Below are positions 1 to 64,000 of a stretch of DNA of 64,000 bases, piece after piece. The notes under the pieces are model-generated. The model had not been told where the DNA came from and ran no database searches. It was given only the letters and a program-made list of their open reading frames with translations. Source of the DNA: Octopus sinensis (lineage: Eukaryota); the NCBI RefSeq assembly GCF_006345805.1, contig NC_042999.1, positions 123,442,001 through 123,506,000 on the forward strand. The letters are read 5' to 3'. How positions within the stretch are numbered: the first letter of the stretch is position 1; the number at the start of each line of letters is the position of its first letter. The translations under genes were made by a program, and so were the position numbers.

Positions 1-3000
1 CATGCTGCCTAGACACTTCACATCAAACCTGTGCTGATTCCATGAATAAAAACCTCAGAAACATTATCACCAATGGTGTTGTGAATATCTTGTCTCTTTC
101 AACAAGATGACAACACAATGACTATACACATATCAAGAAAGCATTGTCAACTTTCATGTCACCTCAATAACAACAGTGGATAGCTAGGGCCATTGATGTC
201 AAACTAAATGTTAGTCTCATCGTCCCTGTGAATCTCTCCTGGTTATATATATCATAAACATACCCAAAAGAACTCCTTTCCTCCTGAGAAAGATAAAATA
301 CTTTAGCCCTGAACAACTAATTTTCTATAAAACTCAGGTGAGGCTCACAATGATGCATTGCTTCTATATCTCTCCCAATTCAACTGTTGCATAACATCCT
401 AGACTGTATCCAAAGAAAAACCTTTGACTGAACAGATACTCACCAACATTTCAATCTCTGAAACACCAACATCTAGTTCTTCTTTCTTTTCTACCATTGC
501 TATAGTATCCTCTTTCCTTAGGCCTGAATATTTCCATGTATCATTCACTAAGGTACTCCTTACTTATTTGTTTCTCCTCCTCTCACTATTCATATTGTCT
601 CTATTTAACATTACCCCAAAAGAAATCAAAGAAGAAAAAGATCCCATCCAATGATATCTGGAAAAATTTCTTCAAGGGATACCAGACAAGCCATTTATAT
701 CTGGATACATCTCAGTCAGTAAAATCTTCCAGCTTGAATGGGCTATGATGCCACAAAACTTGACTTAAAAATGACTTCATAGATTCTATCATGTGTGTTA
801 TTAATTTATACATGACAGAAGCTGACTTTTGGCCAGAAGATATATTAAGTTTATCTAAATGTATCTTTTCTGTCAGACTTCACACTAACACTCTAAATAA
901 ATTTAAAATTATGATGATGATGATGACGACTCTCAAAAACATTTGAAATTTAGATATAGAGACCAAGAATTTTAAAACAATTGCAGATAATTTGGTAATA
1001 TATTGGTATTACAATTATTATGGAAAGGCTATAGTATCTCAGTGAGTTGAATTTATAACCAAGTTCTGATTTTTACTTGAAGACATTTTAATTTTCTTAT
1101 GTGAGTAATGCCTTTGCAAGGTCAGATATTACAGCTAACACTCCCTATTATCTTGAAATAAAAGGGTACAACTTATTGGTGGATACCTTTAATAAAGAAA
1201 CAAGAGGTAAATGATGCAGATATAATGATTCAGTCTATTTATCAAACTTATGAGATAAACATTAACTGAGGTTATAAAAGTATTTTTAACGATATATGAG
1301 TGAAATAACTGAAATAATTTCAATTTTATGTTGAGCAAAATTGTAACAATTTGCAAATTTGTTTTTATGACTGCAAGACAGAATCTCTAAATGCTAACTT
1401 GTTTGTGACAATACTTCAGTGGTAAATTTGAGAAAGAAATAAAAGAAGAAAAATGAAACATTGTATGTTTTGTCATATGATACAAGAAATGAGGTTTAAA
1501 AAGCAGAAAGGATATTTAAACAAAAGTGGAAGAGAAGGGAGAATAGAAAATATCAGAAAATTATTTATAAAAATAAATAAATCTAGTCTTACAACAAAAG
1601 GAAAATTTTAAGCTTTGAGCACTTTTGTTTTTCCTTATGAATTACAGATATCTTTGTAAAGATGTCATTGTGCCTTGTAGCAATTTCCAAAATTATTCAT
1701 ATTTTCTGGAAACTATTTCAGAAACAAAAATGTCTTAGATATCTCATGGGAAAACGTTCCACATAAAATACTGCTGAATTTACATGAAGAATATAATGCT
1801 GTAGTAAATCACAGAACATAAAATATAAAAAAAGTCTCATAATGAGTCAATTTATTCCATGATTGGAAAACTGATATAAACGCATTTAATTCTGAAATTA
1901 TATTATCATTTCTTGCACAAATATATACCCTTATATTTAGCTCTTATCTTCCAGTGAGACACAACACCATAGAGGACTACAGTAGTCAGCCTTTTCCAAA
2001 ACACATGATATCAAAAGAATCATACTAAATTTGATTACATTCATATAAAAAGAAGTGAGAAACTCACTAATGCAACAGAAAAAAAATCTAATGTCTATTA
2101 TGTTTCCCTTCTGTTCTATATCAGAACAATTACAGGACAGGGTTTTCAACTTGAAAAATTTTCAATAAGCTCTTTTGAGTTAAGGAACACAGTGAGTTGT
2201 GACACATATGTCTTCTAAAGGTAATAGGGCTTGCTTCACTTTTTGCCAACTGCTGTATGTGTCAACATATAAGAGGGGACATTTTCTATTCTTAAATGTA
2301 ACAAAAATTTGTCATGCATCTAATGTAACTGTATTACAGATGAGACAGTCTATGAGTGTATGATGAAACATTAAATTTGTTTTTCTACAAAATATACTTG
2401 TTCAGTAGGGGTGCACCTTATTCACTGGCAACTACAATATGTAAAGTATTCCATATTTTACTTATTCATAAAACTTGAATAATCTTTCAAGAAGGAATCA
2501 CTTTGAAATAGGATTAATAATTATCCAAGTTGTACCTGTTGCCAATGGTAAACCACAACTTGTAAACTCTCTCATGTAAAATAACCCACTTTAATAAATA
2601 TCTGCATTCATTTAACTTGTCTATTTTCATTTAATTTAACATATTTTAATTTACATCTTTGTTTGTTGTAATTGGTAAAGAAATAACATTTTAAAAACGG
2701 TTTCATACACCATGTGATTGTAGGTCTCAGTAAAACTATGAAGAGTGGTATAGAGGTTATGGCTATGCTACTCCAATTTCAGGGTGTAGATGTTATGCCA
2801 TTCAGAGCATTCCAGGAGATCTGGACCTATTCCTCACAGAGCAGCCAACGAGCATCTAAAATTGTCATCTTTCCAAATGAGACAATGAAATGTTTGTAGT
2901 AAATTAAAGCATAAAACATGGCAGTTCAGAATTCTGATGATTCAAGGAATTCACTTGTACACCACATCATTTATAACAATTTGTATCAAACAATTTTATA

Positions 3001-3058
3001 CAGAATTAAATGACATGTTTTTGCAATGTTATAATCACATTATCTTATTTATGAATCT

Positions 3059-3485
3059 TTCCATGCAATATCATTAACTCATTAAATTGTTCACATATCC
3101 TTCCCTGTAATGTCATTATCTCATTAAAATGTTAACAAAACTTTCCCTGTATTGTCATCTTATTAAATTGTTCACAAAACCTTCCATGAAATCTCTTTAT
3201 CCATTAAACTGTTCACAAAATCCTTCCTGTAATGTCATTATCTCATTAAAACTTTCCCTGTGATGTCATTACTTCATGAAATTGTTTGCAAATTCTTCCC
3301 TCCAATCTCATTATTCCATTAAATTGTCCCCAAAACATCGTCTGCAAGTTAATTAATGACACAAACCTTGTTCACAAACCTTCCCTGCAATGTTATTATC
3401 TTATTAAATTGTTTGCAAATCCTTCCCTGCAATATCATTGTCTCATTGTCTAGTTCACAAACCTTCCCTGCAATATCATTATCTT
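3059..3485. repeat. Degenerate minisatellite, ~41-42 bp unit, ~11 copies
   Basis: Recurring unit TTCCCTGCAATGTCATTATCTCATTAAATTGTTCACAAACC with diverged copies and no unique spacers. Confidence 0.85.
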
Positions 3486-4589
3486 TTCTGTAACATCAGT
3501 GTTCTGTTGGTAACCATAATATTAACATTATATCTCAATGGTTAATAATTTAAGAAAAAAAAAATTGAGGGAAAAAACAATTATAAATCTTCTCTCTCTA
3601 CTACCGTCATATAAAAGACAATATATTGGATCGAAACCCTAATATGGAGACTTCTGATAAAAGTGCCTCTATGTTTGTTTCTTCAGGATACAATATTGCA
3701 AAAATAAGGATTATTCTACTTTGATAAATAATTCATATTATCTGTTCTTATCATCAAATATTTTCCAGGCTGTTTTTAGTTTCTGTTATCTATTAATGCA
3801 TTCCAAATATAAACCCTCCTATTGAAGTTCCATGTTATATATTCTGTCTCTCCTCTATGCTTTTTTGCTGCACACAACTAATGCATTATATTAAATATAA
3901 TGTGTTTCAATACTCCAAGCATTTCCAATATTTATTAGCATATTTTGCAATGCCCATTCTTAATAAAGTGTATAAACTATAAGATATTTCTGCAGTCATT
4001 TTCTGTCCACCTCACATTACAATACTGATATATACAATGAGAATTTGTAATAAAAAAAAAGGTTGTCAGTTAATTTTCACATGCTATATTTTAGTCTACA
4101 GCTTTTTTTAGAGAGATACCTAAATCTGTAAGCATACAATATAAAATTTTACTTCCTTGAAACTTAGAGATTCTTTTATAATCAGTATGTATTCCAAATA
4201 AAGAACTTTTATTTATATAAAATAACTGACATATCTAAAGTTAATTTGTTAAATCTTTTCTTTAATTTATTCATTTATTTATTTATTTATCTAACTTAAA
4301 TAAGTTTCATTGAAAGAAGAATAACTCAATTGAAGGAAGTGATGGTAGTTTTCAATAAAAAAACAAAAAAGCAAAATTTTTATACATGTATAAGAGACAA
4401 AAAAAGTTAATAGTGCTTTTTTTTGTTTAAATTTCAACTAGAGTTGAATTTTTCTTTGATTAAATGAAGTTTGGCTTTTGTTGACTTAGGAATTTTATTT
4501 GTGATGATGGAATCATTAAAGACCAAAACACAAGGAAAAGTTTGGATATTATTGACCCTAACTAATTAATCATTAGCCAACTGAATATG

Positions 4590-4627
<38 letters not shown>

Positions 4628-4636
4628 ATTGTTAAA

Positions 4637-5839
4637 GGTGGTGAGCTGGCAGAATCATTAGCATGCTGGATGAAATGCTTAGCGTAATTTCACCCGTTGC
4701 TACGTTCTGAGTTCAGATTTGTCGAGGTCAACTTTGCCTTTCATCCTTTCAGGGTGAATATAATAAGTATCAGTTGAATATTGGGGTCGATGTAAGCGAC
4801 TCATTTCCACCACCCCACCAAGCTACCCTTGTGGCAAAGATTTGAGATAATAATAATAATAATAATAATAATGATAATAATAATAATAATTATTATTATT
4901 ATTGTTGTTAAGGGCGGTGAGCTAACAGAATTGTTAGCGTGCTAGACAAAATGCTTAGTGGTATTTCACCTGTTGCTATGTTCCGAATCCAAATTCTGCT
5001 GAGGTCAACTTTGCTTTCCATCCTTTCGGAGTGGATAAAATAAGTACCAGCCGAACACTGGAGTTGATGTAATCAACTCATCCCCTCCCCCAAAATTGTT
5101 TCCCTTGTGGCAAAATTTGAAACTATTATTATTATTACTAAGCTGGCAGAATTGTGAGCACTTTGGGCAAAAATACTGCATGACATTTTATCTGTATTTA
5201 TGTTCTGATTTCAAATTCTGCCAAGGTTGACTTTGCCTTTCATCCTTTCTGAGCTGAAAAAAGTAAGTACCAGTTAAGTACTGGGGTCAAAGTATACAAC
5301 TTATGCCTTCCCCTAAACTTGCTGGCCTTATACAAAAATCTGAAACCATTATTATTATTGTTGTTATTATTATTAAAGCAGCGAGCTGGCAGAATCATTA
5401 GCATGCTGGACGAAATGCTTAGTGGTATTTCGCCTGTCTTTACATTCTGAGTTTAAATACTCTTGTGGTCGACTTTGCCTTTCATCCTTTCAGTGTCAAT
5501 AAATTAAGTACCAGTGAAACACTGGGGTCGATGTAATTGACAATCCCTTCCCCACCCAAATTTGAGACCTTATACCTCCAGTAGAAAGGATTATCATTAT
5601 TATTATTATTATTATTATGATTAGGGCAGCAAGCTGACAGAATTATTGACATGCCAGGCAAAATGCTTAGCAGCATTTTGTCAGTCATTCTGTTCTAAGT
5701 TCAAATGTCTCCAAGGCTGACTTTGCCTCTCATCCATTCAGGGTTGATAAAATAAGTACCAATTAAGCACTGAGGTAGATTTAACCAACTAACCCCCTCC
5801 TCTAAAATTTCAAGTCCTGTGTCTAGAGCAGAAAGGATT
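4637..5839 (+). mobile_element. Five head-to-tail copies of a tRNA-derived SINE (family A), separated by (ATT)/(AAT)n
   Basis: Copies at ~4637, 4913, 5140, 5377 and 5623. Each has an A-box-like GAGCTGGCAGAATCRTTAG, a B-box-like GAGTTCAAATTC, the body GTCAACTTTGCCTTTCATCCTTTC...AAGTACCAGT and a microsatellite tail. Confidence 0.9.
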
Positions 5840-5854
5840 ATTATTATTGTTATT

Positions 5855-6378
5855 GAGTGAGAGAGCAATGTATACCATCAAAGTGAGACTGGAGTAAAAT
5901 ATACAAAGCCCATCATAACTTCCTGTCTGATAAGGGTACACCAGGCACATGCATCACAAGCATATGTGCACGACATGGTGATCTCATATGAAGATAAACA
6001 GTGCATGACCTTGCAGGAGGGGCTCAGAATTTTCTTCAGGTCGAGTAGCCTATTCCAATTAAAAGGTCATTGAATAATGGTTTAAGGATGTTGAACGAAA
6101 CTCCCATGTTTCCAGAGGTGAATTATCCAAACCACAAAGAATTCCTTTCAACACATTGCTGTGATGCTCCCCTACTACTTCTGCTCATGATCAGTGACGC
6201 ACATAGTTTCAGCTACTAAGAAACATGCCCAACTGGTTGAGGTCAAACAACTGACAAGCAAATCTGTGGTATTGAGCAGAATATTTGCTATAACCCATCT
6301 TTTATACCAAGACAAAACATGTACATGATAACACTTCCGATCAGTTAAGATCAGGAACCATGAGAGCTACTGCTTGGT
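5855..6378. repeat. Interspersed repeat of unknown class (~520 bp) between (ATT)n tracts
   Basis: GC-richer block bounded by (TAT)n tracts directly after the SINE cluster. No ORF. The repeat call is by context only. Confidence 0.45.
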
Positions 6379-8974
6379 ATATTATTATTATTATCATTAT
6401 TATCATTATCATCACAATCACTATTTGATACTCATAGTCTGAAGCTGTTGATTTTCTTCGCTTTACTAAATGCAATTTAATCAAGCACTACTAAATGGAA
6501 TTTTCTTTGGAGATGAAAGCTTGTCTTTGATACTTAGGGATATACAACAACAAAAACAGGCTTATATTAGAAACTTCTAAAATTTTATTTACACACATTA
6601 CATTTTCACATCCAAAATGACAACCAAACATACCAACATGCAACCCAATTAATCACTGGAAAAAAACCCAGCAAAAAACACAGAGTCAAAAACGTACAAG
6701 AAGATGGAGAAAAGCCATAGCTTACAAGTAGTAATCAATTAATAGAAAAAAATGCCTCAAATACCGAAATGAATAATTCTAAAGATAGTGACAGAAGTAA
6801 CAACAGCAGTATCAATGATTACATAGAGTCAAATACTGTGATCTGTTCATACATAATTGGAGTTTTTAGACCTATTTCAGTTGCAAGAAAAATATGTAGG
6901 TGGAAGATTTTATAAAACCAAAAGGCGATAATCTAGGAGGAATAATAGAGAGAAATTATATATCTCTACTTATAAAAGGAGAGAAGCAAGCTAAATTTCT
7001 CCTCATATCAAGTAATACATGCTCTCCAAGAAAAACCAGGAGAAATTCTCTCTACTGAAAAATGACCAAGATTATTGCTCTATCTGCCATAACCTCAAAA
7101 CTGAAGACTAAGCTAAACTATAAATGAAATTGTCAGACATGTATCTGATTATATATTTGTGTCTCAACATATTACTTAAAAAACACAAGTCATAATAAGA
7201 AACATTATGAAAGATGACTAATTATCACTTTTGTATTGTTGTAAGGAAGAGTGGTCAAAACAAGGATAATAAAAGATGAAACATGGTCAAAGGATATCCA
7301 CATGAATTTGCAAGTCCTAATGATTCTTGGAGGCCATAAAACTATTTTGGAATTGTTCCTAGTAGAAGGTACTAAGAAAAAAGAATGCAAGATTAATGAT
7401 ACAGAGTAGAAAGGTTCATTGCTCTATTTATTTTTTTTAAAGCACATCTTAGAGCTGAATGCCCCAAAAAAGTGGAAAGAAGAAAAAAAAAGAAAAATGC
7501 AACTTATGAGGTTGCATCAGCAAAATGAACTACAAACTCCTGTTTTCAGAGCACTATATGCCAAACCTCTGAGAATGGCAAGTGAAATGTTTTTATGCCC
7601 ATTATTAGAAACAGAAGAACATGAACACCTTACCTCTAACAGTACCAAGCTGTAGTACCACATCGAGTACCACATTATCATCATGCAGGGGAAACCTACA
7701 AATGGTTGGTGAAAGCACAAAAGGGAAAAGAAGAAATTACAAAAAAGAAAAATCAGCATAAAATATGGGAGATGTTTGTGGTGTGAAGGAATGATTTCTT
7801 CAAAACAACAATGAAACTCCTACTTAGGAAAACAATTAATGAAGAGAATGAATATGAACTAAGATTCACCATTTTTCAAAAATCACATCACTCATACTTG
7901 CAAATATATATATAAAGAAAAACAATAAAATTAAATTGAAGTGGCTCAGGATTTCAACATGGTAACAATTATCAATAAAAGTAAAATATATAGAAAAGAA
8001 CCAAATGACTCAAAGATGAGCAAAATTTTCATAGTATTTTGATTTTACAGAATGCCTCTCATACATTGAGAATTGAATGCACTTAAATACACACACACAC
8101 ACATCAGGTGTTGAGTAATTAAAAGAAAGCTGACCATAGAACGTAATCCTATTGTGCTGCATTTTAATCACTTGAAGTTATTAAAATTTGTAGGTTTTTA
8201 ATTAATCTTAAGCTGAAAGTTTTAGAACAAAAAGGACTTTGTCACTTCAAAACTCCAAATCAAATTCCAAGTAGCAAAACAAATCTTTAAAGTTATGGAC
8301 AATCTTTAACAGAAGCAGTATCTGATGTAGAGAAAAATTAAGTAAGCAGTTTGAAATAGGTCTACAGTGAAAGTTCTTTTGGTGATCTTCACAACAGATC
8401 AGGGAAATGAGATGGCCAGAAGGTTCTGAGTTCAATCTCTACTAAAGATGGCTTTTCAAAAACAGCAGGAGGGCACCTAAAAATTATGACCTAGATGTGT
8501 CCCCAACTCTCTCATAGCATCAGAAACCAACTGGTTGAGAAACTTTCTTGGTGCAAGTTCTTTTGAAGATTTTTTCATGCTGTCAGCTTACACTTACACT
8601 TGGTACAAATTCTCTTAAACATGAAATTAGATCCATATACTTTGATATCAATATACTTAGAAAAATATTATGATGCATTAGAGTGTTTCAAGGTCTTTGG
8701 AACAGCTGAATGCCAGAAATCTTGTGACTAAGTTATAGTTTAGTTAACTCCTATTTTTTTTTATGAACATATGAATATAAGCAAGGTCTATGATTGGAGA
8801 TTACTCAGAATATTGACGCCTGAAATATTGAGATCATCATCATCATCATCGTTTAACGTCTGTTCTAAAATTTAATATTTGAAGTAGAATCTCAGCTTGG
8901 TTTAAGCTAGAAACATTTAGGTAAAGAATTGTGACTAGCAATTAAATATTGGTTTCAGGTTTTGGCACACGGCC

Positions 8975-9158
8975 AGAAATTTGGGGGGAGGGGATGAGTT
9001 GATTATATTGACACCAATACTCAACTGGTACTTAATTTTTCTGCCCTAGAAGGATGCAAAAGTCAATCTTGGAATTTAAACTCAGAATGTAAAAATGGAT
9101 GAAATGCCACTGAGCATTTTTCCCAGTGTGTTAATGTGTCTGCCAGGTCACCACCTTA
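8975..9158 (-). mobile_element. SINE family A copy
   Basis: Reverse complement matches the 4637-5839 copies (ACTGGTACTT..., TTTAAACTCAGAATGTAAA, GCATTTTTCCCAG). Confidence 0.8.
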
Positions 9159-10002
9159 ACTAGCAATTAAATATTGATTACTTATTTATTACAAGAAAAG
9201 AAATGGGGATAATTCTAGATCAAAAGAAAGTTCAGGTATAATCCGTTGACAATATGTTCAAAGGAAAAAAGAAATTAATCCTGATTAATTGTAAGTAGAT
9301 TTTTTGATTTACTGAAACACAAAAACATCAGCTTCCATAAGAATATTTAGAGCCAACAAGGATATCACTATATAGTTTTGACCTGCTTAAAATAGCAACC
9401 AAATCACTATCAACTCATATGTCTTAAAAAAACAAGAAAAATGCATTGGATGATATAGTCTCATAAATGTTGTTGGAAAAGAAAAATGAATAATTAAATA
9501 AATAAAATGGACACAGTAGAATGCTTTCAATCATAGGTTTGCTTGATCTAAGCTTACCTGGAGCCAAACGACCAACCATAAAAAGAATTTGAGATATTAA
9601 CTACCTATTCTTAGCTTTATAACAATATTCTTACTTATAGATCACATATTCATAGACTTTAGAGTCTAAAAGACTAAGGATTACAAGTGATATTGCATCA
9701 ACAGTATATACTTGTCTCCATATATCTTTGAAATAACTTTACACATTGTAAAAAGAAAAAATACCTTAAACAAGTCAGTGTCATATCTTATTGGGGTGAT
9801 GATCGTGGTGGTGGAGCAGAATAGCTGAAGATAACTAAAACTGATGAGTTGTATGACCAAAGACTGTATGTGTGTGTGAACACAGTTCAGAGGTTACCTG
9901 TACATGGTAGAGCTCAGGAAGTAAAATTATTAAAAGTGCAAATTGTTGTACCTTGAATTCCACATTATCTTCTTATATATGCAGTTTGTGTGGTATGAAG
10001 GG

Positions 10003-10468
10003 ATGGAGGAGAAAGGGGGGGAGCGAAGGAAAGATGATGAATGAAAGTGAGGAAAGGAGACGGAAGGGGAAACAAAGAAGAGTAATAAGAATGAGGAAGA
10101 GATAAATATGTAAGAAGAGGAGGAAGGGGTGAGAAGAAAGAGGAGGGAGAGGGGAGGAGCAGGAAGAGGGAGAGGAGGATGAATAGGGGAGGATGATGAA
10201 TAGGGGGAGGAGAATGAAGAGTGGAAGGAGGAGGCAGAGGGGAAGAAGTGGAGGAGGGAAGAAGTGGAGGAGGGAAGAAGTGGAGGAGGGAAGAAGTGGA
10301 GGAGGGAAGAAGTGGAGGAGGGAAGCAGGAAGAAGAAAGGGAGGAGATGAGGAAAAGAAGGAAAAAGAAGGTAAAGAAAATGGAAAAGAAAGAAAAGAAA
10401 AAGAAGGGAGAGGAGGAGAAGGAGGAAATGAAAATGAAGAAGAAACTGTAAGAGAAAGAAAAGAGTAA
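10003..10468. repeat. Polypurine (GA-rich) low-complexity tract with a 21-bp tandem subrepeat
   Basis: Nearly pyrimidine-free on +. GAAGAAGTGGAGGAGGGAAGA recurs about 4 times at 10240-10325. The ORFs here are compositional artefacts. Confidence 0.9.
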
Positions 10469-11672
10469 GTTAATGACAGAAGATAATTAATTAACTAATT
10501 GTTATGGTTCTGCACAGCAGTGGAAATGGTTTGCTAGAACCAATAAAACAAGTGAAGAATTAAGACAGATGAAGAATTAAAAATGAATAATTAAAATAGG
10601 AAGAAAATTTAGGCAAAGATGGCTTGTAATTATTGGGTGTGTTTAAATTAAGCTTAAGGTAACAACATGGGTTAAAAACTGCTTTTGGTGACCTGAGAGG
10701 AATTTAAGATGCAAAAAATTCGAAAGCTCAATTCAATATATATACAGGAAAACATCAACGTGTTAAGTGCAATGATCAAAACAGGCAACTAAATTAAGAG
10801 TAACTCATTAGTTATATAGTATCTTTTCCTGCTTATTATAGTACCTCTTGATTAACAATAACTTTGGTGTTGTACTGATGATAAGATATCATCTTCTGAC
10901 TCTAAGAGGTCAGACCCTAGAAAGTCAAACAAACTTAGGTATTTCATATTCTATTTATGAATATATAAACTTGTAAAATAAATAAACTCATCTGCCACGT
11001 CAATGATCTCTTTTATGTAGTTTTCAAACTAGTCTAAAAAGTTAACAATTGTGTCAATCATCATTATCATCAATATCAACATTTCCATAGTTTGCATGGG
11101 TGAGACAAACTTCAGAGGACAGATTTTTCTTGGGCTGGATACTCATCCTATCACCAGCTCTCACATGTTTTGAAAGAAGGTAATATTAACAGTCCAGACA
11201 TGTTTTTGCACAGTATTGTAAATAAATGACACTGCTTGTATGAGTCTGTCTGTCTGTCTGTCTAGCTATATATTAGGTCCTCGAATACCCATCTCTACAA
11301 AAAGGCATTGTTTCTTCTGTCTTTCCTGAAGAAAGCATCTTCACTGTTCACTTCCTAGAGAACTGTCATCTCTGTCATCTTTACCACCTTCCTTTCTTTG
11401 CTTCATATGCGAAGTTCAGGTTGTTTGGTCATAAAAAATGGGAAGTGAGATTTACCTGAAATCTTTTTTTTTATGAAACTGAATGCAAATTATCACTTAC
11501 TTTACTGGCAATTTTTAAAAATATATATGTATCACTAAAGAATTTTATTTTTGGTCTCTCTATGTATGTATCTTCTATTTTTTTAATTATTATAAATCTT
11601 CCACTGGGGAAGAGCTGGTTTTCAACAAAGATACAAGGCTCCATCTTTGGGATGTAGTTAACACAGACAAAT

Positions 11673-11886
11673 TTACATTTGGAATCTGAGAAAAGTTTTG
11701 CATATTTCTACTGTTCCACTCACAAATTGCACTTGTACAACTTAGCCAGTCAGTTTCTCTTTCTGAAAATCCCAGTTAATCCAGATTCTTCTTTAAGCAT
11801 TTACTATCAAAACCTAGTGCTCCAATTATCATTGGTATGAATATGAATCCATAGTCTGGATACAGAAGCAGTTGTACATAGATATC
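11673..11886 (-). pseudogene. C-terminal fragment of an RLE-type (R4/NeSL-like) non-LTR retrotransposon ORF
   Basis: Minus translation QLLLYPDYGFIFIPMIIGALGFDSKCLKKNLD*LGFSERE, then after a frameshift SGTVEICKTFLRFQM*. This resembles the post-endonuclease tail of RLE-bearing LINEs. Confidence 0.5.
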
Positions 11887-12145
11887 CTCTTTGTATGTAT
11901 GTAGGTATGTATGTGTTAATGCCAGGTCAATTTTAGAAAATTCTTAGTTCTTGAGATTATCCCCCCTTCTTATTTTGGAATTGATCCCAGAAGCACAAAC
12001 TGATTGCTTCAGGTTTCCTAGAAGATAATGTCAAGAAATTATCGTGAACAGTGCTTAATATACTCTTGTTCATTTGTTGTTCAAATTCCTGCAGCTGGCC
12101 ACTTTGACTGACTTTCTTAGCACATTTTCCTTTCATGTATGCATG

Positions 12146-12245
12146 CATGTCATTATTCAGTTTATTTCAAGATTTCTTGCCAATAGAGAAAGAACTGGTT
12201 TCTAACCTAGATCCAAGGTTTCTTCATTGAAATTTCAACATCGGC
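12146..12245. repeat. Short interspersed repeat (copies also at ~11600-11650 and 26768-26870)
   Basis: Shared GTCATTATTCAGTTT...TCTTGCC.ATAGAGAAAGA...GGTTTCTAA...ATCCAAGG...CTTCATTG.AATTTCAAC. Confidence 0.7.
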
Positions 12246-12264
12246 AACAGAGAGAGAGAGAGAG

Positions 12265-12314
<50 letters not shown>

Positions 12315-12334
12315 TGTATGTATGTATGTATGTA

Positions 12335-12750
12335 CAAGGCCTGATCAAAAATATCAGAACTGGTTCTATAAAAAGAAAACTACAACACATCCATTCAGCA
12401 TTTAATCTCCTTTGAAGTAGTCCCCTTCTGAAGCCTCACACTTTAGCCAGGATCGTTTCCATTGACAGAAACATTCCTGGAACTTTCTTTGGAGATAGTA
12501 TGCAGCTGCCTCATCATGTTCTCTTGGATTTCTTTGATGTTTCGAAATCTTGTTTCTTTTTAATTCTTGGGATTTAATCATTGCCTTGGTTTCGGGGTTA
12601 TAGCCATAGTCCCCCAATTCATCCCATTTTCAAAAAGTTTCCATTTTTATCAACATAATCAAAGAGATCCTGTACAGCTGAAACCCAAGCTTCTTTTTGA
12701 GAAGACCACATTCTACACACTACTCTCAAGCACTGTTATAGATTAATGAG
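12335..12750 (-). mobile_element. Internally deleted mariner relic
   Basis: ORF 12402-12617(-) joins the mariner motif GYNPETK to the C-terminus FQECFCQWKRSWLKCEASEGDYFKGD. The element end TA|CAAGGCCTGATCAAAAA is at 12333. The far end is uncertain. Confidence 0.75.
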
Positions 12751-13468
12751 CATGCATAAGAGAGTTCAAGGTCGATGTGTGCCAAGCAGCTCCATTATGT
12801 GTACTTTGGATTTGTTACTGTAGCAACAGCCCCAATACTTTTGGATCAGACTTTGGATACGTATGTGTGTGTATCACCAGTGGATCATATATCCAAAAAC
12901 GAAGCACACACACACACGTACACACAAATGCACACACACACACACATATATACATATAGGGATGGTTGGATAGATAAAAAAGACAAAGAAAGATGAATAA
13001 ACAGATAGATAGATACATAAACAGACAGACAGGCTGACAAACAGACAGTTTTATTAATTATGCATTCATTTTCTTATACTGAATTATCTATTTACGTTTT
13101 GGTGGAAAAAAAAAACAAAAAAAAAAACAATGTTTCCCTTCTTAAAAGTTTAAACAGACATCAGCACCTTTTTCCTATCTTGATCTAAAGCTGTTGCTAA
13201 TCAATAATTAGACAAATTTCAAGTCTTCTCAAGATATTTTTTCAGATCTCAAGGTAAAATATCATTTAATAATCAAAAGAAAAATTCCTGAGTTATCTTA
13301 CATTTTTTTTTTCTTTTCTAGCTGGCATTATTTTAATGATTTAAAAAATTTTTGTACTTCATTTTTTTTTACAGTACTTTTGTATCTCGGTTGATTTCCT
13401 TGTTTATAATCATTAAATTCAGAGATAAAAATAAAAAGAATGCAAAATAATATAATTTTGGATTCTAC

Positions 13469-13569
13469 CTGGATACACAGAATGGCAGTTTTATCTGGCA
13501 ATTGTGTAGAAAATTGATGAAAACATCCAGCAGATGTGAATTCTATCTCTCTCTCTCTCTCTCTCTCTT
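13469..13569 (-). CDS. Candidate internal exon of an unidentified host gene (phase 1 to 0)
   Basis: Acceptor ...tttaaaatcttag and donor CAG|gtagaa. The 101 nt are open: (E)EREREREIEFTSAGCFHQFSTQLPDKTAILCIQ. The phase fits the 17176-17290 exon. Confidence 0.3.
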
Positions 13570-14921
13570 CTAAGATTTTAAACAAAGGCTTTAAGATATG
13601 GGATTATGGCTAAAAAAGAAATGCTTTTATCTCAAACAATCTGAATGTATCAAAATGGTTTTGTGGCAAAGTAGGATGGATGCCTGAATGGATAAAGTAA
13701 TGAATGTGTAGATTAGATGTTCTTATCTACTGTATTTCAGTGACAGCGGTAGGAGATTTAATAATCAGTACTTCACCTCTCTTTTGGAAATAAGAGTAAG
13801 TTAGTCTGGAAATGTTAATTGTGACATAGTAACATTGGGGTTGGAGGGGGGGAGAAAGAGAGACAGTCAGACATATAGACAGATAGTGCCACATTAGAAA
13901 CTTATTACCTGCATCTAGCATAAATCACTGGAAGTCATTCATTAATCTGCTGAAATAGGTAAGGTAAAATAGAACACCTGTTCTCTCTATTGCTAAGCAA
14001 GATTTAAAAAGTAAGATCAGGTGATAATTTGATGAATATATAATCTAAGTCTTACTTTATATGGTGGTGGTGATGGTGGTGGTGGTTACATCATTATAAT
14101 CACATAGGGCTGAACTGACAAATAATTGGCCCAAGAATTGCCATGGCTTAGTGCTCAATGAGGCAGACTAAGTAGATTGTTACAACTATTCTCCTTACAG
14201 AGTCTTTTTAATTAGTTTAGAAATGATATTCAAGCTTGTAGGATTGATAATGACCAAAATAAAAGAGAGTAGGTGATCATGAGATAATTTAATCCTTTAA
14301 ATGAATCATACAGATCATTGGTGCTGTTTCATAATGCTAATTTCGGTAGTATTATGCAGATGAAGATACTAATCTATTACAAGCATTTTCTCCCAGAAAT
14401 TCTGGTACCAATTCCCCTAAACTAGAATATAATGGCTTTCCTTTAAATACTTTGAAATCTCAGCAGATTTTGAACTCACAAGCCATATGTTTGTTGTAGA
14501 ATGTCTTATCAACATAACTTTTCTGTATAGGTGATCATGACCCATTAGGAAATGCATGAATGGAATTTAGCAAAAATTCATTTGGAAAATGACCAAAAGT
14601 TTTGGCAGTAGTATCATTCTTTTATATTTCCATCTGGATCCTCAAAAGACACTGATATCTCTTGCTTTAGATTGTTTGCCAACATATATGAAAATACATA
14701 GTAATAAAAGTGATTTTTTTTTTAGAAATACTTCAAACATTGGCAGAACCTAGCTTTGTTGGCACTTACTATAATAAAATATCTTGGTGACTTCATTTTA
14801 CAGTCATGATATAACATAATGATTTTTCAATCGATAGTCTCAATCTGGTATGATATTTTAGGTGCAGTTTTGGTGCTACAAACTGTGATTTTTATACACA
14901 GTTCTCTTCTACTGCTGTTTA

Positions 14922-16466
14922 TCTCTCTCTATATAAAACTGAGAATGTGTGTCTGTCTGTCTGTGTGTTTCCCTAAAACTTGAGAACTACACAACCAATT
15001 TCATTCAAATTTTACACATGCCTTACTTAGGGTCCATGTAGTTTCATGGGCAAAACAAAATGTTCAACTTCTTGCCTAGGGCGAGCCCATAGCAATATCA
15101 TATCTTCTCTACTATTTCAGTATTACGTGTTAAAAGTGAAACAAAAACATTTCTCTATTTTATGTCAGATACTTTCACTTAAACAATAAAAATTAGAGAT
15201 AATAATAACAATTGAATTATATGTAGTAATTAATAATTGAAATCAAACTAAAGTATAATATAATCGTAACATAACAAAAGTAAATATAGAAATTGGTATA
15301 AAATTGCATCAAGGACTTGAACTTGAATAGTCCAGATGGAGCTGTGCACATACTATTTAACACAGCTTTTACATTAGATTATCTGCTAATTAGCTAGCAT
15401 TAAGTATCTATATGAAGTTTGGCTGTATGTAATGTCTGTTTTCTCAAACAGCCGCTTCTACTGAGTACTGCTGTTGGTTTATTTCTTATACATAAAGGAC
15501 TATAGCTTCAACTGCGTACTGCTTTTTGATTCATCATAAGGTTTGTTGTTATTATCATTACTGTTTAACTATTGTTATCACGTTTGTTGGTTCCTCATAA
15601 GGGAAACGTTGTTGTGTTGCATTTGTTAAATAATTGTATACTGTAACCCTCCCTCTTTGGGAGAAGGAGCTTTGGTTATTGTTTAAAAATTGAATTGTGT
15701 CCCTGTTTGAGGAAATTGACAATATTTTCACCGTTTATATGGAAGCATTTTTCTTAGAATGCCTTCAATAGAAGAAAGTCCAAAAATGAATTTTGCTGCA
15801 GCCGTCGGCGAGTGCAAACTCATTAAAATTAAAATGGAAGAAATACAAACCTATTTCGGATTGATCACCAACAAAGACGGTGAATCTAGGATAACACTAC
15901 CAAATGAAATAAAAAATCAAATTAAAGAAAAGACTATTGTCTATAAAGTATACAATGTAGAGAAAAAAAAAGATTTGAACACCTGGAAGAAAGCAACATC
16001 GAAAAGTGTCTTTGTGCAACTATGAAAGATATCAAACCAGAGGCGGTAAATTTGCCACAATAGCAGTAAGGTTCGAGTCAACGGAGCGTGCAAGGGAGTA
16101 CTTGACTCGAACCTTGCAAAGTGGAAATATTTTATTTTTACCTTTATATCTGGGATGTAGGGCATCCCGTATAAAAATTTAAAATGCCTCCCCAGAAGTA
16201 GAGGTAGGCTGGATGGTAGCCACACTTCTATACAAGAGGGAGGACAAGATACAATTGATCGAAATTGTAAGAGACAGGCCTACAATTCCAGTCTGTTATA
16301 TATTTTGAGTATTGTTATCCCTAGCGATATCAAGATATAACTTTGTATTTTGTATTTTATGTGTAGATGTATATATATAGATGTACATGTAATATGTACA
16401 CATACATTTACACATATATACATGCACTATATATTATGACCCGGCAATGACGGGTCATAATGCTAG
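14922..16466 (+). mobile_element. Non-autonomous Helitron (~1545 bp)
   Basis: 5' end A|TCTCTCTCTATATAAAA. A perfect 10-bp stem TTATGACCCG-gcaatga-CGGGTCATAA lies at 16434-16460, followed by CTAG|T at 16463-16467. Inserted between A and T with no TSD. Confidence 0.85.
15759..16308 (+). pseudogene. Captured decayed coding fragment inside the Helitron, resembling a LINE ORF1 (RRM-like)
   Basis: Frameshifted reading ...IVYKVYNVEK/KRFEHLEESNIEKCLCATMKDI/YQTRGGKFATIAVRFESTERAREYLTRTLQSGNILFLPLYLGCRASRIKI*NASPEVEVGWMVATLL. The ORF1 assignment is inference. Confidence 0.45.
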
Positions 16467-17175
16467 TTGTAAATATAGTTCAAATTAAGTATCGATGCAA
16501 ACTTAGTTAACCAATGTGTTGATCTACAAGTGTCTAACATAATTTTCATGTTTATGTGTTACCAAATCAATTCTACAATGCTTTTCAATTTATTAAACTA
16601 AATGAATAAATAAAGTTGTCTAAATTCCCACAAAAACGTTTGGCTAATAGAACCTGACAGAGTTACAGACAGTTTCAAATAATAATAATAGAAAGTCTAT
16701 AGGTCTTAGTTAATGAAATGACATTCACAGCAGTTAAAGGATAGGTTAAATCCCAGTAATTAACTAGGATTCCACTTGATTCCTTACGCAGGTATCTATA
16801 AGCAAATGGAAACTAAATGGTTATGAAATCATGACTGAGTTGCTGTCTGGCCGACACCTTAATATAATTCTTCCAAGAGATGACAGACTCACCTTATTTG
16901 AGAAATAAATTTCTGAAATGAAATGCATCCTGAATATCTACAAGCATGACTAGATTTCAGAAAACTCAAATGTTTTACTTTCAGTGCAGTTGCTTGAGTT
17001 TGTGTTTGTGTGTTGTTTGTATGTGCATAAGATAATACTATTCTGAGGTCCAGTTTCTGAAAAGGATTTCATTATAAACACATGTTATTTTGTTTAACAT
17101 TATCATTATGACAGAAAACACTCATAGCCTGACCAACAACTGACCTTACAATTCAATACTGAAGTATTAACTCAC

Positions 17176-17290
17176 CAAAAAACAGTGCATCAGTCAACGT
17201 TCTGCTCAGTCTTGACAGTCTATGGCTTTTCATCAAACACAAGAATGTTGCATATTGCTTTCTGTACATCAAATATCTTTTCCATGAATA
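17176..17290 (-). CDS. Candidate internal exon of an unidentified host gene (phase 0 to 1)
   Basis: Strong acceptor ctaatgtttttcag and donor G|gtgagt. Only one frame is open across the 115 nt: YSWKRYLMYRKQYATFLCLMKSHRLSRLSRTLTDALFF. Confidence 0.45.
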
Positions 17291-17562
17291 CTGAAAAACA
17301 TTAGGATTTGTATTAATGAAAGCTGTTTTCTGATTAATACTGAAATTAGGATGAAATATTCTTCCAAATGATCTTATCTCAAATCACTCTTGCATCTAAA
17401 GCAACATTTATTAAAGTTTTGGGGTTCAGTTAACTGGCTATAACCTTTTTTTTATAAAATGTGGTTTTTGTACATATGTAAGACAGTAATCATTGTTAAA
17501 GAATGTTAGTTTGATTGGGGACATATTTGCTATAATCTATTTCTATCACCACCCTCTCTCTT

Positions 17563-17607
<45 letters not shown>

Positions 17608-18461
17608 TTCTCTCAAAATTACACAGAATATTTTTCTTAGCAAATGAATTAGATTCTTAAAAATCTATGTAAAATAAGCCATTTTTTACAAGTGGGGCCA
17701 GATTTCAGAATTATGTATTTTTAAACAGTTTAAAAATGACCATAATTCCAGTTAACTAACCTCAAATGTTGTGAAGCAATTTCTGTTGCTTAACCATTTT
17801 CCCAAATTTGTTTATTATTTTTTTTTTTTTTTGCATTCTAAATAATTCAGCTGCCAAAACATGATAAACAAAAATGCTTTTCTGAACATAAAATTTTGAA
17901 CAGAAAATCTTCCTCAATGTAAAATTATTTAATATTGAAAAGACATAGTTCTGAGCAGTAACTAAACATTGAAAGAAGCAAAAAAAAAGAAAAAAAGCAA
18001 GTTAACAAGAAAAAGCAGCAAAAACTACTGCAGCAATATTTATAACAAATTTGAAATGTATTTAACATTACTGTAGTTTCAGTGACATTACTAGTGGCAA
18101 ATGTCACATATTTCATGACTTCTGTTACAGTTTTTCATCATAACAAATTGACAGCTTGGCCTAAACTTTAAATCTATTGAATTTTTTTTCCCTAAAGCAA
18201 AAGATACTACTTTGAAATAAAAAGTGAAACCAATATGGGGGGACAGTTAAAATTGAATTTTCTTTATTCTTCAATTTAACTCTGCTATAATATGATATTT
18301 GTGTAGTAAGACTAGCAGTTTTTATGATTTCTATCATTAAAAACCTTGGAAAATGTCTTTAGCATAGATGTACAATAAGATTGCAGAGTGCACATATGGC
18401 CAGGTCACATTATATTGCTTTACAGCTTAACTCTTGTAGAAAACCATGCAAGAATAAATAC

Positions 18462-18525
18462 CATTCCACTCAGGTGATTTGGTACAATCTTCAATGCTTT
18501 ATGCACCTTCATGATGCAAACAAAT
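18462..18525 (-). CDS. Weaker candidate exon (phase 2 to 0) upstream of the 17290 exon
   Basis: Acceptor tttataattttaaag and donor ATG|gtattt. Single open frame FVCIMKVHKALKIVPNHLSGM, which joins in phase to YSWKR... Confidence 0.25.
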
Positions 18526-18720
18526 CTTTAAAATTATAAAAATATACAAACAAATAAAACATTTTGATATTTTAAGCCATTATATTTAAAATTTATGATT
18601 TAATTAGAATTGGCATAAATGAAGTTTGTTCTTCTAATTCTCTATTAGAGGTAATGAATACAAAGGCATCGTTGATGATCATCTGTTTAAATACCAATAC
18701 ATTTACATTTCTAATTAGTA

Positions 18721-20012
18721 GTGGGTTGGCAAATAAGTTCCCGCTGTTTTTTAAAATTTTGGAATTTATTGCGTTTTTAAATTTTGGAATCTATTTTTTT
18801 CAAGAATTCTATTTTTGAATCATTTTGGAATCTATTTTGCTTTTTTCTAGTTAATTTTAGGTAATTTTTATTTATTTTCAGATCATTAAAATGGAATGTC
18901 TAGTTAAGAAAAACGAGCATTTTTGACACCTCCTTTTTGTTTTTAACGAACGTTCTAAGGCCGCAAAATCTGCTCATGACATTTGTGCTGTGTATGGAGA
19001 GGATGCCATAGCTGAAAGAACTGCTCGTGATTAGTATGCCAAGTTCAAAAATGGAAATTTTTACCTCAAAGACACACCTCGTTCTGGCTGCCCAGTTGAG
19101 TTCAATGAAGAGCGATTAAACCAACTTTTGCATGAAAATTCTCATCAAATGACAACAGAACTGGCAGAGAAAATGAAATCCTCCCACACTGCTATAGAAA
19201 AGCATCTTCACTTGATGGGAAAGGTTTAGAAGTATGGAGCATGGGACGCATGCTTTAAGTGACAGCAACAAAAATCAACAAGCCACAATCTCCACTTATT
19301 TGCTTGCTCATCACCACTCAACTCATAGACACAAGCAATGATTTCTTTACGAATTATTACTGGCAATGAAAAATGGTGCCTGTATATCAATATGAAGCAG
19401 CGTAAGGAATGGCTTAGCCCCAGTAAACAAGCAACACCATTTGTGAAACAAGATCTTCATCCACCTAAAATGATATGTGGATGGTGGGACTGGGAAGGGA
19501 TTATCCATTACGAATTGCTTGAATGGAACCAAATGGTCAATGCAGAACTCTATGTTCAACAGATGGAACGACTCAGCACGGCTATTCAAGAGAAAAGACC
19601 TAATCTTCAGCATGGAGTTCTTCTGCTGCACAACACCCACCCTTATATTGCCAATATGACCAAGGAAGCCATTCAAACACATGGCTGGGAAGTGCTGCCA
19701 CACCCACCATACTCTCCTGATTTGGCACCAACAGATTTCCACTTCTTTCAATCTCTTTCAAATGCTATGCATGAAGTTTCATTCAATACTGATGCAGAAT
19801 TGAGAGCTTAGTTGGATCAATTTTTCGAGTCGAAATTGGGTGATTTCTACCAACAAGGTATTGAAAATCTTGTTGAACGTTGAGAAGAAGTTGTAAACAA
19901 GGGTGAATACATTATTGATTACTTAGCTGTTATTTTTTATTAAACCTTTTAAAAAATTTAAATTTAAAAAAATTTAAATTTTTAAAAATGGCAGGAACTT
20001 ATGCCAACCCAT
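18721..20012 (+). mobile_element. Full-length decayed mariner transposon (~1292 bp)
   Basis: TA TSDs at 18719-20 and 20013-14. TIRs GTGGGTTGGCAAATAAGTTCCCGCTGTTTTT and AAAAATGGCAGGAACTTATGCCAACCCAT. Confidence 0.95.
18891..19920 (+). pseudogene. Mariner transposase pseudogene
   Basis: HTH region (AVYGEDAIAERTARD*YAKFKNGNF..DTPRSG), RIITGNEKW (catalytic D to N), WWDWEGIIHYELL and HPPYSPDLAPTDFHFF. Several stops and frameshifts. Confidence 0.92.
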
Positions 20013-20594
20013 TACATCATAACTGGAAATACTTTTACTCACATTTAGTGAACTGATTTCAGTTGTAATATTTGACGGATGCATGTTTTTTTTTAATCCT
20101 ACAAATATTCTACTGCCGTTATGTTAAGAAATAGATATTGTGTAAATGTTGCCATTTCTGATTAACCATCATAAAAATAATTTTGCATGACCAGTTATTC
20201 CTTGCTTGACTGTTTAAATATACATATATATATATATATTCTGAGAAATGTGGAGAGATCAAGTTTGCTACCAGACCATATGGGCCAAGCTGGATGTTAC
20301 TGTGAGAAAACTTCAGTGTCTTTTACTGTAACATGAACTGACCAAAGCCTTATAAATAGAATTTTATAAACACTGTATATGTTTACGTGTGGGTGGAGTG
20401 CATGCACACATATGTACATATATTCATAAACCCCAACAGCCATCTGTCACAAGTGAGTATGATTTGGGACCAAGCTTTCACAAGTTGCTTTAGGTGCTTA
20501 AGTAGTCATGAACCAACATAAATATCCAGAGTGTCTGTTCATGACCCAGCTGAAAGGCAAAAGTGTAACAAGAGGGAAAAGGAAAGGTGTGTAT

Positions 20595-20732
20595 CAACAC
20601 TTGGCTGGTTCTAATTTTAGCTAATGTGTCTGGAACAACATGCCTTATTTAAGAATACAATGTATCACCTGATCCTGGAATCGATCCAGCACCTTATGAT
20701 CATGAGCCCAGCACTTTAACCATTAGGCCATG
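20595..20732 (-). mobile_element. Degenerate tRNA-derived SINE head (same head type as 33001-33280)
   Basis: The 3' end of the + strand reads GAATCGATCC...ATGATCATGAG...CACTTTAACCATTAGGCCA, the reverse complement of an A/B-box head. Confidence 0.55.
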
Positions 20733-22104
20733 CATCGTAACATTTGTGTGTGCATGTATGTGTATCTTTGGTTAGGGTGTGTGTTTGTGTGTATCTAGTT
20801 TTATGTCTATATTTACATCAGTTAAAAGTGGAAACAGTGTTGTGTTCATGCTGTGTGCTACAACTTGATTATTTGGTAAATAAGGAGCAATAGTTACAGA
20901 CAAATAAGTACCACAAATGACATTGTGCTTTTTAATGCCAAATGTCTAAAAGAGATGCTTTCTTGAGATGAATACAACAATTTATCAGGATTTCAGTGAT
21001 GTACACGATTTAAGTATGATACACAGATTGCTATTTTGAACTAATACTGCTTTTATCACTCAATGAATTTTAATCCAGCCTCTTGGCTAATTACAACAGT
21101 GATTTCTCAGTCACTGTCTTACTTTATTAGTAGTGGCCAATTTTGTCATAACATATGGTTACTAGTCGATACTTGCTAGAGACAAAGCCCAAAGATGGAG
21201 AAATATACATTCAGCAATGCTGCTAACAATTTTCATTTGCTAATGATATATTTCTGTGGGGGGTTTTTTAACACTAAATATTTATAAGAGATGCTTTCTC
21301 AAGATGATACTGCAGTTTATCAGACTTTCAATGACATACATGTTTTAAGTGTAATACACTGATACACAGCTAGATTATGAAATATTTCTCCACCATACTT
21401 GCAATCCACTGACAGAAACTAGTAAAAGACTAAGAGGTGCACACACTGTTGCAGCAATTATGCTTTTAGGTGGATATGTACAGTTAACTACTCAATCATT
21501 AAAAAATGTAACTTGCTATCAACTAGACAGATCTTAACAATTATGCTGCTTTCTCAGAGAGAAAACACAATTTCTTTATAAAAATTTTAATCCAAGGTCA
21601 TGTAGTTAATAAGGAAACATGAGATAAAATTCAGAATAATACTAACTTCAGTAATTATTGTATTAATTACATGTGAAATTATTAACAGACACAACAAGTA
21701 ACCTATATACACGATCATTTCATGGAGCGCTTGTTTTAAAAATTTTTTTCATCTGCATACCTTTCAAAAAATTTTCTAAAAGCATCCACAACGATTTCAA
21801 TATAACCAAACATCAAATTTACTTTTTAATCAATAAATCTTCCAATAAAGTTCAAATGTTATCAATGAAGTGGAGAAAAAATACAGAATAAAAAACATTG
21901 ATGTTCACCTATAGTTTTATATGTACAATAAGAAATAGACATCATGCATAAACATGGATACAAACATTTATATGTTTACCAACATATAAATTTGTACATA
22001 TGTGTATATATATATATATGCATACATATATGTATGTATATATATATATATACATACATGCATAATATATGTATGTATATATATATATACATGCATAATA
22101 TATG

Positions 22105-22186
<82 letters not shown>

Positions 22187-22963
22187 AAGACAGAAGTAGT
22201 AGTAATGCAGATAAACATGATTAGGCCTTAAATATATATATAAAATATATATAGGAATGTGTATAGATACAAAAACTAAATATATTCAGAAAAAAATTAC
22301 ATATGTACAAGCATATAGATATTTATACATATTGACAAATAAATTTACCTTAACATGGTGCAGAAAATGCAGAAAATTAAGGGAAGAGTGCATGGTGTTT
22401 TGACTCAACAGCTGTTTCTGGGAGCTCAGAATTATGTAATAGTTGTAATGTTCATAATTAGATGGTGGAATGTGCAAAAGTCATGGACATGCAACCAATA
22501 GATGCCTGCTTAGAGACATTAGTGTAATGCTGGCTTCCTTCATCAAGAGAAAGGTTGACAAATAGCTGTGCACATCAGGATGCAAGAGACTTAAAGGTTG
22601 AATGGAAGAAGAGGAAGAGAGAAATAAAATACAAGGAGATGGGAGATACTGGCGGCTTAGGGAGGGGGAATGGAGAAGGAGAGGAAGAGCAAGGAAAAGT
22701 AAGAAAGAAATGACATAAAAAACATTAATATCACAAAATAGTTTGCATAAACAATAAAAAAAGCTAACTTCAACTACACAAAAATTTAAAAGATACAATG
22801 CAGTCACTAAGTAACAACTGACAAAGGAACACACCCACATAGTGTACAGTGGTAAACTTTTAAAATTGCACCAAATTAAGAACATGCCCATTAGCTGGAA
22901 ACTGTATAAAAAGTTAAACAAGTTAGATAAAACTTTGTTGGTATACATTGGTGCTACCTTCAA

Positions 22964-23244
22964 AGACTTTTGCCGAACCGCTAAGTAACGGGGACGTAAA
23001 CACACCAGCACTGGTTGTCTAGCAATGCTAGGGGGACAAACACAGACACACAAACACACACACGCATATATATATACATATATACGACGGGCTTCTTTCA
23101 GTTTCCGTCTACCAAATCCACTCACACGGCTTTGGTCGGCCCGAGGCTATAGTAGAAGACACTTGCCCAAGATGCCACGCAGTGGGACTGAACCCGGAAC
23201 CATGTGGTTGGTAAACAAGCTACTTACCACACAGCCACTCCTAT
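22964..23244 (-). mobile_element. tRNA-derived SINE family B (3'-truncated)
   Basis: Reverse complement of AGGAGTGGCTGTGTGGTAAG...GGTTCAGTCCCACTGCGTGGC...GAAACTGAAAGAAGCCCGTCG with the internal (TA)/(TG) tract. Confidence 0.9.
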
Positions 23245-24544
23245 ATATATAAAAAAAAATACCTTTTTAAGCACATCTATCTCTATGTATGTACTTTTCT
23301 TTAATGTTGGAACATGGTTGCTTCACGATAGTGGTGATATAGTTGCCAAATCTTATAATTATATCCATCCATTCCCTTGACATTCTGTTCATCCAACTCT
23401 CTTTCTGCCCTATTCGTCCATCAGTCAACCCATTCATCCATCCATCTATATATCAATAGAACGCTTTACATTATTTTCTTTTGTAGTAAGTTATTACACA
23501 GCTGAAATTTATGCAAGCAAAACTTTAAGACATAAAAAGCCACTGTCACAGATAATATAAACAACATGCTGAAATACTAAATCCATACAGCTATGCAAAA
23601 TTACCTTCACTTAAATTTAACTGATAAGTGAACAACTGAGTGCTTTATTTCTTGACAATGCTGGAGTAATACATACATACATAATATATACATATATATA
23701 TATAAAGTATTCTTTATACAGTAAATTAACAGAACATTAGCAGTGGCTCAAATTTCATGACTGGAAGTAACTGCTTTCACTTGGATTCAATGCAGATTTT
23801 CCATCAGGTCTACATTCTTCAGGCTACAAAATTAATTGATATTGACATTTTTGCAGGCTGAAGAAGGCAAATGTAATGAAAAACATTTATATACTCAGAG
23901 CATTATCAAGCTATGAAACTTGAATCATTGCTAATATTCCATTAATTTACTATGTAAAAGCTACTTTGTGGCCTCATATGAAATGAATGCTTTCACTTGT
24001 TGAATTTTACCCGCATGATAATCATTACTGTCATCATCATTTTAAATTATGTTTTACATGCTAGAATGCGTTGCACAGTTAAAGGGGATCTGAAGGTTGG
24101 TAGGGCCTCATCTTGCTTCAATGTTTCAGTTCTGGCACGGTTTCTATGACAGGAAGCCCTTCCTAACAGCAACCATATCACAGAATGTAATGGGTGCAAT
24201 TTTCCATAGCACTAGCACTATATAGCTTGTCTAGCAATAAGCGAGAGATTAAAGAGTCCTCTCAAACTCTGCATTGTCATTGCTCGATTACAGAGTGTAT
24301 TGGATGCTTTTTATCATGACACCTGCATTTGAAGACCACAAATTGAAATAGTAGCAGTGAGAGTAACAGAAAGTACCTGTATACATTATCAATGTCACAT
24401 ACTAATGTATGTGAGTTGTTAAACGCTTTTAGGCTGCAGCGATTTATCCAGGGAATTTCTCTTTAAGACAGAGTATTAAAAGAAACACAGTATAATCCAA
24501 AGCCAGATAAAATAAATCACCCTGGCAGTGAATGAGAACAGATA

Positions 24545-24900
24545 TCATCATCATCATTTAACGTCCGTTTTCCATGCTAGCATGGGTTGGACGGTTTAAC
24601 TGGGGTCTGTGAAGCCGGAAGGCTTCATCAGGCCCAGTCAGATTTGGCAGTGTTTCTACGGCTGGATGCCCTTCCTAACGCCAACCACTCCGCGAGTGTA
24701 GTGGGTATTTTTTACGTGCCACCTGCACAGGTGCTAGACAGAGCTGGCAAACGGCCACAAACGGATGGTGCTTTTATGTGTCACTGGCACGGGGCCAGGC
24801 GATGCTGGCAACGGACACGAACGGATGGTGCTTTTACGTGCCACCGACACGGGGGCCAGACAGAGCTGGCAAACGGCCACGAACGGACGGTGCTTTTATT
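24545..24900 (-). mobile_element. RTE-LINE 3' UTR fragment with (GAT)n tail
   Basis: Reverse complement ends CCAACCCATGCTAGCATGGAAAACGGACGTTAAATGATGATGAT, the same tail as the RTE at 56136-57636. Contains ~55-60 bp internal tandem repeats. Confidence 0.85.
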
Positions 24901-24930
24901 TCATAATCCTTTCTGCTCATCGGTGGCTCA

Positions 24931-25250
24931 TACAGTAATACCTCACTTTATGAGGTCCTGCTTTATGAGACTCTGAACTAAATACAAAGGTTTCCACTAC
25001 CATAACAAATGCATCTGATTGTTACCAAGAAATTTGCAGAGAGCAAAGACAAGCTTCTTCTAAACAAACAACTCTAGACTTGTTTTTTTAAAAGAAATCT
25101 ACAAGTCTGTCTATGAGTGCTTGTGAATTGGTGATCACATCTACAAGTGATGGCTTGCACATGTCTTGTGTGAGTGAAAGTGGGAAATTATTGCTCTGCT
25201 TTATGAGTCTTCACTTTATGAGCAGTCTCCAGGAACAAATTAACTTGTAT
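24931..25250. mobile_element. Possible Tigger/pogo-like MITE relic
   Basis: TA|CAGTAATACCTCACTTTATGAG start and repeated CTTTATGAG subterminal motifs. The right TIR is not clearly seen. Confidence 0.3.
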
Positions 25251-25284
25251 ATCAATACATTGCTGTACTCAATTGACACTTGAA

Positions 25285-25642
25285 ACAAATTTGAATTGCT
25301 GGCCTGAAATATATACAGATTGTGTAAAAATCTATCTTCTGATGTGCAAAGGTACCACACAAATGAAACAAATTCAAATTTTGTGTGAGAAGCAGCTCTA
25401 AAATGTGAATATTATCAATATTTATGGCACACATGAACAGAAACAACTGAAATATCTACATTTAGGCGCAGGAGTGGCTGTGTGGTAAGTAGCTTTCTAA
25501 CCAACCACATGGTTCCGGGTTCAGTCCCACTGCGTGGCATCTTGGAGAAGTGTCTTCTACTATAGCCTAGGGTCGACCAATGCCTTGTGAGTGGATTTGG
25601 TAGACAGAAACTGAAAGTAGCCTGTTGTATATATGTGTATAT

Positions 25643-25713
<71 letters not shown>

Positions 25714-26215
25714 GTGTTTGTGTGTCTGTGTTTGTCCCCCTAGCATTGCTAGACAACCGATGCTGGTGTGTTTACGTCCCCGTCACTTAGCGGTTCAGCA
25801 AAAGAGACCGATAGAATAAGTACTGGGCTTACAAAGAATAAGTCCCAGGGTCGATTTGCTCGACTACAGGCGGTGCTCCAGCATGGCCGCAGTCAAATGA
25901 CTGAAACAAGTAAAAAGAGAGAGAGAAAGAGTATCTGCCATTCTCATTTTCTTCTGGGGTGATTTGTTTCCCCTGGCATTGACAGTTTATACTCTACCTC
26001 TTTAACAGGACCTTCTCTGGATGGAACATCACAGCTACAAGCATTTAACAATGCACACATACGTTAAATATGTAGCGTTGTTATTGTTTACATTATAGAA
26101 CTGCTTCTAACAAAATTTGAATTTTCTTTTACATGTGCAGCACTTTTGCTCATTAGAGGATAAAATTTACACCATCTGTATATACTTCAGACCAGCAATT
26201 TGAATTATTCCAAGG
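25285..26215. repeat. Degenerate ~170-bp inverted repeat (25285-25450 vs 26050-26215) enclosing a SINE
   Basis: AATTGCTGGCCTGAAATATATACAGATTGTGTAAA... on + matches AATTGCTGGTCTGAAGTATATACAGATGGTGTAAA... on the minus strand of the right arm. Similarity continues through CAAATTTTG...AGAAGCAG.TCTA.AATGT. Confidence 0.65.
25465..25922 (+). mobile_element. SINE family B, full length
   Basis: A-box TGGCTGTGTGG, B-box GGTTCAGTCCC, central (TA)n, and 3' end GCATGGCCGCAGTCAAATGACTGAAACAAGTAAAA. Confidence 0.92.
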
Positions 26216-26884
26216 GTGAATTGAGTATATAGCATTGATGAGCAGAAATAACTGCGAAATTTCAATGTCTGTTGTTCTTGTTCACTTCCAGACTGATTTG
26301 TTTACCCTGGATTTTGATATATTTGCACAGCAACTCTAAATTAATGTCTATGAACAGTAAGCTAGTAAATATTATCTTCACAGGTAGTTTCACTTTCTAC
26401 ATGGGCAATGATGGTAATGATATGCAAAGGAGCAAAAACAGTGCCTGCTTCTGAATGCATTTTTTCACAAGTAGTTATAAGACAATGCAACTTTCTCTAT
26501 AGAATGTATGAGGCAAATCCTTCAGATGAGTTTTTACTGATGGTAGTGCACTGAGTTAGTCAGTTTAACCACTATTTACACAGTAAGGATAAATGTATAT
26601 TTATTAAACATACACAAATATATCTATTTACAACATATCTGCAAATATTTTGTGTGCGTATTTTAGTTGATTACCATTCATACATATATACAGACATACA
26701 TATCTATCTATCTATCTATCTATCTATCGAATGATATATATATATATATATACATGCATATATATATAGTGTCATTATTCAGTTTTATTTTAAGACTTCT
26801 TGCCTATAGAGAAAGAGTCGGTTTCTAAATCCAAGGCTCCTTCATTGGAATTTCAACAACATCAACAGGGTATTTTTGTATGTA

Positions 26885-28146
26885 CAGGGGTTGGACAAAA
26901 TAATGGAAACACCTTAAAATTTCAAACAAATTGATTTTAATATTGGGTAGGACCACATTTGGCAGTAATTACAGCTTGAATTCTACAAGGTATGAACTTG
27001 TACAAAGTTTGAATTGTTTCCAAAGGAATTTTTGTCCATTCTTCAGCTAAAACAGTCTCCAGTTCTTGTAGTGATGATGGTGGAGGATATCAAATCCTTA
27101 CTTGTTTTTCTAAAATGCACCATAAATGTCCAATAATATTGAAATCTGGGGACTGTGGTGTCCAAATAAGATGTTCAACTTCACTAGAATGTTCCTCGTG
27201 CCATTCAGTAACAACTTTAGCTGTATGAATTGATGTATTATCATCCTGAAAGACTGCGTTTCCCTCCGGAAACAGTTCCGCAACCATAGAATGAATTTGA
27301 TTGGATAAAATGCTTAAATAGTCTTGGCTATTAATTCTGCCATGAAGGGAAACCATTGGGCCAGCAGATTTCCAAGATATAACCCTCCAGATCGTCACAG
27401 ACACTCCTCTATGTTCAACAGTTGGAAGAAGGCAGTTTGGGTCAAATGCTTCTTTTGGCAGACTCTGCATGTATACCCGGCCAGTAGTCAGAAATAAGGT
27501 AAAGGATGACTCATCCAAGAAAATAACATTCTTCCACTGCTCTAGGGACTAATTCTGTAGGTTTTTACTCTGCTCTAAACACTTTACAACGTTTGTTTTT
27601 GAAAGTAGTGGTTTTCTGATTGCAGCCCTCCTGTGAAATCCAGCTTTGTACAGCTCCTGGTAAACAGTTTTTGTGGAAACTGGGTTCTCGAGGTGGTCAT
27701 TAAGCTCTGCAGTAAGTTTGGGAGCTGTACTCTTGTGATCCTTTCTAACAATTCGTGTAAGAGTCGGACGGTCCTTATCTGAGAGTTCTGGTTTTCTTCT
27801 GGAGTTTTTTTTCGATGAGGAGGTTTTTCCCTCTTTCTCAAAGGCTGTCATTACTTTCAAGACAGTACTTCTTGATAAAGCAAATATTTCGGCAGTTTTC
27901 ATTATGCTAGTGCCTGCCAAAAATTTGACCTCTTTGAAAGTCCAATAGATCTATCATTTTAATGAATTTTAATTACCTTTTTCTGATCATATCTGAAGAG
28001 AAACAGCAATTTTAGCAAAACATATTAAGCAACACTAAAAATAAATCAAGAAGCATAAAAATAAACAAGCTTTTGATGGTTTTATAGATATTTCAAACTT
28101 ATGATGCTATGATGCTAGACGTTTCCATTGTTTTGTCCAACCCTTG
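26885..28146 (-). mobile_element. Tc1-like transposon (~1262 bp), decayed
   Basis: TA TSDs at 26883-84 and 28147-48. 26-bp TIRs CAGGGGTTGGACAAAATAATGGAAAC and CAAGGGTTGGACAAAACAATGGAAAC (24/26 identical). Confidence 0.95.
27090..27920 (-). pseudogene. Tc1 (DD34E) transposase pseudogene
   Basis: ORF 27549-27920 gives the HTH region and RKPLLS. ORF 27090-27518 gives DESSF...VFQDDN...WTPQSPDFNIIGHLW, with the catalytic E changed to G. Confidence 0.92.
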
Positions 28147-28255
28147 TATGTACATGTCCAATATTTGGAGTCAATGCATGAGCAGATATGTATTTTTTGT
28201 TTTATTTATGTATTCTCATGCATATACTTGCATATCTAGACATGCACATACATAC

Positions 28256-28773
28256 ATCATCATCATCGTTTAGCGTCCGCTTTCCATGCTAGCATGGGTT
28301 GGATGGGTCAACTGGGGTCTGTGAAGCTGGAAGGCTTCGTCAGGCCCAGTCAGATCTGGCAGTGTTTCTACGGCTGGATGCCCTTCCTAACGCCAACCAC
28401 TCTGCGAGTGTAGTGGGTGTTTTTTACGTGCCACCTGCACAGGTGCCAGACAGAGCTGGCGAACGGCCACAAACGGATGGTGCTTTTACGTGTCACTGGC
28501 ACGGGGCCAGGCGATGCTGGCAACGGACACGAACGGATGGTGCTTTTACGTGCCACCGACACGGGGCCAGACAGAGCTGGCAAACGGCCTCGAACGGACG
28601 GTGCTTTTACGTGTCACCGGCACGGGGGCCAGCCGAGGCTGGCAACGGACGCGAACGGATGGTGCTTTTACGTGCCACCGACACGGTTGCCAGTCAGAGC
28701 TGGCAAACGGCCACGAGCGGACGGTGCTTTTACGTGTCACCAGCACGGGGGCCAGCCGAGGCTGGCAACGGAT
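28256..28773 (-). mobile_element. RTE-LINE 3' UTR fragment with expanded ~55-60 bp tandem repeats
   Basis: Nearly identical to 24545-24900 but with more copies of CGGAYGGTGCTTTTACGTGYCACCGRCACGGGG... Confidence 0.85.
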
Positions 28774-29997
28774 AAACTTCTGAAAGGTTTTATAGATTTT
28801 AGCAGATCCAGTGAAGGCCTGAATCTGTAGTATTTGAATCAGCTTTCTGGTTTTGAGAAGCCTAATTTCTCTAGATTGGTACTTTGGCAGTGTGTTACAT
28901 ATACCAGAGACCCACAGGTATAAATCTGATCTTGTAATCTGGTAAGAGTAACTGTAGATTTCTCAATAGTTCAGTGTAGATATTTTCTTTCTCACTGATC
29001 TTTAGCTTTATATGTTAGCATCTGCTGGGCAGCTGATTTCCACAACTGTAAAAAGTTTCTCTTCTCTGTCCCAAATCACTATGCCTGGAAGGGAGAAGTC
29101 ACAGAGATGTAAAAGTAAAAAATATCCCCAGTCAAGGATACTAGTTTTACCAGTTTCTCAAAAATAGGGGAAGTATCAGACTAAGATAGGTATGTGTAAC
29201 ACAGTTCCATGATTGAATAAATAATATAGTTATAAGTAAGGTCCATTACCAGTTTCAAATGAGACTGTTCAATGATAATCTATAGCAAAGAATAGTGGAA
29301 GTTACCAGTTCCATTTCTGCATAAGGTGACACAAAGTGAGATAAACCGAGATAGACCACAAAACATTGGATAATGAAGCAAACTTCATAATTATGCAGTC
29401 ATTTACATAAAAGTACACACACATATACATATAAGTGTGTTTGTGTGTGTATGTGCATGCATATATATGCATGCATGTATATATATATATATAAATATAT
29501 ACATATATGTGTGTGTATATATATGTATGTGTGTGTATATATGTATGTATGTATGTATATATAAATACATACATATGCATATAAACATGTATATGTATAT
29601 GTTTACATATATGTATATATATATACACCTACACACATATATATATATACGCATAATATTTACATGCACGCATGCATACATACATATATATAACATGAGT
29701 GCAACAAATCTGAGCATGTATTACTAAAACATTACTGGAATTTTCTAAACATATTTTCACATTTTTATTGATTTTTGAGCTGTATGCATAAACACAGTTG
29801 CTTTTGTTAATCAATAAACTGTAAGTATTGATCATTCGAAATTTCAAAAAAAAAAAAAAAGAGAGAGAGAGAGAGAGAGAAAGAAAGATAGTGAAAGAAA
29901 AGAGATCAAACGAAAAACATCTTGTGGTTTTTAATCAAAAACTTTTGGGTTAAAAGGTAACTAACTTTAACAGAATAACATGATGTAAATTACAAAA

Positions 29998-30031
<34 letters not shown>

Positions 30032-30563
30032 GAAAAAGTACTTATAATAGAAGTTGGGTTTGGAACAAATATTTCCAAGAATTTATCTGTATTTTTTCCT
30101 ATTTTCTAATATCAATGAAATCAGAGAAGGTATTCCTACTTTCATTTTGTAGTGGTTTTCCTTATGTTTTTTTTATACCTTTCTTAGTAATTGAAGAACG
30201 AACCACTGTGGAAAGGATAAAATATAATAACTGAATTAATTTTTTTTAATAGTCTGGTTTATGGTTTCAATTCTGGATGTTTACTGGAAATATTTTTAAA
30301 ATTCTGAAGAAAAAAGATAACAAAAATACTAAATACATACCACCATATTCCATATTCTATGTACAAGTATTCAATATAAAAATTATACTGACACCGTGGC
30401 TTGCATATTATAACATGCGCAGACTACACACTGCTTGTCTTACAAATGTAATGAAATTAACTTTTTCATGTAAAGCATCTTAGGAGAAAACTTGATGAAT
30501 ATAAAATGAATTCGTGTCAAGAGCAATAATATAATGAAATATAAAATCAAAATCATAATCAAT

Positions 30564-31025
30564 AACTGGCGTCCGTGCTAATGGGGTGCAAAGAGCACCA
30601 TACGAGTGTGATCGTTGACAGAGCGCCTTACTGGCACTCGAGCCCTGTGCTAGTAGGGTGTTAAGAGCACCATCCGAGTGATTGTTGCCAGAGCGGCTAT
30701 CTGGCGTCTGTGCCAGTGGCACATAAAAGACATCATTCGAGTGTGATCGTTACCAACATTGCCTTACTGGAACCTGTGCTGGTGGCATGTGTAAAAGATT
30801 CAAGCGAGGTCGTTGCCAGTACCGCCTGACTGGCCTCGTGCTGGTGGCACGTTAAAGTACCCACTATACTCTGAGAGTTGTTGGCATTAGGAAGGGCATC
30901 CAGCTGTAGAAACTCTGCCAGATCAAGATTGAAACCTGGTGCAGCCATCTTGTTCGCCAGCCCTCAGTTAAATCGTCCAACCCATGCTAGCATGGAAAGC
31001 AGACGTTAAACGATGATGATGATGA
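30564..31025 (+). mobile_element. RTE-LINE 3' UTR fragment
   Basis: Ends GGAAGGGCATCCAGCTGTAGAAAC...CCAACCCATGCTAGCATGGAAAGCAGACGTTAAACGATGATGATGATGAT. Confidence 0.88.
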
Positions 31026-31996
31026 TAAAAATAGTTAAAACAAAAGAACACTAGAAGATAGTCAGTGTAAGCATGTTATCTTTAAGATAGCAGTTTTACT
31101 TTATTCTATATCATTGTATCATATATTCCTATAGTGTATATGCATGCATGTGGGACAAATGCTGGTAAGGCATGCAACATTAAGTAAGCCCAAATGTCAC
31201 CGGCGGAAAACATAAAATAAGGCTACAAGATGAAATGCAACTATGTCAAAAAACATACATTTATATAGCAATGAAAAAACACTGCCTAAATACTGCCATT
31301 AAATTTTAATACATAAAAATATAAATGTGCACACACACACACTTTGATGCATTTTAATACAGTTAGTATTTGTTACTAAGCACAATATCATTATAAACAG
31401 TGTTATCCTATCTACAATTATGTGTAGTGAGAAATTAAGGCCATCTAATGTACGTTATTGTCACCCTTTTGATGAAAACTGAACAAAAGAAGTGTATTGT
31501 TTGTTTATATATGACATGTAGTTATATGATGAAATATTGTTACATACAAAATGGAAGTGAAGCAACCCAATATGTAGATATTTAATAACAATGTAATCTT
31601 ACTATTACTTATTTTGAAAAGAAAAATACTAAAAGTATAATTACTGTTGTTAAAGCAATGAAAGCATGCAACAGTTGAAAATGAAAATGTAAAGCAAACA
31701 GTTTAAGATGAAATATTACAAAACTGTTATTAACAGAATGTGCATTTAAATATTGAAAACACAATGATGAATGAATGAAACCTATTAACTGGAAAACAAA
31801 AGACAATGAAGCATAAGCTGTAACATATGAGAAAATCCTACTACTGAAAAGGTTTCAACATAAAATGTTATCAACAACTGAAAAGAGGCTTAAACAAAAT
31901 ATCATTAATATCAAGGAAGCAGGAAGAAAACACATTATTAATGATAATAAATGTGTAAAAAAAAGCAATGGGAATTTTTGAATGGCTTATATCACA

Positions 31997-32215
31997 CTAT
32001 TGTATAGCCGTTGTCCATGCTGGCATGCTGGAAGACTGCACCAGACTCCAGTCTTATTTGGCATGGTTTTCTACGGATGGATACCAATCTTTATGCCAAC
32101 CACTCCAGGAGTGTGCTGGGTGCTTTTTATGTGCCACCAGCATGGGTATCATTTGCATGACACTGGTATCTGCTACAACTGTGATTTTGCTCGGCTTGAA
32201 TTGTTCTTCTTCTCA
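31997..32215 (-). mobile_element. Degenerate RTE 3' UTR fragment
   Basis: TCCATGCTGGCATG...TTTCTACGGATGGATACC...ATGCCAACCACTCCAGGAGTGTG matches the same family. Confidence 0.6.
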
Positions 32216-32294
32216 AGTATGACATAATCCCAAAGGTTTGGTCATTGCCTCCATGAGACCCAACACTTGAAAGGAACTTAGCCACTTTGCCTCC

Positions 32295-32343
<49 letters not shown>

Positions 32344-32352
32344 TATATAACA

Positions 32353-32843
32353 TACATGTAAGAGGAATGACCACTAGGTGGACTCCTAATATGCTAAATG
32401 TAGACCCCATATGGTCTGATCACTATGAAAAATAATGTTTTTTAATCGGCAAGCTTCAATGCAGAAAATTATTTTCTGCAGAGTCATTTTCAGCTTTGGT
32501 GTGCCAAAACAAAGACATTTGAAATATATCACCAAATATAATTGATAGAACTGTATGCATGTTCTCTCTCCGAAGGAGGTTTCATGCATAGTTCTGAAAA
32601 TTATATTTTTTATGACGGTCACACCATGAGGATTTGTAGACATTTAAGTAATGTAAATGGTAACAATGAAACCATGGTATGTGACTAATCATTATATTTT
32701 CTATCTTTCCATTTGTCTTGTTCGCTTTACATTCTGGCATTTGCCGAATTTTCTTGAGAACAATTGTTCTTAGTGGCCAGACCATAAGGGATCTACATTT
32801 AGCATATTAGGAGTCCACCTAGTGATCATTCCTTTTACATGTA
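32353..32843. mobile_element. MITE (~490 bp) with ~80-bp terminal inverted repeats
   Basis: Left TACATGTAAGAGGAATGACCACTAGGTGGACTCCTAATATGCTAAATGTAGACCCCATATGGTCTG matches the reverse complement of 32761-32843 at ~90%. Non-coding interior. TA-type ends. Confidence 0.9.
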
Positions 32844-32944
32844 TGTAATATAATTTTCTGAATCTTCAGATTTTTTCACTATGCTAGGCCACTGGTTTAA
32901 ATTGATATTAATTTAATTAATATCAATTTTTACCCTTATTATTT

Positions 32945-32989
<45 letters not shown>

Positions 32990-33000
32990 TATATATATAT

Positions 33001-33280
33001 GGTGTTCATTTGATTCAATCACCAGAACAGCCAGCTTGTGAAATTAACATACAAGTGGTTGAGCATTCCATAAATTAATATAGTTTTCAGGGAGATTCAG
33101 CGAGACACAGAATATGACAAGGCTGGCCCTTTGAAATACAGATACTACCCATTTTTGCCAGCTGAGTGAACTGGAGCAATGTGAAATAAAGTGTCTTGCT
33201 CAAGGAAACAACATGTAGCTGGGAATTTAACTCATAACCTTAAGATTATGAGCCAAATACCCTAACCACTAAAGCCACTC
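33001..33280 (-). mobile_element. tRNA-derived SINE (family E); an inverted 3' half-copy lies at 33340-33462(+)
   Basis: Reverse complement GTGGCTTTAGTGGTTAGGG...GAGTTAAATTCCC...CCTTGAGCAAGACACTTTATTTCAC. The 3' part recurs in the opposite orientation at 33372-33445. Confidence 0.75.
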
Positions 33281-33461
33281 ATTTGGCAAAATGAATAGTG
33301 CCTGTATTTTAAAGGGCCATGCTGTGTCTTGATGAATCTCCCTGCGAACTATGTTAATGGTACATGTGTTAGTGGAGTGCTCAGTCACTTGCACATTAAT
33401 TTCATGAGCAGGCTGTTCCACTGATCGGATCAACTGGAACCCTTGTCATAATAACAGAGTG

Positions 33462-33464
<3 letters not shown>

Positions 33465-33500
<36 letters not shown>

Positions 33501-33836
33501 CATATATATACATATATACATACATATATACATACATACACATATATATATGCATACATATATACATACATACACACACATATACATACATATATATACA
33601 TACATACATACATACATACATACATACACATACATATACATACATACATATATATACATACATACATACACATATATATACATACATACATACATATACA
33701 TACATACATATACATACATATATATACATACATACACGTACATATATATATACATACATTCGTTCATACATATACTTATATACATACATACATATATACA
33801 CATACATACACACACACACACACATATATATATATA
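33465..33836. repeat. Compound (TA)/(TACA)n microsatellite
   Basis: Direct inspection. Similar tracts lie at ~21990-22190, 29420-29690, 37420-37660 and 55480-55880. Confidence 0.95.
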
Positions 33837-34643
33837 GAAAACACTGTTATTTTATTTCACACAGGTAGAAATATAGGAAAAATAGAAGTTGAAAATGCAT
33901 TGAAAATAGTTAAAATATTTTTTATTAACATATTTAATGCTTTAACTGGTTTCAGAGTTTACACTGATTCTCAAAGTTCAAATATAAAGACATGACTTAT
34001 GCCACAGATGTTTTGCTTCTGACTAGTGTTTGAAGCTTGCCCTATTTTTATAGGGAGTTCATAGCTCAAATTAGTTTATGTTTTGAATAGGATTTGATTG
34101 ATAGAGGATAGTCACATGACTGGTCTTAGAATTTTTGTAGGCTCCTGGCTACCACCGTGTGTTAGTATCAAATGACAATGCTTAGTGTCATAAGGATGAC
34201 ACGGTTGACTGAACATGTCCAAAAAAAATCAATGCTCTGAATGTTTTCTGTCAAGTGTTTGTAGAGAATGAACACATGATTAAGTTTATAACCTTTTGTA
34301 CGTTTCTCACTATGTTCATGCATTAGTGTCATGTGACAGTATATTTTGCACCTAAAAAGGTCAACACGGTTGAGGGAACATGTTTAGTTATAATCAAGGC
34401 ACTTCAAATTTAATTTGTCTTATGCGAGAGTGACAGGAGTCGTTTGTATGTAGTTCAGTGGCAAAAGTTTAGGTTGTTAGCTGTGTAGCTTCCTCATGAT
34501 AAGTAGCAGAATAAATTTTGTGTGTGAATAGTTATTTGTGTATGTACTCTGTTAATGTTTGTAATTTTGCATGAAAGTAGTTTTGTTTGGTTTATCCATG
34601 CTTCATCTGTGGTATTTGCAGAACATAGGTAGAGTGGAAAGAC

Positions 34644-35396
34644 CTAGAATTTAAGAGACTTATGTTTTGCACATATGTCTATGTGTCCACTCGGTGGAAT
34701 CTGTCTAGTACTGGGGTCTTGTATTTGTTGTCGGTGAATGATCAGTCTATTTCTAAGAGTAAGTTTTGTTTGACCTATATAATCTTCATCACATCCTTGA
34801 TATTTGATAGTGTATATTAAATTCCTTGAAGAATATGTAAAGAGATTTTTTACAGTAAAAGTCTGTCCTGATTTGAATTTGTATGTTGTGTCTTCAAAAA
34901 GGTTGATGTTGGTCGGACAATTGGGGCAGCCACACATTTTGACTGTTGGTGTAAGAATTATGGAAGGTAATTTAGCACTTTTGAGGGACTTTGATTGTCT
35001 TTTACTTTTCATTATTTTGTGTATTTCGAGTGCTTGTTTCATTCTTGGATCTTGTTTTAGTAGTAGGATGCTCTGGTGGATAATATTGTAAACCTCTGTG
35101 TTTCTTGGGTTGTGTGTTGTAACAAAGGGTAGAGCATTGGATGTATCTGGAATGTTTTTCGCTTTTCCTAGTTCTTCAATATTTAATGCTTTGGCACATT
35201 CTATTCCATTGTCTATTATCATTAATGGATATTATCTTTTAAGTAGGACTTGTTTTAGTTCCTAGATTCTTTTATTGGGAGTTTTAGAGTTTGAGACAAT
35301 TGTGCAGATTCTTCTTGCTAGATTAAAGGGGATATTATTCTTTATGTGTCTGGAATGGTATAAGGAGAACAGTAAGTATTGTTTAGAATCTGTCTA
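34644..35396 (-). pseudogene. Penelope RT C-terminal/thumb region plus GIY-YIG endonuclease
   Basis: In frame: TDSKQYLLFSLYHSRHIKNNIPFNLARRICTIVSN...*...YPLMIIDNGI...FVTTHNP...NLIYTIKYQGCDEDYIGQTKLTLRNRLIIHRQQI (GIY-YIG signature). Confidence 0.9.
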
Positions 35397-35402
35397 TTTA
35401 AA

Positions 35403-35441
35403 CTTTTTGAAAATCAGTGTAAACTGTGAAACCAGTTAAAG
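35403..35441 (+). ncRNA. Minimal type I hammerhead-like motif (U3-A8 variant) in the inverted Penelope terminus; second copy at ~33938-33977(-)
   Basis: CTTT-TTGAAAA-T-CAGT-GTAA-ACTG-T-GAAA-CCAG-T-T-AAAG: stem I CTTT/AAAG, stem II with a GNRA loop, and GAAA...UH. Confidence 0.5.
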
Positions 35442-35464
35442 CTTTAAATATATTTATTTCTCTA

Positions 35465-35686
35465 TTGTCCACAAGGGGCTAAACACAGGAGGAACAAAAC
35501 AAGGACAGACAAAGGGATTAAGTTGATTACATCGACTCCAGTGCATAACTGGTACTTATTTAATCGACCCCAAAAGGATGAAAAGAAAGGTCAACCGCAG
35601 CAGAATTTGAACTCAGAAAGTAAAGATGGGCAAAATACCACTAAGTATTTCACCCAGCATGCTAATGATTCTGCCAGCTCGCTGCT
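35465..35686 (-). mobile_element. SINE family A inserted into the Penelope inverted arm
   Basis: ...GAATTTGAACTCAGAA...GCATGCTAATGATTCTGCCAGCTCGCTGC. The flanks rejoin as one continuous Penelope arm. Confidence 0.9.
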
Positions 35687-35741
35687 ATATTAAAAAATAT
35701 TTTAACTATTCTCAGTGAATTTTCAACTTCTATTTTTCCTA

Positions 35742-35886
35742 GGTGCAGGAGTGGTTGTGTGATAAGAAGCTTGCTTCCCAACCACATGGTTCCGGGTTCA
35801 GTCCCACTAGTGTCTTCTACTATAGCCTCAGGCTGACCAAAGACTTGTGAGTGAATTTGGTAGATGGAAACTAAAAGAAGCCCATC

Positions 35887-35931
<45 letters not shown>

Positions 35932-36135
35932 TATATCTATATGTATTTGTCCCCACACCACCAATACTTAACACCAATGCTGGTATGTTTACGTCCCTGT
36001 AACTTAGTGGTTCAGCAAAAGAGGCAATAGAATAGTACTAGGCTTACAAAAAATAAGTCCTGGGGTCGATTTGTTCAACTAAAAGAGGTGCTCCAGCATT
36101 GCAGCAGTCAAAATGACTGAATCAAGTAAAAGAGT
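35742..36135 (+). mobile_element. SINE family B
   Basis: Same head, core and tail as 25465-25922. Confidence 0.9.
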
Positions 36136-36779
36136 ACACACACACACACACACACACAAAATAATATTATTATGGAAGCAACACAGGCGAAGTTTAAAAG
36201 AACATAATTGAAATACACATCCAAAACTTATATAAATACATATATTCTCTATAAAATGGAAATAAAATTCCAAAATACACAAATATATATAAATAGACAA
36301 TATCAACACAAAGCATAAAACACAATTGAATTTAAGAAAATATCGTTTATAATTACATTTAAAATTGTACATTGTATGATGAAATTAAAATTTTAACTTG
36401 AAAGGATAATGTATTAAAACCAATGAAAGAAAAAAAAAGAAAATATATAAACATCGCCTCTACGGGCCATTTTAGAGATGTGCCAAGGAATATGACATAT
36501 TTCATTATTAATCAAGGCACCCTCATCAGGATGTTACACTAAATTCATAAATACATCTACATACCAAGGCCGGTCCACCATCAGCGGCAGTGTCATAGGT
36601 TTTAGATGCTTATTTCAATTATGTTCTTTTAGACTTTGCCTTTGTTGCCTCCATAATAATATTATTTTGAATATGGCTCAAACCAAGCACTACACTACTG
36701 TATTAATGTGAGTTATTGTTAACAACAAGCTCTAATTAAACTATATATTTTATTTGTCACCTTACTGGCTCTTATGCTA

Positions 36780-37120
36780 CCTGCGTCGCCTTACTGGCAC
36801 TTGTGCTGGTGGCACATGAAAAACATTCTAGCGAGGTCATTGCCAGTGCTGCTGGACTGGCTCCTGTGCAGGTGACACATAAAAGGCATCATTTGAGTGT
36901 GGCCACTGCCAGTACTGCTTGACTGACCCTCGTGCCAGTGGCATGTAAAAGCACCCACTACACTCTCGGAGTGGTTGGCATTAGGGAGGGCATCCAGCTG
37001 TAGAAACTCTGCCAGATGAGATTGGAGTCTGGTCAGCCATCTGGTTCACTAGACCTCAGTCAAATCGTCCAACACAAGCTAGCATGGAAAGCGGACGTTA
37101 AACGATGATGATGATGATGA
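36780..37120 (+). mobile_element. RTE-LINE 3' UTR fragment
   Basis: Ends GCTAGCATGGAAAGCGGACGTTAAACGATGATGATG. Confidence 0.88.
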
Positions 37121-37132
37121 GGATATATATAT

Positions 37133-37412
37133 CCGATGGACTCTCCCACCAAAGAGACAATGTGCGAGTGTTCAGCTTTTGCCAAACAACCTGCGCAAAT
37201 GATTTGTTTACAGTGGTCAAATGTATATGCTGCACATTAGCACACTCCCTTTATCAAACTGACTTTGCAGAGTGCACCACATGTCAAATGCTGAAGTGAT
37301 CTCTAAGCTACATGAGATGAAATGTTTTACTCAAGAACACAACACACCGCCTGGTCTAGGAATTGAAACCATGATATTACAATCATGAGTGCAACACCCT
37401 AACCACTAGGTC
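37133..37412 (-). mobile_element. tRNA-derived SINE (family F); body-only copy at 39236-39362
   Basis: Head reverse complement (AACACCCTAACCACTAGG, GGAATTGAAACC). The body GGACTCTCCCACCAAAGAGACAATG...CAAACAACCTGC is repeated at 39240. Confidence 0.7.
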
Positions 37413-37491
37413 AGGCAATATATATGTGTGTGTGTGTGTGTGTGTATAGTATATATGTATATATATCTATCTATATATATTATATACACAC

Positions 37492-37536
<45 letters not shown>

Positions 37537-38441
37537 GCTCATATACATATATATACGTATATATATGTATATATACACATACATATATATATCAATACAC
37601 ACTCACACAAATATGTATACATAATTACATACATATATAATTATATATATACATACATACAAACACACAAAATACACCAGTGCAGAGATACAGATGTTAT
37701 TGTAGTTTATTCTGTTTATCTACTCTGTCTAGAGTACTAATTACAAAATTGTCTCTAATGACCATGTTGACATCTTGTCATCCAAAGGGTAATTGTTACT
37801 ATGTGGAAAGAATAATAGGTGATGTAGTTACATCTCTCTTTGGCAGAGATATTTTCTTCAAAATATGTTTGTTTTTTAGAATGGCTCTGTATTGAAATAA
37901 GTTATGAATAACACTCTTATGATTCTATTACAATTCTATCCCAGCCATTCTGTGCATCTACTTCTTTATTAGATCTAGGTTTATATTGACACAGATGCAC
38001 TTCTGGTTACTTTTTTATACCCTATCTTCAAGATGTCAGATATTTGGAAATCTCTCCTTTTTTTTATGATTATCTTCTAGCTCTGTAAATCTGTCATATA
38101 ATATTCTAACCCATTTATAGATTTAACTTCTTTGGGTACCATTTAAGCCTTTCTTTTACTTTTTATGTGACAGCTTTACTATGTTATTCCATTATAATAA
38201 TTGCCTGGTACACAGCAACAGGTTTGGTCCATAGCTTGAACTTTTGTATTTTGAAAGAATACAACAAAACACCAACAACCACGAGTTTTTGCGATAATGG
38301 TTCACATCAGTAAAAAAATCAATTGCATGAAGTTCATAAAATGGAAGGCCTTGATCAAATTGTCATAATTCTCTTCTCATTAAGAAACAAAAATTTATTC
38401 CATTTGGTGAATTCTATGGCTTAAGAATACCTAGAAGTCTT

Positions 38442-39062
38442 ATGGCTGTCTGGTTAAGAAGTTCGCTTTGCAACCACATGGTTTTAGGTTCATTTCCACA
38501 ATGAATACATTCACAAATAACTTCTACTGAGAACCCTGTCTGACCAATGCCTCATGAGTGCAGTTTTGGTGACAAAAACTGCAGAGGCCTATGTTGTACA
38601 TACATGTAGTTGTTGTTGTTGTTGTTAACCAACAAGACGAGTAAGGGTGATTAGGTCATGGTCTAGATCTCAGGGGCAGGAAACCCCAGACCTTGGAAAA
38701 AAAACTGGTCATCTTGTAGTCGAGGGTTCTTCATTGACGCCTGACGCCACTGGAAGGTGGCCCTCGAAGTCACTGGAAATGGAGATCTCCAGGTCCAAAT
38801 TCTTGAACGGCTACATACATGTATGCATGAGTATGTGTGTGTGTGTGTACACATCTGTGTATGTCTTTGTGTTCATCCACCCTGCCACCACTTGACAACC
38901 AGCGTTGTGTTGTTTATAGCCATGTAACTTGGTAGTTCAAAAGACCTGAGACAATAAGTACTGGACTTGAAATAAAATTAAGTGCTGGGAATGATTTGCT
39001 GGATTAAACCCTACAAGGTAGTACTCCAGCATGGCTTCCACTAACTAAAACAAATAAAAGAA
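38442..39062 (+). mobile_element. Degenerate SINE B carrying a ~210-bp nested insert (38607-38815) with a minus-strand (AAC)n tail
   Basis: SINE B head at 38442 and tail at 38860-39062. The GC-rich insert starts at (GTT)n. Confidence 0.65.
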
Positions 39063-39534
39063 TAAATGAATCTATATATGCATTGTGCAATATTTTATTT
39101 GAAGCTCTTCATTATTTATGAAGCCTTTAAATTTTTTACTCCTAAGCATTCTCAGCTATCCCTTCCAGAGGTTTGTTCAGTCAGGCTTGCTCTAAAGTAA
39201 GCAATGAATGATGATGATGATGATATATATATATCCAATGGACTCTCCCACCAAAGAGACAATGTATGAGCGTTCAGCTTCTGCCAAACAACCTGCACAG
39301 ATGATTTGTTTATAGTGGTCAAATATATATGCTGTACATTAGCTCACTCCTTTTATCAAATTGACAAGCAATGAATCAAATCTTCAGATCAACTCCCCTT
39401 CTCTGACATTTTAAGGAAAGAAAGACATCTCGGATAATGTAGTCTTCAATACACTTCGCTTGAAAAAGAAAGATGGGAATCTGTGTGTGGTCATAAAACC
39501 AACATAATAAAGTATTAACCTAGGGTAGCAGAAG

Positions 39535-39738
39535 GCATCAAGCTGGCAGAATCATTAGCATGCTGGGCAAAATGTTTAGTGGCATTTTGTCAGTCTTTAC
39601 ATTCTGAGTTCAAATTCCATGGAGATTGATTTAGCCTTTCATTGGTCGATAAAATAATTACTAGTTGAACACTGGGGTGATGTAATCACCTTATCCTCTC
39701 CCACAAAATTGCTGGCCTTGTGCCAAAATTTGAAACCA
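39535..39738 (+). mobile_element. SINE family A
   Basis: AGCTGGCAGAATCATTAGCATGC...TCTGAGTTCAAATTCC...AAAATTTGAAACC. Confidence 0.85.
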
Positions 39739-41502
39739 ATCTAGGTGATAGATTAATAGACTTGTTAGACTTGTTAGAGCAGCAAACAGCATATCTTGTG
39801 CTATTTCTTTAAGCTGCTAGTGGTGTGAGTTATTTGGTGGGAGATCTATTCCATTACTCAGTTTAACAACACTTGCTAATCCTTGAATGCTTTTAACAGT
39901 TTTTACTCTGTTGAATGTATTGAAAACTGGTGTTTGATTCTGGATTCTTACCATCTTCCTACCAGTCTTAGAAGCCTAGGGAAAATAGTTAAAAGAATTA
40001 TCCTTCCCTTCTTGACTAAATTGTAAAAAAAAATAAGATAAAGGGGGAAAATCCATGATAGTGATGCATGTCTCACTTAAGCTTTTATTTACTATCTGTC
40101 TTGGATATAAATATTAATTCATCATATCAAATGGCTAGTAAAATTCAACTACGGATAATACCTTCCTATTCTTATTAATATAAAGTGATATCCAATGTAA
40201 AATTCATTTACAGGACATTTACAAACATTTCTTGCTTTTGAAATATAAATTATATTTGAAAATAATTATGTGTATATTCATAATTAATGATAGAGAGGTT
40301 TATCTTTGTCATAGTTTCTAAAATGTCAGAATCATCAAAAACCCCACCCTAGATAAATCTCAGTCACTTTGTAAGGAAGCGATATAATAAGTACGGTGTC
40401 TATTTCTCAATACTCTACAGATGTGGAATTTAGATTGAGATCAATTTAATGTCAAGTAGTATTTCATATTCTGGCTGTTTTTCTGAGACAATGTTTTGAA
40501 TGATTTATGACAAAACTACACTAGATATGCTAACATTCTGAAATATAAGAATTCCTCAGGCATTTATTTCCTTCAGCCGAACTTCTTTTTTACATTTTGT
40601 TTTCTAACCTTCTAACTGTTGTTATGTATTTTCCCCCACCATACATTTTCTCCATCGTTTTATCAATATCTTTCTTTATTCCTTATTATCTTCCTTACAA
40701 TCTTTTTTGGGAGTGAAAGCATGCAATAGTTTTAGGAAATATTCTTTTACTGACTACATCTTGATCCAAAATGTCTTTTCAACCATCTGTCCTTAAAACG
40801 TTTCAGTCCATTCTCCTCTAAAACTTGTGTTTACTATTTCACAATTCTATTTAGACATTTTAGTAGCTTCTAGTTGCTAATGTTTTATTACAGTAGTTTT
40901 GTTTTTTTTAATTCTGCTTCTATAGATTTATGTTTTTTTTTCTTTTGATTCCTTATGTCTTTTTTTCTTTTCTATTTGTAATTCTAACACTATAAGTATA
41001 AATCATCAGTAATATTGGCTCACAAATAACTGCATGGTCATTGGTGCAGGCTTGGAATACCTTGAGTTTTAATACTTTTACTGTCTTCTCCAACAATCAA
41101 TATTTATATTTTTCTCTATTATATTCATTATTGTTTACCATTTATTTTTTTTTTAAGAAAAAAAAAGCATATACCGCACATCTTTTATGCCATTCCTAAC
41201 GTTCTATCCTTTTATCCATACCCAGTGCACAATTCCATAGCTATCATCTATTTCTTTTAAATCACCATTAAAATCTATAACTGGCATTATCTCCTCTTTG
41301 AAAGCAAAAGCTGTCATTTGAGTGACACTAAATTCTACCATGCAGTCAAGACAAATGTATATCTTTCAAACATACTTTAGATGTAAGTCTTATCGCCATC
41401 TTTTCTGTTTTAAATGTATGAGGCATATATACGATACAAGTCTTGGGGGTGAGTGCTTATGCATGTGTAATTGTGAAAGAGAGAATGTGTATAAATGGTA
41501 TA

Positions 41503-41533
<31 letters not shown>

Positions 41534-42209
41534 AAGAAGGCGAGAGAGTATGAAGTCTTTCTCACTTTCTTAAATATTCTTACAGTATCAAATGATTATT
41601 TTTCCCTGTAGTGCTTCAAGTTCAGATTTCTGCTTCATTTACAAATCACTTCAACAATCATCGCCACCACAAGCCAAGCAAAGAACATAGACATGGTTAC
41701 TCAATTTGCTGGAAATAACAGTCAAACTTGCTTCAAATTACACACTACTGTTTTGAAAAAGTCACCATAGGCAATTTGTCTTAGATATACAATGCTAAAG
41801 AGAAGGGATGGAGATTCATGGTTGAAATGCCATTGGTTATAGGTCTGTTTAATAAGGACTATCTTGCAGATAAACAACAGCATTCTCACACCCTCTACCA
41901 GCTGTGAATGCTGTCATTAACATATTTTTCCCCCCAGATACAAGCCATGGTTTAACTGGTTTATGTCATACATCTTATGAGGTTTAATATTGTGATGAAA
42001 AATCTAATGTTTCTCTAGCACCTCATAATCCTTCTTTTATGCTGTGTATTCTTTATTCTTATTTATCAAATATTTTCCTCTTGCACTACCAAATATAGGT
42101 TCTTTCTTGCACAAAATAGAAAATACCCCTATGTTCAGTTGCTATCTTTCTTTCACACTCATTGAATTATATTCGAATCATGAATTTCAAATCACTCAAG
42201 TTATATATA

Positions 42210-43370
42210 GGCATAGGAGTGGCTGTGTGATAAGCAGCTTGCTTACCAACCACATGGTTCCAGGTTCAGTCCTTCTGCATGGCACCTTGGACAAGTGTCT
42301 TCTACTATAGCCTCGAGCTGACCAAAGCCTGGTGAGTGGATTTGATTGATGGAAACTGATAGAAGCCCATCGCATATATATGTGTGTGTTTGTGTGTCTG
42401 TGTTTGTCCCCCCCCCAATATCGCTTGACAACCGATGCTGGTGTGTTTACATCCCCTAACTTAGCGGCTTGGCAAAAATGACCAATAGAATAAGTACTAG
42501 GCTTACAAAGAATGAGTTCTGGGGTAGATTTGCTCGACTAAAGGTGGTGCTCCAACAAGGCCACAGTCAAATGACTGAAACGAGTAAAAGAGTGAAGAGT
42601 ATACCTTCAGTGCACATGTTTATTATTATGCAATATTTTTATCACTGTTTCTTAATCACATACCCTCCAACTAAACAATATTTAGTGATTGAACTGTTTA
42701 ATCATCATTGAGCTTCTTAATATTTCTTTTCTATAAAGCAGCAAACTGGCCAATTTATTAGCATACTGGGCAAAAAATAAAATGCTTCCATCTTTACATT
42801 GTGAGTTCAAATTTCACCGAGGTCAGCTTTGTCTTTTACCCTTTTGGGATCAATAAAATAAGTACCAGTTGATGACTGGTGTCGATATAATCAGCTTACC
42901 CTCTCCCTGCAAATTGCTGGCCTTGAGCCAAAATTTTAAACCAATATTTCCTTTCTACACTATTCTTTATGGCCTGACTGTTTTTGGTTAAGAAGTTTGC
43001 TTCTCAACCAGGTAGCCTTGGGTTCAGTCTTACTGTGTAGTACCTTACGCAAATATCTTCTACTACAACTCCAAGCAGACCAAAGCCTTATGAGTGGATC
43101 TGGTAAACAGAAATTGAAAGAAACCTATTGTATATATATTTCTTTCCTGCTCACAAGGGGCTAAACATAGAGGGGACAAACAAGGACAGACAAAGGGATT
43201 AAGTCGATGACATCGACCCCAGTGCGAAACTGATCCTATATTTATCGACCCCGAAAGGATGAAAGGCAAAGTCAACCTCGGCGGAATTTGAACTCAGAAC
43301 GTAATGACAGACAAAATACCGCTAAGTATTTTGCCTGGCATGCTAACATTTCTGCCAGCTCGCCACCTTG
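42210..43370. mobile_element. SINE cluster: B(+) 42210-42600, A(+) ~42745-42945, partial B(+) ~42975-43140, A(-) ~43150-43370
   Basis: Each matches the family heads and tails described above. Confidence 0.85.
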
Positions 43371-43415
43371 TATATATTGTATATATGTATGTGTGTGTGT
43401 ATATATATGTGTGTG

Positions 43416-43465
<50 letters not shown>

Positions 43466-43747
43466 CAACAATTGAGGGTAAAATTAATTAATTATTAATC
43501 AATTTCACCAAGTATTCAGTATGCAAAGGGACCATTTAAGGCGAATTCAAATTATTACATTATATAAAAGGGCTTAGTAAAATAATTACTTTGCCGCATA
43601 CTGAACTCATTAGAAATAGTAGCTAAAAAAACTTTTTTAAAACTATTTCTAATACTTAAAGAAAACCTCTCTCATATAGTGTTTGCTCAATTCAACTCAC
43701 GAAAGTATGGGGGTAAAGACATTAAAAAATCAAATGCAAAGGTTATT

Positions 43748-43799
43748 TGAGAACGTACGTTTCAAGATTAGTCAACTCGACATTTCTATCATCAGCTCA
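43748..43799 (-). ncRNA. Type I hammerhead ribozyme (element A, inverted arm)
   Basis: Reverse complement of 44420-44471. Confidence 0.75.
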
Positions 43800-44419
43800 G
43801 AACTCCTTGGTTTGGATTTGAAAACACTGAAAGTGGGAGCATACCCTTTCGGCTTCTTATCGCTTCTGAAGATCTGCTCGAAACTAACAGTGCCAGCAAA
43901 CTCAAATATGCAAGCGAAGAATTTCTGCTCTCCCCTTTCCACCAGCGTGGGTTAAAATCAGTAAACACTATGCTTTTTTCGGTAAAATCCGAGGCATTAA
44001 ATAGAGAGTATTAGAAATAGTTTTAAAAAAGTTTTTTTAGCTACTATTTCTAATGAGTTCAGTATGCGGCAAAGTAATTTATTTTACTAAGCCCTTTTAT
44101 ATAATGTAATAATTTGAATTCGCCTTAAATGGTCCCTTTGCATACTGAATACTTGGTGAAATTGATTAATAATTAATTAATTTTACCCTCAATTGTTGAA
44201 ATTATAATTCATCTCTATTTAATGCCTCGGATTTTACCGAAAAAAGCATAGTGTTTACTGATTTTAACCCACGCTGGTGGAAAGGGGAGAGCAGAAATTC
44301 TTCGCTTGCATATTTGAGTTTGCTGGCACTGTTAGTTTCGAGCAGATCTTCAGAAGCGATAAGAAGCCGAAAGCGTATGCTCCCACTTTCAGAGTTTTCA
44401 AATCCAAACCAAGGAGTTC

Positions 44420-44471
44420 TGAGCTGATGATAGAAATGTCGAGTTGACTAATCTTGAAACGTACGTTCTCA
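44420..44471 (+). ncRNA. Type I hammerhead ribozyme (element A)
   Basis: TGAG-CTGATGA-[TAGAAATGTCGAGTTGACTAATCTT]-GAAA-CGTACG-T-T-CTCA. Stem I TGAG/CTCA; stem II AGA/TCT plus GTC/GAC; palindromic stem III ACGTACGT; cleavage predicted after 44467. Confidence 0.8.
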
Positions 44472-44675
44472 AATAACCTTTGCATTTGATTTTTTAATGT
44501 CTTTACCCCCATACTTTCGTGAGTTGAATTGAGCAAACACTATATGAGAGAGGTTTTCTTTAAGTATTAGAAATAGTTTTAAAAAAGTTTTTTTAGCTAC
44601 TATTTCTAATGAGTTCAGTATGCGGCAAAGTAATTTATTTTACTAAGCCCTTTTATATAATATATATATATATAT

Positions 44676-47600
44676 ATACTAAGCAATAAAGGGTTTAGCA
44701 ACGAATTGCCTTACAACATACCGAATTTAGAAATAGCAGTCAAAGAGTTATAGCTATTTCTTCTACTAAAAAGGGAGATCTCAGTAAAAACAGCAATTGG
44801 AAGGCAGACACAAACAGGTAAGAGAGAATGAATTGACGGCAATCTATCATACATTTTTAAGTTATCTACGGACGTACGTTTCGAAATCAAGTTTTTAGGA
44901 AAGCATAAGAATTAAATATTAAATATTAAATAATTCTATCTTACCGAAACTTCTTTTCTCTTCAGCGTAGAATACTATAATCATAAATGATTATATATTA
45001 ATTTTGAGATACTAGAAGGCACCAACTCAACTCAGTATCAGAGCGAGCTAGAATCCGCAACCAGTATCACCAAATTCAATGTGTGAATGAAACGATTGTG
45101 TCACCAGCCCCTTCCCACCGCGTGTAGCCAAAACAAGATGCTGTGGTCATCTACTGAGATAAAATATGGTTATCCGTAATAATGAAGGGTGAAATTAATT
45201 AATTTGGAATAATTATCAATTACACCAAGTAGTCTTCGGCATGTAAAAGCCTCATTCGAGGAAAATTTAAGTAATACTAAGCAATAAAGGGTTTAGCAAC
45301 GAATTGCCTTACCACATACCGAATTTAGAAATAGCAGTCAAAGAGTTATAGCTATTTCTTCTACTAAAAAGGGAGATCTCAGTAAAAACAGCAATTGGAA
45401 GGCAGACACAAACAGGTAAGAGAGAATGAATTGACGGCAATCTATCATACATTTTTAAGTTATCTACGGACGTACGTTTCGAAATCAAGTTTTTAGGAAA
45501 GCATAAGAATTAAATATTAAATATTAAATAATTCTATCTTACCGAAACTTCTTTTCTCTTCAGCGTAGAATACTATAATCATAAATGATTATATATTAAA
45601 TTTTGAGATACTAGAAGGCACCAACTCAACTCAGTATCAGAGCGAGCTAGAATCCGCAACCAGTATCACCAAATTCAATGTGTGAATGAAACGATTGTGT
45701 CACCAGCCCCTTCCACCCGCGTGTAGCCAAAACAAGATGCTGTGGTCATCTACTGAGATAAAATATGGTTATCCGTAATAATGAAGGGTGAAATTAATTA
45801 ATTTGGAATAATTATCAATTACACCAAGTAGTCTTCGGCATGTAAAAGCCTCATTCGAGGAAAATTTAAGTAATACTAAGCAATAAAGGGTTTAGCAACG
45901 AATTGCCTTACCACATACCGAATTTAGAAATAGCAGTCAAAGAGTTATAGCTATTTCTTCTACTAAAAAGGGAGATCTCAGTAAAAACAGCAATTGGAAG
46001 GCAGACACAAACAGGTAAGAGAGAATGAATTGACGGCAATCTATCATACATTTTTAAGTTATCTACGGACGTACGTTTCGAAATCAAGTTTTTAGGAAGC
46101 ATAAGAATTAAATATTAAATATTAAATAATTCTATCTTACCGAAACTTCTTTTCTCTTCAGCGTAGAATACTATAATCATAAATGATTATATATTAAATT
46201 TTGAGATACTAGAAGGCACCAACTCAACTCAGTATCAGAGCGAGCTAGAATCCGCAACCAGTATCACCAAATTCAATGTGTGAATGAAACGATTGTGTCA
46301 CCAGCCCCTTCCCACCCGCGTGTAGCCAAAACAAGATGCTGTGGTCATCTACTGAGATAAAATATGGTTATCCGTAATAATGAAGGGTGAAATTAATTAA
46401 TTTGGAATAATTATCAATTACACCAAGTAGTCTTCGGCATGTAAAAGCCTCATTCGAGGAAAATTTAAGTAATACTAAGCAATAAAGGGTTTAGCAACGA
46501 ATTGCCTTACCACATACCGAATTTAGAAATAGCAGTCAAAGAGTTATAGCTATTTCTTCTACTAAAAAGGGAGATCTCAGTAAAAACAGCAATTGGAAGG
46601 CAGACACAAACAGGTAAGAGAGAATGAATTGACGGCAATCTATCATACATTTTTAAGTTATCTACGGACGTACGTTTCGAAATCAAGTTTTTAGGAAAGC
46701 ATAAGAATTAATATTAAATATTAAATAATTCTATCTTACCGAAACTTCTTTTCTCTTCAGCGTAGAATACTATAATCATAAATGATTATATATTAAATTT
46801 TGAGATACTAGAAGGCACCAACTCAACTCAGTATCAGAGCGAGCTAGAATCCGCAACCAGTATCACCAAATTCAATGTGTGAATGAAACGATTGTGTCAC
46901 CAGCCCCTTCCCACCCGCGTGTAGCCAAAACAAGATGCTGTGGTCATCTACTGAGATAAAATATGGTTATCCGTAATAATGAAGGGTGAAATTAATTAAT
47001 TTGGAATAATTATCAATTACACCAAGTAGTCTTCGGCATGTAAAAGCCTCATTCGAGGAAAATTTAAGTAATACTAAGCAATAAGGGTTTAGCAACGAAT
47101 TGCCTTACCACATACCGAATTTAGAAATAGCAGTCAAAGAGTTATAGCTATTTCTTCTACTAAAAAGGGAGATCTCAGTAAAAACAGCAATTGGAAGGCA
47201 GACACAAACAGGTAAGAGAGAATGAATTGACGGCAATCTATCATACATTTTTAAGTTATCTACGGACGTACGTTTCGAAATCAAGTTTTTAGGAAAGCAT
47301 AAGAATTAAATATTAAATATTAAATAATTCTATCTTACCGAAACTTCTTTTCTCTTCAGCGTAGAATACTATAATCATAAATGATTATATATTAAATTTT
47401 GAGATACTAGAAGGCACCAACTCAACTCAGTATCAGAGCGAGCTAGAATCCGCAACCAGTATCACCAAATTCAATGTGTGAATGAAACGATTGTGTCACC
47501 AGCCCCTTCCCACCCGCGTGTAGCCAAAACAAGATGCTGTGGTCATCTACTGAGATAAAATATGGTTATCCGTAATAATGAAGGGTGAAATTAATTAATT

Positions 47601-50600
47601 TGGAATAATTATCAATTACACCAAGTAGTCTTCGGCATGTAAAAGCCTCATTCGAGGAAAATTTAAGTAATACTAAGCAATAAAGGTTTAGCAACGAATT
47701 GCCTTACCACATACCGAATTTAGAAATAGCAGTCAAAGAGTTATAGCTATTTCTTCTACTAAAAAGGGAGATCTCAGTAAAAACAGCAATTGGAAGGCAG
47801 ACACAAACAGGTAAGAGAGAATGAATTGACGGCAATCTATCATACATTTTTAAGTTATCTACGGACGTACGTTTCGAAATCAAGTTTTTAGGAAAGCATA
47901 AGAATTAAATATTAAATATTAAATAATTCTATCTTACCGAAACTTCTTTTCTCTTCAGCGTAGAATACTATAATCATAAATGATTATATATTAAATTTTG
48001 AGATACTAGAAGGCACCAACTCAACTCAGTATCAGAGCGAGCTAGAATCCGCAACCAGTATCACCAAATTCAATGTGTGAATGAAACGATTGTGTCACCA
48101 GCCCCTTCCCACCCGCGTGTAGCCAAAACAAGATGCTGTGGTCATCTACTGAGATAAAATATGGTTATCCGTAATAATGAAGGGTGAAATTAATTAATTT
48201 GGAATAATTATCAATTACACCAAGTAGTCTTCGGCATGTAAAAGCCTCATTCGAGGAAAATTTAAGTAATACTAAGCAATAAAGGGTTTAGCAACGAATT
48301 GCCTTACCACATACCGAATTTAGAAATAGCAGTCAAGAGTTATAGCTATTTCTTCTACTAAAAAGGGAGATCTCAGTAAAAACAGCAATTGGAAGGCAGA
48401 CACAAACAGGTAAGAGAGAATGAATTGACGGCAATCTATCATACATTTTTAAGTTATCTACGGACGTACGTTTCGAAATCAAGTTTTTAGGAAAGCATAA
48501 GAATTAAATATTAAATATTAAATAATTCTATCTTACCGAAACTTCTTTTCTCTTCAGCGTAGAATACTATAATCATAAATGATTATATATTAAATTTTGA
48601 GATACTAGAAGGCACCAACTCAACTCAGTATCAGAGCGAGCTAGAATCCGCAACCAGTATCACCAAATTCAATGTGTGAATGAAACGATTGTGTCACCAG
48701 CCCCTTCCCACCCGCGTGTAGCCAAAACAAGATGCTGTGGTCATCTACTGAGATAAAATATGGTTATCCGTAATAACGAAGGGTGAAATTAATTAATTTG
48801 GAATAATTATCAATTACACCAAGTAGTCTTCGGCATGTAAAAGCCTCATTCGAGGAAAATTTAAGTAATACTAAGCAATAAAGGTTTAGCAACGAATTGC
48901 CTTACCACATACCGAATTTAGAAATAGCAGTCAAAGAGTTATAGCTATTTCTTCTACTAAAAAGGGAGATCTCAGTAAAAACAGCAATTGGAAGGCAGAC
49001 ACAAACAGGTAAGAGAGAATGAATTGACGGCAATCTATCATACATTTTTAAGTTATCTACGGACGTACGTTTCGAAATCAAGTTTTTAGGAAAGCATAAG
49101 AATTAAATATTAAATATTAAATAATTCTATCTTACCGAAACTTCTTTTCTCTTCAGCGTAGAATACTATAATCATAAATGATTATATATTAAATTTTGAG
49201 ATACTAGAAGGCACCAACTCAACTCAGTATCAGAGCGAGCTAGAATCCGCAACCAGTATCACCAAATTCAATGTGTGAATGAAACGATTGTGTCACCAGC
49301 CCCTTCCCACCCGCGTGTAGCCAAAACAAGATGCTGTGGTCATCTACTGAGATAAAATATGGTTATCCGTAATAACGAAGGGTGAAATAATTAATTTGGA
49401 ATAATTATCAATTACACCAAGTAGTCTTCGGCATGTAAAAGCCTCATTCGAGGAAAATTAAGTAATACTAAGCAATAAAGGGTTTAGCAACGAATTGCCT
49501 TACCACATACCGAATTTAGAAATAGCAGTCAAAGAGTTATAGCTATTTCTTCTACTAAAAAGGGAGATCTCAGTAAAAACAGCAATTGGAAGGCAGACAC
49601 ACAAACAGGTAAGAGAGAATGAATTGACGGCAATCTATCATACATTTTTAAGTTATCTACGGACGTACGTTTCGAAATCAAGTTTTTAGGAAAGCATAAG
49701 AATTAAAATTAAATATTAAATAATTCTATCTTACCGAAACTTCTTTTCTCTTCAGCGTAGAATACTATAATCATAAATGATTATATATTAAATTTTGAGA
49801 TACTAGAAGGCACCAACTCAACTCAGTATCAGAGCGAGCTAGAATCCGCAACCAGTATCACCAAATTCAATGTGTGAATGAACGATTGTGTCACCAGCCC
49901 CTTCCCACCCGCGTGTAGCCAAAACAAGATGCTGTGGTCATCTACTGAGATAAAATATGGTTATCCGTAATAATGAAGGGTGAAATTAATTATTTGGAAT
50001 AATTATCAATTACACCAAGTAGTCTTCGGCATGTAAAAGCCTCATTCGAGGAAAATTTAAGTAATACTAAGCAATAAAGGGTTTAGCAACGAATTGCCTT
50101 ACCACATACCGAATTTAGAAATAGCAGTCAAAGAGTTATAGCTATTTCTTCTACTAAAAAGGAGATCTCAGTAAAAACAGCAATTGGAAGGCAGACACAA
50201 ACAGGTAAGAGAGAATGAATTGACGGCAATCTATCATACATTTTTAAGTTATCTACGGACATACGTTTCGAAATCAAGTTTTTAGGAAAGCATAAGAATT
50301 AAATATTAAATATTAAATAATTCTATCTTACCGAAACTTCTTTTCTCTTCAGCGTAGAATACTATAATCATAAATGATTATATATTAAATTTTGAGATAC
50401 TAGAAGGCACCAACTCAACTCAGTATCAGAGCGAGCTAGAATCCGCAACCAGTATCACCAAATTCATGTGTGAATGAAACGATTGTGTCACCAGCCCCTT
50501 CCCACCCGCGTGTAGCCAAAACAAGATGCTGTGGTCATCTACTGAGATAAAATATGGTTATCCGTAATAACGAAGGGTGAAATTAATTAATTTGGAATAA

Positions 50601-52629
50601 TTATCAATTACACCAAGTAGTCTTCGGCATGTAAAAGCCTCATTCGAGGAAAATTTAAGTAATACTAAGCAATAAAGGTTTAGCAACGAATTGCCTTACC
50701 ACATACCGAATTTAGAAATAGCAGTCAAAGAGTTATAGCTATTTCTTCTACTAAAAAGGGAGATCTCAGTAAAAACAGCAATTGGAAGGCAGACACAAAC
50801 AGGTAAGAGAGAATGAATTGACGGCAATCTATCATACATTTTTAAGTTATCTACGGACGTACGTTTCGAAATCAAGTTTTTAGGAAAGCATAAGAATTAA
50901 ATATTAAATATTAAATAATCTATCTTACCGAAACTTCTTTTCTCTTCAGCGTAGAATACTATAATCATAAATGATTATATATTAAATTTTGAGATACTAG
51001 AAGGCACCAACTCAACTCAGTATCAGAGCGAGCTAGAATCCGCAACCAGTATCACCAAATTCAATGTGTGTGAATGAAACGATTGTGTCACCAGCCCCTT
51101 CCCACCCGCGTGTAGCCAAAACAAGATGATGTGGTCATCTACTGAGATAAAATATGGTTATCCGTAATAATGAAGGGTGAAATTAATTAATTTGGAATAA
51201 TTATCAATTACACCAAGTAGTCTTCGGCATGTAAAAGCCTCATTCGAGGAAAATTTAAGTAATACTAAGCAATAAAGGGTTAGCAACGAATTGCCTTACC
51301 ACATACCGAATTTAGAAATAGCAGTCAAAGAGTTATAGCTATTTCTTCTACTAAAAAGGGAGATCTCAGTAAAAACAGCAATTGGAAGGCAGACACAAAC
51401 AGGTAGAGAGAATGAATTGACGGCAATCTATCATACATTTTTAAGTTATCTACGGACGTACATTTCGAAATCAAGTTTTTAGGAAAGCATAAGAATTAAA
51501 TATTAAATATTAAATAATTCTATCTTACCGAAATTCTTTTCTCTTCAGCGTAGAATACTATAATCATAAATGATTATATATTAAATTTTGAGATACTAGA
51601 AGGCACCAACTCAACTCAGTATCAGAGCGAGCTAGAATCCGCAACCAGTATCACCAAATTCAATGTGTGAATGAAACGATTGTGTCACCAGCCCCTTCCC
51701 ACCCGCGTGTAGCCAAAACAAGATGATGTGGTCATCTACTGAGATAAAATATGGTTATCCGTAATAATGAAGGGTGAAATTAATTAATTTGGAATAATTA
51801 TCAATTACACCAAGTAGTCTTCGGCATGTAAAAGCCTCATTCGAGGAAAATTTAAGTAATACTAAGCAATAAAGGGTTTAGCAACGAATTGCCTTACCAC
51901 ATACCGAATTTAGAAATAGCAGTCAAAGAGTTATAGCTATTTCTTCTACTAAAAAGGGAGATCTCAGTAAAAACAGCAATTGGAAGGCAGACACAAACAG
52001 GTAAGAGAGAATGAATTGACGGCAATCTATCATACATTTTTAAGTTATCTACGGACGTACATTTCGAAATCAAGTTTTTAGGAAAGCATAAGAATTAAAT
52101 ATTAAATATTAAATAATTCTATCTTACCGAAACTTCTTTTCTCTTCAGCGTAGAATACTATAATCATAAATGATTATATATTAAATTTTGAGATACTAGA
52201 AGGCACCAACTCAACTCAGTATCAGAGCGAGCTAGAATCCGCAACCAGTATCACCAAATTCAATGTGTGAATGAAACGATTGTGTCACCAGCCCCTTCCC
52301 ACCCGCGTGTAGCCAAAACAAGATGCTGTGGTCATCTACTGAGATAAAATATGGTTATCCGTAATAACGAAGGGTGAAATTAATTAATTTGGAATAATTA
52401 TCAATTACACCAAGTAGTCTTCGGCATGTAAAAGCCTCATTCGAGGAAAATTTAAGTAATACTAAGCAATAAAGGGTTTAGCAACGAATTGCCTTACCAC
52501 ATACCGAATTTAGAAATAGCAGTCAAAGAGTTATAGCTATTTCTTCTACTAAAAAGGGAGATCTCAGTAAAAACAGCAATTGGAAGGCAGACACAAACAG
52601 GTAAGAGAGAATGAATTGACGGCAATCTA
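44676..52629 (-). repeat. Tandem array of a ~600-bp unit (13 full units plus ~170 bp), element B, with one hammerhead per full unit on the minus strand
   Basis: Unit starts (TACTAAGCAAT) at 44677, 45275, 45874, 46473, 47072, 47671, 48270, 48869, 49466, 50065, 50663, 51263, 51860 and 52460. The units are near-identical, differing by 1-2 bp indels and a few SNPs. Confidence 0.97.
44865..44971 (-). ncRNA. Type I hammerhead ribozyme, first of 13 in the array
   Basis: Minus strand reads TCTACG-CTGAAGA-G(76-nt stem II)C-GAAA-CGTACG-TC-CGTAGA, repeated every ~600 bp. Confidence 0.9.
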
Positions 52630-53099
52630 GCTCGCTCTGATACTGAGTTGAGTTGGTGCCTTCTAGTATCTCAAAATTTAATATATAATCATTTATGATT
52701 ATAGTATTCTACGCTGAAGAGAAAAGAAGTTTCGGTAAGATAGAATTATTTAATATTTAATATTTAATTCTTATGCTTTCCTAAAAACTTGATTTCGAAA
52801 CGTACGTCCGTAGATAACTTAAAAATGTATGATAGATTGCCGTCAATTCATTCTCTCTTACCTGTTTGTGTCTGCCTTCCAATTGCTGTTTTTACTGAGA
52901 TCTCCCTTTTTAGTAGAAGAAATAGCTATAACTCTTTGACTGCTATTTCTAAATTCGGTATGTGGTAAGGCAATTCGTTGCTAAACCCTTTATTGCTTAG
53001 TATTACTTAAATTTTCCTCGAATGAGGCTTTTACATGCCGAAGACTACTTGGTGTAATTGATAATTATTCCAAATTAATTAATTTCACCCTTCATTATT

Positions 53100-53106
<7 letters not shown>
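52626..53106 (+). repeat. Inverted ~480-bp copy of the array unit, ending in (TA)n
   Basis: Reverse complement of unit sequence from TATCCGTAAT through GAGCGAGCTAGA. TCTA microhomology at the inversion point 52626-52629. Confidence 0.95.
52708..52814 (+). ncRNA. Type I hammerhead ribozyme (inverted arm of element B)
   Basis: Stem I TCTACG(52708-13)/CGTAGA(52809-14); CTGAAGA 52714-20; stem II G52721-C52796 (GAAA/TTTC, AAGTTT/AAACTT, AGAATTA/TAATTCT); GAAA 52797-800; GUC cleavage triplet ending at 52808. Confidence 0.9.
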
Positions 53107-53143
<37 letters not shown>

Positions 53144-54406
53144 TATATATATCAATAGTGTGTATGTCCTTGTTTTTGTACCCCATCTCTGGGGCTGCTT
53201 TGTTTAACAGAACCTTTCAAAGTAATACTCCAGCATGGCCAAAGTACAATAAGTGAAACAAGTAAAAGTTAAAAGACTATGGGTATCCTGCTATTAGTTT
53301 TCGTTGCTACTTTTCAGTAGTTGTTATTGTGTTATTTTTAGTAATCTAAAATTTTACAAGTAAATACTGGATTAACACTTTAACAACTTTTGTTCAAGAG
53401 TTCCTTCACAGCCTTCTATATTGGACAGTCAGAAAGCTGTGAAGCAGCTATTGAACAAAGATGGTTCTGAGAGGTTTCATAGACACTTTAATGGACTATA
53501 AATACCACATTAAATATTTAGCAAATTTCAACCCAACATTTAGCTCCATCCTACTTCATTGACATAGTCATAGGCTTAGCTTTCTCAATTCTTATTTGAC
53601 AGAAATACATGAAACCTTGATAAATGCTTTTGGCTTGTTAGTAAATGCATGAGGATTGTGTTTGTTTCTCATAAAGTACTTTCTTTTCATTTGTTGTGAC
53701 GGAAGAGTTCTCTCCATAATATATGAGCTGTCTATAAATTATGTATAAGCACTATAACAATACTAATTTTGAGAAAATTTTACTCTCCTTCTCGTAAGTT
53801 CTTCATTGTTATATTTCATTTTTGGTTGGTTTGTTTTGGTATTAGATATATGAGAATGTGTATGAATGCATGTATATGCTGCAGTATAAATATATAAATA
53901 TTTAAACTTAAAATTGCATCTCAATTTAAATGTAAAGATGATGATATCCTTCCAGTATAACTGTTGAACATATAGATGGTTAGATGAAGAACTTACAATG
54001 CTTTCAGTCAAATTAAATTGACATATGCATGCCAATTAACGCTGCTACAAAAAAATCTTAGCAGTATCTAACATTTTCTCTCTCTCTCTCTCTCTCTCAT
54101 ATCTATCTATCTATCTATCTATATATATATATATATATATGAAAGAAGGTTGGAAAATGCAATTTTAAAGATGCTTATTCACTTGACCGGTTTCACTTTT
54201 TTAGAAAAAGATTGTCAAAAGTAAAATGTAAAGCTTTATATAAGCTTTGTTGTGTTAAGTACTGGTTGTCACAAAAGTATTAAAACACATATATACATTC
54301 TTTGATAATAATAAGAAAATGTTAAAAACAATTTACAAGAAAGTATTTAAGAAAATATTCAACAAAAAGTATTAGGAGTTCAATATAAATCATGTTTGTT
54401 TGGTAG

Positions 54407-54438
<32 letters not shown>

Positions 54439-54933
54439 CACATACACAGAAGGAGATATATTTAAGAATTTACAAAAAATTGGAGAGGAACCAACCTGTC
54501 TTTTTGGCATTTTTTCTATTTTGTGTGCAGCTAAGGAAAGCTTGCTATTTTAAGGGACAGTGTGGGAGGTTAGTTGGGGTGGGGGAAGGAGGAGCAATGT
54601 GGTATTATAAGGATTTTTTGGGGTTTCTGGGCTAGTGTATCATGGTTCAATGGTTTTTGGGACTGGTCTTAGAGGTCAGAATGGTTTGAGTGTGTGTGTG
54701 TATGTGTTTGTGCACGTCTCTATGTGTGTGTGTATATACATGTGTTTGTGTGTGTGGGCCATTTTTGATTGGTCCCAGAGTTTATTGTGGTGTGTGAATA
54801 TGGGTCTGTGTATGTGTGTGTCTGTGTGTGTAGCAACTCTCGTCAGCCTAGTTGCCAACAGCCCGGTCATGCAACAGGTTGTACTGGATTCCATGTTAGC
54901 AGTAGCACTTGTGAGAGCCTCATAAGTGACCTG

Positions 54934-54982
<49 letters not shown>

Positions 54983-55085
54983 GATTAAGGTAAACTTAAT
55001 TGGAAATGGATGTGTTGTGTTCAATCAAATAATATAAATAATATATGTATTATGTATGTGTGTATATATATATATGCATATATAC

Positions 55086-55287
55086 ACTTTTGCTTGTTTC
55101 AGTCATTTGACTGCGGCCATGCTGGAGCACCGCCTTTAATTTAGCAACTCGACCCCGGGACTTATTCTTTTGTAAGCCCAGTACTTATTCTATCGGTCTC
55201 TTTTGCCGAACCGCTAAGAAACGGGGACATAAATACACCAGCTTTGGTTGTCAAGCAATGCTAGGGGGACAAACAGAGACACACAAA

Positions 55288-55341
<54 letters not shown>

Positions 55342-55480
55342 TGACGGGCTTCTTTCAGTTTCAATCTACCAAACCCTTGTGAGTGTATAAGACACTTTCC
55401 CAAGGTGCCACGCAGTGGGACTGATCCCGGAACAATGTGGTTGGTAAACAAGTTACTTACCACACAGCCACTCCAGCACC
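55086..55480 (-). mobile_element. SINE family B; another partial copy at ~55925-56086(-)
   Basis: Reverse complement of the family B head and tail. Confidence 0.88.
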
Positions 55481-55532
55481 TATATATGTATAGATATGCA
55501 TATATGTATAGATATGCATATATGTATAGATA

Positions 55533-55582
<50 letters not shown>

Positions 55583-55846
55583 TATATGTATAGATATGCA
55601 TATACATATATGCATCTATGTATATATATGCATATATTTATAGATATGCATATATGTATATATATGCATATATTTATAGATATGCACATATATATATATA
55701 TATGCATATATTTATAGATATGCACACATATATATATATATATATATTTATAGATATGCACACACACACATATATATATATATGCATATATTTATAGATA
55801 TGCACACACACACATATATATATATATGCATATATTTATAGATATG

Positions 55847-55879
<33 letters not shown>

Positions 55880-56084
55880 CCCTCTCTCTCTTTCGGAGAG
55901 GCACAAGCACCTACACGTACATGTACACACACGGCAGTAACTTCCGCCTGCCAAATTCAATCACAAAGCTTCGGTCGGCTCGGGGCTATAGCAGAAGACA
56001 CCTACCCAAAGTGCCACGCAGTGGGACTGAACCCGAAACCATGTAGCTAGGAAGCAAGCTCCCTAACCACACAGCCATGCCCGC

Positions 56085-56115
<31 letters not shown>

Positions 56116-56135
56116 ATATATCCACACATATATGT

Positions 56136-57636
56136 GAACTAGAGGAGAATTTTCGAGTGTGGAAACAAGGATTAGAATCTAAGGGCCTTAGAGTCAACCT
56201 AGCTAAAACCAAAGTCCTAATAAGTAGGAAGGCAGGCAAACCACAAATCCCTTCAGCTAGATGCCCTGCTCAATCTGTAGAAAAGGTGTAGGTAGAAACT
56301 CTACAAGATGTACCCAGTATAAGCTATGGACACATAAGAGGGGCAGCAATATCAAGTGAAGGCTAACTGGGAAGATAATTTTTCTATGTGGCAGATCCTC
56401 CGGAGCAATAAATGCAGAAAATGTGCAGAGAACAACTTCCACCACATTCCAGGGAGAAAAACTAGAAGTAGTTGATAGCTTCCATTACCTAGGTGACCAA
56501 GTCAGTAGAAGGGAAGGGTGTGCTGAAAGTGTAGCTGCTAGAATAAGAATAGCCTGGGCAAAGTTCAGAGAGCTCTTACGTCTGCTGGTGACAAAGGGCC
56601 TCTCGCTCAGAGTAAAAGGTAGACTGTACAACGCATGTGTACGAACAGCCATGCTACATGGCAGTGAAACATGGGCCGTGACCGCTGAGGACATGCGTAA
56701 GCTAGCAAGGAATGAAGCCAGCATGCTCCGATGGATGTGTAATGTCAGTGTGCATACTCAACAGAGTGTTAGTGCCTTGGGAGAAATGTTGGACCTAAGA
56801 AGCATCAGATATGGTGTGCAAGAGAGATGACTGCACTGATATGGTCACGTGGTGAGAATGGATGTGGATAGCTGTGAGAAAATGCGCCACACCCTAGCAG
56901 TTGAGGGAACCTGTGGAAGAGATAGACCCAGGAAGACCTGGGAGGAGGTGGTGAAGCATGACCTTCAAACATTGGGCCTCACCGAGGCAATGACTAGTGA
57001 CCGAGACCTTTGGAAATATGCTGTGCTTGAGAAGACTCAGCAAGCACAAGTGAGACCATAACCTTGTGGCCTATGCCAGGGGTGTAACCAGTCCACTTAT
57101 GCGTACCTTTCCTTCATTGGACACTAAACTCTGCTTGCGAAGACCTGTTGAGGCAAGTGAAATCAAAATCAAATTCGATGACTGGCATCCATGCTAGTGG
57201 AGCGCTAAGAGTACCATACAAGCGAGATTATTGCCAGAGCAACAAGCTGGCCTCCATAGCGATGGCAGGTAAAAAACACCATTCAAACGTGATTGTTACC
57301 TGCATCGCCTTACTGGCATTTGTGCTGGTGGCACGTGAAAAAACATTTGAGAGAGGTCATTGCCAGTGCCGCTGGACTGGCTCCTGTGCAGGTGGCACAT
57401 AAAAAGCACCATTTAAGCATGGCTGTTGCTAGTACCACTTGACTGGCCATCATATCAGTGACATGTAAAAGCACCTACAACACTCTCAGAGTGGTTAGCG
57501 TTAGAAAGGGCATCCAGCTGTAGAAAATCTGCCAGATCAGATTGGAGTCTGGTGCAGCCATCTGGCTCGCCAGACCTCAGTCAAATCGTCCAACCCATGC
57601 TAGCATGGAAAGTGGACGTTAAACGATGATGATGAT
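56136..57636 (+). mobile_element. 5'-truncated RTE-clade LINE (RT C-terminus plus 3' UTR plus (GAT)n tail)
   Basis: ELEENFRVWKQGLESKGLRVNLAKTKVL...LEVVDSFHYLGDQ...RIRIAWAKFREL...RLYNACVRTAMLHGSETW...YGHVVRM...GRDRPRKTWEEVV...DRDLWK, with stops and a frameshift. The 3' UTR ends CCAACCCATGCTAGCATGG...GATGATGAT. Confidence 0.93.
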
Positions 57637-57838
57637 ATATATATATATATATATATCAAAAACGTTCATTCATACCTGTTGGGAACATAGTGCCAAGATC
57701 AAGTGTGAGGCGTTGATGCTTCTTTCGTTTTCTAGAGAAGGGGGGTATACATACATAAATATATATACATACATATACATGCATATATACACATACTTAC
57801 ATACACACACACACACACGTTTGTATAGTATGTATGTA

Positions 57839-58640
57839 CCAGGTTCAATCAAAATTTGTCCATTTTTTAAGGCAAAAAAAACAATAAACAAAACAATATC
57901 TGATATTTTCCATCGTTAATATAGTTACTATTCTTCTCTAATGACTACTTTCTGTCTGTGAATGAGCTTTTTAATGCCATGTTTATAAAATTCCTGAGGT
58001 TTAGAAGTGAAAAACGAAATTAACTCATTTTCCACTTCTACTCTTAAGGTATATCTTAATCTACTCAAATGATTTTGTAAACTTCCAAAGAGATGGTAAT
58101 CTGTGTGTGCAAGGTCTGGGGGTAATGCATAATTTCCTAGGTATACATTTCTAGGAGATCTTTGTTCTTCTCTGCAGTGTGAGGTCTAGCGTTATCATGA
58201 TAAAGGGTGACTTTTTTTATGTTTGTTAATAATGGAAGTTTTTGCTGTAAAGATGTTTTCAAACGTGTTAGCAGTAAGCATCAGCTGTTATTGCTTAATT
58301 ATTATCTAGCAGCTCATGATGGATTATTGTATGCATATCCCATCATACACTCAGAAAAATCTTCCTTGGATACAAGCTACTTCTGGGCTACTCAGCTGGC
58401 TCTTCACCATGACAGAGTCACTGACGTTTTTGTTTGACATTATGGTAAGATATCCACTTTTCATCTCCAGTAATGAATCTATTCAAAAAAGGCATTTGAA
58501 GCCCATCAGATTGCATTGATGCACAGCAGTCAAGACATTGCTTGTGGTTATCTGCAAAGGGACCATGCAGAACTCATTTTCCAAGCTTTGATACATGATG
58601 AATGGTGGTATGGCTCATGTTGAAGCCCGTGCTTAGTTCC
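57839..58640 (-). mobile_element. Decayed mariner (C-terminal half)
   Basis: Minus-strand motifs RFITGDEKW (~58455-58481), LSVWW, LYHDNARP, PDLA and GIKKLIHR. TA-flanked end at 57837-39. Confidence 0.75.
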
Positions 58641-58739
58641 TGAACTGTAACAGTCAGGTTTACTTCAACAGTGTCTTCCAATGCATCAGGAACCAACCTT
58701 TTGGGGTGCCCTTCTCTTATTCAATCTGCAACAACACAA

Positions 58740-59070
58740 CGTAAAATGTGAGGAATATTAATGCAGTATATGGGGATCGGACAATAAGTGTAAGCCAGTG
58801 ACAATGGTGGTTCCAGAAATTCTGAGCTGGAAGCTACATCCTAGAAGACAAACTTTGTCCTGGAAGATTTGTAGAGCTCGATAAGGATGTCCTGCAAAAC
58901 TCTGGAGGAACAAAATCCCATCGTAACTGTTAAGGAACTAGCAGAAAAGCTTGGATGTGGTCATTCAACCAGTCATTCAAGTCAGCACTAGAAGAAAAAT
59001 GACCGTCTTTGGTTTCAAGACGAAAGGTGTTCTTCCATCAGGATCATGCTCAGCCACATACAGCGATGAT
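58740..59070 (+). mobile_element. Decayed mariner N-terminal HTH fused to a DDD fragment
   Basis: AVYGDRTISVSQ*QWWFQKF...LEDK..PGR...EQNPIVTVKELAEKLG, then ...VFFHQDHAQPHT. Confidence 0.65.
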
Positions 59071-59199
59071 GACATTCCAAAGGTGATCTAAACGATCAGT
59101 ATGCTAGGTAAGTGCTGTAACGGATTACTATAGCTTCAAGGTTGTAGTCGAGATGGTAGTTATGGAGCCATTACAGATTTCTGATATAGCAGATATATA

Positions 59200-59296
59200 A
59201 TTCCGTTGTGTCTGGGGAGAGTCATTTTCTTTTTGCGCCTTATTATGTAACACACTCACACTCAAAGAAAATGACTCTCCCCAGACACAACAGAAT
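59200..59296. repeat. Short perfect fold-back (28-bp perfect stem, 31-nt loop)
   Basis: GTTGTGTCTGGGGAGAGTCATTTTCTTT (59205-59232) and AAAGAAAATGACTCTCCCCAGACACAAC (59264-59291). Confidence 0.95.
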
Positions 59297-59679
59297 ATGC
59301 TTCAACACACGAACTCATATAAAGAATCTTGCAAACCAAATCCAAAAACGAAAGACATAATTGCTAAAGAGGACAACAAACGTTAAGGCAAGGCAAACAT
59401 CTCAAGTCATATACATTATTATTATTGGAAAAAATTCAAAGTCTTACAGCTGTTTCTGGAATATCTCAGAGTATGAGATATTCTGTCATCAGAGACAAAT
59501 AGGCAAAATGAGAAGGATATAGATTAATGAAATGATGGCATAGAGGACAGGAGTAAAGGAATAAGGAGATAAAGAGAAAAATAGGGAAAATGAGGAAGAC
59601 ATATATATATACATACATACATACACCACTGACCAGTAATTGCACAACACATGTACTCACTTTTATTATTGATTTTAAA

Positions 59680-59862
59680 TTTTGGCACGGTTCCAGCAAT
59701 TTTAGGAAGTGGTTGAGTCAATTGTATCAATCCCAGTGCTCGGCTGGTACTTATTTTATCTTCTATGAAACAATGCAAAGCAAAGTCAACGTTGGCAGAA
59801 TTCAAACTCAGAAAGACAGATGAAATGCTGCTAAGTGCTTTGTCCAATTCTACCAGCTTACT
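59680..59862 (-). mobile_element. SINE family A
   Basis: GGCTGGTACTTATTTTATC...GAATTCAAACTCAGAA...ATTCTACCAGCTTAC. Confidence 0.8.
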
Positions 59863-60355
59863 GCTTTACATTGGAAGATATCATGCATTAACAAGCAAGA
59901 ATAGCAGGAAATTCCATTTAGAAACCAATCCAACTTAATTTCATTATTACCCAAATTCCTTATCATAAAGGTGTAAGCCTTACATCCGTATTCAATCTGA
60001 TTGTTGATAGTTAAGGTGGTTGCAATAATTTTCATTATTGTAGAATAATAGCTGCTTGTGTACAGAGTTCAACAGTATACAGTGATTGGTTACACACTAT
60101 AATTGGCTGGCTAAATGTCACAGACTTTCTTTCCAATTCAGTGGAAATCTTCTACCAATTAATTACAATAATTAAAAATAAATGTGCTTTTAAATATTAC
60201 ATTATCCATAAATTAAAGAATTAAACTTGGATTCTTCATCAGATGTGTTTCTATTTAATAAATGTGAACAAGTGTAAACAAACAGATTAGGAAAGCAAAG
60301 CAAGTATTAGTGAGGACTACTGCAGTAATACATGGTCTTATAAGTGTTTTCTTTG

Positions 60356-60668
60356 CAGGCATGGTGTGTGGTCAAGAAGCTTGTTTTGCAACCATATAGG
60401 TTCAAGTTCAGTCCCACTGCACAGCATCTTGGGCAATTGTTTCTGCTATAACCCAGGGCCAACCAATGCCTTGAAAGCATGTTGTGCATAAATGCATGTG
60501 TGTGTGAGTAGTTGTGTTTGTCCCACCACCACTGCTTGACAACAGGTGTCAGTTTATGTCCCTATAACTTTGCAGCTCAGCAAAAGAGACCGATAAAATA
60601 AGAACCAGACTTATTTGTTTGACTTTTGCTGGTGCACCACTAATGAGAAAAACAAGTAAAAGATAAAA
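60356..60668 (+). mobile_element. SINE family B (degenerate)
   Basis: Family head, core and tail motifs. Confidence 0.8.
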
Positions 60669-61683
60669 GCATAAATTAATAACTTTAAAGGAGGTTTGTG
60701 AACAATTCTAGTTTAATAATAGATTTAGTGCTTCATTAAATGGAGCATAAATTTTTTTCTTAATTGTGTCAGTCTAACTAAATTTATTGATAAAATACTG
60801 TCACTGACATGAAATTGGGTGACAGCATTTAATAAAATATAAAAGAATATATTTTTGACTTCAGATATTAAACAGTGTTTTGTCTTAGTGAAATACTATA
60901 CTTAAAAGTCAATGAAGAAACTTATGTATATTCACTTGAACTACCCCAAGAGACTGTAGGAAAATATTTCACTCCTTTAAATTAGGGGTCATATATTTAA
61001 AGCTACAAATATTGGGATATAAGGGCTATTGGCTGATCACAATCACCAGAAGCAACACATAATATTGATTTATTCTGAACGGGCAACAAGCCAGTTGTTT
61101 CTCAATGAAAGATACAGCTCAGTAACTCTATTCCAGTACACAACACTGTTTATTATATCAACACTTAAGAAATGAAAGGCAAAAGTGCCTTTGATGAAAT
61201 TTCAGCTTAAAATCAAGAGTGATGAATATAAAGTGTCATCAAACTATGAAAGGACTACAAAAACCAATCAGCCATGTGCGAAATGGTGCAGCACCAGAAA
61301 CATTATAGTAATATACATGGACCATAGCAAGGTTAAGTGGTTTAAGTCGCTTTGTGATTACTGTTTCTTCTCCTAATTTTTCCTTCGCCTTTTTAAATTT
61401 AATCAGCAGCAACATCTTCATTGCTGTTTTCATCATCGTTGCCATCATCATCAACATCGTCATCAATTTAATATCCACTTTTCCACACTTGTATGGATGA
61501 GCTGGAATTTGTTAAGATAGATCTATTGCTGGATGCCTTTTCAGTCACCAACTCTTGCTTTAACTAACTAAGCTATTTTTTCCATAGCCAGACATGTTTC
61601 CATGGAACAGTAGAAATGATCAACACTCATATATGATGCTGGAATGCTTTTACAATCAATTATATAATTTTACTGAAGAAATA

Positions 61684-62200
61684 GGTGTAGGAGTGGCTGT
61701 GTGGTAAGTAGCTTGCTTACGAACCACGTGGTTCCGGGTTCAGTCCCTCTGCATGGCACCTTGGGCAAGTGTCTTCTGCCATAACCTCAAGCTGACCAAA
61801 GCCTTGTGAGTGGATTTGGTAGACAGAAACTGAAAGAAGCTTGTCGTATGTATGTATATATATATATATATCACCGTGACCGACCAGGCTATCAGATGTT
61901 GCTACACATCGCTGGTCACAATGCGTTTCGCATTGTTTTAGCCTTCAAATGACGCCACCCCGCTGGCTAAGCGAGCAGACCAGTATTTATATATATATAT
62001 ATATGTATGTGCGTGTGTTTGTCTCCCCAACATCACTTGACAACTGATGCTGGTGTGTTTATGTCCCTGTAACTTAGTGGTTCAGCAAAAGAGACCGATA
62101 GAATAAGTCCTGTGGTCGCTTTGCTCCACTAAAAGTGGTGCACCAGCATGGCCACAGTCAAATGACTAAAACAAGTAAAAGAGTAAAAGGGTAAAGAGTA
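61684..62200 (+). mobile_element. SINE family B with a 113-bp GC-rich insert (61871-61983) in its (TA)n tract
   Basis: Family B head and tail surround TCACCGTGACCGACCAGGC...GCGAGCAGACCAG. Confidence 0.88.
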
Positions 62201-62609
62201 AATATGGTAGAAAATTCCAAGTGATTTTTGTGCTCATTTGTGAAACTCCATGTCCCACCCTCGTAAGTCCAAGATTGAAAATAATGTTATGGAACTAGAT
62301 ACTAATAATAAATTTTTGTTTGTTGATCTTTTGTGCTGTAAATTTTCAATTTAAACAAAATAATGTTGGTATGGTCTTAAACTTATTTTAATGACAATTT
62401 CTAATCATTTGAATTAATTGCACATTAACATTATTCAAATTGCAGAAAGATATATAATATCTATATCATTTGAAAGAGAAAAAAATTCTACATAAACTGT
62501 ATAAAGTAAAATAATTTTATACAGTTTTGTTAAAAATAAATTAATGAAAGAACAGAACTGTCATCATCAGTCTTAAACTTATTTTGGCTAGTGTATGTGT
62601 GCATGTGTG

Positions 62610-62645
<36 letters not shown>

Positions 62646-62647
<2 letters not shown>

Positions 62648-63417
62648 ACATGATAAATAAATTGTCGCCATTCTAGATTTTTGATTTTGTCGACTATACA
62701 GTATAGTAGGGTCAGTTGGGCACTGTCTGTGGGAAAAGCATCACCATGATCCAATTCTCTCTGCCAGAAATTTGGAAACGACATGCTTGTACTACTGCGT
62801 GGCATTTGTGCAGGAAGCTCCAATACAAACAGATAGTGAACACACAGAACAACCATTGGCTTGCCATGTCCCTAAGTCATGTACTGAGAGTGATGAAAAT
62901 CAAACACCCAGTCAACATCATGATGTTTGGAGTGATCACTAGTGATAGCGATGTTATGCATCCATTCATCTACCCACATGGCCTCACCATGGAGGCCTAC
63001 ATCAAGTGCCTGGTGGTGTTAGTGCTGCCCTGAGCCAAGAGGGTGGCTACTGGAAGACCACATGTCTAGCAACAGGACTCTGCACTATGCCACACAAGCA
63101 GAAGAACCCAGTCACGGCTGTCAGACAATTTCTGTGACCACATCACCCCTAACATCTGGCCAACTAACTCCTCAGACTGCAACTTACTAGATTATTATGT
63201 GTGAGGCACAGTTGAGCAACAAAACTCCTTGTAACACCAAAGATGAACTGAAGGCAAGGATTATGGTAATATTCACCAACTTAAATAAGGAGACTACTCA
63301 GAAGAGTTGCAGAAGATTCCAAAGTCATCTGTAGGCTATGGCTGAAGCCAATGGTGATTTTATTGGATAAATTTACTCTTTAGTATTTTAAGATATTTTT
63401 ATGTAATTTTGGTAAAT
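62646..63417 (+). mobile_element. Decayed Tc1/mariner of the maT (DD37D)-like type
   Basis: KHPVNIMMFGVITSDSDVMHPFIYPHGL...QQDSALCHTSRRTQ...NFCDHITPNIWPTNSSDCNLLDYYV. Confidence 0.75.
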
Positions 63418-63760
63418 GCTACCAATGCTCTACCATCTATCTGGCAGACTTGCAAGGCCCTTCTTCCAAAATTCACTTGTCCGTGATGAAAAATACTCCA
63501 CCAGTACTGTTCTGACCTCATCTACAGAATTTTTATTTTTTCCATCCAAATGATTTTGAAGACTGCAGAAAAAATGATAATCAGATGGGACAATGTCCAC
63601 AAATATGGTGGGTGGGGTATTGCTTCCCATTCAAACTGTTCCATCCTTTGGAATGTCATCCTTGCTGTATGTGGCCGAACATTATCTTTATGGAAGAACA
63701 TCTTTTGTTTTGAAACCAAAGGGGGTCGTTTTTTTCTTGTGCTGATTTAAGCTCAAGTTG
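63418..63760 (-). mobile_element. Decayed mariner C-terminal fragment
   Basis: MFFHKDNVRPHT...WEAIPHPPY / DIVPSDYHFFCSLQNHL...FWKKGLASLPDRW. Confidence 0.85.
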
Positions 63761-63943
63761 CTTGCAATAGATCTTCTTTGTTATTGTTTAGTTTGGGTTT
63801 AAAAGTTCTATGCAGACTAAACCTTTCATATCCCACTAAACAGATAACAAGATGGAAGATGGAAGGTACAAGAATTTTTATTAATCACTACAATTGTTTT
63901 GACACATTTAGCAGCAATAGATTATATATATATATATATATAT

Positions 63944-64000
63944 GACAGGCTTCTTTCGGTTTCTGTCTACCCAATCCCCTCACAAAGCTTTGGTTGGTCT
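63944..64000 (-). mobile_element. SINE family B, partial at the window edge
   Basis: GACAGGCTTCTTTCGGTTTCTGTCTACC...CTCACAAAGCTTTGGTTGG. Confidence 0.75.

Follow-up and report, generated by a model that had tools for sequence, protein, structure and literature searches.

A stretch of nearly 8 kb in the genome of Octopus sinensis is built of tandem repeats that each appear to encode a self-cleaving ribozyme, which raises the question of what kind of element this is and how it came to be there. The locus lies in a window of 64,000 nucleotides, the whole stretch of DNA that was analysed, and a sequence-only reading had described it as a tandem array of type I hammerheads and a candidate non-LTR retrozyme. 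Those parts of that description that sequence can test held, including intact cores in 14/14 copies, the non-coding nature of the unit, a GC content of 34%, a strong predicted fold, and a sister family with compensatory changes in helix I. The reading preferred here, with a probability of about 0.7, is that the locus represents two neighbouring non-autonomous, hammerhead-bearing non-LTR retrozyme insertions (families A, 599 nt, and B, 556 nt) in one octopod (TA)n microsatellite, probably placed there by the RT/GIY-YIG machinery of a Penelope-like element (PLE).

The family A array occupies positions 44676 to 52629 of the minus strand, which hold ~13.3 head-to-tail copies of a unit of 596-600 bp. 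The unit measures 599 bp, and a direct-repeat finder resolved 13 copies in register at 596-600 bp spacing between ~44.7 and 52.8 kb; TRF missed the array because its period limit was 500. The boundaries given earlier proved correct apart from a small ambiguity at 44676-44679, where the 3' end (unit position ~192-196) is blurred by ATAC/(TA)n microhomology, while the 5' end lies at 52629 (unit position 25). Apart from repetition of the unit, the direct-repeat finder detected no terminal direct repeats; LTR, PBS, and PPT are absent, and GC content is 34%. The unit had been said to lack any ORF of 60 amino acids or more, and the longest ORF with a start codon indeed measures 59 amino acids, the longest stop-free frame being 66 codons. 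The copies are mutually ~99.5% identical, and most inter-copy differences are 1-nt homopolymer indels; substitutions relative to the consensus amount to ~0.13% per copy, which indicates that insertion or homogenisation was recent. Some substitutions recur in part of the copies (288G in four of them, 330T and 597T in pairs of neighbours) and fit post-insertion exchange at the DNA level better than one-step rolling-circle copying. As products of unequal exchange they also speak for an alternative that we nevertheless consider unlikely. In this view one old insertion, of a retrozyme or of a PLE terminal repeat, was multiplied and homogenised locally in the DNA through unequal crossing-over or gene conversion, and the hammerhead is carried along as a passenger, its transcription and use having ceased. 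A 2026 preprint has proposed that PLE-derived repeats can be amplified locally via unequal crossover.

The family A hammerhead spans 106-107 nt and reads UCUACG-CUGAAGA-(75-76-nt helix II)-GAAA-CGUACG-UC/CGUAGA, the slash marking the predicted cleavage site. Formulated as a structural descriptor, it matched 13 times on the minus strand, at 44865-44971, 45463-45569, 46062-46167, 46661-46766, 47259-47365 (copy 5, the reference copy), 47858-47964, 48457-48563, 49056-49162, 49656-49761, 50252-50358, 50850-50955, 51449-51554, and 52048-52154, and once on the plus strand, at 52708-52814, with no further match elsewhere in the 64-kb window. Thirteen in-register units thus go together with 13 minus-strand hammerheads, as had been claimed. 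Variants among them are 1-nt deletions in helix II (copies 3, 4, 9, 11, and 12), C16.3 to U in copy 10, which gives a G.U wobble in helix III, and C15.2 to U in copies 12 and 13, which gives a U.G wobble. The elements follow each other in the order helix I 5' strand, CUGANGA, helix II hairpin, GAAA, helix III hairpin, UH, and helix I 3' strand, so that helix I is open-ended, as in type I topology, and a G10.1-C11.1 pair closes helix II. The conserved core (C3-U4-G5-A6-N7-G8-A9, G12-A13-A14, A15.1/U16.1, and H17) is present in 14/14 copies of family A and in both hammerheads (2/2) of family B. The canonical type I assignment on the minus strand, the 6-bp stem I, the GUC triplet, and the self-complementary ACGUACGU are all borne out, and the cleavage sites proposed earlier, between 44871 and 44870 on the minus strand (copy 1) and after 52808 on the plus strand, agree with the hammerhead positions. 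The latter site is correct as such but does not belong to the array, since it is located in an inverted partial copy (52630-53105).

The copies descend from one unit, and the 14 family A hammerheads therefore count as one independent observation rather than fourteen. An Infernal-type search, suggested earlier as a check, gave a divided outcome: Rfam Hammerhead_1 (RF00163) aligned to copy 5 (47259-47365, minus strand) over model positions 1-45 of 45 with every core position covered, but the score of 20.2 bits (E = 0.011, short input) stayed under the gathering score of 34, owing to a 72-nt insertion in helix II. When 10 kb was searched, Hammerhead_1 gave no match at the gathering threshold and none at E<=10.

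In family A, helix I comprises 6 bp, whereas the 76 nt of helix II form a 4-bp stem (GAAA/UUUC), an internal loop, and a 68-nt AU-rich hairpin extension that replaces loop 2. A helix II of 76 nt is unusual, as had been remarked, and such a long, weak, AU-rich hairpin could misfold. Helix III consists of the pairs A15.1-U16.1 and C15.2-G16.2 capped by a GUAC tetraloop, a type said to permit monomeric cleavage in invertebrates (PMC7229834). In the minimum-free-energy and centroid folds of the 107-mer helices I and II are formed and helix III is absent from the monomer, while cofolding of two molecules yields an intermolecular helix III of 8 bp (-49.6 kcal/mol versus 2 x -18.6), in line with the self-complementarity of ACGUACGU (duplex -9.8 kcal/mol). 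Cleavage as dimers is possible through this palindromic helix, but with 2 bp and a tetraloop in helix III it may not be required. The folding energy of the hammerhead itself is unexceptional (z = -1.06). The unit as a whole folds strongly, at -153.2 kcal/mol for the circular form of family A (z = -5.5, 65% paired) and z = -4.3 for that of family B, and the linear family A monomer is more stable in the sense (z = -6.3) than in the antisense orientation (z = -2.0). The motif AUAAC directly 3' of helix I is kept in both families.

Three features had escaped the sequence-only reading, namely the inverted copy, family B, and the PLE-type anatomy of the insertions. The inverted, 5'-truncated family A copy (52630-53105, plus strand) runs from unit position 421 through the hammerhead to ~297, where it has a 3' end of the long 'tail' type; it adjoins the array 5' end head-to-head at a TCTA microhomology, and a (TA)n microsatellite (53104-53152) forms the right target flank beside it. 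Family B (43463-44661, 556-bp unit) is a head-to-head pair just upstream of the family A array, which consists of a minus-strand copy of ~545 nt (0.98 unit, 43463-44007) with its 5' end at unit position 301 and a plus-strand copy of 1.17 units in the 556-bp register (44007-44661). The 3' end of the minus copy is of the long type, ~286-289 nt past the cleavage site, and adjoins the (TA)n/(TG)n microsatellite of the left target flank (43371-43462), while that of the plus copy is of the short type, ~189-194 nt past the cleavage site. A short (TA)n tract (44657-44678) lies between the latter and the 3' end of the family A array.

Family B carries one hammerhead per orientation, at 43746-43801 on the minus strand and 44418-44473 on the plus strand, the minus copy reading UCUGAG-CUGAUGA-(25-nt helix II)-GAAA-CGUACG-UU/CUCAAA. 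Helix II has a U.U at 10.1/11.1 in place of a G10.1-C11.1 pair, together with three pairs, and helix I contains a C.A mismatch, in view of which this hammerhead may be crippled; Rfam Hammerhead_1 did not detect it. That the motif arose by chance in AT-rich satellite DNA, and that the inverted junctions reflect chimeric, folded-back long reads, is barely credible. Most differences between family A copies are of the homopolymer kind typical of long-read error, and copy number in such arrays is often mis-assembled. However, the strict descriptor turned up by chance only ~0.015 times per 64 kb when sequences were simulated by a Markov model, the independent, diverged family B has the same motif at the same unit position, and a fold-back chimera would give a perfect palindrome, whereas the arms found here have asymmetric spacers of 203-204 nt and end at different unit positions.

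Comparison of the two families indicates what has been conserved between them. They are 55% identical overall (45% diverged) and 20-42% identical around the ribozyme, and yet 17/19 core and helix III positions are the same. N7 and H17, the positions that a hammerhead core leaves free to vary, account for both differences, and in helix I two base pairs were exchanged by compensatory double changes (A-U to G-C and C-G to A-U). Together, the kept core and the paired changes in helix I argue for selection on the ribozyme during the time that separates A from B, as judged from these two families. Outside the hammerhead, a block of 200 nt (unit positions ~100-297) is 58-76% identical versus 20-40% elsewhere. 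Covariation of the global structure was no better than expected, as 39% of changed pairs were kept against 36-50% in slid controls. A satellite that had outlived the use of its ribozyme is difficult to reconcile with a core that changes only at N7 and H17 and with helix I pairing kept across families 45% apart. Moreover, both insertions are very young (family B arms 99% complementary, family A copies ~99.5% identical), pointing to a recently active source for each family, and amplification at the DNA level alone leaves unexplained why both have inverted 5'-truncated partners with different 3' ends.

These partners are part of an anatomy that the two insertions share. In both families the copies have an inverted 5'-truncated partner at their 5' end, (TA)n adjoins the 3' end in 4/4 cases, the 3' ends fall at two common unit positions ~100 nt apart (alignment columns 205/197 and 310/306), and each insertion has a ~100-nt 3' extension, or 'tail', on one side only. 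PLEs, which have been reported from octopus genomes, are likewise described as forming partial tandems next to an inverted copy truncated at its 5' end, with a bias towards (TA)n and a tail on one side, there of 30-40 bp (PMC8557442). For the PLE PAc, biochemistry has demonstrated cutting and extension of the two strands of AT-rich DNA, and reverse transcription that starts from two internal positions past the hammerhead (PMC11167929). The same study found the PAc hammerhead dispensable for insertion in vitro and no in vivo reads ending at its cut site (PMC11167929), which is compatible with a hammerhead that is merely carried along in a DNA-level satellite. The window itself contains, outside the array, a 5'-truncated remnant of a PLE-type GIY-YIG endonuclease ORF with a Cys-rich linker (34644-35222, minus strand). 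This ORF shares 62% identity with a protein whose GIY-YIG domain exceeds the Pfam cutoff and which follows an ORF with a match to reverse transcriptase; at its 3' end (~33840) the remnant, too, borders a (TA)n/(TG)n tract. A LINE-type fragment is present near the array as well, and its named relatives are all from Octopus bimaculoides, which fits a cephalopod host.

Yet another origin would make the array a series of pseudo-LTRs left by an autonomous PLE, its RT-EN ORF having been lost by deletion or being located beyond the window. PLE hammerheads are indeed located in pseudo-LTRs and PLEs form partial tandems (PMC8557442), and Xenopus retrozymes were placed as sister to PLE pseudo-LTRs (2026 preprint). 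Such an origin is nonetheless highly improbable here: 13 consecutive units contain no ORF >59 amino acids and no RT or EN coding trace, no single ORF with RT and GIY-YIG was found between 43463 and 53105, the A and B units have no sequence similarity to the PLE remnant of the window or its relative L001, and the canonical 6-bp helix I and real helix III differ from the minimal variants of metazoan PLEs.

For the retrozyme insertions favoured here, we infer that family A units are transcribed, cleaved, and circularised, as we do the identity of the mobilising enzyme. Read-through transcription of the minus strand would yield multimeric RNA, in which each type I hammerhead would cut after GUC, acting either alone, by virtue of its 2-bp helix III and GUAC tetraloop, or paired through the 8-bp palindromic ACGUACGU helix between copies. 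Monomers of ~599 nt with 5'-OH and 2',3'-cyclic phosphate ends would be released, with predicted 5' ends at CGUAGAUAAC, and could be circularised by host tRNA ligase into a highly base-paired circRNA with a GUC/CGUAGA junction. A PLE protein might nick both strands of AT-rich DNA, reverse transcription would begin at one of two internal RNA sites, ~190 or ~295 nt downstream of the cleavage site, the reverse transcriptase would copy a multimer or run round the circle, and two cDNAs would be joined head-to-head. Internal initiation would be needed because neither a circle nor a multimer has a defined 3' end. Tentatively, and with the odds somewhat against it, the common 200-nt block and the two shared cDNA start points could represent a signal in cis that lets the reverse transcriptase of an octopus PLE recognise the RNA of retrozymes and initiate internally. 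If so, the locus would be evidence, drawn from insertion sites in an invertebrate, for the partnership of PLEs and retrozymes that has been proposed but not proven, and would supply a defined RNA module to test; according to a 2020 review no conserved motif pointing to a mobilising element was known.

Two diverged families, each recently inserted, would imply active sources. Further copies of A or B were found neither in the remaining 54 kb of the window nor in the accessible collections by pattern, ORF, and protein routes, and this lack of another locus agrees with a single insertion amplified in place. Besides the absence of further copies, points against the retrozyme/PLE reading are the sub-threshold Rfam score and the failure of Rfam to pick up family B, the unexceptional folding energy of the hammerhead, the global covariation at the level of the controls, the lack of similarity to the PLE sequences compared, and the ~100-nt tail, compared with 30-40 bp. 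The literature searched contained no report of a hammerhead retrozyme in cephalopods, in agreement with the earlier impression that this family was undescribed there.

Among known systems, newt satellite 2 and Schistosoma Sm-alpha are tandem satellites with units of ~330 bp that give rise to transcripts with self-cleaving type I hammerheads; these have a short helix II and a defined loop 2, and their short palindromic helix III permits double-hammerhead (dimer) cleavage. In comparison, helix III of octopus family A has 2 bp and a tetraloop, and a dimer may not be obligatory. The canonical metazoan type I hammerhead (PMC4209133) combines a helix I of 6 bp and a helix II of 4 bp with tertiary contacts between loops 1 and 2; its 6-bp and 4-bp geometry is kept in A and B, the four helix II positions of B being the U.U and three pairs. 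With PLE insertions (PMC8557442, PMC11167929) the locus shares partial tandems beside which an inverted 5'-truncated copy lies, insertion into AT-rich/(TA)n DNA, a microhomology junction, two alternative 3' ends past the hammerhead, and a tail at one end only. Unlike PLEs, the A and B units are without an RT/GIY-YIG ORF, the tail is ~100 nt instead of 30-40 bp, the family A hammerhead is canonical rather than minimal, and the units have no sequence similarity to the PLE fragments compared.

The locus also resembles metazoan non-LTR retrozymes, the tandem repeats with type I hammerheads of coral, mussel, and axolotl that are expressed as circRNAs (Cervera & de la Pena 2020, PMC7229834). Family A likewise consists of head-to-tail non-coding repeats with a type I hammerhead in each (PMC7229834), has a low GC content (34%, criterion <45-50%), and lacks LTR, PBS, and PPT (PMC7229834, PMC7761336). 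Further similarities to these retrozymes are the predicted high self-pairing of A and B RNA, the 6-bp helix I, the palindromic tetraloop on a 2-bp helix III, and the coexistence of PLEs in the genome, here as the GIY-YIG remnant at 34644-35222 (PMC7229834); even the U.U with which helix II begins in family B had been seen before, in axolotl Amex2 (PMC7229834). Differences are the helix II of family A, a 4-bp stem with a 68-nt AU-rich hairpin in place of a small loop 2, and the unit sizes of 599 bp (A) and 556 bp (B) against 170-400 bp (PMC7229834). Monomers were put at 150-450 bp in the 2020 retrozyme papers (PMC7229834, PMC7761336), but animal retrozymes are now published with consensus lengths from 51 to 972 bp, the mean in ray-finned fish being 650 bp (2026 preprint), so that a ~600-nt unit is not exceptional and the earlier argument that it exceeds known animal retrozymes is weakened. 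Whereas the retrozymes of PMC7229834 are expressed, with circRNAs, octopus A and B are known from DNA and come from a cephalopod host. Taken together, the locus looks like a known kind of element, a retrozyme, in a host that is new with respect to the literature searched.

Retrozymes are among the few genome-encoded animal sources of abundant ribozyme-processed circular RNA. In the octopus window, 44676-52629 had been described by the sequence-only reading as a tandem array with hammerheads on the minus strand, which was confirmed both by a direct-repeat finder (13 in-register copies, ~44.7-52.8 kb) and by a structural descriptor calling for a helix I no shorter than 6 bp, a closed helix II and a short helix III, together with the CUGANGA, GAAA and UH elements. 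Across the 64 kb, the only matches to the descriptor were occurrences of one 106-107-nt motif, 13 on the minus strand and one on the plus strand; its chance rate was 0.015 per window (3 matches in 200 first-order Markov simulations). The array was not detected by TRF only because the longest period allowed was 500. The copies of this family (family A) are spaced at 596-600 bp, and monomers cut in silico at the predicted cleavage sites are 596-600 nt long and ~99.5% identical, but as the differences among them, nearly all of which are 1-nt homopolymer deletions or indels, look like residual long-read error and possibly are, the exact lengths, and perhaps also the copy number, are to be taken with caution. 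Substitutions occur at only five sites, two of which are CpG C-to-U changes in helix III that each turn a C-G pair into a wobble. Some substitutions are common to subsets of the copies, which makes some post-insertion exchange at the DNA level likely as well. The 14 family A hammerheads derive from one unit and therefore represent a single independent observation; their uniform integrity indicates that the array is young and is not evidence of separate selection on each copy.

On re-examination, the proposed coordinates and cleavage positions proved correct, as did the 6 bp of helix I, the 76 nt of helix II, and the palindrome ACGUACGU. The predicted ribozyme of family A reads 5'-UCUACG, CUGAAGA, G-(helix II, 76 nt)-C, GAAA, CGUACG, UC and, beyond the cleavage site, CGUAGA-3', in type I topology, and the predicted cut junction of the unit lies between ...ACGUACGUC and CGUAGAUAAC... 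Helix II opens with 4 bp (GAAA/UUUC); an A.A/G.G internal loop separates these from a long, imperfectly paired hairpin whose distal part is (UUUAAUA)-like. In both the minimum free energy and the centroid fold of the 107-mer, helices I and II were formed in the hammerhead layout and helix III was open. The folding energy was unexceptional (z = -1.06) owing to the AU-rich helix II, and the case for a hammerhead is thus based on the motif and not on thermodynamics. In the monomer, helix III would comprise A15.1-U16.1 and C15.2-G16.2 with a GUAC cap; pairing of two copies through their 8-nt palindrome would give an intermolecular helix, with a predicted energy of -49.6 kcal/mol for the dimer versus -37.2 kcal/mol for two monomers.

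In the covariance-model search suggested in the sequence-only reading, no Rfam hammerhead was found at the gathering threshold in the whole window, nor at E<=10 in a 10-kb search. With a 171-nt input, Hammerhead_1 aligned from end to end (all 45 positions) at precisely 47259-47365 (-), but the score of 20.2 bits (E = 0.011) is below the gathering score of 34. This alignment departs from the model only in having 72 nt at a place for which about 10 are expected. Scanning of metagenome data with GAAACGTACGTYCNNNRATAAC returned 5 matches, which were dismissed as chance since the CUGANGA box was absent from all of them.

Next to the array, the string GAAACGUACGU recurs at 43753 (minus) and 44456 (plus), in both cases within the 556-bp unit of a diverged sister family (family B), of which a minus-sense copy (43463-44007) lies head-to-head with a plus-sense copy of 1.17 units (44007-44661). 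The A and B units are collinear and 55% identical overall, with an identity of 58-76% over unit positions ~100-300 and of 20-42% around the ribozyme; a G-rich motif near unit position 350 is common to both. The predicted B hammerhead reads UCUGAG, CUGAUGA, a 25-nt helix II, GAAA, CGUACG, UU and, after the cleavage site, CUCAAA. In the core and helix III, 17/19 positions are identical between the families (for at least 17, P = 1.5e-3 if the background identity is 55% and 1e-5 if it is 40%), and the two differences fall at N7 and H17, the two positions of the core at which variation is known to be tolerated (P ~0.006 for this placement alone). Moreover, helix I pairing is kept by two double changes (A-U to G-C and C-G to A-U), with one C.A mismatch in B. 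Family B also has a U.U at 10.1/11.1, which is likely to weaken its hammerhead; a U.U at the base of helix II has a precedent in axolotl Amex2 (PMC7229834). Whole-unit covariation, assessed by scoring pairs predicted from A alone in B wherever B differs, was no better than in slid-partner controls (39% of pairs kept versus 36-50%), and constraint is consequently claimed for the ribozyme and not for the global fold. As judged from two families at one locus, the ribozyme has been under constraint since A and B split.

In the sense direction, the A array runs from 52629 (unit position 25) to 44676-44679 (~192-196), where it meets a (TA)n tract. Its 5' end adjoins, across a TCTA microhomology, an inverted A copy (52630-53105) that runs from unit position 421 through a complete hammerhead to a 3' end at ~297 against another (TA)n tract. 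The B pair is similarly arranged head-to-head, and both of its 3' ends lie on (TA)n, at distances of ~189-194 nt and ~286-289 nt past the cleavage site. In the A/B alignment, columns 205 and 197 hold the short 3' ends and columns 310 and 306 the long ones, so that the two families, 45% diverged, have two preferred 3' termini in common; only one end of each insertion carries the extra ~100-nt segment. The 5' truncation points are unrelated (25 and 421 of 599 in A; 301 and 96 of 556 in B). The spacers between the inverted-repeat arms at the head-to-head junctions are asymmetric and measure 203 nt in A (52630-52832) and 204 nt in B (44008-44211), a near-equality that could reflect a constraint on cDNA joining or, with n = 2, coincidence. 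An artefact of fold-back reads was considered for these junctions and rejected in view of the asymmetric spacers and the different 3' ends. Both insertions are evidently of recent origin and very young.

Published insertions of Penelope-like elements (PLEs) consist of partial tandems, often with a directly adjoining inverted copy, itself 5'-truncated, on the 5' side, and have a strong bias toward microsatellites, including (TA)n, and a "tail" at one end only (PMC8557442). The anole PLE protein, in purified form, cuts both strands of AT-rich DNA and extends them, and it reverse transcribes from two internal RNA sites downstream of the hammerhead, the tail being the segment between them (PMC11167929). 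The octopus locus agrees with PLE insertions point for point, except that its tail is ~100 nt versus the published 30-40 bp. At the level of sequence, it is an array of intact predicted type I hammerheads with a PLE-type insertion anatomy. Elsewhere in the window, an ORF at 34644-35222 (-) shares 62% identity with P0001, a protein of the Tara Oceans metagenome with a GIY-YIG domain above the Pfam cutoff and a C-x4-C-x2-C linker, encoded directly downstream of an ORF matching RVT_1 (E = 3e-6). This ORF is a 5'-truncated PLE-type remnant with a GIY-YIG endonuclease and Cys-rich linker; its 3' end at ~33840 abuts (TA)n/(TG)n, and the end of its 3' UTR resembles that of its relative. As read from this remnant, a PLE-type enzyme exists in this genome. 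A relaxed scan for hammerheads in the remnant and in L001, a PLE relative, found none, and comparison of units A and B with the rest of the window and L001 (blastn at word size 7, nhmmer) yielded nothing significant; no sequence similarity was found between the units and these PLE fragments.

The sense monomer of family A folds at -160.1 kcal/mol (z = -6.3, versus -2.0 for the antisense), with helix I predicted to close a ~490-nt body of the unit, and circular folds gave z = -5.5 with 65% of bases paired for A and z = -4.3 for B. These predictions fit the description of retrozymes as "stable, highly self-paired circRNA" (PMC7229834, PMC7761336). In the proposed cycle, minus-strand transcription of the A array would be followed by hammerhead cleavage after GUC, as monomer or dimer, and by ligation of the cleaved RNA by the host tRNA ligase. 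A PLE reverse transcriptase would start internally on multimeric or circular RNA, at ~+190 or ~+295, cDNA would be synthesised from each strand of a cleaved (TA)n target, and the two cDNAs would be joined head-to-head via microhomology. As a processed linear monomer cannot yield a 13-mer, uncleaved multimer or rolling-circle copying of a circle would be needed.

Several other features were observed in the window. A Tc1-like transposase in two ORFs (HTH_Tnp_Tc3_2 and DDE_3; 27090-27920, minus strand) is flanked by two arrays, in one orientation, of a GC-rich 61-62-bp minisatellite (TTTTACGTGCCACCGGCACGGGG...; 24710-24898 and 28422-28772), and these arrays may represent the subterminal repeats of some larger element. 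At 19338-19811 (+) lies a fragment of a mariner-type transposase (Pfam Transposase_1, E = 2e-19), overlapped by an antisense ORF. An ORF fragment in a locally GC-richer stretch (44%) at 56423-56830 (+) resembles, on inspection by eye, the C-terminal portion of a LINE-type reverse transcriptase; it carries no Pfam domain, RVT_1 being present only in a weak match (P0017), and its named relatives are all uncharacterised Octopus bimaculoides proteins with 68-85% identity, which supports an octopod origin of the sequence. A short interspersed repeat of the type GGCGGTGAGCT...GCTTAGCGG...CCGAGGTCAAC looks like a SINE and occurs in both orientations, often beside TA microsatellites, at 4613-5120 (+), 42791-42898, 43255-43360 (-), and ~25.5, 35.7, and 55.3 kb, with one copy directly upstream of the (TA)n tract that flanks the retrozyme locus on the left; ARAGORN found no tRNA-like gene in the window. 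Finally, a purine-rich GGA/GAG-type block at 10114-10432, with a perfect 16-mer repeated 5.4 times (GGGAAGAAGTGGAGGA) and strong GC skew, is unrelated to the retrozyme finding.

The absence of an ORF of 60 aa or more from the unit, as had been claimed, was upheld: ORFs with a start codon reach 59 aa at most, and no phase of the tandem has a stop-free frame of more than 66 codons. Exact look-up of the incidental 59-aa and 42-aa ORFs in public assemblies gave no record, and a homology search with the 66-codon frame gave no candidate. For want of an ORF, the element is not an autonomous PLE, and a protein-coding satellite was rejected on the same ground. A plant-type LTR retrozyme was also rejected, as the hammerhead is of type I and not III, and LTR, PBS, and PPT are lacking. 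Judged by sequence-level criteria, the locus is probably a non-LTR retrozyme, with the qualifications that its length falls in the newer size range only and its score below the Rfam threshold. The earlier argument for high novelty from the ~600-nt size fails, since retrozymes of 51-972 bp have been reported (2026 preprint). The expectation that the family is unreported in cephalopods held, as none of the papers searched ties hammerheads or retrozymes to this group; a detailed 2026 repeat annotation of Octopus vulgaris lists PLEs and mentions neither hammerheads nor retrozymes.

The locus provides a probable cephalopod example of retrozymes and bears on how these elements are copied back into DNA. 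It is unusually legible in that two diverged, very young families lie adjacent, each with the full PLE-type anatomy. Their two common 3' start points render testable the hypothesis that a PLE reverse transcriptase initiates internally on a conserved retrozyme module, and the main interest is this concrete handle on how PLE machinery might recognise retrozyme RNA. Moreover, the family A ribozyme is a natural test of the helix II extension tolerated by a type I hammerhead. The kind of element, the ribozyme, the size range, and the proposed PLE link have all been published, and the locus is therefore an informative specimen and not a new principle; what sets it apart from described retrozymes is that helix II of family A is long, that the host is a cephalopod, and that the insertion anatomy is so clear.
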